Of a stretch of DNA of 64,000 bases, positions 1-64,000 are shown in pieces. This DNA comes from Acidimicrobiales bacterium. Its GTDB lineage: Bacteria; Actinomycetota; Acidimicrobiia; Acidimicrobiales; Bin134. Below the pieces are notes generated by a model. The model searched no databases. It saw nothing but the letters and a program-made list of their open reading frames with translations, and had not been told where the DNA came from. The stretch lies in assembly GCA_963663255.1 (NCBI GenBank), contig OY760141.1:1641580-1705579 (forward strand), in the 5' to 3' direction. How positions within the stretch are numbered: position 1 is the stretch's first letter; each line of letters begins with the position of its first letter. The translations under genes and the position numbers were made by a program.

Positions 1-1
1 A

Positions 2-247
2 GGCCTGCTGGAAGAGCGGATCTTCCGCAGCGCCTGGTGGATAAACGTGCTGGTCGCCGCGGTTGCCACCGCCGGCGGACTGCTGGTGTACGCGGTGCTA
101 GGCGAGCTGCTGGGCGAGGCCAACCTCTATACCGATCGTCTGTACGTGGTCATGGGGGTGGCTGCGGCCTACAACCTGGTGCTGAGCCTTCCCCTTCTCG
201 GCCTGTGGCGCTGGTCGTGGCCCAGGCTTCTTGGAGAAGAGCGATGA
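2..247 (+). CDS. mreD: Rod shape-determining protein MreD, C-terminal part (5' end outside window)
   Basis: Frame is open from the window edge (GLLEERIFRSAWWINVLVAAVATAGG...). Hydrophobic helices. Stop TGA 245-247 overlaps ATG 244 of the PBP2 gene (ATGA). mreD-mrdA-rodA is the usual elongasome order. Confidence 0.55.
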   Translation, partial: GLLEERIFRSAWWINVLVAAVATAGGLLVYAVLGELLGEANLYTDRLYVVMGVAAAYNLVLSLPLLGLWRWSWPRLLGEER

Positions 248-2274
248 GTCCCGAGTCGCTCCGCTTGCGGTTGAGTTTTTTGGCACTTTTGGCCCTATTG
301 GCTTTCGGGGTGCTGGCCGCCCGGCTCTGGTACCTCCAAGTGATGAGCTCGGAGGAGTTCGTAGATCAGGCTGCCGCAAACACCATCAGGGTGTTATATG
401 AGCCCGCTCCCCGGGGGCGGATCTTCGACCGCAGCGGGAATGTGCTGGTGGACAACCGGGAGTCCTTGGTGGTGACCGTGGACCGGTTCACTTTCGACAC
501 CGAGTTCGACGAGGACGGACAAGATGCGCTGGTACTGCGCCTGGCCTCCGAGATCAGCCGGGCAGGCCGACTCACCAAGGTGTTCGAGATCAACGAGGCG
601 CTGGACGATTCCCGCTTCGGCCCGCTCGATTCGGTCCCGGTGGCCGACGACGTCACCGAGAACTTCGAGATCATCCTGGCTGAGCGGGCTGATGAGTTTC
701 CTGGTGTGAGCACCGACCTCCGCAGCGTTCGCACCTATCCCTACGGCGACTTGGCCGCCCACATTCTGGGCTATGTCTCCTTGCTCAGCGAAGAGCAGTT
801 CGAGCTGGTAGCCGACGACCCCAAGACCTACCGGAGAAATGACGAGATCGGGCAGACCGGCATTGAGGCAGCCTTTGAGTCGGTGCTGAGAGGAGTTCCC
901 GGCCACACCCGGCTGGAAGTGGACAACGTCGGCGATCCGGTGCAGGTGATCGAGCAGGTTGACCCGGTTGCCGGTGCCGATGTCCACCTCACCTTGGACA
1001 TCGACATCCAGGCGCTGGCCGAACAAGAGCTGCTCGCCGGTCTGGCCGAAGCCCGCCAGCAAGAGCGAGATGAGCCCGAAGACCTCCCCTTCAGGGCCCC
1101 CGGCGGCGCCATGGTGGTGCTGGATCCCAACGGAGCAGAAGTGCTGGCGATGGCGTCGTTCCCCACGTACTCGCCGAGCGAGTTCGTCAGCGGCTTCTCC
1201 GACGAGCGGTGGGCGGAGCTTCAGGATCCCAACAACCACCAGCCCTTGCACAACCGGGCCCTGGCCGGCATCTACCCGCCGGGGTCCACGTTCAAGCTCT
1301 TCACCGCCTACGCCGCGCTGAACGGCGGCGTGATCGGGCCTCGGGGAGTGTTGGACACGCGCACCCTCTATGAGGACGCCGGGGTCTACGTAGTGCCGTC
1401 CTGTGAGGAGGAGTCGATCGCCTCGTGTACCTTCAAGAACGCAGAAGAGGCCATCTATGGGCCGGTCGATCTGGTCCGAGCCATCACCGTGTCGTCCGAC
1501 GTGTACTTCTATTACCTGGGCGACACCATGGATCGAGCCGACCGCTTCGACCGGGAGGGCATCCAGCGGACTGCGTTGCTGTTCGGCTTCGGTGCCCAGA
1601 CCGGTGTCGCGCTGCCCGGCGAGGGGGTGGGCCGGGTGCCCTCTCCAACGGCGGCAGAGGCCGCAGGGGAGCCATGGCGAACCGGCGACTCCATCGTTTT
1701 GGCCATCGGCCAGGGCGTGCTGGGCGCTACCCCCTTGCAGCTGGCCAACGGGTACGCCGCGTTCGCCAACGGGGGCACTCTGTATGCCCCCAAGATTGTG
1801 GACCGGGTCGAGAACCCGGTCACTGGAGAGGTGAATCAGGCCTTTGCCGACCGGGTGCTCAACCAGGTCTACTTGCCCGAATCCATCCGAATTCCGATCC
1901 TCGAAGGCCTGCTCGGCGTTACCAGCGAGGTGGACGGCACCGCCTATTTCGCATTCGGCGGATTTCCCCATGAGCAGTGGTCGGTGGCGGGCAAGACCGG
2001 CACCGCCGAAGTGGTGGGCAAGGCCGACAATTCGCTGTTCGCCGCCTTCGGCCCCAATCCCGACCCCGAGTATGTAGTCGTAGCGATTATGGAGGAGTCG
2101 GGCTTCGGGGCGTCGGTGGCCGCTCCCGCAGTGCGCCGCGTGCTGGAACCCATTGCCACCGACTCGGTGCCCGCGGTGCGCACCATCGACGATCTCGCCG
2201 ATCTGAGCGAGCCGGTTGATGGCGCGGAGACCGACGAGGATGGAGTCGAGGCTTCATCACAGGGGCCAGGCTGA
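244..2274 (+). CDS. mrdA: Penicillin-binding protein 2 (peptidoglycan D,D-transpeptidase)
   Basis: N-terminal TM helix (LSFLALLALLAFGVLAA). Transpeptidase motifs STFK (SxxK), SSD (SxN/D) and KTGT. The listed ORF start at 37 lies inside mreD; ATG 244 (MSPESLRL) fits better. Confidence 0.9.
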   Translation: MSPESLRLRLSFLALLALLAFGVLAARLWYLQVMSSEEFVDQAAANTIRVLYEPAPRGRIFDRSGNVLVDNRESLVVTVDRFTFDTEFDEDGQDALVLRLASEISRAGRLTKVFEINEALDDSRFGPLDSVPVADDVTENFEIILAERADEFPGVSTDLRSVRTYPYGDLAAHILGYVSLLSEEQFELVADDPKTYRRNDEIGQTGIEAAFESVLRGVPGHTRLEVDNVGDPVQVIEQVDPVAGADVHLTLDIDIQALAEQELLAGLAEARQQERDEPEDLPFRAPGGAMVVLDPNGAEVLAMASFPTYSPSEFVSGFSDERWAELQDPNNHQPLHNRALAGIYPPGSTFKLFTAYAALNGGVIGPRGVLDTRTLYEDAGVYVVPSCEEESIASCTFKNAEEAIYGPVDLVRAITVSSDVYFYYLGDTMDRADRFDREGIQRTALLFGFGAQTGVALPGEGVGRVPSPTAAEAAGEPWRTGDSIVLAIGQGVLGATPLQLANGYAAFANGGTLYAPKIVDRVENPVTGEVNQAFADRVLNQVYLPESIRIPILEGLLGVTSEVDGTAYFAFGGFPHEQWSVAGKTGTAEVVGKADNSLFAAFGPNPDPEYVVVAIMEESGFGASVAAPAVRRVLEPIATDSVPAVRTIDDLADLSEPVDGAETDEDGVEASSQGPG

Positions 2275-3428
2275 TGGCCGTAATCTCCCTGGAGGAGCGC
2301 CGTTCCCGAGAGATGGACTCCCGGAGCAGCCTGTACGCGCCGTGGATGCATATCGACGTGCTCCTGGTGCTGGCCGCGGCTGGCTTGGCCGCCATCGGCG
2401 TGGGGGCCATATACAGCACCACTCGGGGACGAGACCCGGAGAGTTTCGACACCTTCTTCTTGGAGCGGCAATCGCTGTTCGCGGTGGCTGGGGCGCTGTT
2501 GATGGTGTTCGCGGCGTGGGTTCCCTATCAGGAGCTGGCGAAGTTCGCAGTGGCCATCTACGGCGTTGGCATTCTGGCGCTGATCGTGGTGCTGGGACCG
2601 CTGGGCGAAGAGGTCAACGGCGCCCGATCGTGGTTCCGATTCGGCGACTTCCAGCTTCAGCCCTCGGAGTTTCACAAGCTAGCGGTGATCGTCGCCGTGG
2701 CCGCTTTCCTGTCCCGCTTCGAAGACCACATGAGCGCGTCCCGGGTGTTCTTTGCCGTGGGCATTGTGGCGTGGCCCGGCCTTCTGGTTCTGCTCCAGCC
2801 CGATGTGGGGACGGCGCTGATCTACGTGTTCATCGGGTTCGTGCTGCTGCTGATCGGCGGGATCCGCTTCCGCCAGGTCATCGGCATCGCCCTGATCGCC
2901 GCCACGGTGGTGGTGCTGATGGTCAACTCCAACATGCTGAAGGAGTACCAGACCAACCGGCTTCGCACCTTTGTGGACCCGACCAGCGATATCACCGAGG
3001 CCGCGTACCAGCAGCGCCAGGCCCAGATCGCCATCGGCAACGGCGGAGTAAACGGAACCGGCTACGGCGAGGGCTCCCAGACGTTGAGCGGGTTGGTTCC
3101 CCAGCAGCACACCGACTTCATCTTCACCGTGATCGGCGAAGAGTTCGGTTTCGTCGGCTCGGCCATCACCCTGGGCCTATACGCCCTTTTGCTGTTGCGG
3201 ATACTCCAAGCCGCCCGCCTGGCCCGAGACCGGTTCGGCGCGCTGATCTGCTCCGGGGTTTTCGCCATGATTCTGTTCCAGATGTTCGAGGCGGTGGGCA
3301 TGACCCTGGGCATCACACCCATCACCGGCATTCCCCTGCCCCTGGTGTCCTACGGCGGCTCTTCGGCCATCGCCACCCTCATCGGCCTCGGCCTGGTGGT
3401 GAACGTCCGCATGCGCCGGTTCGTTTGA
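2274..3428 (+). CDS. rodA: SEDS-family peptidoglycan glycosyltransferase RodA (FtsW/RodA/SpoVE family)
   Basis: Polytopic membrane protein with family motifs QPSEFHKLAVIV, PDVGTALIY, TDFIFTVIGEEFGFVG and PLPLVSYGGSS. TGATG 1-nt overlap with mrdA. Confidence 0.9.
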   Translation: MAVISLEERRSREMDSRSSLYAPWMHIDVLLVLAAAGLAAIGVGAIYSTTRGRDPESFDTFFLERQSLFAVAGALLMVFAAWVPYQELAKFAVAIYGVGILALIVVLGPLGEEVNGARSWFRFGDFQLQPSEFHKLAVIVAVAAFLSRFEDHMSASRVFFAVGIVAWPGLLVLLQPDVGTALIYVFIGFVLLLIGGIRFRQVIGIALIAATVVVLMVNSNMLKEYQTNRLRTFVDPTSDITEAAYQQRQAQIAIGNGGVNGTGYGEGSQTLSGLVPQQHTDFIFTVIGEEFGFVGSAITLGLYALLLLRILQAARLARDRFGALICSGVFAMILFQMFEAVGMTLGITPITGIPLPLVSYGGSSAIATLIGLGLVVNVRMRRFV

Positions 3429-3503
3429 AACTGGAAACTGGGCAGTCCAATGCACCGGTTTGATTGAACTGGTTCTGCCATTCCGACAGCCGAATGTAGA
3501 TTA

Positions 3504-5459
3504 GTGCTGATGTCCCTTTGGCCGGAATTGGAGCTGGTGCTGCCCGACGTGTCCAAACCGGCGCGCTACATAGGCGGAGAGGGCGGGATGGTGGAACCGG
3601 AGCACCATCCGTCGAAGGTGGCGTGGCTGCTGGCCTACCCCGACACCTACGAGATCGGCCTGCCCAACCAGGGTCTCCAAATCCTCTATGAGATCCTCAA
3701 CGAGCGGGACGACGCGGTGGCCGAGCGGGCCTATGCCCCCTGGGTGGACATGGAGGCCGAGATGCGGGCCGCAGGACTGCCGCTGTTCTCGGTGGACACC
3801 CACAGGCGGGCGGCAGATTTCGACGTGCTGGCCTTCAATCTGTCGGCCGAGCTGGTGTACACCAACGTGCTCAACTGCATCGACCTGGCCGGCGCGCCGG
3901 TGCGGGCCGAACGCCGGGCCGACAGCGACCTGCTGATCGGCGCCGGGGGGCACTGCACCTACAACCCCGAGCCGCTGGCCGACTTCGTCGACTTCTTTGT
4001 ATTGGGCGACGGCGAGGAAGCGGTCTCCGAAATCAACGCGGTGGTCCGCGACTGGAAGCGGGCCGGCAAGAAGTCGCGCCAAGCCGTGCTGCGGGAGCTG
4101 GCCACCGTCGAGGGTGTTTACGTGCCGTCGCTGTACGACGTGGCCTACGACGGCCCGGCACTGGTGTCGATTACTCCGCGGTTCGCCGATGTGCCCGCAG
4201 TGGTGGAGAAGCGCACGGTGGCCGACCTGGCTGCCTGGCCCTATCCCAAGCACCAACTGGTGCCGCTCACCGAGGTGGTCCACGACCGGCTGAACGTGGA
4301 GGTATTCCGGGGCTGCACTCGGGGATGCCGCTTCTGCCAGGCGGGGATGATCACTCGCCCAGTGCGGGAGCGGCCCGCCGAGCAGGTCCGCACCATGGTG
4401 GCCGACGGGCTGGCCCGCTCCGGCTATGACGAGGTGGCGCTGACCTCGCTGTCCACTGCCGATTTCAGCGGGATCGAGGAGGTGGTGTCAGCCACTATGG
4501 ACTGCGGCGCCGGCGAGGTGTCGGTGTCGCTGCCCAGCCTGCGGGTGGACGCCTTCACGGTGGGGCTGGCGGCCCAGATCCAGCGGGCTCGGCGCACCGG
4601 GCTGACCTTCGCCCCCGAAGCGGGTTCGTGGCGAATGCGCCAGGTGATCAACAAGCTCATTGACGAGCGGGACCTCTACGGGGCGGTGGAGTCGGCTTTC
4701 TCCCAGGGGTGGCGGCGCATGAAGCTCTACTTCCTCACCGGTCTGCCCACCGAGACCGATGAGGACACTTTGGCCATCGGAGAGCTGGCCCGCAACTGCG
4801 TGGATCTGGGCAGAGCTCACACCAAGAACCCTTCGGTGACGGTGTCGCTGGGCGGGTTCGTGCCCAAGCCGTTCACCCCCTTCCAATGGTTCGGCCAGAA
4901 CACCGTGTCTGAGCTCCAGCGCAAGATCTTCTTGCTGCGCGACGACATCAAGCGGAACCGGGGCGTCCAGATGAAGTGGCACGATCCCAAAGCCAGCATG
5001 GTGGAGGGCATCGCCAGCCGGGGCGACCGCCGCATCGGACGGGTCATCGAGGAAGTGTGGCGCCAGGGGGGCACTTTCCAGGAGTGGTCTGAGCACTTCG
5101 ACTACGACCGCTGGACCCAGGCCATGGAACGCAACGGGCTGTCGGTGGACTGGTATGTGCACCGACACCGCACCGAAGACGAAGTTCTGCCCTGGGATCA
5201 CGTTTCGGCCGGTCTGCACAAGGACTTCTTGTGGCAGGACTGGAGGGACGCCCTCAACGAGGTGGGTTTGGAGGACTGCCGCTGGACCCCGTGCTATGAC
5301 TGCGGCGCCTGCACCGGCTACAGCATCGAGCACATTGTGGCCTCTGCTGTTCCCCCCGCCGGGGGCAGCCAGGGCACCGGCCAAGTCCCGGCCGGGTACC
5401 AGCCTCCCGCGGCAGTGGCCGTTCAGCTCTCCGGCTCAGGCACAAGGGCTTCGTCGTGA
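3504..5459 (+). CDS. B12-binding-type radical SAM protein (TIGR03960-like, function unknown)
   Basis: CxxxCxxC cluster motif in FRGCTRGCRFCQAGM. N-terminus LWPELELVLPDVSKPARYIGGE is typical of the family found upstream of rne in Gram-positive bacteria. The start could be GTG 3504 or ATG 3510. Confidence 0.85.
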   Translation: MLMSLWPELELVLPDVSKPARYIGGEGGMVEPEHHPSKVAWLLAYPDTYEIGLPNQGLQILYEILNERDDAVAERAYAPWVDMEAEMRAAGLPLFSVDTHRRAADFDVLAFNLSAELVYTNVLNCIDLAGAPVRAERRADSDLLIGAGGHCTYNPEPLADFVDFFVLGDGEEAVSEINAVVRDWKRAGKKSRQAVLRELATVEGVYVPSLYDVAYDGPALVSITPRFADVPAVVEKRTVADLAAWPYPKHQLVPLTEVVHDRLNVEVFRGCTRGCRFCQAGMITRPVRERPAEQVRTMVADGLARSGYDEVALTSLSTADFSGIEEVVSATMDCGAGEVSVSLPSLRVDAFTVGLAAQIQRARRTGLTFAPEAGSWRMRQVINKLIDERDLYGAVESAFSQGWRRMKLYFLTGLPTETDEDTLAIGELARNCVDLGRAHTKNPSVTVSLGGFVPKPFTPFQWFGQNTVSELQRKIFLLRDDIKRNRGVQMKWHDPKASMVEGIASRGDRRIGRVIEEVWRQGGTFQEWSEHFDYDRWTQAMERNGLSVDWYVHRHRTEDEVLPWDHVSAGLHKDFLWQDWRDALNEVGLEDCRWTPCYDCGACTGYSIEHIVASAVPPAGGSQGTGQVPAGYQPPAAVAVQLSGSGTRASS

Positions 5460-5506
5460 ATCCGACTGGCCAGCAAGTTGGGCTGGGAGCTTCGTCGTGA
5501 ATCCGA
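5448..5506 (+). repeat. 18-bp perfect direct repeat GCTTCGTCGTGAATCCGA (5448-5465 and 5489-5506, period 41 bp) spanning a gene junction
   Basis: Read directly. Copy 1 contains the radical SAM stop (TGA 5457-5459). Copy 2 contains the DUF2344 start (GTG 5497-5499). Confidence 0.9.
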
Positions 5507-6228
5507 ACGAGGCGCCCCGCACCCGGGTCAGGCTGCGGTACGGCAAGAACGGTCGAATCCGGTTCACCAGTCATCGGGACATGGCCCGCATATGGGAGCG
5601 CTCGCTGCGGCGGACGGGGCTGCCGGTGGCCCAGACCGAGGGATTCTCGCCCCGGGCCAAGCTGCACTTCGGGCTGGCGCTGGCCACCGGGTACGAGTCA
5701 GACGCCGAGTATCTGGACATCGACTTCAAGTGCGCCGAGATGGCGGTAGGCGACGTGCTGGACGCCCTGGTCAGCGTGCTGCCTGATGGGATTGCCGCTA
5801 CTGGGGGATCGGTGCTGGCCCCTGGGACGATGTCGTTGCAGCAGGCGGTCACCAGCTGCGACTGGGACATCGAGCTGCTGGGCGCGTCGGCCGACGATCT
5901 CGCCCGATGGGTGGATAAGGTGCGCGGGGCGACTACGCTAATGATCACGCGAGAACGCAAAGGCAAACAGATCACCGACGACTTGGCCCCTCAGGTGCGT
6001 GTCCTGGAGGTCGGTGAGCCGACGAGCCGGGGGGTTCGCCTCTTGGCCACTTTGGGCACCCAGCCACGGTCAGCTCGACCGTCGGATCTCTTTGCCGCTT
6101 CCGAACTGCCGTACCGACCGGTGCTGGTTCGGCGCACTCGTCAATGGATTGAGCAGGATGGCGCCCGCTTGGAGCCACTTGAGGTCGGCGCAGCCCCTGC
6201 TCAGCGCACCCTGGTTGGTGTGCAATGA
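5497..6228 (+). CDS. Radical-SAM-associated protein (DUF2344 / TIGR03936-like)
   Basis: RVRLRYGKNGRIRFTSHRDMARIWERSLRRTGLPVAQTEGFSPRAKLHFGLALATGYES matches the DUF2344 pattern. GTG 5497 is the first in-frame start after the upstream stop and has GGGAG 7 nt upstream. The listed start at 5155 lies deep inside the previous gene. Confidence 0.75.
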   Translation: MNPNEAPRTRVRLRYGKNGRIRFTSHRDMARIWERSLRRTGLPVAQTEGFSPRAKLHFGLALATGYESDAEYLDIDFKCAEMAVGDVLDALVSVLPDGIAATGGSVLAPGTMSLQQAVTSCDWDIELLGASADDLARWVDKVRGATTLMITRERKGKQITDDLAPQVRVLEVGEPTSRGVRLLATLGTQPRSARPSDLFAASELPYRPVLVRRTRQWIEQDGARLEPLEVGAAPAQRTLVGVQ

Positions 6229-6243
6229 GAAAGGACCACATCG

Positions 6244-7902
6244 ATGACCGACTCAGCAGAGCGGACCCCCAACCGGTCCGACGACGGCAATAGGGAGAAC
6301 CGCCCCAAGATCGGGGATTCCCGCCCCGCGCCCCCTTCTTCTCAGAACCGCCCCAAGATTGGGGATTCCCGCCCCGCGCCCAGTGGCAACGGATCGGCTG
6401 CCGGCGGGGGCCCAGGTTCAAGGGGCAGTGGATCTGGCGGGGGTTCGGGGGGTAGCGGTTCTGGCGGGGGTCGCAAGCGCCGTCGCCGCCGGGGCGGCCG
6501 AGGCCGAGGACGCGGGGGTGGGAACCGCCCGGTGCAGCCGGTGGAGCACCAAGTGTCCGACGGCCCGGTGGAACTAGATGAGAAGACCCTGGAGCGCCGT
6601 CGGGGCCGGCGCCGCAAGGGCCGTCCGGTAGGCCGTTACATGATGTTGGTCCAGGTCCGCCCCGAAGTCACCCAGATAGCGGTGGTGGAGGGCCGGGCGC
6701 TGATCGAGCACTATGTCTCCCGCCCCGCGGACGATGTGGGCGAGATCCACGGCAATATCTACATGGGCCGGGTCCAGAATGTGCTGCCCGGCATGGAAGC
6801 CGCCTTTGTGGACATCGGCACTCCCAAGAACGCGGTGCTGTACCGAGGCGATGTGGTGTTCGATCCCGATGACGTGGAGACATCCCAGGGCACTCCTCGA
6901 ATCGAGAACCTTTTGGAGGCCCGCCAGACCATTATGTGCCAGGTCACCAAGAACCCCATCGCCCATAAAGGCGCCCGGCTGACCCAGGAGGTGTCGTTGC
7001 CGGGCCGGTTCGTGGTGCTGGTGCCCAGCTCCAAGATCTACGGCATCTCCAAGCGGCTGCCCGACAAGGAGCGCAAGCGCCTCCGCAAAGTGCTGGACCG
7101 GTGCAAGCCCGAAGAGCACGGGATCATCGTCCGCACGGCGGCGGAGAACATCACCGCCAAGGAACTGGAGCGCGACGTGAAGCGGCTGGTCTCCCAGTGG
7201 GAGAAGATCGACGCCCTGAGCAAGCGCAGCCAGGTCCCGGGACTGCTCTACCGGGAGCCGGAAATGGCGGTGCGGGTGATTCGAGAGGAGTTCAACCAGG
7301 ACTTCCGCTCGGTTCACATCGACGATAGCCGGCTCTTCGAAGAAGTCAGCGACTACGTGTCCAGTGTGGCTCCCGAGCTGGTTGAGAGGCTTGAGTACTA
7401 CGACGCAGAGAGCGAGCATCTGAGCCTGCTTGAGCGCCATCATGTACACGAGCAGTTCGTCAAGGCCTTGGACAAGAAGGTGTGGCTGCCCGGCGGCGGC
7501 TCGCTGATAATCGAGAACACCGAGGCCCTTACGGTCATCGATGTGAACACCGGAAAAAACGTGGGCGATTCCAACCTCGAGGAAACCGTGTTCCGCAACA
7601 ACTTGGAGGCGGCTCAGGAGATCCCCCGGCAGCTCCGGCTGCGCGACATAGGCGGGATCATCGTCATCGACTTCGTGGACATGGAGAAGCGGGGCAACCG
7701 CGAAGAAGTCATGAAGGTCTTCCGGGAGTCGTTGGCCTGGGACAAGACCCGCACCCAGGTACTCGACATCTCCGATTTGGGCTTAGTGGAGATGACCCGC
7801 AAGCGCATCGGCGAGGGGCTGTTGGAGTCGTGCTCGACGGTCTGCCCGACCTGCGAGGGGCGGGGACTCGAGCTGGATCGCCAGCTCACCGCCAAGAAGT
7901 GA
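6244..7902 (+). CDS. rne: Ribonuclease E/G family endoribonuclease
   Basis: S1 domain (GNIYMGRVQNVLPGMEAAFVDIG). Catalytic-core motifs VIDVNTGK and GGIIVIDFVDM. Zn-link-like CPTCEGRG. Arg/Gly-rich N-terminal extension. GAAAGGA lies 9 nt upstream of the ATG. Confidence 0.85.
   Translation: MTDSAERTPNRSDDGNRENRPKIGDSRPAPPSSQNRPKIGDSRPAPSGNGSAAGGGPGSRGSGSGGGSGGSGSGGGRKRRRRRGGRGRGRGGGNRPVQPVEHQVSDGPVELDEKTLERRRGRRRKGRPVGRYMMLVQVRPEVTQIAVVEGRALIEHYVSRPADDVGEIHGNIYMGRVQNVLPGMEAAFVDIGTPKNAVLYRGDVVFDPDDVETSQGTPRIENLLEARQTIMCQVTKNPIAHKGARLTQEVSLPGRFVVLVPSSKIYGISKRLPDKERKRLRKVLDRCKPEEHGIIVRTAAENITAKELERDVKRLVSQWEKIDALSKRSQVPGLLYREPEMAVRVIREEFNQDFRSVHIDDSRLFEEVSDYVSSVAPELVERLEYYDAESEHLSLLERHHVHEQFVKALDKKVWLPGGGSLIIENTEALTVIDVNTGKNVGDSNLEETVFRNNLEAAQEIPRQLRLRDIGGIIVIDFVDMEKRGNREEVMKVFRESLAWDKTRTQVLDISDLGLVEMTRKRIGEGLLESCSTVCPTCEGRGLELDRQLTAKK
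6297..6381 (+). repeat. In-frame 48-bp-period tandem repeat inside rne (37-nt cores at 6297-6333 and 6345-6381, 1 mismatch)
   Basis: GAACCGCCCCAAGAT(C/T)GGGGATTCCCGCCCCGCGCCC occurs twice and encodes NRPKIGDSRPAP twice. Confidence 0.9.
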
Positions 7903-8017
7903 GCGTGGTCAGCCCCCGTTGTCGGCGTGAAGCGTTAACGGTTGGGGTCGACGCCCGGTGGTTCGTCTAGAATCGTCCTTCGGACCTGCCAGCAGGTAGT
8001 GAGCGAGGCGCAAGCAG

Positions 8018-8323
8018 GTGTATGCCGTCATCCGCACAGGCGGAAAACAGTACAAAGTGGAACAGGGCCAGGTCCTAGACGTGGAACTGCTGGGCGAGCC
8101 CGGCGCGGAAGTGGAGTTGACGCCGGTGCTGCTGGTGGACGGCGACTCGGTGACCGCTGCCCCCGAACAGCTCGGCAAAGCCACGGTCACCGCTACGGTG
8201 GTGGACTCGGTAAGAGACCGCAAGATCAACGGTTTCACGTACAAGAACAAGAGCAACCAGCGTCGGCGGTGGGGCCACCGCCAGCACAAGTCCCGCATTC
8301 GGATCACGGCCATCAAGGCCTAG
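8018..8323 (+). CDS. rplU: 50S ribosomal protein L21
   Basis: MYAVIRTGGKQYKVEQGQVLDVE is a canonical L21 N-terminus. rplU-rpmA-obg synteny. Confidence 0.95.
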   Translation: MYAVIRTGGKQYKVEQGQVLDVELLGEPGAEVELTPVLLVDGDSVTAAPEQLGKATVTATVVDSVRDRKINGFTYKNKSNQRRRWGHRQHKSRIRITAIKA

Positions 8324-8347
8324 TCCGAACGCTGAGGGGAGCTAGAG

Positions 8348-11035
<2,688 letters not shown>

Positions 11036-12857
11036 AGATACGACGCCATATCTGCTCCAACAAGCCCGCAGCCTCCTCGGCAGCAACCACCCCCGAGCCC
11101 CGCCCCAAGACCACGTACACCACCCCGGTCACCAGCAGCGCGAGCGGTGCGGCGACCAGCAATGGCAGGGGCTCGAGCCCCCAGGCCAGCACTGCCCCCA
11201 GCACTGCGGAGGACAGCCCGGCAATGGCCAGGCGTCCTGTCGGGCCTCGCACCGGTAGGCGTCGCCGCAACAGGTAGCGGACCCGGTGGCGCAAGATGCC
11301 GTATTCCATCCAGGCGGCCACGGTGCTGCCGAGGGCCAGGCCCACCGCCCCCAGCCGAACAGCCCCGTCGGCCCGCTCTGCGTCTGACAGCGGAGACAGC
11401 ACCTTGAAGTCACCGAGGCGCTCCACGCTGCCGTCGACCACCGCGTAGGAGTCGAAGCTGAACATCAGCACCACCCCCACCGCCGCGGCCAACGCCACCC
11501 GCACCACTGCCACCCGGGCCGGGCCTTTGGCGTCGCCCGCCGCGAAGCAGGCATTTTGCAGCAGTCGGGCCGACGCCGAAGCCACCAGCCCCAGGCTGTA
11601 GGCGGCCAGGATCCACCAAACCTGCACGGTGTGGTTGCCGTTGAACTGCCCCCGCTCCAGCAGCGCTCCTACGATCAGCCCGCCCAGAGTTATGAAGGCA
11701 ACCGCGGAGAACAGCACGTAGAACCCGATGCGGTCCAGCCCGGTTTGCAGCCGCCGCACCAGCGCCTCGGGATTATCCTGCTCGCGGGCCATCTCCGGCA
11801 GGTCGCTGGCTGCCACGCTCATGGCGAACAAGCTGATGGGCAGGAAGTAGATCACCTGGGCGAACCCCAGTGCGGCGATGGCCCCCCCGGCCAGCAGCCC
11901 GGCCAAGATCAAGTCGACATAGGCCGACACCTGCACCACGCCCCGACCGATGAACGCGGGCCCGAACCGGGTGAGCACGATCCCGACATCGGGGCGCCGC
12001 CAGTTCAGGCTGAGTCGCAGCGTCGGGACCAGCCGGAGCACCAGCGGCACCTGCACCAAGAACTGGAGGCCTCCGCCCAGCACCACCCCCCAGGCAGCCA
12101 TCCTGGCCACGTCGGACGCCCGAGTGGAGGCGTCCACGTCTTGCCACACCAACCAGGCCCCCACCATGAACCCCACCTGGGCGGCGTTCCAGATCACCGG
12201 GGCGGCATAGGACAGAAAGAACCGGCGGTGGGCGTTCAACACCCCCAACGCCCACGCGGCCAGCACGATGAAGCCGATCCCGGCGAACATGACCCGCACC
12301 AACTCCACGGTCAGGTCGGCGGTATCCTCCGACAGCCGCCACAACAGCAGCGACACCAGCGGCTTGGCCAGGACCCATCCGGCCAGAACCACCAGTCCGG
12401 TGACGACGGCCAGCAGTCCGAACACCGCTCCGGCCAGCCGGCCAGCGTCCTTGCGCCGTCCCTGCTCGACGAGTTGCGAGTAGATCGGGATGAACGACGC
12501 CGACAGCACCCCCTCGCCCAGCAGGTTTTGGAGCAGACGGGGAATGGTCAGGGCAGCCCGGTAAGCGTCGCCGATTCGGCCCCCGCCGATGAACGCGGCC
12601 ACGGCCACCTCCCGGCCGATACCGGAGATGCGAGATAGGAAGATCCCTGCCCCCACCAGGATGGCCCCTTTACCGCTGGGGCGAGGGGTGCCGTCGGGGC
12701 CGTCGAGTTGCTGTTCAACCGGTGGAATGCCAAAACACGCTACCGGAGCAAGTGGCTTTACTTGGGTTAGCTCGCGCTCGGCCATGCTCTTGCAAAAAGC
12801 GCTCCAAGGGGACAAGCCATGGTCGGGTACGCTCGCGCGGTGAGCGCTGACACACCG

Positions 12858-14096
12858 ATGGCAGAGCTGGCCGACCGGGCCAAGGCCGCGGCCCGGATTC
12901 TGGCCACCGCTGATACAGAGACCAAGAACCATGCGTTGCTGCTGGCCGCAGACCAACTGGAGCAGGCCCGAGACGATTTGTTGGAGGCCAATCGGACAGA
13001 CGTGGAGTCGGCCAGCGCGTCGGGCATGAGCGCCACGCTGGTCGACCGCCTCCGGCTGACAGATTCCCGGCTGGAGGGAATGGCCGGGGGTTTGCGCAAA
13101 GTGGCCGGTCTGGCCGACCCGGTGGGGGAGATCGTCGGCGGCTGGGTGGTGCCCACCGGCCTGCGGATCAGCCAGGTGCGAGTGCCCCTCGGCGTGGTAG
13201 CCATCGTCTACGAGAGCCGTCCCAACGTGACCAGCGACGCTGCCGGTCTGTGCCTGAAGTCGGGCAACGCCGCCTTCTTGCGGGGGTCGTCCAGCGCCCT
13301 GGGCTCCAACCTGGCCATCGCCGGGGTGATGCGGGATGCCTACGAAAAGGCCGGCCTGCCCAGCGATGCCCTGGTGCTGGTTTCCGACACCAGCCACGAG
13401 GCAGCCGCGGAGTTCATGCAGCTCCGAGAAAGCATCGACTGCCTCATCCCCCGAGGCGGCCCCGGGTTGATCGCCTCCATTTTGGAGAACGCCACCGTGC
13501 CCTATGTGATCGACGGCGACGGCAACTGCCACGTGTACGTTGACGCCTCAGCCGATTTGGACATGGCCCGGCGCATTGTGGTGAACGCCAAGACCCAGCG
13601 CCCGTCGGTGTGCAACGCGGCAGAGTCCCTGGTGGTGCACCGGTCAGTGGCTGATGAGCTGCTGCCCCCGCTGGCCGACGACTTGGCCGGAGTCGAGCTG
13701 GTGGGCGATGAGTCAGCCCGGTCCATCCTGGGGCCCGACCGAATTGGTGAGGCCACCGAGGACGACTATTTCACCGAGTTCTTGGACCTGAAGCTGTCGG
13801 TCAAGGTCGTGGACGATTTGGACGAGGCCATCGCCCATGTCAACGACACCGGCAGCGGCCACAGCGAGGCCATCATCACCGCAGACCTGGAAGCTGCCGA
13901 CCGATTCTGCACCGAGGTGGACGCCGCTGCGGTGCTGGTCAACGCTTCCACCCGGTTCGTGGACGGCGAGGAGTTCGGCTTCGGTGCCGAGATCGGCATC
14001 AGCACCCAGAAGCTGCACGCCCGGGGGCCGATGGGCCTGCGCCAGCTCACTACGACGAAATACGTCGTGCGCGGCGAGGGCCAGATACGCGGCTAG
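12858..14096 (+). CDS. proA: Gamma-glutamyl phosphate reductase
   Basis: MAELADRAKAAARILATADTETKNHALL is a typical ProA N-terminus. Aldehyde-dehydrogenase fold with NAAESLVVH. The alternative upstream start at 12819 is possible. Confidence 0.9.
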   Translation: MAELADRAKAAARILATADTETKNHALLLAADQLEQARDDLLEANRTDVESASASGMSATLVDRLRLTDSRLEGMAGGLRKVAGLADPVGEIVGGWVVPTGLRISQVRVPLGVVAIVYESRPNVTSDAAGLCLKSGNAAFLRGSSSALGSNLAIAGVMRDAYEKAGLPSDALVLVSDTSHEAAAEFMQLRESIDCLIPRGGPGLIASILENATVPYVIDGDGNCHVYVDASADLDMARRIVVNAKTQRPSVCNAAESLVVHRSVADELLPPLADDLAGVELVGDESARSILGPDRIGEATEDDYFTEFLDLKLSVKVVDDLDEAIAHVNDTGSGHSEAIITADLEAADRFCTEVDAAAVLVNASTRFVDGEEFGFGAEIGISTQKLHARGPMGLRQLTTTKYVVRGEGQIRG

Positions 14097-14154
14097 CCAT
14101 CTCCAGAGAAGCCGTGATTTCGGGGCCAGAACAGGCTGGGCGTAGCCTTCAATC

Positions 14155-15069
14155 ATGAATTTTTCCTTTGCTGACGTCGACTCGGTGCGCAAGGGCCTGA
14201 GCGATGTGCAGTATCTGGCAGATGAGGGCATCGCCGGAGTGGTCTACCTGGCCGAGCGGCTGCAAAAGCCGGTGCTGGTAGAGGGTCCAGCCGGCACGGG
14301 CAAGACCCAGCTGGCCAAGAGCGTGGCCGAGGCCACCGGAGCCCGCCTGATCCGCCTCCAGTGCTATGAGGGCCTCGACGAGTCCAAGGCGCTGTATGAG
14401 TGGAACTACAAGAAGCAGCTGTTGCGCATTCAGGCCGAGCGCCAGGGTGGGGACCCCGAGGGCGATGGCATGTGGCAGCAGATCGAGGACGACCTGTTCT
14501 CTGAGGAGTTCCTGCTCACCCGCCCTCTGCTGGAGGCCATCAGAGCTGCCGAGCCAGTGGTGTTGCTCATCGACGAGGTCGACCGGGTGGAGATCGAGAC
14601 CGAGGCGCTGCTGCTGGAGATCCTGTCCGACTACCAGGTGTCCATCCCCGAGCTGGGCACGGTGGCTGCCAACCAGATCCCACTGGTGTTCCTTACATCC
14701 AACAACACCCGGGAGCTCTCAGAGGCCCTTAAGCGACGGTGCCTGTTCCTGCACATCGACTATCCCGACCTAGATCGGGAGAAGGAGATCGTGCTGGCCA
14801 AGGTGCCCGGCGTGGGCGAGAGCCTGGCCGACCAGGTGGCCCGCATTGTTCGATCGGTTCGCCAGATCGAGCTGAAGAAGGCCCCGTCGGTGTCGGAGAC
14901 CCTCGACTGGGCTCGCACGCTGGTGCTTTTGGGTGTGGAGCACATCGACGCCGACACCGCAGCCGAGACGGTGAACATCTTGTTGAAGTACCGCAGCGAC
15001 ATCGAAAAGGCACTCAAGGAGTTCGCCACCTCCGACGAGGACTTCGCGGTATCCGCCGCAACCCCGTGA
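14155..15069 (+). CDS. MoxR-like AAA+ ATPase (CoxD-like)
   Basis: Walker A GPAGTGKT. Walker B LLIDEVDR. LTSNNTRELSEALKRRC. Paired with a downstream VWA gene. Confidence 0.85.
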   Translation: MNFSFADVDSVRKGLSDVQYLADEGIAGVVYLAERLQKPVLVEGPAGTGKTQLAKSVAEATGARLIRLQCYEGLDESKALYEWNYKKQLLRIQAERQGGDPEGDGMWQQIEDDLFSEEFLLTRPLLEAIRAAEPVVLLIDEVDRVEIETEALLLEILSDYQVSIPELGTVAANQIPLVFLTSNNTRELSEALKRRCLFLHIDYPDLDREKEIVLAKVPGVGESLADQVARIVRSVRQIELKKAPSVSETLDWARTLVLLGVEHIDADTAAETVNILLKYRSDIEKALKEFATSDEDFAVSAATP

Positions 15070-15090
15070 TATTCCCGCGCTGAGCCTGCC

Positions 15091-16551
15091 ATGAAAGTCG
15101 AGCCCGCCACCTCGCCGCTGCTGGCGCTTCTGGCCGGGTTCATCTCAGAGTTGCGGGCCGCCGGGCTGCCGGTGAGCCTCACCGAAAACCTCGATGCCAT
15201 GGAGGCCATTCAGCACATCCCCATCGAGGATCGGGATGCCTTCAAGTACGCCCTGGCCGCCACCCTGGTGAAGAACCACGCCCACTGGCGGGCGTTCGAG
15301 ACCGTGTTCGAGGTGTACTTCTCGCTGCGGGGGCCGGAGTACGACCTAGTAGATGGCGAATGGCCCGAAGGCATGGACCTATCCGATTTCATCGACGGGT
15401 TGGACGGCCAGCAGCGCCGCCAGGGCGGAGGTGGCGGCGAGTCCATGTCGGCCGAACAACTCGCCGAAATGCTATTTCAGGCGCTCATGCGGGGCGATGA
15501 CGCCCTCATGCGGGCCATCGCTCGCCAGGCGGTGCAGCGCTACGCCGGTATGGAACCCGGACGCCCGGTGGGAGGCACCTACTACCTGTACCGCACACTG
15601 CGGAACCTGGACCTCGACGGAGTGCTGGAGCGCATGATGGACCAGGCCCGCCAGGACGCTCCCGAGCAGCTGACCCCGCTGGAGGAACGGCTAGAGCGAG
15701 ACGAGTTCGAAGCTCGAGTCGACCAACTCCGCAAGGAGGTGGAGGCCGAGATCCGCCGCCGGCTGGTGGCCGACCGAGGCGTGGAGGCCATGGCCAAGAC
15801 GCTGCGCAAGCCCCTGCCTGAGGACGTCGACTTCATGCACGCCAGCCGGGAGGAGATGATGGCCCTGCGCCGGGCCATCTACCCGCTAACCCGCAAGCTG
15901 GCCGTGAGGTTGGCCCGCAAACGCCGCCACGGCCGCAAAGGCCCGCTGGACTTCCGCAACACCATGCGCCACTCGCTGTCCTACGGCGGTGTGCCGGCCG
16001 AGCCCAAGTTCCGCTACCCCCGACCGGCCAAGCCCGAGATCATGGTGGTGGCCGATGTGAGCGGGTCGGTGGCCGCCTTCGCCCGGTTCACCCTGCACCT
16101 GGTGTACGCCATCAGCAACCAATTCTCCAAGGTGCGCTCGTTCGTGTTCATCGACGGCCTCGACGAGGTGACCAGCTTCTTCGAGGGAGTGGATGACATC
16201 GGCGAGGCCGTCCACCGAGTGAATGCCGAGGCCGACGTGGTGTGGGTGGACGGCCACTCCGACTACGGCCACGCCTTTGAGGTGTTCTGGGAGCGGTATG
16301 GCAAAGACGTCGGCCCCAAGACCACGGTGATGATCCTGGGCGACGCCCGCAACAACTACCACGCCTCCCAGGCCTGGATCCTCAAAGAGGTCGAACACCG
16401 AGCCCGCAAAGTGTTCTGGCTGAACCCCGAGCCCGGCGCCTACTGGGACACCGGCGACTCCATCGTCTCCGAATACGGCGTCCACTGCGACGGCGTCTTC
16501 GAAGTCCGCAACCTCCGCCAACTCGAAGGCTTCGTCGAAAATTTGGTTTAG
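15091..16551 (+). CDS. VWA domain protein (CoxE-like), partner of the MoxR ATPase
   Basis: C-terminal VWA with MIDAS-like VVADVSGSV. IMILGDARNN...WLNPE is typical of VWA_CoxE proteins. Confidence 0.75.
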   Translation: MKVEPATSPLLALLAGFISELRAAGLPVSLTENLDAMEAIQHIPIEDRDAFKYALAATLVKNHAHWRAFETVFEVYFSLRGPEYDLVDGEWPEGMDLSDFIDGLDGQQRRQGGGGGESMSAEQLAEMLFQALMRGDDALMRAIARQAVQRYAGMEPGRPVGGTYYLYRTLRNLDLDGVLERMMDQARQDAPEQLTPLEERLERDEFEARVDQLRKEVEAEIRRRLVADRGVEAMAKTLRKPLPEDVDFMHASREEMMALRRAIYPLTRKLAVRLARKRRHGRKGPLDFRNTMRHSLSYGGVPAEPKFRYPRPAKPEIMVVADVSGSVAAFARFTLHLVYAISNQFSKVRSFVFIDGLDEVTSFFEGVDDIGEAVHRVNAEADVVWVDGHSDYGHAFEVFWERYGKDVGPKTTVMILGDARNNYHASQAWILKEVEHRARKVFWLNPEPGAYWDTGDSIVSEYGVHCDGVFEVRNLRQLEGFVENLV

Positions 16552-16700
16552 TCCCGAGAGAGGTCAGCGGCTACCCAGACGATCTTTGGTCCTATCTGGT
16601 TGTCAAGGTGCGAGTATTCGTTTGTTGGCCATAGGTCCCTAATCGACCATTCGAAGGAGACGTAGCCGTGGGCATTGCCGGGCTGCCCTGAACCTGGCAC

Positions 16701-17288
16701 TCAACGCAGGAGCACGGAGTTGCGCTGAGGTGGCCGGTAGGTATCCACCCCAGTTTCCGGGAACGGATCGGGCGGGGGTCGCAGGTCGTAGCGCCCGGTG
16801 CTCGGGCACTTGGCCACTTCCCAGCCGTCATCGTGGATGTTGTGGTGGCATCGGGCGCAGACCAGCACCAGGTTCTCGAGGTTGGTTGGTCCACCCCAAG
16901 ACCAGGGCTGGATGTGGTGCGCTTGGCACCAAGCGGGGTTGGCATCGCAACCGATGCAGCCCTTGTCCCGCAGCGCCAGCGCGGCCCGCTGGGCCTCGGT
17001 GGCGATCCGGCGCTTGCGGCCCAGCCACAGCTCCTGGGTCTTGGCCCGGAATACGCCGGGCAAGATGTCGGCGTCGCAGGCCAGGCGACGCAACTCGCCA
17101 ATCGGAATTGGGGTTCCGTCGCACAGCCGGGCGTTGATCAGCCGCGCCTTCTACCCGGAAAGCCGGGCCTCAGCACGCCGCACCGATGCCAACGCATCCC
17201 GCCGGTGGTCGCCCGACACATCCGCCGGGTCAGACACGGGTATCTCCAAAGTGACCTCAAACTCCCTGGTCACAGCCTCATTAGCCAT
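16701..17288 (-). pseudogene. Remnant of a DUF222/HNH endonuclease gene (13E12-repeat type), N-terminally truncated with an in-frame TAG
   Basis: The HNH region CIGCDANPAWCQAHHIQPWSWGGPTNLENLVLVCARCHHNIH is intact. The same frame continues upstream to ATG 17288 but is broken by TAG at 17151-17153. The ~300-aa DUF222 body is absent. Confidence 0.65.
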
Positions 17289-17433
17289 GCCGAGCAGACT
17301 ACCCACGACCAGTGACAATTTGTCCTACCAATGCCATGCAATGACTTCACTTGACGTTCCGGGCCAATTCATTCCCGACTGTTGGTCATGCGAACTTACG
17401 ATTTCTGTGCTTGTCGGAGAACAGAGTCTTTGA

Positions 17434-18009
17434 GTGAATTCAGTGCCGCCTTCAGTCGTAGCAGCCGAAAGGAGGGCTGCTGAGCAAGGCTTCGAGCACT
17501 CGTGTGAACGAGGCGTAGGGGAGGTGCTTGCGGTATTGGCTGCGGCTACGCCGTTCGGTGGTCGGATTCTCGAGCTCGGGACGGGGCTTGGCGTGGGACT
17601 GGCGTGGATTCTGAATGGGCTCGGCTCACGAACCGATGTCGAGGTGGTGTCCATAGAGCGGGAAGCCGCGTGGGTCACGTCCATAGCTGAGATCGATCTC
17701 CCAGCCTACGCATCAATTGTTGAGGGTGATATTGAGGCTTTGCTTCCGATACTGGGGCAGTTCGATCTGATCTTCGCCGATGCCGAGGCAGGAAAGTGGA
17801 CCGGTCTCGATCTCACAATTGCTGCACTCGCACCTCGGGCTCTGCTTCTTGTCGACGACAAGGAAATCTCGCGCTATGACTCTTCACGCGATCGCTCATC
17901 GGTTGAGGTCGTCCGAGGGGCCCTGATAGCCGACCCCCGTCTGGTCGCAGTCGAGTTGAACGCAGCGTCCGGCATGATTCTTGCATCGCGCCGCGCAAGA
18001 GTGCCCTAG
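17434..18009 (+). CDS. Class I SAM-dependent methyltransferase (family-3 O-methyltransferase-like)
   Basis: Motif I ILELGTGLGVG. FDLIFADAEAGKW and LLLVDD resemble caffeoyl-CoA-OMT-type enzymes. Confidence 0.65.
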   Translation: MNSVPPSVVAAERRAAEQGFEHSCERGVGEVLAVLAAATPFGGRILELGTGLGVGLAWILNGLGSRTDVEVVSIEREAAWVTSIAEIDLPAYASIVEGDIEALLPILGQFDLIFADAEAGKWTGLDLTIAALAPRALLLVDDKEISRYDSSRDRSSVEVVRGALIADPRLVAVELNAASGMILASRRARVP

Positions 18010-18069
18010 CAGCCTCCCGAGTCAGTTTCGGCTAACAGTTCAAACAGGGGGATTGGGTTCAACAAATAA

Positions 18070-18588
18070 TTAAGCTCTGTCGGCAGCAGCAGACTTCCAG
18101 GCTTCAATCACTGGGCCTAAGTGATCGGGAAAGGCCAGTGTCTCTGGCAGTTCCCAACTCTGGAAGTAGCGTGCTTCACTCACCTCAGATGGGTCGATCT
18201 CAAGACTATGAGGGTGGGTTGCCCGGGCTATGTAGTAGATGTTCATCGTTGATTCGACTGGCCGCTGCCCAGCAGCACCCGAGCGATCGGGATACACATC
18301 CATCCAGATTCCCAGGAAACCAGTGATTGCGATATCGAGGCCCACCTCTTCGCGCACCTCACGAATGGCAGTTGCTTCGGGATGCTCGGAGGGGTCGCAG
18401 AATCCACCGGGAATATCCCACGCTCCTCTCCAGGGTTCACTGGCCCGTTTCACGAGGAGAACAGCATTGTCGTGGATCACGAGCGCAGAGGCGCTTGGCT
18501 TGGGATTAAGCCAATGTGGTTCGTTGCACGCTGGGCAGCGCGTAGGTGGAAGGTCGACCAGCGCACGGCCACAATTCATGCAATGCAT
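18070..18588 (-). CDS. NUDIX hydrolase with N-terminal CxxC...CxxC zinc ribbon (NudC-like core)
   Basis: MHCMNCG...RCPACN zinc ribbon. Nudix box GGFCDPSEHPEATAIREVREEVGL (GX5EX7REUXEEXGU). Confidence 0.85.
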   Translation of the reverse strand: MHCMNCGRALVDLPPTRCPACNEPHWLNPKPSASALVIHDNAVLLVKRASEPWRGAWDIPGGFCDPSEHPEATAIREVREEVGLDIAITGFLGIWMDVYPDRSGAAGQRPVESTMNIYYIARATHPHSLEIDPSEVSEARYFQSWELPETLAFPDHLGPVIEAWKSAAADRA

Positions 18589-18680
18589 CGGGTAGGACCA
18601 TAGTGGGCCGCAGGCCAGGTTCAGCCCTGAGTTGCGCTTTCTGGGACCTGCCCAGTCACTAACTTCAACCGAAGCGAAAT

Positions 18681-18857
18681 CTAGTCCTTGATGGGTCGTC
18701 TGATGAATGCGCCACCTAGCGCCACGCCTACGCCAGCGCCAATTGCGACGCCGACACCGACGTCACCAAAAGCCGCTCCCAAACCTGCACCAACCCCGAC
18801 GCCGAGAGCGATGCTTAGTCCCATCCGGGGGTTGGGCTTCATCTTTTTCTTCATCAT
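18681..18857 (-). CDS. Small glycine-zipper membrane peptide (hypothetical)
   Basis: MMKKKMKPNPRMGLSIALGVGVGAGLGAAFGDVGVGVAIGAGVGVALGGAF contains GxxxG repeats. The start was chosen at the ATGATG. No clear SD sequence. Confidence 0.4.
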   Translation of the reverse strand: MMKKKMKPNPRMGLSIALGVGVGAGLGAAFGDVGVGVAIGAGVGVALGGAFIRRPIKD

Positions 18858-18864
18858 TTGTCCA

Positions 18865-19050
18865 TTATGAAGAAGTAGCCCCCGACTGGCAATCACCGCG
18901 CTTTAGAGGACTTCGCTTTGCTGGCCGGACGAAGGACCTGGGCCACCCCCACCAGCCCAGGAGCTTGCCATAGAACACCCGAGCCTTGTCCTCACCCCCC
19001 ACCGGCATCGCCGCCTGCACATAGGTAATGACTCTGACCTCCGGATTCAC
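18865..19050 (-). pseudogene. N-terminal fragment of a VOC/glyoxalase-family gene
   Basis: ITYVQAAMPVGGEDKARVFYGKLLG...KRGDCQ parallels IVHVQVAIPEGGEDEARAFYGGLLG...KRGGCW of the full-length VOC gene at 25599-25991. It ends after 61 codons. Confidence 0.45.
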
Positions 19051-19064
19051 GTTCGCATTTTGGC

Positions 19065-19751
19065 GTGGGCGGCATTGGGTGCCTAGCGTCGATAAACGTG
19101 CCCAATGGGAAATTGACTCAACCTGCGGACAAGATCAGGACGTTCATTGGTGGCCACCGGGATGCCGACCTTGTTGTCTGCACTGGGAACACGTCAGTCC
19201 GGGGGTTGGCTTGGTTGGCGGGTCAGGTAGACAGCAGCCAGAGGGTGACCATCGTCATTGGTGACATGCAGGGTCAGAGCTTCTCCAAAGCGAGCGAGGG
19301 CGATCGGGAAGCGGCGGCAGCTTTCCTCCGCCGGCCAAACGTGAAGGTGCACAACTGGTATCGGACGAAGCCGGAGAAGAAGATCGCCCACGGAAAGGCA
19401 GTTGTAGCTTTCCGCGAAAGAAGAGCAATTGCCGCCCTAGTGGGGTCGGCGAATCTCACGCATACAGGCCTCTACACAAACTTGGAGATGATGGTTCGCA
19501 GCGACCATGTGGAGTTGCCTGAGATAGAGGCGTATATCAATGAGGCGACTCGGCATCCGCCCGCCAACGAGAAGCTCATTGGTCTTGTGGCACCCACTCA
19601 GAAGGCGCCCGAGGAGGCTGCCGCCAACAAGGGCGGATGCCTACCGGCGTTGGTACTGGCCCCGGCCCTTGTTGCGGGGAGCATTTGGTACCGGACCAGG
19701 CTCTCTGTCTTCGCCAGGCGGTCACGAGTTCGGAAAACTCCCCGACTCTAA
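19065..19751 (+). CDS. PLD-family (single HKD) nuclease-like protein with C-terminal hydrophobic anchor
   Basis: HKD motif AHGKAVVAF...ALVGSANLTHTGL (nt 19389-19469). C-terminal hydrophobic stretch GGCLPALVLAPALVAGSIWY (nt 19632-19691) followed by an Arg-rich tail. The start is uncertain (GTG 19065; GTG 19098 is an alternative). Confidence 0.65.
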   Translation: MGGIGCLASINVPNGKLTQPADKIRTFIGGHRDADLVVCTGNTSVRGLAWLAGQVDSSQRVTIVIGDMQGQSFSKASEGDREAAAAFLRRPNVKVHNWYRTKPEKKIAHGKAVVAFRERRAIAALVGSANLTHTGLYTNLEMMVRSDHVELPEIEAYINEATRHPPANEKLIGLVAPTQKAPEEAAANKGGCLPALVLAPALVAGSIWYRTRLSVFARRSRVRKTPRL

Positions 19752-19794
19752 AAAACGCTCACCGCAGCGCGTCCACTACCAATTTGGAGAGTGG

Positions 19795-21042
19795 TCACAC
19801 GAGGGCCTGTGAACGTGCGGGCTCTTTTCGAACAGGGGCAGTCAAGGGGCTGATTTCGCGGACTCGCTGTCTGATCCAGGTGGCAGCCTTGGCGATTTCT
19901 GCGGTCACTTCGGTAGGCGGCCCGCTGAGATCGATGGCGAGAGTGTGGAGTAGCTTGCCGGCGTGCCTGACGGTGACAGTCCGTTCTGGACGCCCACCGT
20001 CGGCAAGGCAGTAGATCAGCAAGCCCTCGGGTAGGTCGAGCGCTGTTGCGTAGGCCAAGAGCTGGTAGTAGTCACTTGTTCGGGCCCGGGCGTCGTCGGT
20101 GAGCTTGTACTTGATGTCGGCCACATAGACCTCGTGGCCTTGCCTGCGGAACACCAAGTCGGGGCGGATCGGCACCTGTTGGCGAGTATCTAAGTGGCTG
20201 TTGACCTGATCCCGCACTTCTAGGTGCCCTCTCAAGGCGCGGCGTAGCCGCTGGGTGACGAAGTTCTCGAACAGCCGGTTCATGTCCACGACGAATGATG
20301 AGGCGGCGTGTTGGCCACGCTGGTCAGCCAGCGTCAGATTCTCCAGCAATAGCCGGGCTAGTCGCAGTACCGGCTGATAGTGGACATTCAGACGGGTTAT
20401 CGGTATTCGGTCCAAGTAGTCAGCCCGCATGAAATCGTCGGCCACATCTTCGAGGGAGGCGACCTGCTGGAGCAGCCGTCTCCGGTCCTCTGGATCGATC
20501 CTGGGCACACGCAGCGCCCGCCGAGTCGCCGCCTTCAGGTAGCGGTTCTCGGCTATGTCCGGCGTGTACTCGTCGTATCGGCATTCCACCGGCAAGGCGA
20601 CCCCTGCTTGGCGGAACTGGGCTGCCGTGTTGACGCGGCCCCGTAGCGCGACGAGCCGGTCTTCTTGATGCCGGTATGACCGCAGCAGCCCGCGGGCCAG
20701 GGTGGTTTCCAGAGTCCGGGCATAGAACGCAATCACCGACGGCAAGAGGTCAGCCCTATCGGCGTAGTCGAAGGCTTCCTGTCTCCATGCGTGTTCGTCG
20801 AGCCCCACTTCCAGCAGCAGAAAGAGGTTCTCTGGGCGGATCTTCGGGCGGATCAGCAATCGGAGATCGTCGACTACCAAAGTCCCCACGAGGTTCTGAG
20901 CGGTGATCGAATAGTTGTTGGTTTGGCCGGCGGGCTGAACCGTGATGATGCCTTTTCCTCTGGTGGCGAGGCGTTGTGCCTGCACCTGAGAGAGTTCGAC
21001 GATGGCCGTCTCGTACTCGATCAGCTGGATGATGTCGCTCAC
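19795..21042 (-). CDS. mcrC: McrC-like PD-(D/E)xK nuclease subunit of a McrBC-type restriction system
   Basis: GTG 21042 overlaps the upstream stop (GTGA). C-terminal motif IRPDLVF...EVYVADIKYK (D...D-x-K) is as in McrC. Size and position downstream of a McrB-like GTPase fit. Confidence 0.8.
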   Translation of the reverse strand: MSDIIQLIEYETAIVELSQVQAQRLATRGKGIITVQPAGQTNNYSITAQNLVGTLVVDDLRLLIRPKIRPENLFLLLEVGLDEHAWRQEAFDYADRADLLPSVIAFYARTLETTLARGLLRSYRHQEDRLVALRGRVNTAAQFRQAGVALPVECRYDEYTPDIAENRYLKAATRRALRVPRIDPEDRRRLLQQVASLEDVADDFMRADYLDRIPITRLNVHYQPVLRLARLLLENLTLADQRGQHAASSFVVDMNRLFENFVTQRLRRALRGHLEVRDQVNSHLDTRQQVPIRPDLVFRRQGHEVYVADIKYKLTDDARARTSDYYQLLAYATALDLPEGLLIYCLADGGRPERTVTVRHAGKLLHTLAIDLSGPPTEVTAEIAKAATWIRQRVREISPLTAPVRKEPARSQALV

Positions 21043-24000
21043 AGATCTGAATTCGACTCCGTGGTGAACTCGGGATCGGCCGCGGCTCTTTGAACGGCGG
21101 TCTCTTGCTCGGCCATTTCGGCCCGCCCCGACAGGTCGAGGTAGCGCTTGTAAACCTGATCGAAGCGGAAGTACTCGATTTGCTCGCGGTCGCCGAAGAA
21201 CTGGTCTTCGATGAACGGCTCGATGTTGTACTTCCAAATGCGACGCATCGCCTCCTCGTCGAGGCCTTGCTTCATGAAGTGGCTCGGCCCCAGCAGCAGG
21301 TGAGGCCCGCCCAATTCTCTGTCGAGTTCATCGTTGACTTGCGCGACGAGCTCGCCGACCCAGTTGGGCTCATCGTTCTCAGCCAGCCATCGCTCAAGCA
21401 GCCCTTCCATAGGCCACCGATTCGGGAAGAACGGGATGAAATGGAACCGGCGCCGCAGTGCAGCGTCCACGAGGGCGATGGAGCGATCGGCGGTGTTCAT
21501 TGTCCCGATGAACCACAGGTTTCGGGGAAGCTCAAACGTATCGTCGGGGCGGTAAAGGGTGCGCACGCTCTCGTCGCGGTACTCCAACATAAACAGCAGC
21601 TCGCCGAACACCTTGGGCAAATTGGCCCGGTTGATCTCGTCGATGATCATCACGTGCCGTCGGCCGGCGGAATCTGCGGCCCTCTGTGCCATGTCCGCTA
21701 AGGGACCGGGTGTGAGCTCGTAGATCATGTCGCCGCCGTCAGCTTGGGGTCGGTACCCCTCGAAGAAGTCCTCATAGGAACTTGAAGGATGGAACTGAAC
21801 CAACGCCCTTTGCCCCGGATCAGGTGCCAGTACCCTGGCAAGCTCCCGAGCCAGGTAAGTCTTCCCCGTCCCCGGCGGCCCATAGAAGATCACCTGCCCC
21901 TTGTCTTCCAGCAATTTGACGATGTCCTCCAAGAATCCGGGGTCAACCAACAATTTCTCTGCCAATACGCCTAGCGGGTCGGTCGTACCCTCCTCCAGAG
22001 TCAATTGCCACTGATACCAATAGAGGAACTGCGACATTCCCCAGGGGTCGTCAGGAAAGAATGGTGCAAGGCGATCGCGTAGAATCCTGTTGGATTCCAC
22101 GTGAACTTCGCCGCGCGAACCAGTGGGTTCGTCGAGCCCGATTAGGGCGAGCATCGCGCGCTTGCCTTTTTCTCCGCCTTGGGGGTAGACGCAGAGGTAT
22201 TTGTAGGGGTGTGTGATGGCTAGCAGTTTCATGATTACCGATTCGCCCAGACCTTTGATGCGAAATTGATCGTCCATGAGCAGCCGGTCGATGCGCTCCG
22301 CGTCAGAGTCGTCGCCCCAGCACAGATAGCGGAGGGACTCCATCATGCGGTCATACTCCGATTCGTCGGCTTCGTTGAACGACCTATTAAGCAGTGGCAT
22401 GGGCCCGGTGCCTCCGTATCCACCTCCACTCCAGATCCGGCGGATTTCAGTGCGTTCAGCTAGGGCTATTGACTCAGGCTTGAGCATTCCCGCAAATCGG
22501 CGCTGTTCGGCTCTGTGGTCTTCATCCCAATGCCTGGGATATCCCTCCTCAGTTCGGAATTTATTGACAAATGAAGCGATTGGATCGCCATCTCCCGTAG
22601 GCGGCACCAGTGGTTCTCCCGTTGCCCTGGCCAACAGCTCATCAAACAGGGGCTTCAGCAACACGGCCACTTCCAGAACTGTTGCCGCAAGGTCAATTCT
22701 GTGGAACTCGTCGCGTTCGAACCATCGGCCATAAACGAACTCCCCGCGCCGTCCGTAGAAGCCAACGTCGTCCCCGATTCGGGACTCGGCGCCGCCTAGC
22801 ACGCGGCAGTCGGGGTAGTCGGCGGCCTCAAGAATTGGCGCTATTTCGTCCCACCATCCTTCGCGAACTAATCCAGGGCGCAGGGCGACAGCGGCACCCC
22901 GGTCATTCACCCACACGCGGATGCCCAAGCCGGACACATTCTTGGCGTTCCAGTCCACCCATAGATCAGCTCTGGGGTAGGTGGGGGTCCAGTCGAGTGG
23001 GGGTTTGCCCACTGTCGTTTCCCGGTCAAGTGCTGATGTGACTTTCTCTACAAGCTGGTCGCCCCAGAACTTTGCGATGCTAACCATTGCCCGGGCATTG
23101 GCCTCCCGCTCAGCTGTCGACGCGCCCTCAGCGTCGAGGCCCAACGTGACTCGCTCAGACAGCACGTCATCTATGAACACCGGGCGCTCGCTATGCCACC
23201 ATGCGGCGGTCGTCTCAAACTCGACATGGTCGGAGGTAAGTTCCCGAACCCTCTCGACAAACACCCGATACCGCTCGGGAGGACCACCTGGGAGGCTCTC
23301 ACCGGTAGAGAACTCAATGAAGCGGGCAGCACTTGGCCAAATCACCGGCCAGCGTTCCCTGTCAGCGAGCGCCCAGAAATATGACAAGAGGAATGGCACA
23401 TTGCCTGGGGCCGGGTGCGATCCCACTTTGACGCTCTTGACGTGTTCTACAACTCTCTGAATCTTGGTGACTGCCTCTTCATCGGATGTCGGCGTAGCCA
23501 GTGAATCTGCCAGCAGTATTGCTAGCCCGTGATGGTCTTCGGACCGATTGACGAGTTGGTTCAGCATCATCTGACCACTCTGACCCTTGAACGCCAAGGT
23601 TCCGGGCTTGCGCGACCACACTTCCATCCGTTCTTTGAACGATTGCACGTCGCCTGCGCGGCGGAGCTCAGCCAACAGCAACAAAGCTTCGTCCGCGCTT
23701 GCGTCAAACCCGTCAGTAGCTGCCTTGGCCTCTTGGTAGTGGTCTTCATCCGCAAGGAATCTCGCAGCATGCGCCTCGTACCACATCTGTCGGAACTCAA
23801 GTTCGGCAGGCGAGACCTGCCCTGGGTGCGCGGCACCATCGATAGTGCTGCCCGTATGGGTGTCCAGGTAATTCCTGAGGGTTTGGCCGTCTTCGTTCTT
23901 CCACTTGTCATACCCATACATCCGTCTGCCGCTGAGAATGCATGTTGCATAGGTAGGAGTCTTGAAAGGGGTGTCCCGGGTCAGCACCAAGCGGTCGCCA

Positions 24001-24236
24001 TCAATCTCGAAGGCGCCTTCCTCAACCAGGCAGTCCCGACCTGCTTGGTATGGTCTGCCCGGCGCCCCGAACGCCGGTGTCGTCTCGACACGCCCTACCG
24101 CACCGGCCTGAACAAGGAAGCGTCCATCTGGGAGTGGCCTGCCCGTGCCCTCACAGCCTGAGAGGTCAAGACGGAAGACCGGGCTGCCGTCTGAGGGGTC
24201 TGGTTTCGTTTCTATCTGATCAGTCACTCCGAGCAC
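21039..24236 (-). CDS. McrB-like AAA+ GTPase with long N-terminal extension (DUF4357-like domain plus an unassigned ~630-aa region)
   Basis: Walker A FYGPPGTGKTY. Walker B VMIIDEINRANL. McrB GTP-specificity motif GTMNTADRS. RRRFHFIPF. N-terminal segment GRFLVQAGAV...TPFKTPTYATCILSGRRMYGYDKWKNEDGQTL resembles DUF4357. The start is GTG 24236 or 24227; the listed 24389 start overlaps the toxin ORF. Confidence 0.85.
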   Translation of the reverse strand: MLGVTDQIETKPDPSDGSPVFRLDLSGCEGTGRPLPDGRFLVQAGAVGRVETTPAFGAPGRPYQAGRDCLVEEGAFEIDGDRLVLTRDTPFKTPTYATCILSGRRMYGYDKWKNEDGQTLRNYLDTHTGSTIDGAAHPGQVSPAELEFRQMWYEAHAARFLADEDHYQEAKAATDGFDASADEALLLLAELRRAGDVQSFKERMEVWSRKPGTLAFKGQSGQMMLNQLVNRSEDHHGLAILLADSLATPTSDEEAVTKIQRVVEHVKSVKVGSHPAPGNVPFLLSYFWALADRERWPVIWPSAARFIEFSTGESLPGGPPERYRVFVERVRELTSDHVEFETTAAWWHSERPVFIDDVLSERVTLGLDAEGASTAEREANARAMVSIAKFWGDQLVEKVTSALDRETTVGKPPLDWTPTYPRADLWVDWNAKNVSGLGIRVWVNDRGAAVALRPGLVREGWWDEIAPILEAADYPDCRVLGGAESRIGDDVGFYGRRGEFVYGRWFERDEFHRIDLAATVLEVAVLLKPLFDELLARATGEPLVPPTGDGDPIASFVNKFRTEEGYPRHWDEDHRAEQRRFAGMLKPESIALAERTEIRRIWSGGGYGGTGPMPLLNRSFNEADESEYDRMMESLRYLCWGDDSDAERIDRLLMDDQFRIKGLGESVIMKLLAITHPYKYLCVYPQGGEKGKRAMLALIGLDEPTGSRGEVHVESNRILRDRLAPFFPDDPWGMSQFLYWYQWQLTLEEGTTDPLGVLAEKLLVDPGFLEDIVKLLEDKGQVIFYGPPGTGKTYLARELARVLAPDPGQRALVQFHPSSSYEDFFEGYRPQADGGDMIYELTPGPLADMAQRAADSAGRRHVMIIDEINRANLPKVFGELLFMLEYRDESVRTLYRPDDTFELPRNLWFIGTMNTADRSIALVDAALRRRFHFIPFFPNRWPMEGLLERWLAENDEPNWVGELVAQVNDELDRELGGPHLLLGPSHFMKQGLDEEAMRRIWKYNIEPFIEDQFFGDREQIEYFRFDQVYKRYLDLSGRAEMAEQETAVQRAAADPEFTTESNSDL

Positions 24237-24277
24237 TCTACTTGTGAGGTGTGACGGCTTGTCCCTACTAGTGACGG

Positions 24278-24580
24278 CTACTCGGTGGCCTTGGGGTGGC
24301 CGGTGTGGACGGCGGTCAGCCAGACGGTTTTCCTGTCGTCGTCGATGCAATACCAGATGCGGCCACCGCCGGTGACCTCGTATTGCCATTGGGGTAACGC
24401 CACGCCATTGATTGTGTGTGTGGACAAGTCGTCCTTTAGTGGCTTCTGGCGACTATCCCATCGCCGAGGATCTGCGGTGATGAGTTCCCACGCCTTTCTG
24501 GTGTTATTGGGGGCGGCGGCGCTGAGCCGCTCCCAGGATTTGGCCGCGTCATTGCTGGCGAAACGGCAGTCCCACCCGCC
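24278..24580 (-). pseudogene. RelE/ParE-family toxin-like ORF without a canonical start codon
   Basis: 100-codon open frame ending ...LPQWQYEVTGGGRIWYCIDDDRKTVWLTAVHTGHPKATE*, a typical RelE/ParE C-terminus. An in-frame TAG sits at 24581-24583. No ATG/GTG/TTG occurs until codon ~52. GTG 24575 is one nucleotide out of frame, next to a G-run. Confidence 0.55.
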
Positions 24581-24621
24581 CTAGCGCGGCGGTGGTGCGA
24601 CGCGGTCCCGGCGACGGGGCG

Positions 24622-25086
24622 TCAATCGACGGCCGGGGGAGGAAGGACGCGACGGCCGTCAGTCACCGTGATAGGGGCGGTGAGAAGGGCAGTGAGCTCA
24701 GGATCGCTGAGGATCTCAGCTGTATTTTGCCAAGAGTCGATAGTGAGGTCGACTTGTTCAAAGTTCCCAACACTGGCAGAGGCGAGAATGATCCGCGTCA
24801 GTTCCTCGGCAAATTCGCGACGTCCATCGCTGGAGAGGAATTCGACCCAGGGGAAGGCGGACTCAACGGCGTCATCCATTGCCTCGGGGGAGTCAGCGGA
24901 AATCTTGCAGAGAAGGCGAGCCAGACACTCGATGGTCTTGGCCCGGCTGATGTCTTTAGCAGCGAGGCTGAGGTATAGATCAGGAGCGTTGCGGCGGCGC
25001 AGCACTACGTCGTGCTGCGCGAGATCTGCCACTACCTCTTTAGGTTGTCGGAGGAACTCGGAGAAGGTGCGCTCGATTACCTGCAT
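24622..25086 (-). CDS. Phd/YefM-like antitoxin with extended C-terminal domain (putative)
   Basis: N-terminus MQVIERTFSEFLRQPKEVVADLAQHDVVLRRRNAPDLYL resembles prevent-host-death antitoxins. It lies 41 nt upstream of the toxin-like ORF, and palindromic operators sit upstream. Confidence 0.5.
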   Translation of the reverse strand: MQVIERTFSEFLRQPKEVVADLAQHDVVLRRRNAPDLYLSLAAKDISRAKTIECLARLLCKISADSPEAMDDAVESAFPWVEFLSSDGRREFAEELTRIILASASVGNFEQVDLTIDSWQNTAEILSDPELTALLTAPITVTDGRRVLPPPAVD

Positions 25087-25094
25087 GGAGCCAG

Positions 25095-25144
25095 GATATC
25101 TGAGCTACTTCAGATATCAAGCAGATATCAGCCAGCTAGCTAGC
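25095..25144 (-). promoter_or_regulatory. Candidate TA operator: inverted repeat plus a third half-site and a GCTAGCTAGC palindrome
   Basis: GATATCTGA (25095-25103) / TCAGATATC (25110-25118) form a perfect 9-bp inverted repeat with a 6-bp spacer. CAGATATCA recurs at 25122-25130. GCTAGCTAGC lies at 25135-25144. All are within 60 nt upstream of the antitoxin ATG (25086). Confidence 0.4.
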
Positions 25145-25170
25145 ACTAAGGCCTACATGCGGGGCCGTAC

Positions 25171-25602
25171 CTAGCTCCGACTGCCGAGCACCACGTTCTC
25201 AAGGACCTCGCTGTCGCCGGTGCGGACGTACCACTCCCAGGTGGTGCCGTCGGGGTCGGTGACCCAGGTTTCGGTCTTCTCGGCGAAGCAGCACTGTGTG
25301 TCGTCCACTCCGGTGGTTTCCAGCCCCGAAACGCTTAGGCGGCGCTCAGCGTCGAGCACCTCCTCGGTAGTTTCAACCTCCACTCCAAGGTGGTTGATGG
25401 TGCCCCCGGCGCCGTTGAAGCATCCTTCGTCGTCGCTGCAATCGTGGCCGGTCTCGAACAGCACCAGCTTCAGCGGCGGCTGTTCGATGGCGAAGTTGGC
25501 GTAGCCCGGTCGGCGCCGGGCCGGCTCCACGCCGAAGAGGCGGGAGTAGAACTCCACCGCCTGATCCATATCGGACACGTTCAAGGCCAGCTGCAATCTC
25601 AT
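25171..25602 (-). CDS. cadI: ArsI/CadI-family VOC metalloprotein
   Basis: MRLQLALNVSDMDQAVEFYSRLFGVEPARRRPGYANFAIEQPPLKLVLFE...INHLGVEV...CCFAEKTETWVTDPDGTTWEWY closely follows the CadI/ArsI pattern, including the vicinal CC. Confidence 0.8.
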   Translation of the reverse strand: MRLQLALNVSDMDQAVEFYSRLFGVEPARRRPGYANFAIEQPPLKLVLFETGHDCSDDEGCFNGAGGTINHLGVEVETTEEVLDAERRLSVSGLETTGVDDTQCCFAEKTETWVTDPDGTTWEWYVRTGDSEVLENVVLGSRS

Positions 25603-25991
25603 CTCGCCTCCCTTCCCATGAATTCTAAGCGGTTTCCAAACGGATCACAGATGTACACCCGCTCGGTCCCATCGGCCTGGTCCTGGGCAACTTCATAACC
25701 CTGGGAACGGGCTCTCTCAGCCAATCCGGCAATATCCGCAGCCAAAAAGGCCACATGCGCCTTTCGGGCGGGACGAAAATCCGGGTCGATTCCCAAGTGC
25801 AGCTGCCCGCAAGTCCCCTCCGGCAGCTCGAACCAGCACCCGCCCCGCTTGGCCAGATCCGCCGGCTTGGGAACTTCTTTCAGCCCCAGCAGCCCGCCAT
25901 AGAACGCTCTCGCCTCATCCTCGCCACCCTCTGGAATGGCGACCTGTACATGGACGATCGAGCTGACCAGAGGTTTCATGCCCTCGCCCAC
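25599..25991 (-). CDS. VOC (glyoxalase/bleomycin-resistance/dioxygenase) family protein
   Basis: VHVQVAIPEGGEDEARAFYGGLLGL...YICDPFGNRLEF. 4-nt overlap with cadI. Confidence 0.7.
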   Translation of the reverse strand: MGEGMKPLVSSIVHVQVAIPEGGEDEARAFYGGLLGLKEVPKPADLAKRGGCWFELPEGTCGQLHLGIDPDFRPARKAHVAFLAADIAGLAERARSQGYEVAQDQADGTERVYICDPFGNRLEFMGREAR

Positions 25992-25994
25992 AGC

Positions 25995-27236
25995 TCAGTC
26001 TTCTAACGGAATGTTGTGGTGGGCGATGTATTCGGTGAATTGGGCACGGACGCCGGATTCGTCCAGGCCGAGGGCGGATGGGTCGTAGACGTGCTTGCCG
26101 AACTTGTCCTTGGGCTTGTCGGCCAGATAGGCGAGAATGGCGGAGGCCAGCTCGTCGGAGAACTCCAGGCCCAAGCGGTCGTACACGGCCCGCACCGCCG
26201 GAACCGGGTCGCTCATCAGGTCGCGGAACAGCAGATCGGCGATCTGGTCGTCGGGGACCTCTCCTGAGGCCCGCTGGCCCATGACCATGTCCATCATCAT
26301 CTGGTAGATGAACAACATGATGGGGCCGTTCTCGCTCGGGGTTACCGAATCGCTTCGCATCCAGTGCATGGTGGTGGTGATGTTGGCCACCGAGCCCAAG
26401 AACCTGACCGGATCGCGGTGGGTCAGGATCACCCGGGCGTCGGGGTAGGCGGCAAAGAGGTCCGGGAGCGTTCCCATGTGGGCCGGCGACTTCAACAGGA
26501 ACTGGGCCGGAGCGCCGTCGACGTGCTGCAAGGTCCGAAGGAAATTCTTATGCCACCGGTACACCGCGTCGAAATCAGCGGACACTCCCCGCTCAGCGAG
26601 CTCGCCGATGGCATGCATCATCGGCCAGTGCCAACTGCGGAACTCCGGTTGGCAGAAGTGGATGCACTCCACCGGCAGGTCGCTGCGCAGCTCGTGCATG
26701 GTCATGAACTCGGGCTGGATATCAGCCCAGAACTCCTGTTCGGGCTCGCTGCACGCCAGCGGGTCGGCCCCTGATTCTGGCAGCGTGCCCAACGGGAAGT
26801 GGGCCTCGTGTCCCCGCACCCCCCGCAAGTTGGGGTCCAGCGCCAAGAGCTCCAACAAGATGGTGGTCCCGGTTCGAGGTGGACCGGAGACGAACACCGG
26901 GGTGGTGACCTCGGCCGCAAGGGCTTCGGGATTGGCCCGCCAATAGTCCACCATTCGCAGCCGGTTTTGCAGGTTGCGAATGATCTCTCCTCGGGCGCTG
27001 AGCCGCCCCACCACATTCAGCTGGGCATTCTCATTCAGGGCATCGCACACTGCCCGGTAGCCAGCCTCCCAACCCGGCTCGTCGCCGAAATCCGACAGCC
27101 CCACCGATTCAATCGCCACCGCCAGCATGTCGTCGGCGTCCAGGCTGACCAAACGGGCCGGATCGCCCACCGCGGTACCGAACAGGTTCAGACGCCGCAC
27201 CCAGTCGGGTCGCGGCAGATGTCCCTTGTGCTCCAT
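25995..27236 (-). CDS. Sulfotransferase family protein
   Basis: 5'-PSB loop GPPRTGTTILLELL. 3'-PB-like LTHRDPVRFLGS. Size is typical of actinobacterial Stf-type enzymes. Confidence 0.75.
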   Translation of the reverse strand: MEHKGHLPRPDWVRRLNLFGTAVGDPARLVSLDADDMLAVAIESVGLSDFGDEPGWEAGYRAVCDALNENAQLNVVGRLSARGEIIRNLQNRLRMVDYWRANPEALAAEVTTPVFVSGPPRTGTTILLELLALDPNLRGVRGHEAHFPLGTLPESGADPLACSEPEQEFWADIQPEFMTMHELRSDLPVECIHFCQPEFRSWHWPMMHAIGELAERGVSADFDAVYRWHKNFLRTLQHVDGAPAQFLLKSPAHMGTLPDLFAAYPDARVILTHRDPVRFLGSVANITTTMHWMRSDSVTPSENGPIMLFIYQMMMDMVMGQRASGEVPDDQIADLLFRDLMSDPVPAVRAVYDRLGLEFSDELASAILAYLADKPKDKFGKHVYDPSALGLDESGVRAQFTEYIAHHNIPLED

Positions 27237-27264
27237 TATTGTGCTGCCTCGCTTGTCTCTTCCG

Positions 27265-28911
27265 TCAAGCGTGCCGCTCTTGGGCTGTCTCGCCCAAACT
27301 GAGCTCCTCGATCGACTGCTCTCGCATTAGGTACTTCTGGATCTTGCCGGTGATGGTCATGGGGAACTCGTCGGTGAACTTGATGTAGCGGGGGATCTTG
27401 TAGTGGGCGATCTGGCCCCGGCAGAACTCCTTGATGTCGCCGGCATCCGGCACGGTGCCGTCACGCAGTTGGATCCAGGCCATTATCTCCTCTCCGTATC
27501 GGGCATCGGGGACGCCGATCACCTGCACCTCGGCCACGTCGGGGTGGCGGTAGAGGTACTCCTCGATCTCTCGGGGATAGACGTTCTCGCCGCCCCGGAT
27601 GATCATGTCTTTGATGCGGCCGACGATGTTGACGTAACCGTCGTCGTCCATGACGGCGAGATCACCGCTGTGCATCCACCCCTGGTCGTCGATGGCCTCG
27701 GCGGTGCGGACCTCGTCGTCCCAGTACCCCAGCATCACCGAGTAGCCACGGGTCATGAATTCGCCGGCCTGGCCACGGGGCACGGTCTTGCCGGTGTCGG
27801 GATCCGCAATGCGGATCTCAACGTGGGGTAGAACCCGGCCCACGGTGCCCACCCGCTTGTCGAGCGAGTCGTTGGGCGACGTCTGGGTGGACGCTGGAGA
27901 GGTCTCGGTCATGCCGTAGGCGATGGTCATCTCGGTCAAGTTCATCCGGTCGACCACCTGCTTCATCACCTCCACGGGGCATGGCGAGCCGGCCATGATC
28001 CCGGTCCTAAGCGACGACAGGTCGAAATCGTCGAGGTCGGGCTCAGCCAGTTCAGCGATGAACATGGTCGGAACGCCGTAAAGACTGGTACACCGCTCCT
28101 GCTCGCAGGCCCGCAGAGTCGCCGCGGCATCGAACGCGGCCGATGGAATCACCATTGTGGCACCGCGGGTGGTGCATGCGAGGTTGCCCAGCACCATGCC
28201 GAAGCAGTGGTAGAGGGGGACGGGGATGCACACCCGGTCGGCTGCGGTGTATCGGCAGCCCTCGCCAATAAAATACCCATTGTTCAAGATATTGCGGTGG
28301 CTCAGCGTGGCCCCCTTGGGATATCCAGTGGTCCCGCTGGTGTATTGGATGTTGATGGCGTCATCGGTATGGAGTTGTGCGGAGCGCTCCTCTAGCTGAT
28401 CAGCCGACACCCCAGTGCCCGCTCCGAGAAGATCGTCCCAATCAGAAGTGCGGAGATAGATGACCTTTTGGGTGGCAACCCGCTCCCACACGTCGGTGAC
28501 CATGCTCCGGTAGTCGCTGTGGGAGAATGACTCGGCGGCCACCAGCACGCTGGTGCCTGATTGGGTGAGGGCATACTCCAGCTCTGAAACCCGGTAGGCC
28601 GGATTGATGTTCACCAAGATGGCGCCGATTCGGGCGGTGGCGTACTGCACCAGCACCCATTCGGTACAACTGGGACTCCAGATGCCCACCCGGTCGCCCT
28701 TGTCCACACCAATGGCCATGAGCCCCGCGGCCACCTCATCGACCGCCTCGGCGAACTCCCGATAGCTGTAGCGCAAACCCTGCTCAACCGACACCAGCGC
28801 ATCTCGATCGCCGTGAGCAGCCACCGTTCGGACCAAGTTGGCTGAGATGGTCTCCTCCAACAGCGGGATATCAGTCGGCCCGGAAGCCGATGACAGCACT
28901 GCCTTTTCCAT
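27265..28911 (-). CDS. AMP-dependent acyl-CoA synthetase/ligase
   Basis: AMP-binding motif [55 protein letters not shown]-terminal TITGKIQK. Confidence 0.85.
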
Positions 28912-28925
28912 ATCGGAACGCCGCC

Positions 28926-29702
28926 TCAGTCGTGGCTGGTGACACCGCCGTCGACGATGAGGGTGGTGCCGGTTACGAAGCCGGCCTCATCGGACATGAG
29001 GAAGCGGACCGCTTTGGCGATGTCTTCGGGCACGCCCACCCGGCCCAGCGGGGCCTTTTCAATACAGGCGGCCTTGCTCGGGGGGTCGGCCATCATCGGG
29101 GCCGTCATCGCCGTCTCGATGTAGCCGGGGCACACGGCGTTGACCCGGATCCCGTCGGGGCCCAAGTGGTTGGCCAGCGACTTGGTGATGCCCACCACCC
29201 CGTGCTTGGAGGCGGTGTAAGACGGGATCAACGCGTTGCCCACCACCGACATAATCGAGCCGATCCCCACGATGGCCGATCCTCCGTGGCTTCGCAGGTC
29301 ACCCAACAGGGCTTGGGCCACGAACACCTCGGCTCGGAGGTTCACCCCCAGCACCGAGTCCCAGATCTCCTCGGTGAGGTGGTCGATATCCATTGAGGTG
29401 ACGATCCCCGCGGCATGGACCAGCCCGCCAATGGTGCCCAGCGCCTCTCGGGCGGCGACCACCGCGTTGTCCACGGCGGCGCGGTCGGTCACGTCCAATC
29501 CCAGCGAGTGAGTCGCAACTCCGCAGTCTTCCGCGATGGAAGCCGCCGCCTCTGCCGCCCCCTCGGCATTGAGGTCCCACAGCGACACCGGTCGCCCTAC
29601 TTCGGCCAGCGCTCGGGCACAGGCCCGACCGATTCCCGAGCCCCCTCCCGTGACCACCACTCCTGTACCCGGCGACATCTCCAAAACAGACATGGGGGCC
29701 AC
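28926..29702 (-). CDS. SDR-family oxidoreductase (FabG-like)
   Basis: TGGGSGIG cofactor motif. Catalytic [15 protein letters not shown]. Confidence 0.85.
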
Positions 29703-29753
29703 CCTATGCGGTGACGGGCTAGAAGGTGATCTCGCCCGACAGCCTGGCCGGGA

Positions 29754-30428
29754 CTAGTCGTGAAGGCCGCACTCGGTCTTGTCGGAGTCGGCCCAACGAC
29801 CGGAGCGGGGGTCGTTGCCGGGGGCCACCGGCTTGGTGCAGGGCATGCAGCCGATGGAGGGATAGCCCCGCTCCAGCAGGGGGTTGAACGGGATCCGATG
29901 CTCGGCCATGTAGTCGGCCACCTGCTCGTCGGTCCAGGTGGCGATGGGGTTCAGCTTGACCAGGCCCCGCAGGTCGCGAACCACGATGGGGGCCGACACC
30001 CGGGTCACGGCCTCCACCCGGCGCAGACCGCTCATCCATGCCGCTTTGCCGGCCAATGCCCGGTCGAGCTGGCCGGCTTTGACCGCCGAGCAGCAGTTCT
30101 CCGGATCCATGTTCCACAGCTCGGGATCGTGGCGGGCCACGGTCATCAGCTTCAGGTTCAGGCCGTAGTGGCGGCGCACCCGCTCCACCGTCTCCAGCGT
30201 CTCGGGGAAGTGGAAGCCGGTGTCGATGAACACCACTTCGATGGCCGGGTCCACCTTCACCGCCAGGTCGATCAGCACCGCATCGGTCATCGATGCAGCC
30301 AGCGACAGGTGGGGAGAGAAGTTGTCCACCCCCCACTGGATGACTTTCTCCGCGGGAAGGTGCTCGAACTCCTCGTTGAGGGCGGCCAACTCGGTATCGG
30401 AGTAGGCCGGGATGGTCAGGTTGCGCAT
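29754..30428 (-). CDS. cysH: Adenylyl-sulfate (APS)/PAPS reductase CysH, APS type by its cysteine pattern
   Basis: PAPS_reduct fold. C-terminal ECGLH. Cysteine pairs CC (ENCCSAVK) and CxxC (GCMPCT) are characteristic of [4Fe-4S] APS reductases. Confidence 0.85.
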   Translation of the reverse strand: MRNLTIPAYSDTELAALNEEFEHLPAEKVIQWGVDNFSPHLSLAASMTDAVLIDLAVKVDPAIEVVFIDTGFHFPETLETVERVRRHYGLNLKLMTVARHDPELWNMDPENCCSAVKAGQLDRALAGKAAWMSGLRRVEAVTRVSAPIVVRDLRGLVKLNPIATWTDEQVADYMAEHRIPFNPLLERGYPSIGCMPCTKPVAPGNDPRSGRWADSDKTECGLHD

Positions 30429-30465
30429 TGGAAGTTGCCGATCGGGGTGGAGGTTGCCGAGAGCC

Positions 30466-32250
30466 TCAGGTTGCGCATTCAGAGTCGCCGATCACAGCCT
30501 CGTAAGGGCCGGTCTCGTCGTAGTCGACGTAGAACTCAGGGCCGTTTTCGTAGGTTGGGAACTCGTCTAGGTCGGCCAGTCCTTTGCCCACCTCGCGGGA
30601 GCCGCCCTTGCGCTCCAGCCAGTGGCGGAACTCCTCGCCGGCCTCTCGCTCGGCGGTGAACTGGCGCACCACCCGCACCACGGCCTCAGGAGCGTTGCGG
30701 GCGGGCAGGCGCAGGGCCTTGGTGCCGAACTGGATCTGGGAGTCGCCCACATGGCCGCCCAGCAGCATCTGGTATCCCGGTGCCGACCGGCCGTGAGCCC
30801 GGCGCTCGGCCCCGAAGAAGCCGATGTCGGATGCGTGATGCTGTCCGCACGAGTTGGTGCAGCCCGAGATGTTGATCCGCAGACCGCCAACCTCGGCCAG
30901 CCCCTCTTCGTCCAAGCGGGTGCCGATGGTGTCGGCCAGCCCCCGAGACTGGGTCACAGCAAGGTTGCAGGTGTCGGCGCCGGGGCAGGCCACTACGTCG
31001 CGCAACAGCTCCGCACCGGGCTCGGCCATGCCAATGTCCGCCAAGGCTTCGAACAGCCGGGGGAGCTGCCCTTCGGTTAAGTCGCGGAAGACGATGTTCT
31101 GACGGTTGGTCACCCGGCACTCTGCGCCCAGCTCCCGCTGGATGGCAGCCAGGGCGTCGAACTGGTCGGCGGTGATGTCGCCCAGCCGGGCCCAGGCGTA
31201 GGCCGAGACGGTGCCTTTGGCCGCGCCCCGCACCACGTTGGCCTGCTCCCAGCGCTGGTACGGCGCCCGGCCTCCGATGGATACCGAAACACCCTGCCCC
31301 ACCGGAGTGGCCTCGATCTCGGCGTGGCGGCCAGCGGGTGCGTCGCCGTGGACCTTCACCAAATCGGGAATCCCGCCGGGCCAACTCGAAGAGGCCAGCA
31401 AGAACTTTCGCTCCCGGAAGATGCGGCGCTGGAGTTCTTCGAAGCCCAGCTTCTCCACCAGCCACTTCATGCGAGCCCGGAGCTTGTTGTCCCGGTAGCC
31501 ATCGTGGTCGAACACTCGAAGGCAGGCCTCGATGGTGGGCAGCAGGTCCTCGCGGGAGGTGAACTCCTCCAGGGCCAGCGCGGGATGGGGATTGGCTCCC
31601 AGGCCACCGGCCACGAACACCCGGAACCCGGCCTCGACCCCGCCGTCTACCTCCCGGGTGGCGGCGATGATGCCCACGTCGTTGAACATGGCCTGGCCGC
31701 AATCGGTGGCGCAGCCGGAGAAGTTGATCTTGAACTTGCGGGGCAGGCGCTGGGCGTAGGGGTGGCGCAGGAAGTGGAGGGCAGTGGCCCGGGCCCAGGC
31801 GGTGATGTCGAGCACCTCGTGGGGGCAGGCGCCGGCCAGGTGGCAACCCTGCACGTTGCGAACGGTGTCGCCGCAGGCCTCCCGGGTGGTGAGTCCCACC
31901 GAGGCCAGCACTCGCATCACGTCGGGGACGTCGTCGATCTGCACGTAGTGGAATTGGATGTTCTGGCGGGTGGTGATGTGGCCCCAGCCTCGGGAGTAGG
32001 TGCGGGCGATGTGGGCCAGGGCCTCGAAGTGGTCGGGGTTGGCGATGCCAGCGGGGATCTTGACCCGAACCATCTGGTTGGTGCCGCCCTGGCGCTGGCC
32101 GTAGATGCCGTTGTTGAGGCGGAAAACCCGCATCACGTCTTCGGGGATCTCTCCGGCCTTGTAGCGGACCAGCATCCGCTCGAACTTGTCGATGTCGGCT
32201 TGCTGAGCGGGATCGATTACCGCGGTGTTGTCGATTTGGACCGTGACCAT
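30466..32250 (-). CDS. sir: Ferredoxin-dependent sulfite (nitrite/sulfite) reductase hemoprotein
   Basis: Two NIR_SIR repeats. Siroheme/Fe-S cysteine motifs GCxxxCG (SGCATDCGQA, SGCTNSCGQH). Adjacent to cysH. Confidence 0.85.
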   Translation of the reverse strand: MVTVQIDNTAVIDPAQQADIDKFERMLVRYKAGEIPEDVMRVFRLNNGIYGQRQGGTNQMVRVKIPAGIANPDHFEALAHIARTYSRGWGHITTRQNIQFHYVQIDDVPDVMRVLASVGLTTREACGDTVRNVQGCHLAGACPHEVLDITAWARATALHFLRHPYAQRLPRKFKINFSGCATDCGQAMFNDVGIIAATREVDGGVEAGFRVFVAGGLGANPHPALALEEFTSREDLLPTIEACLRVFDHDGYRDNKLRARMKWLVEKLGFEELQRRIFRERKFLLASSSWPGGIPDLVKVHGDAPAGRHAEIEATPVGQGVSVSIGGRAPYQRWEQANVVRGAAKGTVSAYAWARLGDITADQFDALAAIQRELGAECRVTNRQNIVFRDLTEGQLPRLFEALADIGMAEPGAELLRDVVACPGADTCNLAVTQSRGLADTIGTRLDEEGLAEVGGLRINISGCTNSCGQHHASDIGFFGAERRAHGRSAPGYQMLLGGHVGDSQIQFGTKALRLPARNAPEAVVRVVRQFTAEREAGEEFRHWLERKGGSREVGKGLADLDEFPTYENGPEFYVDYDETGPYEAVIGDSECAT

Positions 32251-32314
32251 CGGCCTCTCTTTTTCGTGTGTGGCTTTGGAATAGGGGCAGGTGGTGGGGT
32301 TCAGGCAACCACTA

Positions 32315-32401
32315 ATTCGGACTACTTTGATCCGATTAGTTGTTTATCAGGATAGCGGCCCGAAATCAAATTCCGAGTGTTTTGGTCCGAATAATCCGAA
32401 T
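32315..32401. promoter_or_regulatory. AT-rich leader with ATTCGGA/TCCGAAT heptamer repeats upstream of sir
   Basis: ATTCGGA at 32315-32321. TCCGAT at 32331-32336. Tandem TCCGAATAATCCGAATAG at 32386-32403. The 206-bp spacer is conspicuously AT-rich for this sequence. Confidence 0.3.
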
Positions 32402-32456
32402 AGGGGGTGATTCCCGAGGCCAGGCGCAGTACCGCCCGGCCAGTCAGCAGGAGAGA

Positions 32457-33830
32457 TCAGTCGCTGAGTCGCTCAGCCAGCCGGAAGGCGAGCTCTAGGC
32501 TCTGGGCGCCGTTGAGGCGGGGGTCGCACATGGTCTCGTAGCGCCGTTCCAAATCGTCATCGCTAATGGCCTCGGCACCGCCCACACACTCGGTCACGTC
32601 GTCGCCGGTGATCTCCAGGTGAATGCCACCTGGCCAAGTCCCCGCTTCGCCGTGGGCGCGGAAGTAGCCGTCGATCTCAGACACCACATCCTCTAAGTGG
32701 CGAGTCTTGCGCCCACCAGCGGTGGTGTAGGTGTTGCCGTGCATGGGATCGCACTCCCACAGCACCGGATGTCCGGCGTCGCGTGCCGCAGCCAACAGCG
32801 GAGGAAGGGTTTCGGTCACCTTGTCGGCGCCCATGCGGCTAATCAAGGTAAGCCGGCCGGGAACGCGGTCGGGATTCAGAGTCTCGCACAGCCCGAGGAC
32901 ATCATCTGGCGATGCGGAGGGTCCTAACTTACAGCCCAGTGGGTTCTTGATCCCCCGCATGAATTCCACATGGGCGCCATCCAGCTGGCGGGTGCGCTCG
33001 CCGATCCACAGCATGTGCGCCGAGCAGTCGTACCACTGGCCGGTGATGGAGTCCTGTCGAGTGAGGGCTTCTTCGTAGTCCAGCACCAGCGCCTCGTGAC
33101 TGGTGTAGAAGTCCACTTGGTGGAGCTCAGGGGCATCGATGGAGATTCCGCAGGCGGCCATGAATCGCAATGCGGAGTCGATGCCCTCGGCTACTTTCTC
33201 GTAGCGCTGCCCCTCGGGGCTGGCGGCAATGAACTCCTGATTCCAAACGTGGACTTGGCGGAGATCGGCGTACCCCCCCTTGGTGAACGCCCGGAGCAGG
33301 TTCAAGGTGGACGCCGACTGGTGGTAGGCCCGCACCAGGCGCTCGGCATCGGCAGTGCGAGAGTGCTCGGAGAAGCTGATGTCGTTGACCATATGCCCCC
33401 GAAAGGAGGGCAACTCCACGTCGTCTACCACCTCGGTGGATGAGGATCGGGGTTTGGCAAACTGCCCGGCGATCCGGCCGATCTTCACGGTGGGCACCCC
33501 GGCCGAGAATGCCATCACCACCGCCATTTGCAAGATGACCTTGAGCTTGTCTCGGATGCTGTCGGCGGTGACTCCGTCGAAGGACTCGGCGCAGTCGCCC
33601 GCCTGGAGGACAAAAGCTCGGCCAGCACAGGCTTCGCCGAGCTGGCTTTGGAGCTGACGGGCCTCCCCGGCAAATACCAGCGGGGGCAATTCGGCCAGGG
33701 TCTTGCGCACGTGCTCCAGCGATGCCTGGTCGGGCCACAGCGGTTGCTGGGATGCCGGCCGATCCCGCCAGGACGAGGGATGCCAGGCGGTCTGGGCGGT
33801 GCTGCCCGCTTCGACTGAGGCCGAACTCAT
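32457..33830 (-). CDS. aroG: Class II 3-deoxy-7-phosphoheptulonate (DAHP) synthase
   Basis: About 457 aa. SWRDRPASQQPLWPD N-terminus, KPRSS and HGNT are class II (plant/actinobacterial type) hallmarks. Confidence 0.9.
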   Translation of the reverse strand: MSSASVEAGSTAQTAWHPSSWRDRPASQQPLWPDQASLEHVRKTLAELPPLVFAGEARQLQSQLGEACAGRAFVLQAGDCAESFDGVTADSIRDKLKVILQMAVVMAFSAGVPTVKIGRIAGQFAKPRSSSTEVVDDVELPSFRGHMVNDISFSEHSRTADAERLVRAYHQSASTLNLLRAFTKGGYADLRQVHVWNQEFIAASPEGQRYEKVAEGIDSALRFMAACGISIDAPELHQVDFYTSHEALVLDYEEALTRQDSITGQWYDCSAHMLWIGERTRQLDGAHVEFMRGIKNPLGCKLGPSASPDDVLGLCETLNPDRVPGRLTLISRMGADKVTETLPPLLAAARDAGHPVLWECDPMHGNTYTTAGGRKTRHLEDVVSEIDGYFRAHGEAGTWPGGIHLEITGDDVTECVGGAEAISDDDLERRYETMCDPRLNGAQSLELAFRLAERLSD

Positions 33831-33883
33831 AGCAAAATGGTCGCTTGTCGCTGAGTATGGGGCAAACCGTTTTTGGTTGACCG

Positions 33884-34717
33884 CTACGCGGCGTCGATGT
33901 CCAGCAGCTCGGCTCGAGCCCGCACTGAGTCGAGCGACCGCCCGATTATGCGGCGGATGGCCTCGGAAGTGAGGCCCAGGGATTCGCCGATCTCCCGGTA
34001 GCTGTGCCTTTGGCCGTCGATAAGCCCGTAGCGCATCTCCACTGCGAAGCGAGACCGCTCGTCCAGCTCCTCGAGCAGTCCGGCCAGCGTTGCCGTCTGA
34101 TCGGCGGCCAGCGCTAGATCCTCGGGGCCGGGGCCAGAGTCGGGCTGAAGGTCCATCAGCTCGCTGTTGTTGTCGTCGCCCACCGTGGCGTTCAACGAGG
34201 TCAGCGAGGTGAGCCGATGAAGCAGGGCGTGCTCAGAGTCGAGCTCTTCGCCACCTCCGGTGGCTTGGCGCACCGCAGCCCGCAGGCTGGCCGCCCGCTC
34301 GCCCGGCAGTCGGATCAGATTGGCCTTCTGGTCGAGCGCCCGGCCGATGGACTGGCGAATCCAGAACGTGGCGTAGGTGGAGAATTTGAATCCCTTGCGC
34401 CAGTCGAACTTCTCCACCGCTCGATCCAGTCCCAGGTTGCCCTCTTGAACTAGATCCAGCAGTTCCATGCCGGTGGGCAGGGGGTATTTCTTGGCCACGC
34501 TCACCACCAACCGTAGGTTGGCCCGGATGAAGCGATCCTTGGCCTTGGCTGCTCCCCGGACTTGAGTGTGCAGCCGGGGGCTGCTTTCTCCGGCGTCCAA
34601 TCGGGCTTGGGCCTCGCGGCCCCGCTCGATCGCCTGGGCAAGTTTTCGTTCGTCGTCTTTGGTGAGGAGTGGCACTAAGCCGATGGCATTGAGGTACTGG
34701 CCTGTTGAATCGTCCAT
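33884..34717 (-). CDS. Sigma-70 family RNA polymerase sigma factor (SigB/group 2-3-like, no region 1.1)
   Basis: Region 2 FIRANLRLVVSVAKKY...LDLVQEGNLGLDRAVEKFDWRKGFKFSTYATFWIRQSI. Region 4 HSYREIGESLGLTSEAIRRI. Confidence 0.85.
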   Translation of the reverse strand: MDDSTGQYLNAIGLVPLLTKDDERKLAQAIERGREAQARLDAGESSPRLHTQVRGAAKAKDRFIRANLRLVVSVAKKYPLPTGMELLDLVQEGNLGLDRAVEKFDWRKGFKFSTYATFWIRQSIGRALDQKANLIRLPGERAASLRAAVRQATGGGEELDSEHALLHRLTSLTSLNATVGDDNNSELMDLQPDSGPGPEDLALAADQTATLAGLLEELDERSRFAVEMRYGLIDGQRHSYREIGESLGLTSEAIRRIIGRSLDSVRARAELLDIDAA

Positions 34718-34718
34718 T

Positions 34719-34744
34719 TGTTCCTGTCTTGTGTTCCTGTCTTG
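34719..34744 (-). repeat. 13-bp tandem duplication (TGTTCCTGTCTTG x2 on +; CAAGACAGGAACA x2 on -) immediately upstream of the sigma-factor ATG
   Basis: Read directly at 34719-34731 and 34732-34744. It duplicates the AGGA Shine-Dalgarno-like element of the leader. Confidence 0.85.
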
Positions 34745-34914
34745 TTGTCTTCGTAATCTGCAACCGCTCCGCCCCCTGATTTGTTCCCGGTTGCCTCTTA
34801 CTATTGACTCGCGAAATTACCGTTGGGTTGCGCCAATGTCGCACGAATTATTGAGCGCTAGGTCTCACGGTGGGTGGCAGGGAAGCCGGCTCCAGGTTTC
34901 GTACACTGCGGACA

Positions 34915-35487
34915 GTGAGTCGCATCGGCATTTTCGGGGGTACGTTCGACCCAGTCCACGTCGGCCACCTTGTGGTTGCTGCTTGGGTACGGGCCGCGCT
35001 TGAGCTCGACAGGGTTGAGTTGGTGGTGGCCAACGAGCCGTGGCAGAAGCTGGACCGGCCTCAGCTCAGCCCGGCTCAGGATCGACTGGCCATGGTGGAA
35101 GCGGCAGTAGAGGGAATCGAAGGGATAGCGGCCTCCTCAGTGGAGATCGACCGGGGAGGCCTTACCTACACCGTGGACACCCTGGAGGCATTTCGGGTCG
35201 ACAACCCCAATGGCTCGCTGTTCCTCATCTTGGGCAGCGATGCTGCTGGCGGCCTGAACACCTGGCACCGGCACGAGGAGATCGCCGAGATGGCCGAACT
35301 GGTGGTAGTAGACCGGCCCGGTGCGATCGGCCAGCGCCCGTCGGTGGCCCACCGGGTGGTGGGCTGTCCGATGCTCGACCTGTCCAGCACCCTGGTTCGG
35401 GAGTGGGCTGACGCCGGCCAACCGCTCGACGGCCTGGTGCCACCGGCCGCGCTGGCCTACTGCCGCGACAAGGGGCTTTATGGATAG
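34915..35487 (+). CDS. nadD: Nicotinate-nucleotide adenylyltransferase
   Basis: RIGIFGGTFDPVHVGHL is the (H/T)xGH nucleotidyltransferase motif at the N-terminus. GTG 34915 is chosen. Confidence 0.85.
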   Translation: MSRIGIFGGTFDPVHVGHLVVAAWVRAALELDRVELVVANEPWQKLDRPQLSPAQDRLAMVEAAVEGIEGIAASSVEIDRGGLTYTVDTLEAFRVDNPNGSLFLILGSDAAGGLNTWHRHEEIAEMAELVVVDRPGAIGQRPSVAHRVVGCPMLDLSSTLVREWADAGQPLDGLVPPAALAYCRDKGLYG

Positions 35488-36616
35488 GCGAGGCCGTCTT
35501 GGCCGGTGGCGCTGGGGCTGGCCGGTGATGCTGCTAGGAATGGCCGCAGCAGTGCCACTGTTGGTCTGGCTGGGGTGGTCAGCCATTTCTGGCAGCAGCG
35601 ACGGCACCGATGTGAGCGCGCCGGTTGATCCCTCAGCTCCCGGTTACCAGGCATATGTGGAGCCGACACCCACGCTGCTGCTCATCCACGGTGATGGTGA
35701 AGGCCTAGATGGAGTGACTCTGTTGGCGCTGACCGATGCCGGAGTTGAGGGTGCAGTCCTGTTTCTCGCCCCTGAGACCCTGACCCCCATTGGGCCTCTC
35801 AGCGTGCGCTGGGCTGAGTCGGGCAGCACCGGGGTGGTTGATGCGGTGGCTGAGCTGCTGGGCGTCCCCGTCGGCGAGTCCCAAGTGACAGATGACCGAG
35901 GCTGGGCCGCATTGGTGTCCGCCGTGGCCCCCATCGCGCTCGACAACCCCGATGCGTTGGTCTCACCTGCCGGGGAGCCCCGCTTCGATTCTGGAGCTCT
36001 TACCCTGGCTGCGGCTGATGTCGGCCCGTATCTGGGGTGGCGCAACCCAGGCGAGTCTCCGGTTGCGGCCTTGTTCCGCCATGAGTTGTTCTGGAAGGCC
36101 TGGCTGGGCCAAGTGGCTCTTTCGTCAGCTCCCGATGTGATTCCTGGCGAGACCGACCGAGGTGTGGGCCGCTTCGGACGGGCCTTGGCCAATGGACGGG
36201 TCCGTCTGGAGGCGGTGCCCGGTCTCGTCGATGTGAGCGGGGCGGTGGTCTTGGATACGGCCGCGGTTGGCGAGATGGTAAGCGAAGTTATCCCGTTCCC
36301 GATATCGGTCTTGAACGGCAACTCGCCCAGGGTCCGTTTGCTAAACGGCACCGGCGACCCCGACCTCATCAGAACCGCGGCTCGCTCGCTCAGCCGGGCC
36401 GGGGCCCAGATCACGATCATTGGGAATGCCACGGAGTTTGGTTGGGAGACCACCAAGATCGCCTATCACGACATCGGGTTCGCCTCCCACGCCGAAGCCT
36501 TTCGAAACGCCCTGGGTGCCGGTTCGGTTGTTGCCGAGGAACAGCCCGGATCTTCCATCGACATCACGGTGACGTTCGGCGCAGATTTCTCCCATTTGAT
36601 GGCGGGAGATGGGTAA
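35480..36616 (+). CDS. LytR_C (LytR/CpsA/Psr C-terminal) domain membrane protein
   Basis: N-terminal TM helix (WPVMLLGMAAAVPLLVWLGW). C-terminal RVRLLNGTGDPDLIRTAARSLSRAGAQITIIGNA is typical of LytR_C. Conserved position between nadD and rsfS. Confidence 0.6.
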   Translation: MDRRGRLGRWRWGWPVMLLGMAAAVPLLVWLGWSAISGSSDGTDVSAPVDPSAPGYQAYVEPTPTLLLIHGDGEGLDGVTLLALTDAGVEGAVLFLAPETLTPIGPLSVRWAESGSTGVVDAVAELLGVPVGESQVTDDRGWAALVSAVAPIALDNPDALVSPAGEPRFDSGALTLAAADVGPYLGWRNPGESPVAALFRHELFWKAWLGQVALSSAPDVIPGETDRGVGRFGRALANGRVRLEAVPGLVDVSGAVVLDTAAVGEMVSEVIPFPISVLNGNSPRVRLLNGTGDPDLIRTAARSLSRAGAQITIIGNATEFGWETTKIAYHDIGFASHAEAFRNALGAGSVVAEEQPGSSIDITVTFGADFSHLMAGDG

Positions 36617-36688
36617 AGTGGGAGAGTGATCGCTGCATGAGCACAAAACCCGCCCCACGAGCAATGCGGGCAGAGTCATGATGGCCGC

Positions 36689-37069
36689 ATGAGCGTCAGC
36701 GCCGCTGACACAACGATCGTAGGGGATTGGGTAGAGGCCGCAGCGGCCGCGGCGGAAGAAGGGCCAGGCGCAGATACGGTCATCATTGATGTTGGCGATG
36801 TGCTGGTCATCACCGACCACTTCGTGATCACCAGCGGCGCCAACACTCGGGCGGTACGGGCGCTGGCCGAGCGAATCGAAGAGGCGGTGGACGTCATTGG
36901 CGGACCCAAGCCCATTTGCATCGAGGGCCTCTCCGACTACGAGTGGGTGCTGATGGACTACGGCGACTTCGTGGTCCACATCTTCACCACCTCAGCCCGC
37001 GACTACTACGCCCTCGACCTCCTCTGGAAAGACTGCCCGGTTCTGACGGCTAATCCGTTGCCGTCGTAG
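36689..37069 (+). CDS. rsfS: Ribosome silencing factor RsfS (iojap)
   Basis: DHFVITSGANTRAVRALAERIEE...WVLMDYGDFVVHIF...YYALDLLW is the canonical RsfS pattern. Confidence 0.85.
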   Translation: MSVSAADTTIVGDWVEAAAAAAEEGPGADTVIIDVGDVLVITDHFVITSGANTRAVRALAERIEEAVDVIGGPKPICIEGLSDYEWVLMDYGDFVVHIFTTSARDYYALDLLWKDCPVLTANPLPS

Positions 37070-37213
37070 GTACAGCCCGATACAGTGGCCAAGGGTCCCC
37101 GATCCGGGGGTGGTCAGAGCATTTGGGCCCGTACGCCGGACGGGGACCCGCAGCGCGTCTGAACCCTACCGGGCAAACTGGCGTTTAAAATACTCTCAGC
37201 GAATTTTGGTCAA

Positions 37214-38911
37214 TTACTGCTCGCGCAGCAGACGTCCGGGGGAGGTGCCGGTCTCTTTGTCTTCTTGGATGGTGACCTCGCCGTTGACCAGCACGTAGTG
37301 GTATCCGGAGGCCCGCTGGACCCGGCGCCATTCTCCGGCGGGCATGTCGTGGACCTTCTCACTGGCGCCAATGGACAGGCTGTCGATGTCGTAGACGATC
37401 ACGTCGGCCGCTTTGCCCTGGGTCAGTGTTCCTCGGTCGGTGAAGCCGGCGCATTGAGCCGGAAGCCCGGCCATGCGCCAGTGGGCGTCCTCCAGCGAGA
37501 TGATCTCGCGATCGCGCACCCCGTTGATGAGCAGCTCGGTGGGCCACCGGCCAGCGGTTAGGAATCGGGTGTGGGCGCCCCCGTCGGACACGCCGGGCAA
37601 GGCCCACTGGTAGTTCAACAGGTCCACCAGATGGTCGGGGTTGTTGAACGAGCCCGATGCGTAGAACGTGGCGGCCAGGTTGTCGGCCACCGCCACATCG
37701 AGCATGGCGTCCACCGGGTGCACCCCTAGGTCGGCGGCGATGTCGCCCACCCGGGTCTCGGCGTAGCGCTGGTACTGCGGGCTGGCCGTCTCCAAAAGCA
37801 CGATGTCGGCGATGGGGCAGGTTACGGCCAGCGATTCGGAGTCCCGCAGGGCCGGGCGGCGGGCCGGGTCGGCCAGCTTCGCCAAACGCTCCCCAACGGT
37901 GCCCAGCGTGGCCTCCCGCCAGGCATCCATGTCGTCCCACAGGTTCCACTCCTCGAATGTGAAGGCCAGCCCCACATCTGTGGTAACAGCCTGGCCGTAG
38001 ATCGGCAGACCCCGGAGGCGGCAATCCTCCACCCATTCGATCTGCTTGAGGTGCTGCTCGGGGCGCTGGGCGTTGGGGGTGATCACGTTGAACAGCACCG
38101 GCCGACCGCTGATGTCGGCCAGGCGCTCGTAGGTGCGCCGGTGCTCGGTGCGGGTCTCATCAGCAGGGTCGGGGGCGAAGGTGGCCTGGATGAAACCGTG
38201 GTTGCGCTCGGCCAGCACCTCGGCCAACTGGAACAGCGTCTCGTTGGGCATCACGTCGGTGTTCATGGGGTTGCCGTCGTGGTCCCGCTGCACGTTGGAG
38301 TCCCGCAGCCGCTGCACCGACCAGCCGCCGGCGCCGGCGTCCATGGCCTCGTGCAACAGCGCCCGTAGCTGGGCGTGCTCCTCGTCGGTAGGCATCTCGC
38401 CGGCCTTGGCCCGCTCGTAGCCCAGCACCCAGTTGAGGGCCGGGTTCAGCGGGAAGAACGACCGCATGTTGACCGCCTTAGGCGTGCGGTCCACCGCATC
38501 CAAGAACTCCGGGTAGGTGACCCAGTCCCAGGGCATGCCCGCGTCCATGGCGTCGAACGGAATGGCCTCCGTGCGGGTCATAGTCAGCATGGCCCGCTCC
38601 CGGTCATCGGGGGCCACCGGTGCGAACCCAAAGCCGCAGTTGCCGATGACGACTGAGGTCACCCCGTGCCAGCCCGAAAGCGTGCAGTACGGGTCCCAGA
38701 AAAGCTGGGCGTCGTAGTGGGTGTGGAGGTCGATGTGGCCCGGGGCCACGATCATCCCGTCGGCGTCCAGCACCTCGTCGGATTCAGAAGCCTTGAGTCG
38801 GCCGATCTTGGCGATCTTCCCGTCTTTGATGCCCACATCGGCCCGAATCCGCTGGGCTCGGGTCCCGTCGATCACCATTCCACCGGCAATGATCGTGTCG
38901 TAAGTCGCCAT
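37214..38911 (-). CDS. N-acyl-D-amino-acid deacylase-family amidohydrolase
   Basis: YDTIIAGGMVIDGTRAQRIRADVGIKDGKIAKIG...VAPGHIDLHTHYD metal-binding motif. ATG 38911 is chosen. Confidence 0.75.
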   Translation of the reverse strand: MATYDTIIAGGMVIDGTRAQRIRADVGIKDGKIAKIGRLKASESDEVLDADGMIVAPGHIDLHTHYDAQLFWDPYCTLSGWHGVTSVVIGNCGFGFAPVAPDDRERAMLTMTRTEAIPFDAMDAGMPWDWVTYPEFLDAVDRTPKAVNMRSFFPLNPALNWVLGYERAKAGEMPTDEEHAQLRALLHEAMDAGAGGWSVQRLRDSNVQRDHDGNPMNTDVMPNETLFQLAEVLAERNHGFIQATFAPDPADETRTEHRRTYERLADISGRPVLFNVITPNAQRPEQHLKQIEWVEDCRLRGLPIYGQAVTTDVGLAFTFEEWNLWDDMDAWREATLGTVGERLAKLADPARRPALRDSESLAVTCPIADIVLLETASPQYQRYAETRVGDIAADLGVHPVDAMLDVAVADNLAATFYASGSFNNPDHLVDLLNYQWALPGVSDGGAHTRFLTAGRWPTELLINGVRDREIISLEDAHWRMAGLPAQCAGFTDRGTLTQGKAADVIVYDIDSLSIGASEKVHDMPAGEWRRVQRASGYHYVLVNGEVTIQEDKETGTSPGRLLREQ

Positions 38912-39007
38912 CTCGTCCCCCTGGTTTTGCGGTGAACCCAGCATAGTGAAGCGGGAACGTCCCGCTTAATGGACGGACAACTAGCGTGCCTTCGATGGAG
39001 GTCGCCG

Positions 39008-40396
39008 ATGGTTGAGCCGGTAGAGCGCCGCTCCTGGCTGGCTTTGGGGGCGGCCACCGCGGCGGCGTTCATGGTGGTGGTGGACGTTTCCATCGTCAAC
39101 GTGGCTTTCCCGTCGATCCAGAAGTCCCTGGGGGCGTCCAACGCCGCGCTGTCGTGGATTGTGAGCGGCTACTCCATCACGGTGGGGTCGTTTTTGCTGC
39201 TGTCCGGTCGTCTGGCCGACAGACAGGGACGGCGCAAGATGTTCAATCTCGGGTTGGCCATCTTTGCGGTCGGGTCGCTGTTCAGCGGGGTGGCGCCCGA
39301 TGTGGAGGTGCTGATCGCCGCCCGGGTGGTGCAGGCGATGGGCGGGTCGCTCATCATGCCGTCGTCGTTGGCCATGGTGCTGCCGGAGTTCCCGGTGTCC
39401 CGCCGCTCGGCGGCCATCGGCATGTGGGGGGCGATGGGAGCGCTGGGGGCGGCGTTCGGCCCGTCCATCGGTGCGCTGTTGATCGAGGGCTTGGGCTGGC
39501 GGTGGATCTTCTACGTCAACCTGCCCATCGCCGCTCTGGTTTTCATGGCCTCCACCCGCTTGGTGCGGGAGTCGCGCGACGAAGATTCCGAGGGCCGTCT
39601 CGACGTGGTGGGTGTGCCGATGGGCACCCTGGCGCTGGCGCTGGTCATGGTGGCCATCGTCCAAGGCGAGGGGTGGGGCTATGGCGATCCCCGCATCGTT
39701 GTCTTCGCGGTGGTGGGCGTGGTGCTGCTGCCTTTCGTGGTCTGGCGGTCGCGGTCCCACCCCAACCCGCTGCTCGACCTGAGCCTGTTCAGCTATCGGT
39801 CGTTCTCGTCGGCGACCGCCTCGTTCGGCTTGTATGCGCTGGGGTTCGTCCCCGGGTTCTTGATGAGCTCGTTGTTGTTGCAAGACCTATGGGGGCTCAC
39901 GGTGCTCGAGGCCGGGCTCGGGCTCACGCCGGGGCCGATCATGGCGTCGGCGCTCTCCGTTCCCATCGGGCGGATGGCCGATCGGTGGGGGCATCGATGG
40001 CTGCTGACTTCGGGAGTGGCGCTGTGCGGGCTGTCGTATCTGTGGCTGCTGTTGTTGGCAGGGGAGTCGTCGGCCTATTTCGCGGTGTTCTTGCCCTCCA
40101 GCATTGCGTTGGGCACCGGCGTGGGGCTGTCCATCGCCACGTTCGTCAGCGCGGCCATGTGCGACATCCCGCCGTCTCGCTTCGCGATTGCCAACGCCAC
40201 CACCCGCACCGTCCAGCAAGTGTGCTTCGCCCTGGGCATTGCCGTGGTGGTGGCGCTGTTCAGCTCTGCGCCCGCTGGTGAGCTGCTGATCGGATACCAG
40301 CGGGCTTGGATTTGGGTCATCGTCACGTTTGCGGCCTCGGCAGTGGTGATCATGGCCACCTTCCCCTCCGGCACCGCCGTCCGCCGCGCCCAGTAG
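39008..40396 (+). CDS. MFS transporter, DHA2 (EmrB/QacA, 14-TMS) type
   Basis: FMVVVDVSIVNVAFPSIQKSLGAS. GRLADRQGRRKMF motif A. About 14 hydrophobic segments. Confidence 0.8.
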   Translation: MVEPVERRSWLALGAATAAAFMVVVDVSIVNVAFPSIQKSLGASNAALSWIVSGYSITVGSFLLLSGRLADRQGRRKMFNLGLAIFAVGSLFSGVAPDVEVLIAARVVQAMGGSLIMPSSLAMVLPEFPVSRRSAAIGMWGAMGALGAAFGPSIGALLIEGLGWRWIFYVNLPIAALVFMASTRLVRESRDEDSEGRLDVVGVPMGTLALALVMVAIVQGEGWGYGDPRIVVFAVVGVVLLPFVVWRSRSHPNPLLDLSLFSYRSFSSATASFGLYALGFVPGFLMSSLLLQDLWGLTVLEAGLGLTPGPIMASALSVPIGRMADRWGHRWLLTSGVALCGLSYLWLLLLAGESSAYFAVFLPSSIALGTGVGLSIATFVSAAMCDIPPSRFAIANATTRTVQQVCFALGIAVVVALFSSAPAGELLIGYQRAWIWVIVTFAASAVVIMATFPSGTAVRRAQ

Positions 40397-40435
40397 GACT
40401 GATGGCCGGGCAATCCGGTGTGAGACGCTAAGGCC

Positions 40436-42958
40436 ATGTCGGAATCTATTGAGTCGCGGTTGGCTGCACTGAGTACCGAGGAAAAGGCAGATCTGGTGGC
40501 CGGTGAGGCTATCTGGACCACCAAGAGCTTTCCGGAGGCGGGCATTCCTGCCATCGGCGTCACCGACGGACCCAACGGCGCCCGGGGCGGCGGGCTGCTG
40601 GGCACCGGCACGGCCACAGCCTGCATTCCCGCCGGTGCGGTGCTGGGTGCGACGTGGGATCCTGAGCTGGTCGAGCGGCTGGGCGGGGTTCTGGGTGACG
40701 AGGCCCGGGCCAAGGGGTGTCGAGTGCTGTTGGCCCCCACCATCAACCTGCACCGCAACCCGCTGGGCGGGCGCAACTTCGAGTGCTACAGCGAGGATCC
40801 GATTTTGTCGGGGCTGATCGCGGCCGCGTTCGTGCGGGGTGTGCAGTCTCGAGGCGTGGCCACCACCCCCAAGCACTTCGTGGCCAACGACTCCGAGTTC
40901 GAGCGCAACACCATCGACTCTCAAGTGGACGAGCGCACGCTGCGGGAGGTGTATCTGGTGCCTTTCGAGTACGCGGTGCTCGAAGGCGGCACCTGGGGGA
41001 TCATGAGCGCCTACAACCGGCTCAACGGCACCTTCTGCTCCGAGAATGAATGGCTGCTCACTCAGGTGTTGCGCCACGAGTGGGGATTCAATGGTTTTGT
41101 GGTCTCCGACTGGTTCGCGGCCCGGTCGACTGCGGCTTCGGCCCGAGCCGGCTTGAGCCTGGAGATGCCCGGGCCGGGCCAGTGGTACAACCGCGGACCG
41201 ATCAGCGAGGCGCTGGCCGCGGGGGAGATGGACGAGGGCCATCTCGACCGGATCGCCGGTGACGTTCTGCGCCTGCTGGAGCGCACCGGGGCCTTCGACG
41301 GAGACGACGGTTGTGTGCCCGGCCAAGAGTACGAGTTGGACCGTCCCGAGGATCGAGCGCTGCTGCGGGATACGGCCGCGGCGGGGACGGTGCTGGTGGC
41401 CAACAACGGGGTACTCCCGCTGGACCCGGCCATGTCGGGAACCTTGGCGGTGATCGGCCCCAATGCCCGCAAGGCCCAGATCATGGGCGGGGGATCGGCC
41501 ACCGTGCAGGGTTATCGCAACGTGAGCCTCCTGGATGCACTGAGCGACGAGCACGGCCACCTCGACGTGAGCTACGCCCAGGGCTGCGATATCGAGCGCT
41601 CGCTAGTGGCGCTCGCTGCTCCGGTGCTTCGGGGCAAACTCCAGTTGGAGTACTTCAACGGCCACGACTGGTCGGGCCCGGTAGTGCATACCCGAGAGTC
41701 AGCTTCGTCCGAGATGGTGTTCTTCGGCGAGCCGGGACCGGGGGTGAACCCCGAGGCGTTCTCGGTGCGGGCATCGGGCGTGCTGGTGGCCGAGAGCACC
41801 GGCGAGCACACCCTTGGGCTGGTGCAGCTCGGACGCTGTCGGGTGCTGCTGGATGGAGAGGTGGTGCTGGACGCCACCGAAGGGGACTATGACCGGGGCG
41901 ACGACTTCTTCGGGATGGGCTCAGAGTTGATCTCCGCGCCGGTGCAGCTGACCGAAGGCCGCGAGACGCCCATCGTCATCGAGTACTCCAGCCGGGACAG
42001 CTTCATGTTGTGCGGGGTTCGGGTAGGGCTGAAATCGGAGGTGGAGCGGGATCTGCTCGCCGAGGCAGCCGAAGTTGCGGCCGCAGCCGAGGTAGCTGTG
42101 GTTGTGGTGGGCACCAACGCCGACTGGGAGACCGAGGGGCGCGACCGCGACTCCTTCGACCTGCCCGGCGACCAGCCCGAGCTGATCCGCCGAGTGGCCG
42201 CGGCCAATCCCAACACGGTGGTGGTGGTGAACACCGGCGGTGCCTGCAACCTCGATTGGGCCGACGATGTCGCCGGGGTCCTGGTGGCCGGCTTCGGAGG
42301 CCAGGAGATGGGCTACGCAGTGGCCGATGTGCTGTTCGGCAAAGCCGACCCCGGCGGACGTATGACGATGACCGTGCCGGCCCTCTATGAGCACAGCCCG
42401 GCCTATCTGAACTATCCGGGTGAGAACGGCGTGGTCCGCTACGGCGAGGGCCTCTACATCGGTCACCGCTGGTTCGACGCCCGGGCCATCGAGCCGGCTG
42501 TTCCTTTGGGCCACGGCTTGTCGTACGCCTCATTTGAGTGGTCTCAGCCCCGAGTGTCGGGAGGTGCCGACACCGAGGTAGCCGACCCGGTTGTAGTAGA
42601 AGTCGACGTGGTCAACACCAGCGACCGTCCGGGAAGCGACGTTGTGCAGGTGTACGTGGAGCCGCCCCCGTCGCTGCTGCACCGTCCGGTTCGAGAGCTC
42701 AAGGGCTTCGCCAAGGTCCACCTGGCCCCCGGCGAGGCCACCACCGCCCGCATCGTGCTCAACCGCCGGGCCTTCGCCTACTACGACCCCGGCGACCAGT
42801 CCCCACAGGGACTAGACATCGGCAGCCCGGTTCCAGCCGGTGAATCCGACAAGCGATCCGACGCCGGCTGGTACGTCGACTCTGGCCCATACACAATCTG
42901 GACGGCCCGTTCCAGCACCGACCTCGTCCACCCCGCCGAGGTTCACCTCACCGACTGA
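40436..42958 (+). CDS. Glycoside hydrolase family 3 beta-glucosidase
   Basis: GPNGARG, KHFVANDSE and GFVVSDW (nucleophile Asp) motifs. C-terminal fibronectin-like domain. Confidence 0.85.
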   Translation: MSESIESRLAALSTEEKADLVAGEAIWTTKSFPEAGIPAIGVTDGPNGARGGGLLGTGTATACIPAGAVLGATWDPELVERLGGVLGDEARAKGCRVLLAPTINLHRNPLGGRNFECYSEDPILSGLIAAAFVRGVQSRGVATTPKHFVANDSEFERNTIDSQVDERTLREVYLVPFEYAVLEGGTWGIMSAYNRLNGTFCSENEWLLTQVLRHEWGFNGFVVSDWFAARSTAASARAGLSLEMPGPGQWYNRGPISEALAAGEMDEGHLDRIAGDVLRLLERTGAFDGDDGCVPGQEYELDRPEDRALLRDTAAAGTVLVANNGVLPLDPAMSGTLAVIGPNARKAQIMGGGSATVQGYRNVSLLDALSDEHGHLDVSYAQGCDIERSLVALAAPVLRGKLQLEYFNGHDWSGPVVHTRESASSEMVFFGEPGPGVNPEAFSVRASGVLVAESTGEHTLGLVQLGRCRVLLDGEVVLDATEGDYDRGDDFFGMGSELISAPVQLTEGRETPIVIEYSSRDSFMLCGVRVGLKSEVERDLLAEAAEVAAAAEVAVVVVGTNADWETEGRDRDSFDLPGDQPELIRRVAAANPNTVVVVNTGGACNLDWADDVAGVLVAGFGGQEMGYAVADVLFGKADPGGRMTMTVPALYEHSPAYLNYPGENGVVRYGEGLYIGHRWFDARAIEPAVPLGHGLSYASFEWSQPRVSGGADTEVADPVVVEVDVVNTSDRPGSDVVQVYVEPPPSLLHRPVRELKGFAKVHLAPGEATTARIVLNRRAFAYYDPGDQSPQGLDIGSPVPAGESDKRSDAGWYVDSGPYTIWTARSSTDLVHPAEVHLTD

Positions 42959-42974
42959 GAAGGGGCATTCCCGC

Positions 42975-45098
42975 TCAGTTGTCTTTGACGATGAAGACGC
43001 TGTCTTGGATCTCGTCGGCCATGGCGGTGTTGCAGCGGAAGATGCTGGCCAGGGTGATCTGGCGAACCTGGTCGAGGACCTCGGTATTGGCCAGGAAGTA
43101 GGGGTCGTTCTCGAACCAGAAGCGGTCACCGTCGCGGAGCCGGCGGAACTGGTCGGAGATGATGGCTTGCAGGGTCTCGCCGACCATCGCCCCCGGCGCG
43201 TGGTCTTCGGCCAGGCCGCCCGACCATAGGTCTATCTTCTCGACGTCTCCGTAGGCCAGCATCATCGCCTGCTGCACACTGGGATCCGAGGAGATGTCGG
43301 CAAAGCTCTCCAGCGGCGCCAACCCGTAGGCGCTGCGCACGGTGTTGAAGTCGCCCACGCCGTGGTCGCGGCCCCGTTGGATGTTGAGGACAGCCAGGTC
43401 GAAGACGGGACCGTTGGGCCCTCTGAGGAGCATGTTGCGGACTTCGTCGATGATCTTGGAGTCGATTTCTTGGGCCAGCTGGGAGGCGAAGCCGCGCAGG
43501 ATCACGGAGATGCCCCGGTCCTCGACAAACGATGGATTGAAGAACGCCTTGGCCAGATTCAGGTGTTCTGACTCTCCATCATCGCTGAGGAGATGGAGGT
43601 TGGGGGAGAGCAGGGTGTGGCCCACCCGATAGGCCGTCGCGGAGAACTCGCTGGCGATCGTCGGGTCAACAGTCGCGTCGTAGCCCGCATATGGGGCTAT
43701 GGCGTCGGGGCCCAACAGCAAGGGCAAGAACTCGTTGATGGTGATGGCCTGAATCTGGGCACCGACGATCTTGCGGGCCAGCTGATAGATCTCGTCGCCG
43801 CTCAATGACGGGTCTTGGCTGGCGATGACGTCTGCGAGGCGATTGTGCTCTCTCACGAACAGGGTGTGCATTGAGATGAGCCCGATCTGCTCGTTGACCC
43901 TCAGGTCGCCGGCCAGAAACAGACTTGTCAGATCGCTGCCTCCTTCGTTGTCGAGCCCATCCTCGTTGTAGGGCAAGAATCGCCCTTCGTGGGATGTCTT
44001 GAGCCTTCCCGTTCCGTCATTGGTTCGAAGCGCTAGGGCACGATTTTCATCTGAGCCATATACTTGGGAGGCGTCTATAAATGCGGTTATAGCATTTGTC
44101 TGTCTCCTTATATTCTGCCGACTTGTTCCTGTACTTGGGTCGAATACCGAACGGTCCAAATGAATGGTTTTCTGTCCAGATCCTTCAGGATCAAAAATTG
44201 GATCTCCTTGGGGAACCGGGACTGGAAACGGTTCTTCTAGGTTGTCGGGACTGAGGGTGATGTCATGGTCTATGAACTGGCCCCATTGCCACAAGATGTC
44301 GCTGGCCTGTGTCGAGTTCGGGATTGACTCGGCTTGGGCGAACACGAGGTTGCTGACGGTGCGGGCGTTCGGACGCGTGGTGGTCGGTGTCGAAATGCCG
44401 TCGGCATAGGAGGTCGGGGCCAACTTGAGGAGGGCGGTGCCGGCCATTCCCCGCGTGGGAAAGTCGAGATTGTTGCCTTCTCCGTCGAAAGACCGATGCT
44501 CAAGCGACGATTCGGAGAGGACGCTGAAAGCAGGCTCACTATCGTCTTGAGCAGCAAGGCACATGACCGGCGCTTCCTCGCTGCCGGATTCATCGTCGGT
44601 TTCGGCCTCGGGAGTGACCTCGGAGGTCCCGGCCGCAGCGGGGGTACTGATGGTCAGCGGAGTTGTGACCAGCCAAATCCCTGCCTCGGTGTCGGCCGGG
44701 AAAAAGCGCCGTTGGGTTTGCAGCCGCTCCCCCCACGTGCCGTCGGCTTGCTGTTGTTGGAGGGTGAACTCGACCCGCCCGTCGTCGCCCAACCGGGCCG
44801 AGATCCGTACCTGTCCTACGGCGTCGATGGCCAGCGCCGAGCTATCTAGCCACGCTCCGGCGGTGGCGTCGGCGGGGAAGTTGTGCTGGCCGGGCCGTCG
44901 GCGCTCCCCCCAGGACTCGTTGGTCGACTCTTGAAGTGCAAACTCCAACTGCCCGTCCGCTAGACGCTGAGCCGCGATCCGCACCTCGGCTTCGCCGTGT
45001 TGGGCACTGGCACTGGATGTGACTAGAGCCAGACCTGCGGCCAGCGCGACGAGAGCTAGGAGAGGCGCGGTGATCTTGCCGATCAGCGAGAACGACAT
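42975..45098 (-). CDS. Secreted animal-haem-peroxidase (peroxidase-cyclooxygenase superfamily) homologue with tandem N-terminal repeat
   Basis: Signal peptide MSFSLIGKITAPLLALVALAAGLALVTSSASAQ. RSFDGEGNN. WQWGQFIDHDITLSP distal-His motif. YRVGHTLL proximal-His region. GGAGG lies 7 nt upstream of ATG 45098. Confidence 0.8.
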   Translation of the reverse strand: MSFSLIGKITAPLLALVALAAGLALVTSSASAQHGEAEVRIAAQRLADGQLEFALQESTNESWGERRRPGQHNFPADATAGAWLDSSALAIDAVGQVRISARLGDDGRVEFTLQQQQADGTWGERLQTQRRFFPADTEAGIWLVTTPLTISTPAAAGTSEVTPEAETDDESGSEEAPVMCLAAQDDSEPAFSVLSESSLEHRSFDGEGNNLDFPTRGMAGTALLKLAPTSYADGISTPTTTRPNARTVSNLVFAQAESIPNSTQASDILWQWGQFIDHDITLSPDNLEEPFPVPVPQGDPIFDPEGSGQKTIHLDRSVFDPSTGTSRQNIRRQTNAITAFIDASQVYGSDENRALALRTNDGTGRLKTSHEGRFLPYNEDGLDNEGGSDLTSLFLAGDLRVNEQIGLISMHTLFVREHNRLADVIASQDPSLSGDEIYQLARKIVGAQIQAITINEFLPLLLGPDAIAPYAGYDATVDPTIASEFSATAYRVGHTLLSPNLHLLSDDGESEHLNLAKAFFNPSFVEDRGISVILRGFASQLAQEIDSKIIDEVRNMLLRGPNGPVFDLAVLNIQRGRDHGVGDFNTVRSAYGLAPLESFADISSDPSVQQAMMLAYGDVEKIDLWSGGLAEDHAPGAMVGETLQAIISDQFRRLRDGDRFWFENDPYFLANTEVLDQVRQITLASIFRCNTAMADEIQDSVFIVKDN

Positions 45099-45363
45099 AG
45101 GGGAACCTCCGAAAGGAGAAGACAAACCAAACAACACAAATCCTGGGAGAAGGACCTGAGAGTTTTAGTCGTTAAGAGGAGGTTGCCTACAAGTCATCAA
45201 AGGCAAAAAGCCCGCAAACATGCTGCGGAAACAGAACTTTAACAATGCAATAGCAAGAAATTGTCAACGCAAAAACGGTACAAGTGTTTGACAAAAAGAT
45301 GGTAATAAAGGGGTGACGCTATCCTGTTGGAGATGCTCTAGCCGGAGGAGAGAAGAATTGCGG

Positions 45364-45437
<74 letters not shown>

Positions 45438-45529
45438 GCGAGCAGAAAACTCTAACAGCCGTCGAAGGGCCGACCCACATGGGATAACGGTTATTGGCCC
45501 CGACCGGGCGCTCGGTAGATTGAGCGGCC

Positions 45530-48001
45530 ATGGACGGCTACAACCCAGCGGCCATCGAGCCCAAATGGCAGCAGCGCTGGGTCGACGACGCCACCTACGA
45601 CATCGACAACGACGACGCCCGGCCGCCCTACTACGTGCTGTCGATGTACCCGTACCCCAGCGGCCCGGCCCACATCGGCCACGTCCGCAACTACACCTTC
45701 GGCGATCTGCTGGTGCGCTATCGCACCATGCAGGGCGACGGCGTGCTGTCGCCCATCGGCTTCGACAGCTTCGGGTTGCCGGCGGAGAACGCCGCCATCA
45801 AGACCGGCACTCATCCCCGAGAGCACACCGACGCCAACATCGAGCGGCTCTCGTCCTCGCTGCGCCGCATCGGCGCGGTGTACGACTGGCGCCGGAGCCT
45901 TAGCAGCCACGACCCCGAGTACATCCGCTTCACCCAATGGATCTTCTTGAAGTTCTACGAGGCCGGCCTGGTGTACCGGGCCACCGCACCGGTGAACTGG
46001 TGCCCAGGCTGCCAGACGGTGCTGGCCAACGAGCAGGTGCTGGCCGACGGCACTTGCGAGCGCTCTGGTGATATGGCCCAGCAACGCGAGCTGGAGCAGT
46101 GGTTCTACCGCATCACCGCGTATGCCGAGGAACTGCTCGAAGGCCTCGACGGCCTGGACTGGCCCAACCGGGTCAAGACCATGCAGCGCAATTGGATCGG
46201 CCGCTCCGAGGGGGCCGACTTTGTTTTGCCCATCGCCGATGAGGCCGGCAATCCCCGCGATGACGTCGAGGGCATCCCGGTGTTCACCACCCGCCCGGAC
46301 ACCAGTTTCGGCATGACCTTCGCCGTCATGTCCCCAGAACACGCCCGGGTTTCCGAGCTGACCGCCGAGCATCGCCGCGCCGAGGTGGAGGCGTTCATCG
46401 CCGAAGTGTCCGAGCGCAGTGAGTTCGAGCGGCTTTCGGTGGGCGGCCCGGCCGACAAGCGGGGGGTGGACACCGGCACCCGGGTGATCAACCCGTTCAA
46501 CGGCGAAGCAATCCCGCTGTATTTGGCCGACTACGTGCTCACCACCTACGGCACCGGGGCGATCATGGCCGTGCCCGGCGAGGACCAGCGCGACTGGGAC
46601 TTCGCCACCGCCTACAGCCTGCCCATCATCCGCACCGTGCAGCCCTCCGACGAATTCGAAGGCGAGGCATACACCGGCGACGGGCCGTCGATCAACAGCG
46701 AATGGCTAAACGGCCTGTGGATGGACGAGGCCAAGGCCGCGGCCATCGACTGGCTGGAAGACAATGGCATCGGCGAACGCAAGGTGAATTACCGCCTGCG
46801 CGACTGGCTGCTGTCCCGCCAGCGCTACTGGGGATGCCCCATCCCCGTGGTGTACTGCGAGTCGTGCGGGACGGTGCCGGTGCCCTACAACCAATTGCCA
46901 GTGGGTTTGCCCGACGACGTGGCCTTCATGCCCACTGGGCGGTCCCCACTGGTGGACCATCCCGGCTTCTTGCACGCCGAGTGCCCAGCGTGTGGCGGTT
47001 CGGCCCGGCGGGAGACCGACACCATGGACACCTTCGTGGACTCCTCGTGGTACTTCCTGCGCTTCGCCGACCCCCACAACAACGAGATGCCGTTCAGCCA
47101 AGCGGCGCTGGAGCGGTGGCTGCCGGTGGATCAGTACATCGGTGGGGTGGAGCACGCCATTTTGCATTTGATGTACGCCCGGTTCTTCACCCGGGCGCTG
47201 TCTGATCTGGGGGTGGCTCCCGCGGGGTTGCGGGAGCCATTCCAGCGGCTGTTCACCCAGGGCATGGTGCGAATGGGCGGTGGCAAGATGTCGAAGTCGA
47301 AGGGCAACTTGGTGGCCCCCGAGGACTTCATCGACACCTATGGCGCCGACACCCTGCGCCTGGCCATCTTGCAGGTCAAGCCCCCCGCCGAGGACGTTGA
47401 CTGGGAGGACTTCGGCCTAGAAGGCTGCGCCCGGTTCTTGGGCCGGCTGTGGCGGCTGGCCGCCGGCACGGCCGAGCGGGCCAACCCGGCCCGCACCGGT
47501 GCGGCAACTCCAGCCGACGACGCCATCGACTCGGCCACCCACCGGCTCATCGATCGCATCACCTCGGAGTTCGACCGCTGGTCGTACAACACCGCGGTGG
47601 CCGGCTGCATGGAGTTCACCAACGAGCTGTACCGCTACGCGCAGTCCGACGACGGCCCCCACCACGACACGCTGGCTTTCGCCATCGACTCGCTGCTGCT
47701 GGCTATGGCGCCCATGGTGCCCCACATCTGCGCCGAGCTGTGGGAGATGCGCCGGGACGGGAACATTCACACCGAGCAGTGGCCCACCGCCGACGAGGCC
47801 AAGCTGGTGCTGGAGACGGTCACCATGGTGGTGCAGGTGAACGGCAAGGTCCGCGACCGCATCGAAGTGTCCGCCGACATCGCCGATGCTGAGGCTGAGG
47901 CACTGGCCATAGCGTCAGAGAGGGTGCAGGCCTACCTCGATGGCGGCGAACCCCGACGGGTCATCGCCCGCCCCCCCAAGCTGGTCAACGTGGTGGTGTA
48001 G
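45530..48001 (+). CDS. leuS: Leucine--tRNA ligase
   Basis: KWQQRW, HIGH-type PSGPAHIGH and KMSKS motifs. CP1 editing domain. Confidence 0.95.
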
Positions 48002-48005
48002 AGGG

Positions 48006-49193
48006 CTAGACGTCCCACTCCACGTGAAGCTCTTCTGGGCCCCGGAAGGCCACCCCACGGATGAGGGGAGGGTCGGCGTCGGGGTCGAGGCGCAGTCCCG
48101 GAAGCCGCTCGAGGATGGTTCGCAGGGCCACCCGGAGCTCGAGGCGTGCCAGGTGCATGCCCAAGCACAGGTGCCGGCCCCAGCCGAACGCCATGTGGGG
48201 TACGGGCTGCTCCCGGTCAGGATCCCAGCGGTCGCCATCGGAGTACACCTGCTCGTCCCGGTTGGCCGACGTCATGGTCATCATCAGCCGGGTGCCGGCC
48301 GGGATAGGGCATCCGCCCACCTCGGTGTCTGCCGTGGCTTCCCGGGTGGCCAGTGGGGCCGAGCTTTCCCACCGCAGGGTTTCCTCGATCACCTGATCCA
48401 GCAGCGACCAGTCGGCCATGAGCCGGTCGAGCCAGCCCTCGTGGGTCAGCAATGCCGTCAAGGCGATACCCAGCTCCCGGGAGGTGGTCTCGGCTCCGGC
48501 GGGCATCAACAGCAGCAAGAACCCGTAGATGTGCTCGTCGTCGAGGCGCTGCCCGTCGATCTCGGCGTGGATGATGTCGCTGATCAGGTCATCTTGGGGG
48601 TTGGTCTTGCGGTCCTCGACGACGGGATGGAGGTAGTCCCGCATGGCTTGGGAGGCGGCGTGGCCCGGCTCGGGATAGAGGGGACCGGCGCTCACCTGCT
48701 CTGACCACAGCCGGAACTGATCGGCGTCGTCCAGCGGCACGCCCATGATCCCGGCGATCACCCGGGTGGGGAACCGCTGGGTGAGCTCGGCCACCAGATC
48801 GGCCCGTCCCCGAGGAGCGATTCCGTCAACCAGCTCGTTCACGATGGGCGCCACCAGCTCGGTCTCCCAGCGGGCCAGCGCCGATGATCGGAACGCCCCG
48901 GACACCAGGCCCCGGTAGGCGGTGTGCTCATCGCCGTCCATCCCCAGCATGAGCGGCCCCATGAACGGTGTCATCGACTCGGCCACCACCCGGGTGGAGA
49001 ACACTGCGCTGTTGCGCAGCACCGCCTCGGTGTGGTCGCGGCGGTACAGGTTCAGGATGCGCCCGCCGAAGCCGTCGTCGCGCACTTCCGGGGGCTCAGC
49101 ACGGCCCCGATCCCATTCCCTATGGGGGTTGATGGCGGCCTCTTCGGCCTGGGCCAGCCCCTCGTTGTAGTCCGACGGCTCGTTTGCGTCCAC
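48006..49193 (-). CDS. Cytochrome P450
   Basis: Haem-binding FGWGRHLCLGMHLA. EETLR (ExxR). AGAETT I-helix motif. Confidence 0.85.
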   Translation of the reverse strand: MDANEPSDYNEGLAQAEEAAINPHREWDRGRAEPPEVRDDGFGGRILNLYRRDHTEAVLRNSAVFSTRVVAESMTPFMGPLMLGMDGDEHTAYRGLVSGAFRSSALARWETELVAPIVNELVDGIAPRGRADLVAELTQRFPTRVIAGIMGVPLDDADQFRLWSEQVSAGPLYPEPGHAASQAMRDYLHPVVEDRKTNPQDDLISDIIHAEIDGQRLDDEHIYGFLLLLMPAGAETTSRELGIALTALLTHEGWLDRLMADWSLLDQVIEETLRWESSAPLATREATADTEVGGCPIPAGTRLMMTMTSANRDEQVYSDGDRWDPDREQPVPHMAFGWGRHLCLGMHLARLELRVALRTILERLPGLRLDPDADPPLIRGVAFRGPEELHVEWDV

Positions 49194-49203
49194 CGCGGCA
49201 ACC

Positions 49204-50256
49204 CTATTCGGGCGACCGTCCCGGTATGGCCCGGAGCGCCTCGCGCACCTCGGCCCAGGGTCCGTCGGTGCGGAGGCCCTGGCCGAATGACATGCGGTCG
49301 ATCAGCCCTCCGTAGCTGGCGTCCACGCCGCGGGCCAGGTTCTGGGGCTCGGCCACCACTCCGAAGGTTCCCAGCATGGTGTCGTCGATGACGTCGGCCA
49401 TCTCAACCCACTGGCCCTGCTTGGACATGCGGTTCAGCTCGTCTTGGGCATCACCCCAGCCGTGGTGCTCGAGCACCGGGCGGTACGCGGGGGTCGAGCC
49501 GTAGAAGGCCAGTTGCTGGCGGGCCGCTTGGGCGGCTGAGGCCATCTCCTCCTCGGATTCGCCGGTGACAATGAACACGGGCATCGACACCTCTATGTCC
49601 ATGGGGTTGCGCCCTGCCTTGGCGGCCCCGCGCTCGAGGGCGGGCAGCGACACTTCCCGCACGTAGCTGGGCGTGGTGAACCCGTGGCTGATCCAGCCGT
49701 CGGCCGACTCGCCGGCCGCTTCGGTCATGAGATCGCCCACCGCGGCCAAATGGATGGGGGGTGGGCCGAAGGAGTTGGAGCCGGGGCTGAACATCGGGGT
49801 CATAAGGGTGTGCTGGTAGAACTCGCCCCGAAAGCTCAGCCTCTCACCGGTCTCCCAACAGTCCCATATGGCCTTGATGGCATCGATCATCTCCGTCATG
49901 CGGGCGGCGGGGTGAGACCAGGGCATGGAGAATCGCTTGGTGATGTGGGGTTTTATCTGCGAGCCCAAGCCGAGCATGAAGCGCCCGCCGGAATAGGCCT
50001 GGAGGTCCCAACCCAAATTGGCCAAGACCATCGGGTTGCGGGCGAATGCCACTGCGATCGAGGTTCCGATCTGGATGCGGCTGGTGTGCTCGGCGGCCAG
50101 CACCAGCGGCAGGAACGGGTCGTGGTCGAGTTCGGCCGACCAGACCCCGTCGTAGCCGGCGGATTCTATGTTGCGTGCGTTTTCGGCGGCCTCGCCAAGA
50201 GGTCCAACCGATCCCTTTCTGGCCGCTCTGGTGACAAGGCCGCCGTCTAGCTTCAT
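49204..50256 (-). CDS. LLM-class (luciferase-like) F420/flavin-dependent oxidoreductase
   Basis: AGYDGVWSAELDHDPFLPL...GRFMLGLGSQ is typical of luciferase-like monooxygenase-fold proteins. Confidence 0.8.
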   Translation of the reverse strand: MKLDGGLVTRAARKGSVGPLGEAAENARNIESAGYDGVWSAELDHDPFLPLVLAAEHTSRIQIGTSIAVAFARNPMVLANLGWDLQAYSGGRFMLGLGSQIKPHITKRFSMPWSHPAARMTEMIDAIKAIWDCWETGERLSFRGEFYQHTLMTPMFSPGSNSFGPPPIHLAAVGDLMTEAAGESADGWISHGFTTPSYVREVSLPALERGAAKAGRNPMDIEVSMPVFIVTGESEEEMASAAQAARQQLAFYGSTPAYRPVLEHHGWGDAQDELNRMSKQGQWVEMADVIDDTMLGTFGVVAEPQNLARGVDASYGGLIDRMSFGQGLRTDGPWAEVREALRAIPGRSPE

Positions 50257-50281
50257 GCTCTGTCCTCTCGGGTGGTGGTGG

Positions 50282-51151
50282 TCATTTGGACTCGTCCTGG
50301 TCGCGCAAGAAGCGCTCCAGCTCTTCGGCCAGTTCGTCCCCGGTGGGAAGCTCGTCGCCGTGTTCTCCCATGGTGGTGTCGTAGGCGCCTTCCAGCTGCC
50401 CCAACAGGCGCTTGTGGCTCGCGTTCTGGGCGATCATGGAGTCGAGCCGACGGGACACCTCCAGCCCTTCGGCGATCAGCGGTGCCGGATCGAACCTCAA
50501 CTCGGTGACGGCTCGCAGACCCTGGATGAGCGCCGCGGTGGCGGCCGGGAATGGCGATCCGGATGCATAGTGGGGCACCTGGGCCCAAACCGACACCGTT
50601 TCCAGTCCGGCGGCCTCGAATCGCTTGGCCAAAGCCGCGCTGATGCCGGCGGGAACCTCCAGGGTTCCCTGAAAAGAGCCGAACCGCTCGATCAGATCCT
50701 GCGTGGTGCCGGTGGCCGACAGGCGCACTGGTCGGGTATGGGGCACCGCGGCGGGGTAGGCCCCCAACGACACCACCCGGGCTACCCCCAACTGCTGCAC
50801 CAATTCGTCGACCGCAGTGCAGAACGCCTGCCAGCGGAAGTCAGGTTCGGGGCCGTGGAGCATCAAGAACTTGCGCTGGTCGAGGTCGCTCAGCACCTCG
50901 AGCCTGATCGCCGGCCACGAGATGTCGTCGACACGGCCGTCTCGCACGGTCATGGTGGGACGCCGGGCCCGGTGGTCTATCAATAGGTCGGAATCGAAGC
51001 TGGCCACCAGCACTGCGTCGTCTGTGTCGATCATCACCTCAGTGGCGTTGCGCATGCCGTAACCGGCGTCCACCCACCCGTCGAGAGCAACCACCAGCAC
51101 CGGGTCGACCACATCGGGCAGTTGCTGGACGGTGACCAACTCGCTGCTCAT
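50282..51151 (-). CDS. PAC2 (proteasome assembly chaperone 2-like) family protein
   Basis: PVLVVALDGWVDAG... and QVPHY motifs resemble actinobacterial PAC2 proteins. ATGA overlap with the upstream gene. Confidence 0.7.
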   Translation of the reverse strand: MSSELVTVQQLPDVVDPVLVVALDGWVDAGYGMRNATEVMIDTDDAVLVASFDSDLLIDHRARRPTMTVRDGRVDDISWPAIRLEVLSDLDQRKFLMLHGPEPDFRWQAFCTAVDELVQQLGVARVVSLGAYPAAVPHTRPVRLSATGTTQDLIERFGSFQGTLEVPAGISAALAKRFEAAGLETVSVWAQVPHYASGSPFPAATAALIQGLRAVTELRFDPAPLIAEGLEVSRRLDSMIAQNASHKRLLGQLEGAYDTTMGEHGDELPTGDELAEELERFLRDQDESK

Positions 51152-52206
51152 GCCACCTGCTCCGCGGCTGATGTGGCCATGTCGACCAGTGCGTCCACCC
51201 GGGCGACGAAGCTCTCGGCCCCCTGGGGCGGCGCCTTGTCGCCCATTGCCCCTCCCACATAACGGCTGTACACGCCCTCCAGGATGCAGGCCAGCTTCCA
51301 GTAGCCGAAGGCCATATAAAAGTCGAAGCTGTCGATATCGCGCCCCGATGACTCCAGGTACAGGTCGAACATCTCGGCCCGGCTGGCGAATCCGGACTCA
51401 CTGGTGGGGGGATCGTCCAGTGCAACCTCCAAGTCGCCGGGCTCGGCCCAATACACCAGAAGTTGGGCCACGTCGGCGTTGCGGTCGCCCAAGGTGCACA
51501 GCTCCCAGTCGAGCACCGCCACCACCTGGCCTTGTTCGCCCAGTATGCAGTTGTCCAGGCGGTAGTCCCCGTGGACGATGCCGGCTTCCCCCTGGTCGGG
51601 GATGCGGAGAACAAGGTGGTCGTGGACCTCTTGGATCTGGGGGCGGTCTTGGGTCTTGGACTCCTCGAACTGGCGCAGCCAGCGCCGGAGCTGGCGGGCG
51701 ATGTAGTCCTCCTTGCGGCCCAGATCGCCCAGCCCTACCTCATCCACGTCCACTGCGTGGATGTGGGCCAGCGTCTCGGCAATCGACTGGGAGGCGGCCT
51801 GGCGCCGCTCTGGGGCCAGCGCAACAGCATGCTTGCGGTTGCGCACCACCCTCCCGTCCACAAAGTCCATGACGTAGAACGGGCGCTCGTTGACTGATTC
51901 GTCACCGCAGAGCCCGAACGTGCGGGGTACCGGCACTTCGGTGTCGGCCAGGGCGGCGATGATCTTGTGCTCTCGGCCCATGTCGTGGGCGGTGGCCAGA
52001 ACCTGATGCAGCGGGGGCCGGCGCAGCACGTAGCACCGGCCGTTGGCATCGGTGACTTTGAAGGTGAGGTTGGAATGCCCGCCAGCGATCAGTTCGAACG
52101 CCAGCGGCAGGACCGCGTCGGTTACGTGGGCCTCGAACCACGCGCTGACCGCGTCATGCTGGATGCCTCGGATGTGGTCCATGCAACTGGTGAGGGTAGC
52201 GTTCAA
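51148..52206 (-). CDS. APH-family phosphotransferase (acyl-CoA-dehydrogenase-associated type)
   Basis: GGHSNLTF. Brenner motif IVHGDYRLDNCI. DWELCTLGD. Confidence 0.75.
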   Translation of the reverse strand: MNATLTSCMDHIRGIQHDAVSAWFEAHVTDAVLPLAFELIAGGHSNLTFKVTDANGRCYVLRRPPLHQVLATAHDMGREHKIIAALADTEVPVPRTFGLCGDESVNERPFYVMDFVDGRVVRNRKHAVALAPERRQAASQSIAETLAHIHAVDVDEVGLGDLGRKEDYIARQLRRWLRQFEESKTQDRPQIQEVHDHLVLRIPDQGEAGIVHGDYRLDNCILGEQGQVVAVLDWELCTLGDRNADVAQLLVYWAEPGDLEVALDDPPTSESGFASRAEMFDLYLESSGRDIDSFDFYMAFGYWKLACILEGVYSRYVGGAMGDKAPPQGAESFVARVDALVDMATSAAEQVA

Positions 52207-52229
52207 TCCGGGTCAATGAGAGGTAGCCG

Positions 52230-52937
52230 ATGGCCGATGTAAGCGACGCAACGTTTGCCACCGAAGTAGTGGAGCGTTCCCACACCGTGCCGGTGGTGGT
52301 GGATCTGTGGGCACCGTGGTGCGGACCATGCAAAACGCTCGGGCCGATTCTGGACCAGGTAGTGGCGGCCACCAACGGGGCGGTGGAGCTGGCCAAAGTC
52401 AACGTGGACGACAGCCCCCAGACCGCCCAGGCCTTCCAGGTGCAGAGCATTCCCGCGGTGTACGCCATGCGCGATGGCAAGGTGGTGGACGGCTTCATCG
52501 GCGCCCAGGGCGAGGCCACGGTGGCCGAGTTCGTGCAGCGACTGCTGCCCACCGAGACCGAGACCGAACTGGAGGCGCTGGTGGCCGCAGGCGACGAGGA
52601 TTCTCTGCGGGCCGCGCTGGAGCTCGACGCCGACCACGAGGGCGCCGTGGTGGGGCTGGCCGACCTGCTGGTTGCCGATGGGCGAGCCGAGGAGGCCCTC
52701 GATCTGCTGGAGCGCATTCCCGAGACCGCCGAGGTCCGCCGGGTGGCCGCCCTGGCCCGTACCGGTGGAGTTGGCGCGGGCAACGGCGACGTCGAAGCCC
52801 GCCTGGAGGACCTGCTCGGCCTGGTGAAGGCCGACCCGGAAGCCCGCCAGGAGTTCGTGGACCTGCTCGAGATCATGGGTACCGACGATCCTCGCACCTC
52901 CATATACCGGCGTCGGCTCACCGCTCAGATCTACTGA
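52230..52937 (+). CDS. Thioredoxin-domain/TPR co-chaperone (YbbN-like)
   Basis: VVDLWAPWCGPCK thioredoxin motif followed by a helical TPR-like C-terminal half. Confidence 0.8.
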   Translation: MADVSDATFATEVVERSHTVPVVVDLWAPWCGPCKTLGPILDQVVAATNGAVELAKVNVDDSPQTAQAFQVQSIPAVYAMRDGKVVDGFIGAQGEATVAEFVQRLLPTETETELEALVAAGDEDSLRAALELDADHEGAVVGLADLLVADGRAEEALDLLERIPETAEVRRVAALARTGGVGAGNGDVEARLEDLLGLVKADPEARQEFVDLLEIMGTDDPRTSIYRRRLTAQIY

Positions 52938-53051
52938 GCTCCGTTCAGTTGGCTCCTGCGGACTCAGGCCCCTGTCGATTTTGACTTTGGGCTGATACCC
53001 TGACGCTGCTTCCCCCTCCACTGGCATGGCGCGGCGCGTCCGGAAACAGCC

Positions 53052-53735
53052 ATGGAAGATTCCTCGCTGCCCCCTCCCCGGCTGACCCCGTCGGAACGGG
53101 CCCGGGAGATGTGGGATGACTACCGCCACCTGATCACCGGACCCCGGCTGCTGATGGCAGGGGCCGGACTCGTGATCGTCGTCGCAGTGGCGGCCTACTT
53201 AATGGTCGGTGCCAATGGCGCCCCCCGGCCAGAGGCGATCATTCCCATGGCCACGCCGCTGCCCACTTCTGCGATTCCCAGGGCCGAGCCGACCCCGATC
53301 CTGGTCCATGCGGCGGGTGCGGTGCACACACCGGGGGTGTACCTCTTTCGGGGCGAAGCCCGGGTGCTCGACTTGGTGGAAGCGGCCGGAGGGATGACCC
53401 CTGACGCCGACTACGACCGGGTGAACTTGGCCGACACGCTGTTTGACGGGCAGTGGTTGTACTTCCCCCGTGTCGGCCAAACCGAGATACCCGCTCCCCT
53501 TAACGGAAGCGGACCGGTCGGTAGCGGGGCTGCTGTCCGATCGGGGCCTTTGAACCTCAACACTGCCACCCCCGAGCAGCTGGAATCTTTGCCCGGGGTC
53601 GGTCCGGCCATCGCCGCCGCCATCATCGAGCACCGCCAGCGCATTGGCGGGTTCGCCACAGTTGAAGGGTTGCTGGCGGTGTCGGGCATAGGTCCCAGCA
53701 AACTTGAGTTGCTCCGCGAGCTAGTAGCCGTGTGA
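53052..53735 (+). CDS. comEA: ComEA-family DNA-binding competence protein
   Basis: TM helix, SLBB-like VHVAGAVHTPGVY, and a C-terminal double helix-hairpin-helix LNLNTATPEQLESLPGVGPAIAAAI...GIGPSKLE. Confidence 0.75.
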   Translation: MEDSSLPPPRLTPSERAREMWDDYRHLITGPRLLMAGAGLVIVVAVAAYLMVGANGAPRPEAIIPMATPLPTSAIPRAEPTPILVHAAGAVHTPGVYLFRGEARVLDLVEAAGGMTPDADYDRVNLADTLFDGQWLYFPRVGQTEIPAPLNGSGPVGSGAAVRSGPLNLNTATPEQLESLPGVGPAIAAAIIEHRQRIGGFATVEGLLAVSGIGPSKLELLRELVAV

Positions 53736-53748
53736 GCCCCCGACGGCG

Positions 53749-55530
53749 ATGAGCGACCGCCAAGCAGTGGCCCTCGCCGTGGCCGCCATGGTCGGCGCCT
53801 GGTGGTCGGCGGCTGTTCCGCTGATTCCTGCGATCGCCCTAGGCGGGGTGGCCTTGGCCGTTCGCAAGCCGTGGCTGCTGGTGGCTGTGGTCATGCTGCT
53901 CAGCTCTTCGCTGGGGGCCCGGGCTTGGGCCGGTCTCGACCCGGTGGAGGCTGGAGCGTTTGAAGGCGAAGCAACCCTGGTGGCCGATCCGGTTCCAGTC
54001 GGCGAAGGGATGCGAGTGAGCGTGCGGGCAGAGGGACGGCGCTATGAAGCGTGGGCATACGGCCGAGCCGCCCGCGACCTGCGCGAGCGCCTGGCTGGGG
54101 ATCGCATCCTCATCACCGGCAGCGTGCGCCCGATTCAACCGCTGCCCGACTACCAAGCAGCCCGCCATATCGCCAACCGGCTGAGCATCGACCGCATCAT
54201 TGGCCATCGTGAAGGGTTGCCGCCCTATCGGCTGGCCAATTGGCTGCGCCGTACCATCTCCTCGGGCGCCGAGTCGCTCGACGACGACCGCCACGCCCTG
54301 TTCACCGGGCTGTCGTACGGCGACGACCGCTATCAGTCGCCGGTGGTGTCCGATGACTTCCGGGCCGCGGGCCTCACCCACCTACTGGCGGTGTCGGGCC
54401 AGAACGTGGCCTTCGTATTGATCTTGGCCCGACCTCTGATCGAGCGCTTCGACTACCGGGGCCGCTGGGTGCTCACGCTCAGCTTCATCGGCTTCTTCGC
54501 CCTGGTCACCCGGTTCGAGCCCTCGGTGCTGCGGGCCACCGTTATGGCGGCCATCGCGGCCACCGCCACCCTGCTGGGGCGCGACGCATCCAGCCGCCGG
54601 GTGCTGGCCCTGGCCGTGGCCCTGCTGGTGCTGGTCGATCCGCTGCTGGTGCACTCGGTGGCCTTCCGGCTGTCGGTAGCCGCCTCTGCGGGCATCATTT
54701 TGTGGGCACCCCTTCTGGCTGAGCGCCTGCCCGGTCCTCGGTTGCTGGCCGAGGCGCTGGCCGTGACCGTCTCGGCCCAGTTGGCCGTGTCGCCGCTGTT
54801 GATCGCCATCTTCGGCGGGGTGCCGGTGGCCTCCCTGCCGGCCAACCTGCTGGCCGCCCCGGTGGCCGGGCCGATCATGATGTGGAGCCTGTCGGCCGGA
54901 GTAGTGGCCGGGCTCTTCGGCGGCCCGCTGGCCCATGCCATCCACTGGCCCACCAACTTGGGCATTGGCTGGATCGAGGCGGTGGCCGGCTGGGCGGCGT
55001 CGGCCCGGCTGGGCGAGCTGAGGGCCCCCCATCTGGCGGTTGTGGCCATCGGCGCGGTGGCCTGGTGGCTGGCCCAGCGACGCCCGCTGCGGGCTGCGGC
55101 CGCCGTCGCACTGGCCATGGCGCTGCTGGTGCCTGCCGTGGCCCTGCGGATATCCGACCCGCCGTTCCACACCGTGCTCGACTCCGGCGTCGAAGTGTGG
55201 CGGGAACACAACACAACGGTGATTGCGCTCGGTTCCAACCGCTCAACCGAAAGTCTGCTGGAGGATCTGCGCCGGGCCGGCGTCGGAGCCATCGACCTGG
55301 CCGTGGCCGACCGAGGCACAAGAGCCCAGCGCGACCAAATCCGGTCGCTCCAAGAGCGGATGTGGCTAGGAACAATCGTCGCCCCACCCGGCCACCGCAT
55401 CGGCGGTGCCACCACCGTCCAGACCGGCCAAAGAGTGCTGGTGGGGGGTCTTGTCGTAGAAGTGACCTCCCACGACCTTCGCCTGGCAGTCACGGTCACC
55501 CCGGCAGGCGGTGTAGCGTCGCCTGCGTGA
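53749..55530 (+). CDS. comEC: ComEC/Rec2-family membrane channel protein (no recognisable HxHxDH metallo-beta-lactamase motif)
   Basis: Competence-domain motif AAGLTHLLAVSGQNVAF. Many TM segments. comEA-comEC-holA synteny. Confidence 0.75.
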   Translation: MSDRQAVALAVAAMVGAWWSAAVPLIPAIALGGVALAVRKPWLLVAVVMLLSSSLGARAWAGLDPVEAGAFEGEATLVADPVPVGEGMRVSVRAEGRRYEAWAYGRAARDLRERLAGDRILITGSVRPIQPLPDYQAARHIANRLSIDRIIGHREGLPPYRLANWLRRTISSGAESLDDDRHALFTGLSYGDDRYQSPVVSDDFRAAGLTHLLAVSGQNVAFVLILARPLIERFDYRGRWVLTLSFIGFFALVTRFEPSVLRATVMAAIAATATLLGRDASSRRVLALAVALLVLVDPLLVHSVAFRLSVAASAGIILWAPLLAERLPGPRLLAEALAVTVSAQLAVSPLLIAIFGGVPVASLPANLLAAPVAGPIMMWSLSAGVVAGLFGGPLAHAIHWPTNLGIGWIEAVAGWAASARLGELRAPHLAVVAIGAVAWWLAQRRPLRAAAAVALAMALLVPAVALRISDPPFHTVLDSGVEVWREHNTTVIALGSNRSTESLLEDLRRAGVGAIDLAVADRGTRAQRDQIRSLQERMWLGTIVAPPGHRIGGATTVQTGQRVLVGGLVVEVTSHDLRLAVTVTPAGGVASPA

Positions 55531-56369
55531 TTGTGGAGCTGGGGCCGCATCGCTTTGACGTGACCACGCGGGCTCTGGTGATGGGGATTTTGAACCGGAC
55601 GCCCGACTCGTTTTACGACGCCGGGCAGTACTGGGATTTCGACGATTTCTTGGCCAAGGCGGAGAAGCTGGTGGCCGAGGGGGCCGATTTCTTGGACGTG
55701 GGCGGGGTTAAGGCCGGACCTGGTCCGGAGGTGACTGAGGCTGAGGAGATGGACCGGGTGGTGCCGGCCATCGAGGCGTTGCGCGAGCGCTTCGATCTGC
55801 CCCTCTCAGCGGACACCTGGCGGGCATCGGTGGCCCGGGAGAGCTATGCCGCCGGGGCGGTGGTGGGCAACGACATCAGCGGCTTCGCCGATCCCGACTA
55901 TCTGTGCGCCGCCGCCGAAGCCGGGGCATCGGTGGTGGCCTGTCATGTGCGCCTGGCGCCCAGGGTGGCTGATCCCGAGCCGGAATACGATGATTTGGTG
56001 GGCGAGGTGAGCCGGTTCCTGGCCGAGCGGGCCCAGTGGGCGGTGGAGGCGGGGATTCCGCCCCAGCGGGTCATGCTCGATGCGGGCCACGACCTGGGCA
56101 AGACCCCCGAGATGTCGACCGAGCTGCTGCGCCGGGCCGACGAGCTGGTTGGCTTGGGCTATCCGGTGTTTCTTTCGGTGTCCAACAAGGGGTTCTTGGG
56201 GGTGCTGACTGGTACCGAAGTGGGGGACCGGCGGGAGGCCACCCTGGCGGCCCACGCCCTGGGAATCGGGCTGGGCTGTCGAGTTCTGCGGGCCCATGAT
56301 GTGGCTGGCACCCGCCGAGTGGCCGACTTCATGAGCGCTATTCTCCAGCACCAAAGGGAGTCCCGGTGA
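55527..56369 (+). CDS. folP: Dihydropteroate synthase family protein (paralogue-like)
   Basis: GILNRTPDSFYDAG, SADTWRASVA...GNDISG and VSNKGFLG match DHPS motifs. The usual GGESTRPG loop reads GGVKAGPG. GTGA overlap with the comEC stop. Confidence 0.8.
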   Translation: MIVELGPHRFDVTTRALVMGILNRTPDSFYDAGQYWDFDDFLAKAEKLVAEGADFLDVGGVKAGPGPEVTEAEEMDRVVPAIEALRERFDLPLSADTWRASVARESYAAGAVVGNDISGFADPDYLCAAAEAGASVVACHVRLAPRVADPEPEYDDLVGEVSRFLAERAQWAVEAGIPPQRVMLDAGHDLGKTPEMSTELLRRADELVGLGYPVFLSVSNKGFLGVLTGTEVGDRREATLAAHALGIGLGCRVLRAHDVAGTRRVADFMSAILQHQRESR

Positions 56370-56407
56370 GCGTGATTCTCCAAGACCGAAGGGAGTCCCG
56401 GTGAGCG
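56340..56407 (+). repeat. 35-bp-period tandem duplication of the folP/holA junction (33-nt copies at 56340-56372 and 56375-56407, 30/33 identical)
   Basis: ATTCTCCAGCACCAAAGGGAGTCCCGGTGAGCG versus ATTCTCCAAGACCGAAGGGAGTCCCGGTGAGCG. Copy 1 holds the folP stop (56367-56369). Copy 2 holds the holA start GTG (56401). Confidence 0.9.
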
Positions 56408-57414
56408 CCACCGTGGTCTTGTTGCACGGAGGTGACGAGGTTCTGCTTTCGGGCGCGGTGCGCGACCGGGTGGCCGAGCTGGTGGGCGACGGCGACCGGT
56501 CGCTGATGGTGGCCGAGCTGACTGAGGCCGCCTACCTGGAAGACGAGGACTACCACATAGCCCCGCTGGTGGACGCGGCCCAGACCCCGCCGTTCCTCAC
56601 TCCCCGGAGGGTGGTAGTGGGCCGGGAGCTGGGCCGTTTCTCCAGCGTCGACTCCCTCGGCCCCCTGCTCGGCTATTTGGAGAACCCGCTGGACTCCACC
56701 GATCTGGTGTTGGTCTGGGAGAAGGGGCCGGCGCTCCAGAAGCTGGGCGCGGTGCCCAAGCGCTTGTCGGAAGCGGTAGGCGCGGCCGGCGGGGAGGTGA
56801 TCGGCGCCGGGGTACCCCGGGGCCGTGACGGGACTGCCCAATGGATGGACGCCCAGATCGCCGCGGCCGGACTGCGGCTGCGGGCCGGGGCCAAGCGAAT
56901 GCTGGCCGATCACCTGGGGGAGGACTTGAGCCGCCTGCCGGCGGTGCTCGCCACCCTGGCATCTACCTATGGACCGGACCGGGCATTGGAGGCTGACGAT
57001 GTGGTCCCGTTCGTCGGGGAAGCCGGTTCGGTGCCGCCTTGGGAGCTGACCGACGCAGTGGAATCGGGCAGCATCGCCGATGCTTTGGAGAAGCTGCACC
57101 GGATGCTTCATGCCGGGGGTCGCAACGAGATGCAGGTGCTGGCATCGCTGCACAACCACCATGCCCGTCTGCTTCGGCTCGACGGCACCGGGGCCGCCGA
57201 TGAAAAGGAGGCGGCCGAGCTGTTGGGCATCAGGGGCTCCACCTTCCCGGCCCGCAAGGCGCTGCGCCAAACTCGCAAGTTGGGGACCAAGAGAATCGCC
57301 CGTTCAATTGAGCTCTTGGCCCAAGCCGACTTGGATCTCCGAGGGGCCACCGCGATATCCCCGGATGCGGTATTGGAGGTGCTGGTGGCTCGCCTGACTC
57401 AGCTCAATCGCTAG
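56401..57414 (+). CDS. holA: DNA polymerase III delta subunit
   Basis: Size, helical clamp-loader-delta pattern, and conserved position between comEC and rpsT. Confidence 0.8.
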   Translation: MSATVVLLHGGDEVLLSGAVRDRVAELVGDGDRSLMVAELTEAAYLEDEDYHIAPLVDAAQTPPFLTPRRVVVGRELGRFSSVDSLGPLLGYLENPLDSTDLVLVWEKGPALQKLGAVPKRLSEAVGAAGGEVIGAGVPRGRDGTAQWMDAQIAAAGLRLRAGAKRMLADHLGEDLSRLPAVLATLASTYGPDRALEADDVVPFVGEAGSVPPWELTDAVESGSIADALEKLHRMLHAGGRNEMQVLASLHNHHARLLRLDGTGAADEKEAAELLGIRGSTFPARKALRQTRKLGTKRIARSIELLAQADLDLRGATAISPDAVLEVLVARLTQLNR

Positions 57415-57435
57415 AGGCTGGGGGTTGGGTTAGCC

Positions 57436-57705
57436 CTATTCAGCCTGGAGCCGCGCCAAGCGCTTCATTAGGCGGGATTTCTTCCGAGCTGCGGTGTTGG
57501 GGTGCAGCACGCCTTTGCTGGCTGCTTTGTCGATGCGCTTGATGGCCATGCGGGCCGCTTCGGCGGTCTCGGTGGCATCGCCCTGCTCCGCGGCGGCCTC
57601 TGCGGTCCGAGTACGGGTGATGACCTCAGAGCGCACGGCCCGGTTGCGCTGACGGCGCTTCTCGTTCTGGCGATTGCGCTTTATCTGGCTCTTGATGTTT
57701 GCCAC
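57436..57705 (-). CDS. rpsT: 30S ribosomal protein S20
   Basis: [21 protein letters not shown] is a canonical S20 N-terminus. Confidence 0.95.
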
Positions 57706-57774
57706 AGAATGACAACTCTACCGCCCGCCAACCCCACCAACCACACGGGAGGGGCGGTAGCGTTTCTAGTTGTC

Positions 57775-59565
57775 GTGTCCATAGACCTCACTCGAATCCG
57801 CAACACCTCGATCATCGCCCACATCGACCACGGCAAGTCCACGCTGGCCGACCGCATGCTGGAGATTTGCGGGGCGGTCGACCCCCGGGAGATGCGCGCC
57901 CAATACCTAGACTCCATGGATCTGGAGCGAGAGCGGGGTATCACCATCAAGCTCCAGAGCGTCCGCCTCGACCACGATGGCCACGTAATCAACCTCATCG
58001 ACACCCCCGGTCACGTGGACTTCGGCTACGAGGTGAGCCGCTCCTTGGCCGCTTGCGAGTCGGTGATCTTGCTGGTGGACGCGGCCCAGGGGATCGAAGC
58101 CCAGACGCTGGCCAACTGCTACCTGGCCATGGAAAACGAGTTGGAGGTGGTGGCCGCCCTCAACAAGATAGACCTGCCCGCGGCCGAACCCGATCGTCGG
58201 GCGGAGGAGATCGAGCAGGTGCTGGGCATCGCCGCCGAAGACGTGTTGCACATCAGCGCCAAAACCGGCGAGGGGGTTCAGGAGCTCCTCGACGCCGTGG
58301 TGGCCCGCACTCCGCCGCCGGTAGGCGACCCCGACGGCCCGCTCCAAGCGCTGATTTTCGATTCCCACTTCGACCAATACCGGGGTGTGGTTAGTTCCGT
58401 ACGGGTGATGAACGGACGGCTCCCCTCGGGGGCCAAGATCCGGTTCATGCAGGCCCGCACCGATCGGGAGGTCGACGAGATCGGGGTGTGGGCGCCCCAG
58501 CCGACACCGATCGAAGAGCTGGGGCCCGGCGAAGTGGGCTACCTCATCGCCGGCATGAAGAACGTGGCCGAGGCCCGCTCGGGGGAGACCGTCACCACCG
58601 CCCGCAGCGGCGCGGTCGAGGCCTTGGCCGGATACCAAGAACCCAAGTCGATGGTGTTCTGCGGCCTGTATCCCATCGACGGCGATGAGTTCGCGGCCCT
58701 GCGAGACTCACTGGAGCGGTTGCGAGTGAGCGACTCCAGCTTTAACTACCAGCCCGAATCGTCGGGTGCGCTGGGCTTCGGCTTCCGCTGCGGCTTCCTC
58801 GGGCTCCTCCACATGGAGATCGTCCGGGAGCGCCTGGAGCGGGAGTTCGGCCTCAGCCTCATCGCCACCGCACCCTCGGTGGCCTACCGGGTCGAGCTGG
58901 ACAATGGCGAACAGGTCGAGGTGGACAACCCCTCGGCCATGCCCCCCGCTGCCGAGGTGCGGGGCATCCAAGAGCCCATGCTGGCCGCCACCATCATCGC
59001 CCCTGCCGACCACACTGGCACCCTCATGGAGCTGTGCCAGGCCCGCCGGGGGGAGATGAAGAAACTGGAATACCTGTCGCCCGAGCGGGTGGAGCTGGCC
59101 TACCGGCTCCCCCTGGCCGAGGTGGTGGTGGACTTCTTCGACCAGCTCAAGAGCCGCACGCAGGGCTACGCCAGCTTGGACTACGAGCCCGACGGCTACA
59201 CCGCAGCCGACCTCACCAAGGTGGACATCTTGCTCCAGAACGAGCCGGTGGACGCCTTCAGCTCCATCGTCCACCGGGACTCGGCCTATTCCTACGGCCG
59301 GCGCATGACTGAGAAACTCAAAGAGCTGATCCCCCGCCAGCAGTTCGACGTTCCTATCCAGGCCGCCATCGGCGGCAAGATCATTGCCCGTGAGACGGTA
59401 AAGGCCTTCCGAAAGGACGTCACCGCCAAGCTGTACGGCGGCGATGTGACCCGCAAGCGCAAGCTGCTGGAGAACCAGAAGGCCGGCAAGAAGAAGATGA
59501 AGTCCATCGGTCGGGTGGACGTTCCCCAGGAGGCGTTCATCTCCGCGCTCCGCCTGGAAGACTGA
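57775..59565 (+). CDS. lepA: Elongation factor 4 (LepA)
   Basis: [20 protein letters not shown] (G1). DTPGHVDF (G3). NKID (G4). LepA C-terminal domain. GTG 57775 is chosen because the listed upstream extension is antisense to rpsT. Confidence 0.95.
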
Positions 59566-59622
59566 CGGCCGGTCGGCTCGACGGAGGTCCGGCTTGGGCT
59601 GCCCATTAGTATCAAGGATTCA

Positions 59623-60636
59623 ATGAGGACAGGCAGCGAGACCCTCTCGGCCCGCAAGGCCGCGGTGTTGCGGGCCGTGGTGGAGGGATACATCTCCACC
59701 ACCCAGCCCGTGGGGTCCTCCCATGTATCTGAGATGGCCGACTTGGGTGTGTCCGCGGCCACGGTCCGCAACGAGATGCTGGCCTTGGAACATGCCGGAT
59801 ATCTGAGCCAGCCCCACACCAGCGCGGGCCGCATCCCCACCGATAAGGGCTACCGCCATTTCGTGGACTCCCTCACCGACGTGCCCAGGACCCTGGGCCA
59901 CAGCGAGCGCCAGCAGGTGCGGGCCTTCTTCGACACCACCCACAGCGAGCTGGAGCAGATGCTGGCCGATACCAGCGCGCTGCTAGCCGACCTCACGGCG
60001 TACGCCGCATTGGTGGTGGCCCCCCAGCATTCCAGCGCGGCCATCCGGTCGGTGAACTTGGTGGACCTGTCGGAGCGGCTGGTCCTGGCCCTGGTGGTGT
60101 ACGAGAACGGATCGGTGGACAAGCGCACCATCGAGATGGACCAGCCCGCCGATTCTGTGGAGCTGGCCCGGGCCGCCACCGCGCTTACCGAGTTCTTGGC
60201 CGGGCGACCGGCCACTGCGCTGCGGGATCGAGGCGCAGTGGCCCGGCTGAGCCCGCTGGCGTCTCGGATCATGGGCTCGCTGGCCGATTTGAGCGACACC
60301 GAGGAGCAGCTCTATGTGGGAGGGGCGGCCAGCGTGGCCGGTCTGTTCGACGCCACCGACACGGTGAGGTCGGTTCTGGGAATACTGGAGAAGCAGTTGG
60401 TGGTTGTCTCGTTGGTGAGAGACATCTTGGATCGGGGCCTCACCGTGGCCATCGGCTCGGAAACCGGCGTGGCCCCCCTGGCCGAGTGCTCGCTGATAGT
60501 GGCCCCCTACGAGGTGGCTGGCCGGCCGGTGGGCTCCATCGGGGTGCTGGGCCCCACCCGCATGAACTATCCCCAAGCGCTGGCCGCGGTGGCGGTGGTG
60601 AGCCAGAAGCTGGGCGACCGGCTGTCGTCCACCTAG
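59623..60636 (+). CDS. hrcA: Heat-inducible transcription repressor HrcA
   Basis: LSARKAAVLRAVVEGYISTTQPVGS winged-helix N-terminus. GRIPTDKGYR. hrcA-dnaJ synteny. Confidence 0.9.
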   Translation: MRTGSETLSARKAAVLRAVVEGYISTTQPVGSSHVSEMADLGVSAATVRNEMLALEHAGYLSQPHTSAGRIPTDKGYRHFVDSLTDVPRTLGHSERQQVRAFFDTTHSELEQMLADTSALLADLTAYAALVVAPQHSSAAIRSVNLVDLSERLVLALVVYENGSVDKRTIEMDQPADSVELARAATALTEFLAGRPATALRDRGAVARLSPLASRIMGSLADLSDTEEQLYVGGAASVAGLFDATDTVRSVLGILEKQLVVVSLVRDILDRGLTVAIGSETGVAPLAECSLIVAPYEVAGRPVGSIGVLGPTRMNYPQALAAVAVVSQKLGDRLSST

Positions 60637-60639
60637 ATC

Positions 60640-61767
60640 ATGTCCGCCGACTTCTACGACCTGCTCGGCGTGGGCCGAGACGCCACCGAGGACGACCTCA
60701 AGAAGGCGTTCCGCAAGCTGGCCCGCCAGTACCACCCCGACGCCAACCCCGATGACGCCGAGGCCGAGGCCCGCTTCAAGGAGATCGCGCTGGCCTATGA
60801 GACGCTGAGCGACCCCCAAAAGCGGGCCCACTACGACCGCTTCGGCACCGCTCCGGGAGCCGCGGGGGGCGGCGATCCGTTCTCGGGCATGAACCTGAAC
60901 GACATATTCGACGCCTTCTTCGGAGGTGCCAGCCCGTTTGGCGGCAGCCCCTTCGGCAACGCGGGCGGGAGGGGTCGGACCGGGCCCCAGCGGGGCACCG
61001 ACCTCGAAGCGGTGCTGACCCTCGATTTCGAAGAGGCGGTGCTGGGCGCCGAGGCCGAGGTGACCGTGCGCACCGCCACGGTGTGCGAGCCGTGCGAGGG
61101 CCGGGGCGCGGCCGAGGGCACTCAGCCGATTACCTGCGGCACGTGCGACGGCATGGGCCAGGTGCAGCGGGTGCGCCAGTCGATTCTCGGCCAGATGGTC
61201 ACCCGCACGGTGTGCGATACGTGCTCGGGCAGCGGCGAGGTGATCGCCGACCCGTGCCGAAGCTGCGGGGGCGACGGCCGGGTGGTAGGCGACCGGGACT
61301 ACACGGTCACCATCCCCGCCGGGGTGGGCCATGGGTCCACGCTGCGGGTGGGTCGCCGAGGAGCGGTCGGGCCTCGAGGCGGCCCTCCCGGCGATCTGTA
61401 CGTGCACATAGAGGTCCGTCCCCACCCCCACTTTGAACGCGAGGGCGACCATTTGGTCGATCAGCTCCATTTGACCATGGTCCAAGCCGCCCTCGGGGCA
61501 AACGTCAAGTACGAGACGCTAGACAGCGTGGAGGATCTGGACATCCCCGCCGGCACCCAGACCGGCCAGGTATTCCGCATCAGAGGCCGGGGCGTGCCCC
61601 GCCTTGAGGGTCGGGGCCGGGGTGATCTGTTGGTGCAGGCGGTTGTGGAGACGCCCACCGGGTTGAGCGACGACGAGATCGATCTACTCCACCAGCTGGC
61701 CGAGCTGCGGGGCGAAGAGGTGGCGCCCACCACAAGGAAGCGACGCCGTGAAGCCCGGCGGAAGTGA
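60640..61767 (+). CDS. dnaJ: Molecular chaperone DnaJ
   Basis: J domain with HPD (YHPDANP), a G/F-rich region and four CxxCxGxG zinc motifs. Confidence 0.95.
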
Positions 61768-62443
61768 CGGTCCCCACGTCTTTGTCAACGATCTGGATCG
61801 CGTTGAGCTGCGCGACGAAGACCGCCATCACCTGACCCGCTCGCTGCGGCTGAGGTCCGGAGACACCTTCACTGCCTCCGACGGCACGGGTTCATGGCGG
61901 GTGTGCCGCCTGGGAGTGGGACCCGATCCCGATGCCGAGCCCGACGGCGAGGTGGTTTTCGTCGAAGCACCACATCCAAAGCTCACCATCGGCTTCGCCC
62001 TCATCAAAGGAGGCCGCCCCGAGCTGGTGGTGCAGAAGCTAACCGAGCTAGGGGTAGATGCCATCGTGCCGTTCACCGCCGAGCACAGCGTGGTGCGCTG
62101 GGATCCCGACCGGGCCGCCCGCCACACCGAGCGCCTCCGCCGAGTGGCCCGCGAGGCCGCCATGCAGAGCCGCCAAGTGCGCCTTCCAGAAGTCGGCGAG
62201 GTGGCTGAGTTTGCCGATATGGCCGCCCTCCCCGGCGCCATCCGAGCCGACATCACCGGCGACCCCCCGTCGCTCGACCACCCAACCGTCCTTATCGGCC
62301 CCGAAGGCGGCTGGTCCGCCACCGAGCGCACCCAACTCGGCGCCATCCGCATCAGCTCATCAGTCCTCCGCTCCGAAACCGCCGCCATCGCTGCGGCAAC
62401 TCTTCTCACCGCCTTCCGGAATGGCCTGACTGGAGTGAGCTGA
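61748..62443 (+). CDS. rsmE: 16S rRNA (uracil1498-N3)-methyltransferase RsmE
   Basis: [15 protein letters not shown]-like N-terminus. C-terminal SPOUT motif LIGPEGGWS...LRSETAAI. 20-nt overlap with dnaJ. Confidence 0.8.
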
Positions 62444-62476
62444 GTAGAGAACCTTGCTGATGCCCCGCTGAGGGGA

Positions 62477-63745
62477 TCAGCGTTCGTCGATGGCTATGTA
62501 GTTGCGCTCTTGGGAGCCGGTGTAGACCTGGCGGGGGCGGGCGATGCGGCTGTCTTGCTCTAGGAGCTCTACCCAGTGGGCCAGCCAGCCGGCGGTGCGG
62601 GCGATGGCGAACAGCACGGTGAACATCTCGGTGGGAAAGCCCATCGACTGGTAGATGAGCCCGGAGTAGAAATCCACGTTGGGGTACAGCCGGCGGCTCA
62701 CGAAGTAGTCATCGGCCAGGGCCACTTCTTCCAGTTTCAGGGCGATGTCGAGCAGCGGGTTGGAGCCGGTGACCTCGAACACGTCGTAGGCCGCCTCTTT
62801 GATGATGCGGGCTCGGGGGTCGTAGTTCTTGTACACCCGGTGTCCGAATCCCATCAGGCGGGTCTCGCCGGCTTTGACCGCCTTGATGAACGGGTCGATG
62901 TTCTCGTAGCTGCCGATGTCGTCGAGCATCTCCATCACAGCCTGGTTGGCCCCACCGTGGCGGGGTCCGTACAAAGAGCAGGCCGCAGCGGAGATCACCG
63001 AGTAGGGGTCGGTGTGCGCGCTGCCCACCACTCGGGCGGTGCTGGTGGAGCAGTTCTGCCCGTGGTCGGCGTGGGTGATGAGCAGAAGATCCAGTGCCCG
63101 GCTGAACGCCGGCTCGCATTGGTACCTGGGCTCGGCGATCTTGAACATCATCGACAAGAAGTTGGTGGCGAAGTCCAATTCGTTGTCGGGGTAGACGAAC
63201 GGCATGCCGGTGTTGAACCGAGCCCCGGCAGCAGCCACCGTGGGCACCTTGGCGATGAGCCGCACGATCTGGTGCATGCGATTTTCGGGATCCTCGATCT
63301 CTTTGGCCTCGGGGTAGAAGGTGGACAATGCGGCGATGGTGGAAACGAACATTCCCATCGGGTGGGCATCATGCAGGAATGACTCCATGAACCGCTTGCG
63401 GAAGCGCTCATGGATGAAGGTGTGGTGGGTGATCTCGTCCTTCCACACGTCGTACTCGCCGGGGGTGGGCAGCTCGCCGTGGAGCAGAAGGTAGGCCACC
63501 TCCAAATAGGTGGAGTGCTCGGCAAGCTGCTCGATGGGGTAGCCCCGGTAGCGCAGGATTCCGTTTTCGCCGTCCACCTCGCTGACGGCGCTGGTGGTGG
63601 CCGCGGTGGTGCTGAACGACGGGTCTAAGAACCACACGTTGGGGAGTAGTTTTCGCCAGGCTGTGGCATCCACACCACCGTCGACAATCGGTACCTCAAT
63701 TGACTCACCGGTCCGATTGTCGGTGATCGTTATGGACTCAGGCAC
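62477..63745 (-). CDS. gltA: Citrate synthase (type II)
   Basis: ITITDNRTGESIEVPI N-terminus. HADHGQNCST and GFGHRVYK catalytic motifs. GTG 63745 has AAAGGAG 6 nt upstream. Confidence 0.9.
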   Translation of the reverse strand: MPESITITDNRTGESIEVPIVDGGVDATAWRKLLPNVWFLDPSFSTTAATTSAVSEVDGENGILRYRGYPIEQLAEHSTYLEVAYLLLHGELPTPGEYDVWKDEITHHTFIHERFRKRFMESFLHDAHPMGMFVSTIAALSTFYPEAKEIEDPENRMHQIVRLIAKVPTVAAAGARFNTGMPFVYPDNELDFATNFLSMMFKIAEPRYQCEPAFSRALDLLLITHADHGQNCSTSTARVVGSAHTDPYSVISAAACSLYGPRHGGANQAVMEMLDDIGSYENIDPFIKAVKAGETRLMGFGHRVYKNYDPRARIIKEAAYDVFEVTGSNPLLDIALKLEEVALADDYFVSRRLYPNVDFYSGLIYQSMGFPTEMFTVLFAIARTAGWLAHWVELLEQDSRIARPRQVYTGSQERNYIAIDER

Positions 63746-63832
63746 GCACGGCTCCTTTCGCTGCTCCCTCCGGCGCTGCCGCAGCATACCTCAGGCAGCC
63801 CTGTTCGCTCCCAGGGAGGGGGTTGCTGCTGG

Positions 63833-64000
63833 TCAAAGAGGGGTGTTGTCGTGGCGGCGGCGGGGGAGGGACTCGCGTTTGGACTCCAGCAGCTCCAAGG
63901 CGGCAGCCACCTCGGCCCGAGTGTCGGCCGGGTCGATCACCGCGTCGATCGAACCCCGCTCAGCCGCAATGTAGGGGTTCAGGTAGCGCTCCTCGTAGGC
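63833..64000 (-). CDS. Acyl-CoA carboxylase beta (carboxyltransferase) subunit, C-terminal end (rest outside window)
   Basis: My translation of the minus strand gives AYEERYLNPYIAAERGSIDAVIDPADTRAEVAAALELLESKRESLPRRRHDNTPL*, typical of the propionyl/acetyl-CoA carboxyltransferase C-terminus. Confidence 0.6.
   Translation of the reverse strand, partial: AYEERYLNPYIAAERGSIDAVIDPADTRAEVAAALELLESKRESLPRRRHDNTPL

Follow-up and report, generated by a model that had tools for sequence, protein, structure and literature searches.

A modular N-terminal arm with candidate modified-base readers on the McrB-like GTPase of an Acidimicrobiales McrBC-type system

RESULTS

An intact McrBC-type operon with an unusual GTPase

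In a 64,000-nucleotide stretch of an Acidimicrobiales genome (the window), two adjacent genes on the minus strand encode an McrB-like GTPase and an McrC-like nuclease. Sequence analysis confirms that together they form an intact two-gene McrBC-type (Type IV-like) system, predicted to act in restriction. Instead of a single small DNA-reading domain, the GTPase carries an N-terminal arm of ~750 residues with four folded modules. Two of these are similar to known sensors of modified bases, and another is similar to a fold of no known function. We favor, as the probable reading, a GTP-dependent McrBC restriction system whose modular arm recognizes noncanonical (methylated or hypermodified) bases. 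Few Type IV restriction systems are as common as McrBC, in which the reader domain decides what is attacked; to our knowledge, only a handful of McrBC readers have been characterized so far.

The mcrB-like gene (positions 21039 to 24227, minus strand) encodes 1062 amino acids from a GTG at 24227, the start chosen by the gene caller, with a translation identical to that of protein P0001. An alternative GTG at 24236, the start used in an earlier note made from the sequence of this DNA, gives 1065 amino acids; the stop codon occupies 21039 to 21041. A longer frame, which begins with ATG and reaches 24389, runs into the end of a toxin-like remnant upstream and is unlikely to be in use. Residues 750 to 1062 (21042 to 21980, minus strand) form the GTPase, an AAA+ domain with its lid. 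The earlier note had identified this C-terminal part as McrB-like and the downstream gene as McrC-like, and both identifications are borne out. The C terminus matches AAA_5 in Pfam (E 7e-22), a PDB sequence search aligns residues 762 to 1017 with the AAA+ domain of Escherichia coli McrB (6hz4; E 2.9e-42), and McrB_lid (PF28529) is precomputed for P0001. Walker A (GPPGTGKT, residues 783 to 790), Walker B (IIDEINRA, 861 to 868, with the acidic pair D863-E864), and the MNTADRS motif (910 to 916) were all located, in P0001 numbering. The NCBIfam McrB equivalog model matches at E 2.8e-40 with 138 bits, which falls below its trusted cutoff of 637 bits; the window protein is therefore a homologue, not an equivalog, of EcoKMcrB.

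The mcrC-like gene (19795 to 21042, minus strand) starts with GTG and encodes 415 amino acids that match PF10117 in Pfam (E 6.9e-55) and the NCBIfam McrC model (E 9.6e-26). Its nuclease motif is intact (RPDLVF...ADIKYK, that is, D...D-x-K, at residues 293 to 313), and the overlap of the mcrB stop with the mcrC start, GTGA, can be read directly as ctGTGAgc. Among related loci, mcrC directly follows the mcrB homologue wherever there is space for it. A pseudogene was rejected, given intact motifs throughout and conserved orthologues. Just past the mcrC stop, a terminator-like hairpin with a T-run (19755 to 19770, minus strand) is the probable end of the operon; it is a consensus match from a pattern scan for promoters and terminators that found no more sites in the region than in shuffled sequence.

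The operon lies in a stretch of low GC content (0.58 to 0.62 versus about 0.65). One flank holds NUDIX, Methyltransf_24, an HNH remnant, and MoxR/VWA; the other holds a toxin-antitoxin remnant, glyoxalases, and a sulfotransferase. Judged from the loci of the homologues, the chromosomal site is conserved, being syntenic in related Acidimicrobiales genomes whose McrB proteins are 60 to 84% identical to the window protein, and the system is thus less mobile than many defense genes. A convergent gene on the plus strand (19065 to 19751) encodes a 228-residue PLD-family (DrmC/Nuc-like) protein with an HxK...GSxN motif and matches to PLDc_2 (27.1 bits) and the RE_NgoFVII and DrmC models. The idea that this gene is a conserved partner did not survive a comparison of loci: it adjoins only 5 of 31 species-level loci and is absent from a syntenic one (L002), and we regard it as a facultative neighbor, not a core component. 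DISARM, which calls for a DrmA helicase, DrmB (DUF1998), and a methyltransferase in one locus, was also rejected, as only the DrmC-like PLD protein is present and DrmA and DrmB are absent from the locus.

Four folded modules in the N-terminal arm

The earlier note had described an ~800-residue noncanonical N-terminal region, of which ~630 residues could not be assigned. The region is indeed noncanonical, at ~750 residues, and ~600 of these lack a family assignment, but AlphaFold2 resolves them into a string of well-folded modules; the model of residues 1 to 767 shows four modules at high confidence (pLDDT 89). Sequence and profile searches with residues ~130 to 750 gave no match in Pfam, NCBIfam, PADLOC, or the PDB, a comparison with BFVD viral structures gave none either, and tblastn with the middle region, including module B, found nothing in plasmid or phage collections. 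None of the characterized McrB readers in the PDB matches the arm. The McrB proteins of E. coli and Thermococcus gammatolerans align by the AAA+ domain only, the PDB sequence search returned no entry consisting of a reader domain alone, and no McrB reader domain is among the 50 matches listed by Foldseek for the arm model. DUF3578, YTH, PUA/EVE, and B3-type readers were likewise without a match to the arm in the PDB sequence search and among the Foldseek matches listed; the candidate readers in the arm are recognized at the level of fold or domain family only. The proposal that the target-recognition part is new therefore stands as far as McrB readers represented in the PDB are concerned; it does not extend to the DUF4357/RAMA-like and HhH-GPD-like parts, which have precedents, and Foldseek did find likenesses to YktB and, weakly, to HhH-GPD folds in the models.

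The N-terminal head (residues 16 to 126; 23850 to 24182, minus strand) is β-rich and DUF4357/RAMA-like, with block-averaged pLDDT of 71 to 94 in the AlphaFold2 model. A DUF4357-like start had been noted before, and it holds: DUF4357 (PF14267) scores 42.0 bits on the isolated domain, above the cutoff of 38.4, and 38.1 bits, just below it, on the full-length protein in Pfam. The C-terminal domain of the PADLOC candidate PDC-S14 aligns with residues 14 to 124 (E 2.4e-16). RAMA (PF18755) has no Pfam match in the window protein itself and matches the same residues weakly in the homologues P0113, P0135, and P0117 (E 2e-4 to 0.04, below the 35.2-bit cutoff). We know of no experiment that has determined the specificity of a bacterial RAMA or DUF4357 domain. 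RAMA has been predicted to read m6A and occurs in fusions with many restriction nucleases and with McrB-like AAA+ domains (Iyer, Zhang & Aravind 2016, PMC4738411); for DUF4357, fusions with GmrSD and GIY-YIG nucleases are described (PMC4619093). The window protein shares a DUF4357 head with published RAMA/DUF4357-McrB fusions (PMC4738411; Bell et al. 2024, PMC11090510) but has in addition modules A and B, ~600 residues that separate its head from its motor.

Module A has two parts. The helical part (residues 136 to 400; 23028 to 23822, minus strand) is built of helices at residues 140 to 400 in the AlphaFold2 model, mostly with pLDDT of >90, and has no family in Pfam; W285, W293, W297, Y320, W343, R359, and N377 are invariant. 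Its last helices probably belong to the unit that follows, an α/β core (residues 401 to 540; 22608 to 23027, minus strand) that is YktB/DUF1054-like and may hold a specificity pocket. The best structural match to this core is Bacillus subtilis YktB (DUF1054, UPF0637; 2a8e), which Foldseek aligned with the arm model over 212 columns at E 3.3e-3 and probability 1.00. The TM score is 0.64, normalized to the 210-residue target; the YktB-like reading is supported by this one PDB match, which we provisionally place on residues 401 to 540. DUF1054 is not among the best 25 of 26 Pfam families at E up to 10, and a profile search with the arm sequence did not recover 2a8e. Because the fold matches and the sequence does not, we regard the core as a fold relative of YktB/DUF1054 and not as a member of the family. 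YktB is a small stand-alone protein, whereas in the window the fold follows a helical domain and is fused to a restriction motor. A literature search gave no functional data for DUF1054/YktB, and a fold with no known function is uninformative on the ligand.

Module B (residues 549 to 748; 21984 to 22583, minus strand) is all-helical and has a confident domain model (pLDDT 94.4, pTM 0.91). The top 46 matches listed by Foldseek against the PDB are all HhH-GPD glycosylases (MutY, Ogg, EndoIII, and MIG). The best, Tm1821 Ogg, has a probability of 0.95 and a TM score of 0.46, and all E values are ≥0.024, none reaching 1e-3. A helix-hairpin-helix-like IKGLGES with an invariant Gly lies at residues 657 to 663. 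Nine diverse module B sequences were without a Pfam match to HhH-GPD or OGG-like families, even at E values of up to 10, and hhalign detected no relation between module B and an EndoIII alignment (probability 0.1). The likeness of module B to glycosylases, as modeled, thus appears to be at the level of the fold only, with weak matches.

In END nucleases, hypermodified phage DNA is recognized through inactivated EndoIII/Ogg domains (PMC12191111), and inactivated EndoIII (iEndoIII) fused to McrB-like GTPases has been reported explicitly, as a sensor of hypermodified bases (bioRxiv 2025.03.31.646159, PMC12191111). The earlier note had held that the sensed target cannot be predicted; the glycosylase-like fold of module B, taken with these published fusions, narrows the probable target to noncanonical or modified DNA bases.

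Arm modules are shuffled and diverge faster than the motor

The arm is not a one-off. In a survey of homologues, the arm region marked out a large McrB subfamily that, at 50% identity, numbers at least 615 clusters; most come from Acidimicrobiia, and the annotations of members read "McrB family protein," "DUF4357 domain-containing protein," or "AAA family ATPase." A homologue also occurs in cultured Pseudonocardia spirodelae DW16-2 (L025). The distribution is patchy: a pattern-based search, which undercounts, found 31 loci in a scan of 185,579 species genomes, and one family copy is disrupted by an IS element. The McrB motor is present in every Pfam-checked family protein long enough to hold one. 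Among 251 family proteins, modules A and B precede the AAA+ motor in 81, the head, A, and B in 29, and A alone in 22; rarer arrangements are B alone (4), two copies of B (2), and the head alone (1). Module B is also paired with other heads, namely, Mrr_N in P0206 and P0272 and DUF8426 in P0267/P0268. A split form (L034) has a separate gene for DUF8426 and module B, followed by a 601-residue McrB and then McrC. Arm modules thus occur independently and are shuffled between proteins. Family-wide, mean pairwise identity is 49 to 56% in the arm modules versus 74% in the motor. At one locus (L026), three tandem McrB paralogues share a common McrC; their motors are 92 to 94% identical, and the α/β cores of module A, 42 to 58% identical, are the fastest-diverging part. 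Judged from these sequences, the pattern is what would be expected of specificity domains.

These architectures bear on the strongest competing explanation, in which modules A and B serve as scaffolding or as a regulatory arm (for oligomerization, autoinhibition, or the sensing of a phage protein or DNA structure) and the DUF4357 head alone, or nothing, reads the modification. A constant adaptor beside the motor would suit the pairing of module B with several heads (Mrr_N, DUF8426, and module A), and sequence comparisons do not connect module B with glycosylases. P0105, a natural variant of 468 residues found at the orthologous locus, joins the DUF4357 head straight to the motor, exactly the architecture of the published RAMA/DUF4357-McrB fusions and a sign that the motor works with that head alone. 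The arm modules are all acidic (pI 4.8 to 5.2), which would be unexpected for a simple DNA-binding domain; net charge and pI are nevertheless uninformative, since the whole protein is likewise acidic. Against a scaffold, however, the DUF4357 head is missing from the 81 proteins with A and B and the 22 with A alone, in which A and/or B must therefore supply target recognition, and the proteins of ~525 to 535 residues with module B before the motor have it as their sole N-terminal domain. Module A also diverges among tandem paralogues while the motor is kept, and the fold matches listed for module B are DNA-base-flipping enzymes. A purely structural or regulatory role for modules A and B is therefore the less likely explanation, although we give it some weight.

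Module B appears to lack the usual catalytic residues

By motif inspection, not structural superposition, the position of the EndoIII helix-hairpin-helix lysine (GVGRK) corresponds to GLGES in module B; the E. coli Nth sequence used for this comparison is 100% identical to 2abk. The same inspection found no Asp at the usual distance past the hairpin, where module B has an invariant G-K instead. Module B thus appears to be without the usual catalytic Lys and Asp. These substitutions, together with the closest published analogue being an inactivated domain (PMC12191111), make it improbable that module B is an active DNA glycosylase that excises a modified base before McrC cuts at or near the abasic site. 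Such an activity would fit the HhH-GPD fold matches, the invariant polar residues R645, K667, G688-K/R689, N713, and D727 could make an unconventional active site, and DNA glycosylases are known to act in antiviral defense (Hossain et al., cited in PMC12191111).

The iEndoIII domain of END nucleases is, like module B, an HhH-GPD-like domain without evident catalytic residues on a defense effector. The likeness is by fold only, and the window protein combines module B with two further candidate readers. In the END proteins that were tested, the effector is a fused PLD or NucS-like PD-DExK nuclease, whereas in the window family a PLD gene is merely an occasional neighbor. In a word-index search, the module B profile matched just 13 short proteins, each in an McrB context and none fused to PLD or NucS, and this search therefore gave no link between module B and END nucleases.

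Comparison with known McrBC-type systems

E. coli K-12 McrBC (EcoKMcrBC) and T. gammatolerans McrBC have the same GTP-specific AAA+ motor (Walker A, Walker B, MNTADRS, and lid), the same operon with McrC (a finger domain and PD-(D/E)xK), and an N-terminal reader fused to the motor. Their reader is a single domain of ~160 to 185 residues (DUF3578/SRA-like in E. coli and YTH in T. gammatolerans), in contrast to the ~750 residues and four units of the window protein. The three-gene McrBC-like systems LlaI and BsuMI (bioRxiv 10.64898/2026.08.31.748284) are split, as is the L034 form of the window family; unlike them, the window system has reader and motor in one polypeptide, the R1 reader of LlaI has an unrelated fold, and the three-gene systems have an accompanying methyltransferase. 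Fusions of DUF4357/RAMA to McrB and of inactive EndoIII to McrB are both already published.

The CoCoNuT branch of McrBC is marked by long coiled coils, cold-shock (CSD) or YTH domains, and an associated helicase or extra nucleases, and its clades carry an NxD signature (PMC11090510); a place in that branch was rejected for the window system, which has NxxD (MNTADRS), an arm model with no long coiled coils or CSD, and a plain two-gene operon. That the system targets RNA, as in the CoCoNuT branch, or serves a housekeeping function, as chromosomally fixed genes may, would suit the synteny of the locus and the lack of a known DNA link for the cellular YktB family, but it is very improbable given the NxxD signature, the plain PF10117 McrC partner, the arm model, the toxin-antitoxin and HNH remnants in the low-GC surroundings, and the patchy distribution with its IS-disrupted copy.

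DISCUSSION

Gene identities, catalytic motifs, domain boundaries, folds, modularity, partnership with McrC, and a motor that has diverged more slowly than the arm were all obtained directly. The reading that we favor, an McrBC restriction system with a modular arm for noncanonical bases, would work as follows. Residues 750 to 1062 of McrB would form the ring-forming GTPase motor, and McrC, translationally coupled to it, would be both its activator and the PD-(D/E)xK nuclease. The arm on each McrB protomer would recognize foreign DNA with methylated or hypermodified bases. Module B, beside the motor, may grip the duplex by its helix-hairpin-helix and probe bases in the manner of an inactivated glycosylase, and module A and the RAMA-like head may add further or alternative specificity. 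DNA-bound McrB hexamers would recruit McrC, GTP hydrolysis would translocate the DNA, and McrC would cut. Within this scheme, DNA binding, a modified-base signal, base flipping, an absence of glycosylase activity, and a restriction phenotype are inferred.

A bolder version is offered only tentatively. Module A, with its YktB/DUF1054-like core and invariant tryptophans, might be a previously unrecognized class of reader for modified nucleobases or DNA structure, and the McrB protein might then combine three readers (RAMA-like, YktB-like, and inactive-glycosylase-like) on one motor to cover many kinds of phage DNA modification in Acidimicrobiia, sponge symbionts among them. If this is true of module A, it would offer the first hint of what the DUF1054 fold does.

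If only ordinary methylation is recognized, the system would be one more McrBC variant. The subfamily is in any case a natural modular test bed, in which one motor is found with one, two, or three candidate readers and which also offers a head-only deletion variant and tandem paralogues whose differences lie for the most part in module A. It may yield a new reader fold and new modification-dependent nucleases as reagents, and it could show whether inactive glycosylase domains joined to a translocating motor are general sensors of hypermodified DNA.

The mcrBC operon

The mcrB-like gene lies on the minus strand, and ORF translation places its stop at 21039-21041. Its product, P0001, is numbered here from the GTG at 24227 (1,062 aa), the start chosen by the gene caller of a public protein collection; the alternative start at GTG 24236, three codons upstream and preferred in the earlier note, gives 1,065 aa. 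A longer ORF from an ATG, reaching 24389, was rejected: it overlaps the tail of a toxin-like remnant located upstream. By its sequence, the C-terminal third of P0001 is unmistakably McrB. It matches Pfam AAA_5 (E 7e-22), the AAA+ domain of Escherichia coli McrB (6hz4; aa 762-1017, E 2.9e-42), and the NCBIfam McrB model (E 2.8e-40, yet far under the equivalog cut-off); McrB_lid (PF28529) is precomputed for it. The motifs are GPPGTGKT (aa 783-790), IIDEINRA (861-868), MNTADRS (910-916), and RRRFHF (925-930). The mcrC gene (19795-21042, minus strand) matches PF10117 (E 6.9e-55) and NCBIfam McrC (E 9.6e-26), and its D...D-x-K nuclease motif reads RPDLVF...ADIKYK. Its GTG start and the TGA stop of mcrB overlap as GTGA. 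These results bear out what the earlier note had read from the sequence, namely, a McrB-like C terminus with Walker A, Walker B, and MNTADRS motifs, followed by an McrC-like gene with D...DxK and the GTGA overlap. A functional McrBC-type nuclease is very probable. A terminator-like hairpin is found 3' of mcrC, where such sites are no commoner than in shuffled sequence.

An N-terminal arm of folded modules

AlphaFold2, given an alignment of 77 family members (A1), modelled aa 1-767 with a mean pLDDT of 89 and a pTM of 0.67. In this model, the first 750 residues form a series of folded modules: a β-rich head with helices (aa 16-126); module A, with an all-helical part (136-400) and an α/β part (401-540); and all-helical module B (549-748). 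The only low-confidence segments, aa 1-10, 127-135, and 542-545, look like linkers. The noncanonical N-terminal region claimed earlier is therefore present, at ∼750 aa rather than ∼800 aa. The ∼630 aa described there as unassignable have no sequence-family match, but the model resolves them into folded modules.

The DUF4357-like segment claimed at the start of the protein is recovered in the head, which scores 42.0 bits when scanned by itself; the whole of P0001 scores 38.1 bits, just below the 38.4 cut-off. The C-terminal domain of the PADLOC candidate PDC-S14 matches the entire 110-residue head (E 2.4e-16), and three homologues have weak RAMA matches on head residues (E 2e-4, 5e-4, and 0.04). 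RAMA is a predicted N6-methyladenine reader fused to many restriction nucleases (URI, T5orf172, ParB, HNH) and McrB-like AAA+ proteins (PMC4738411), and DUF4357 has the same list of fusion partners (PMC4619093) and is among the domains often fused to McrB GTPases (PMC11090510). Since such fusions are published, a DUF4357 head on McrB is already known in kind.

Module B modelled by itself reached a pLDDT of 94.4 and a pTM of 0.91. In a Foldseek search of the PDB, the top 46 matches listed were all HhH-GPD DNA glycosylases, including MutY, bacterial and archaeal Ogg, human and mouse OGG1, EndoIII, and MIG. The best was Tm1821 Ogg (probability 0.95, TM 0.46); none reached E 1e-3, the best E-value being 0.024. 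A helix-hairpin-helix-like motif, RIKGLGESVIMKLL, has a central Gly that is invariant in 142 module B sequences. At the sequence level, hhalign gave no link to EndoIII (probability 0.1), and Pfam HhH-GPD and OGG-like models were absent in nine diverse members. Motif inspection suggests that the catalytic Lys of EndoIII (GVGRK) is replaced by Ser/Glu (GLGES) and that an invariant G-K/R takes the place of the Asp usually spaced after the hairpin. In END nucleases, inactivated EndoIII/Ogg domains ("iEndoIII") appear to govern how hypermodified phage DNA is recognised (PMC12191111, a 2025 preprint), and module B, as modelled, is a good candidate for this class.

Searches of Pfam, NCBIfam, and PADLOC, and of the PDB by sequence and by profile, found nothing for module A. 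For the arm model as a whole, Foldseek gave a single significant structural match, Bacillus subtilis YktB (DUF1054/UPF0637; PDB 2a8e), with an E of 3.3e-3, probability of 1.00, 212 aligned columns, and a TM of 0.64 normalised to the 210-residue target. The Foldseek output does not give the aligned query residues; we place the match on the α/β core and flanking helices because no other α/β unit in the arm is that large and because two shorter homologues, P0148 (547 aa) and P0180 (607 aa), carry just that sub-region before the motor. Invariant aromatic and charged residues abound in module A: in A1, W285, W293, W297, Y320, W343, R359, and N377 are invariant, and R419, D421, W423, D425, W426, R437, W439, Y499, R501, and W502 nearly so; residues 275-540 of P0001 (266 aa) hold 13 Trp.

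Distribution and architectures of the subfamily

With aa 1-770 as the query, a word-index search gave 105 clusters (90% identity), largely from Acidimicrobiia MAGs, Candidatus Poriferisocius included; their database names are "McrB family protein," "DUF4357 domain-containing protein," and "AAA family ATPase." An exhaustive search with A2, a 550-position profile of the middle region, gave 615 clusters (50% identity) at E ≤ 1e-3, 114 of them at E ≤ 1e-30. In plasmid and phage collections, tblastn found no match to the middle region. Domain HMMs over 251 retrieved proteins, many of them fragments, assigned A-B-motor to 81, head-A-B-motor to 29, A-motor to 22, B-motor to 4, B-B-motor to 2, and head-motor to 1. 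Module B also follows Mrr_N (P0206, P0272) or DUF8426 (P0267, P0268). Every Pfam-checked family protein long enough to hold an McrB motor has one, and among the best 150 of the 615 matches, neither module was joined to another effector.

A scan of one genome per species, a pattern-based search that under-counts, found at least 31 loci, nearly all in Acidimicrobiia (Poriferisocius, Aldehydirespiratoraceae, Spongiisociaceae), with cultured Pseudonocardia spirodelae DW16-2 also among them. In all loci long enough to include it, McrC lies directly 3' of the McrB homologue.

Several variants were seen. P0206 and P0219 carry two tandem copies of module B, preceded in P0206 by the Mrr_N winged helix. 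P0161 and P0169 (1,400-1,430 aa) have an extra ∼500-aa N-terminal extension before A and B, with no Pfam match. One split locus (L034, 2240-7148) encodes a 339-aa protein (DUF8426 and the N-terminal two-thirds of module B), a 601-aa McrB, a 77-aa ORF, and a 552-aa McrC, a layout reminiscent of the three-gene LlaI/BsuMI organisation. In L028, a ∼1-kb insertion (8273-9318) encoding a 328-aa protein, transposase-like by eye, interrupts module A; in L014, the McrB gene is broken into two ORFs (7956-8330 and 8352-10871).

Genomic neighbourhood

The G+C content of the operon stretch is 0.58-0.62, versus about 0.65. Two loci whose McrB is 84% (L001) and 60% (L002) identical to P0001 have the same gene order as the window: two glyoxalase-family genes, an antitoxin-like gene, mcrB, mcrC, NUDIX, Methyltransf_24, DUF222-HNH, and a MoxR/VWA pair. 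In the window, this pair (14155-16551, plus strand) encodes a MoxR-type AAA ATPase (304 aa) and a VWA_CoxE protein (486 aa) and is kept beside the island in L001 and L002. The DUF222-HNH gene is a 130-aa remnant (16701-17093, minus strand) holding the last ∼40 DUF222 residues and the HNH domain; relatives at the equivalent position have 310-436 aa, and such genes flank the operon in 11 of the 31 loci. The 154-aa antitoxin-like gene (24622-25086, minus strand) has a weak DUF6247 match and, by eye, a Phd/YefM-like N terminus. It is followed by a 49-aa remnant (24278-24427, minus strand) ending in WYCIDDDRKTVWLTAVHTGHPKATE, which looks like the C terminus of a RelE/ParE-type toxin. The window toxin appears decayed, since the syntenic L002 pair is intact (154 and 114 aa).

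A convergent gene of the PLD family (19065-19751, plus strand) weakly resembles PLDc_2, NgoFVII, and DrmC and carries HxK...GSxN, with Phe instead of Asp in HxKxxxxD. Its 228-aa length is shared by the L001 orthologue, and its C-terminal hydrophobic stretch (GGCLPALVLAPALVAGSIWY) and basic tail are possibly a membrane anchor. It adjoins the operon in only 5 of the 31 species-level loci, each of which belongs to the syntenic group of the window; in one of the five it lies upstream of mcrB, and L002 lacks it. We treat it as a facultative neighbour.

The arm as the probable specificity part

A Candidatus Spongiisociaceae MAG (OZ241842.1; L026, 3159-12019) carries three tandem McrB paralogues (A-motor, A-motor, A-B-motor) followed by one McrC. 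Identity among the three is 92-94% in the motors, 57-87% in the helical parts of module A, and 42-58% in the α/β cores. In effect, the array is a natural series of putative specificity swaps. Across the family, pairwise identity averages 49-56% for arm modules versus 74% for the motor. P0105 (468 aa), a McrB of canonical size, has the DUF4357 head fused straight to the motor, ∼600 aa (modules A and B) being missing; it is followed by a 415-aa McrC and occurs in two independent assemblies at the orthologous chromosomal site (L035, 3590-6240; L036, 1974-4294). Conversely, the majority of members lack the head and have A and B. The modules thus act like additive heads that can be exchanged while the motor stays constant, as readers do in modification-dependent nucleases.

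On balance, we favour an McrBC nuclease that is driven by GTP and targeted by an arm reading noncanonical DNA bases. Module B, beside the ring, would bind duplex DNA via its HhH and probe bases, presumably by flipping them, as a glycosylase predicted to be inactive; module A and the RAMA-like head would supply additional or wider specificity. Once bound, McrC would stimulate GTP hydrolysis; translocation and DNA cutting would follow, as they do for the E. coli and Thermococcus gammatolerans enzymes (PMC7680126; bioRxiv 10.64898/2026.08.31.748284). Gene identities, motifs, folds, modularity, the McrC partnership, and the divergence pattern rest on the sequences and models, whereas DNA binding, the nature of the signal, base flipping, loss of glycosylase activity, and the phenotype are what we infer from them. 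The main rival, in which A and B form a scaffold or regulatory arm, is unlikely; most members would then be left with no other candidate reader. An active glycosylase in module B, to which the fold matches would lend themselves, is very improbable given the apparent replacement of the catalytic Lys, and an RNA-targeting or housekeeping role is more improbable still.

McrB reader diversity is well known, and fusions of McrB to DUF4357/RAMA and to iEndoIII have both been published. Two features appear to be undescribed: module A, with a core resembling YktB/DUF1054, and the combination of three candidate readers with one motor across a sizeable subfamily centred on Acidimicrobiia. Literature searches on DUF1054/YktB found no function. 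Only tentatively can module A be proposed as a reader of modified bases that forms a class of its own; if true, this would provide the first function for the DUF1054 fold.
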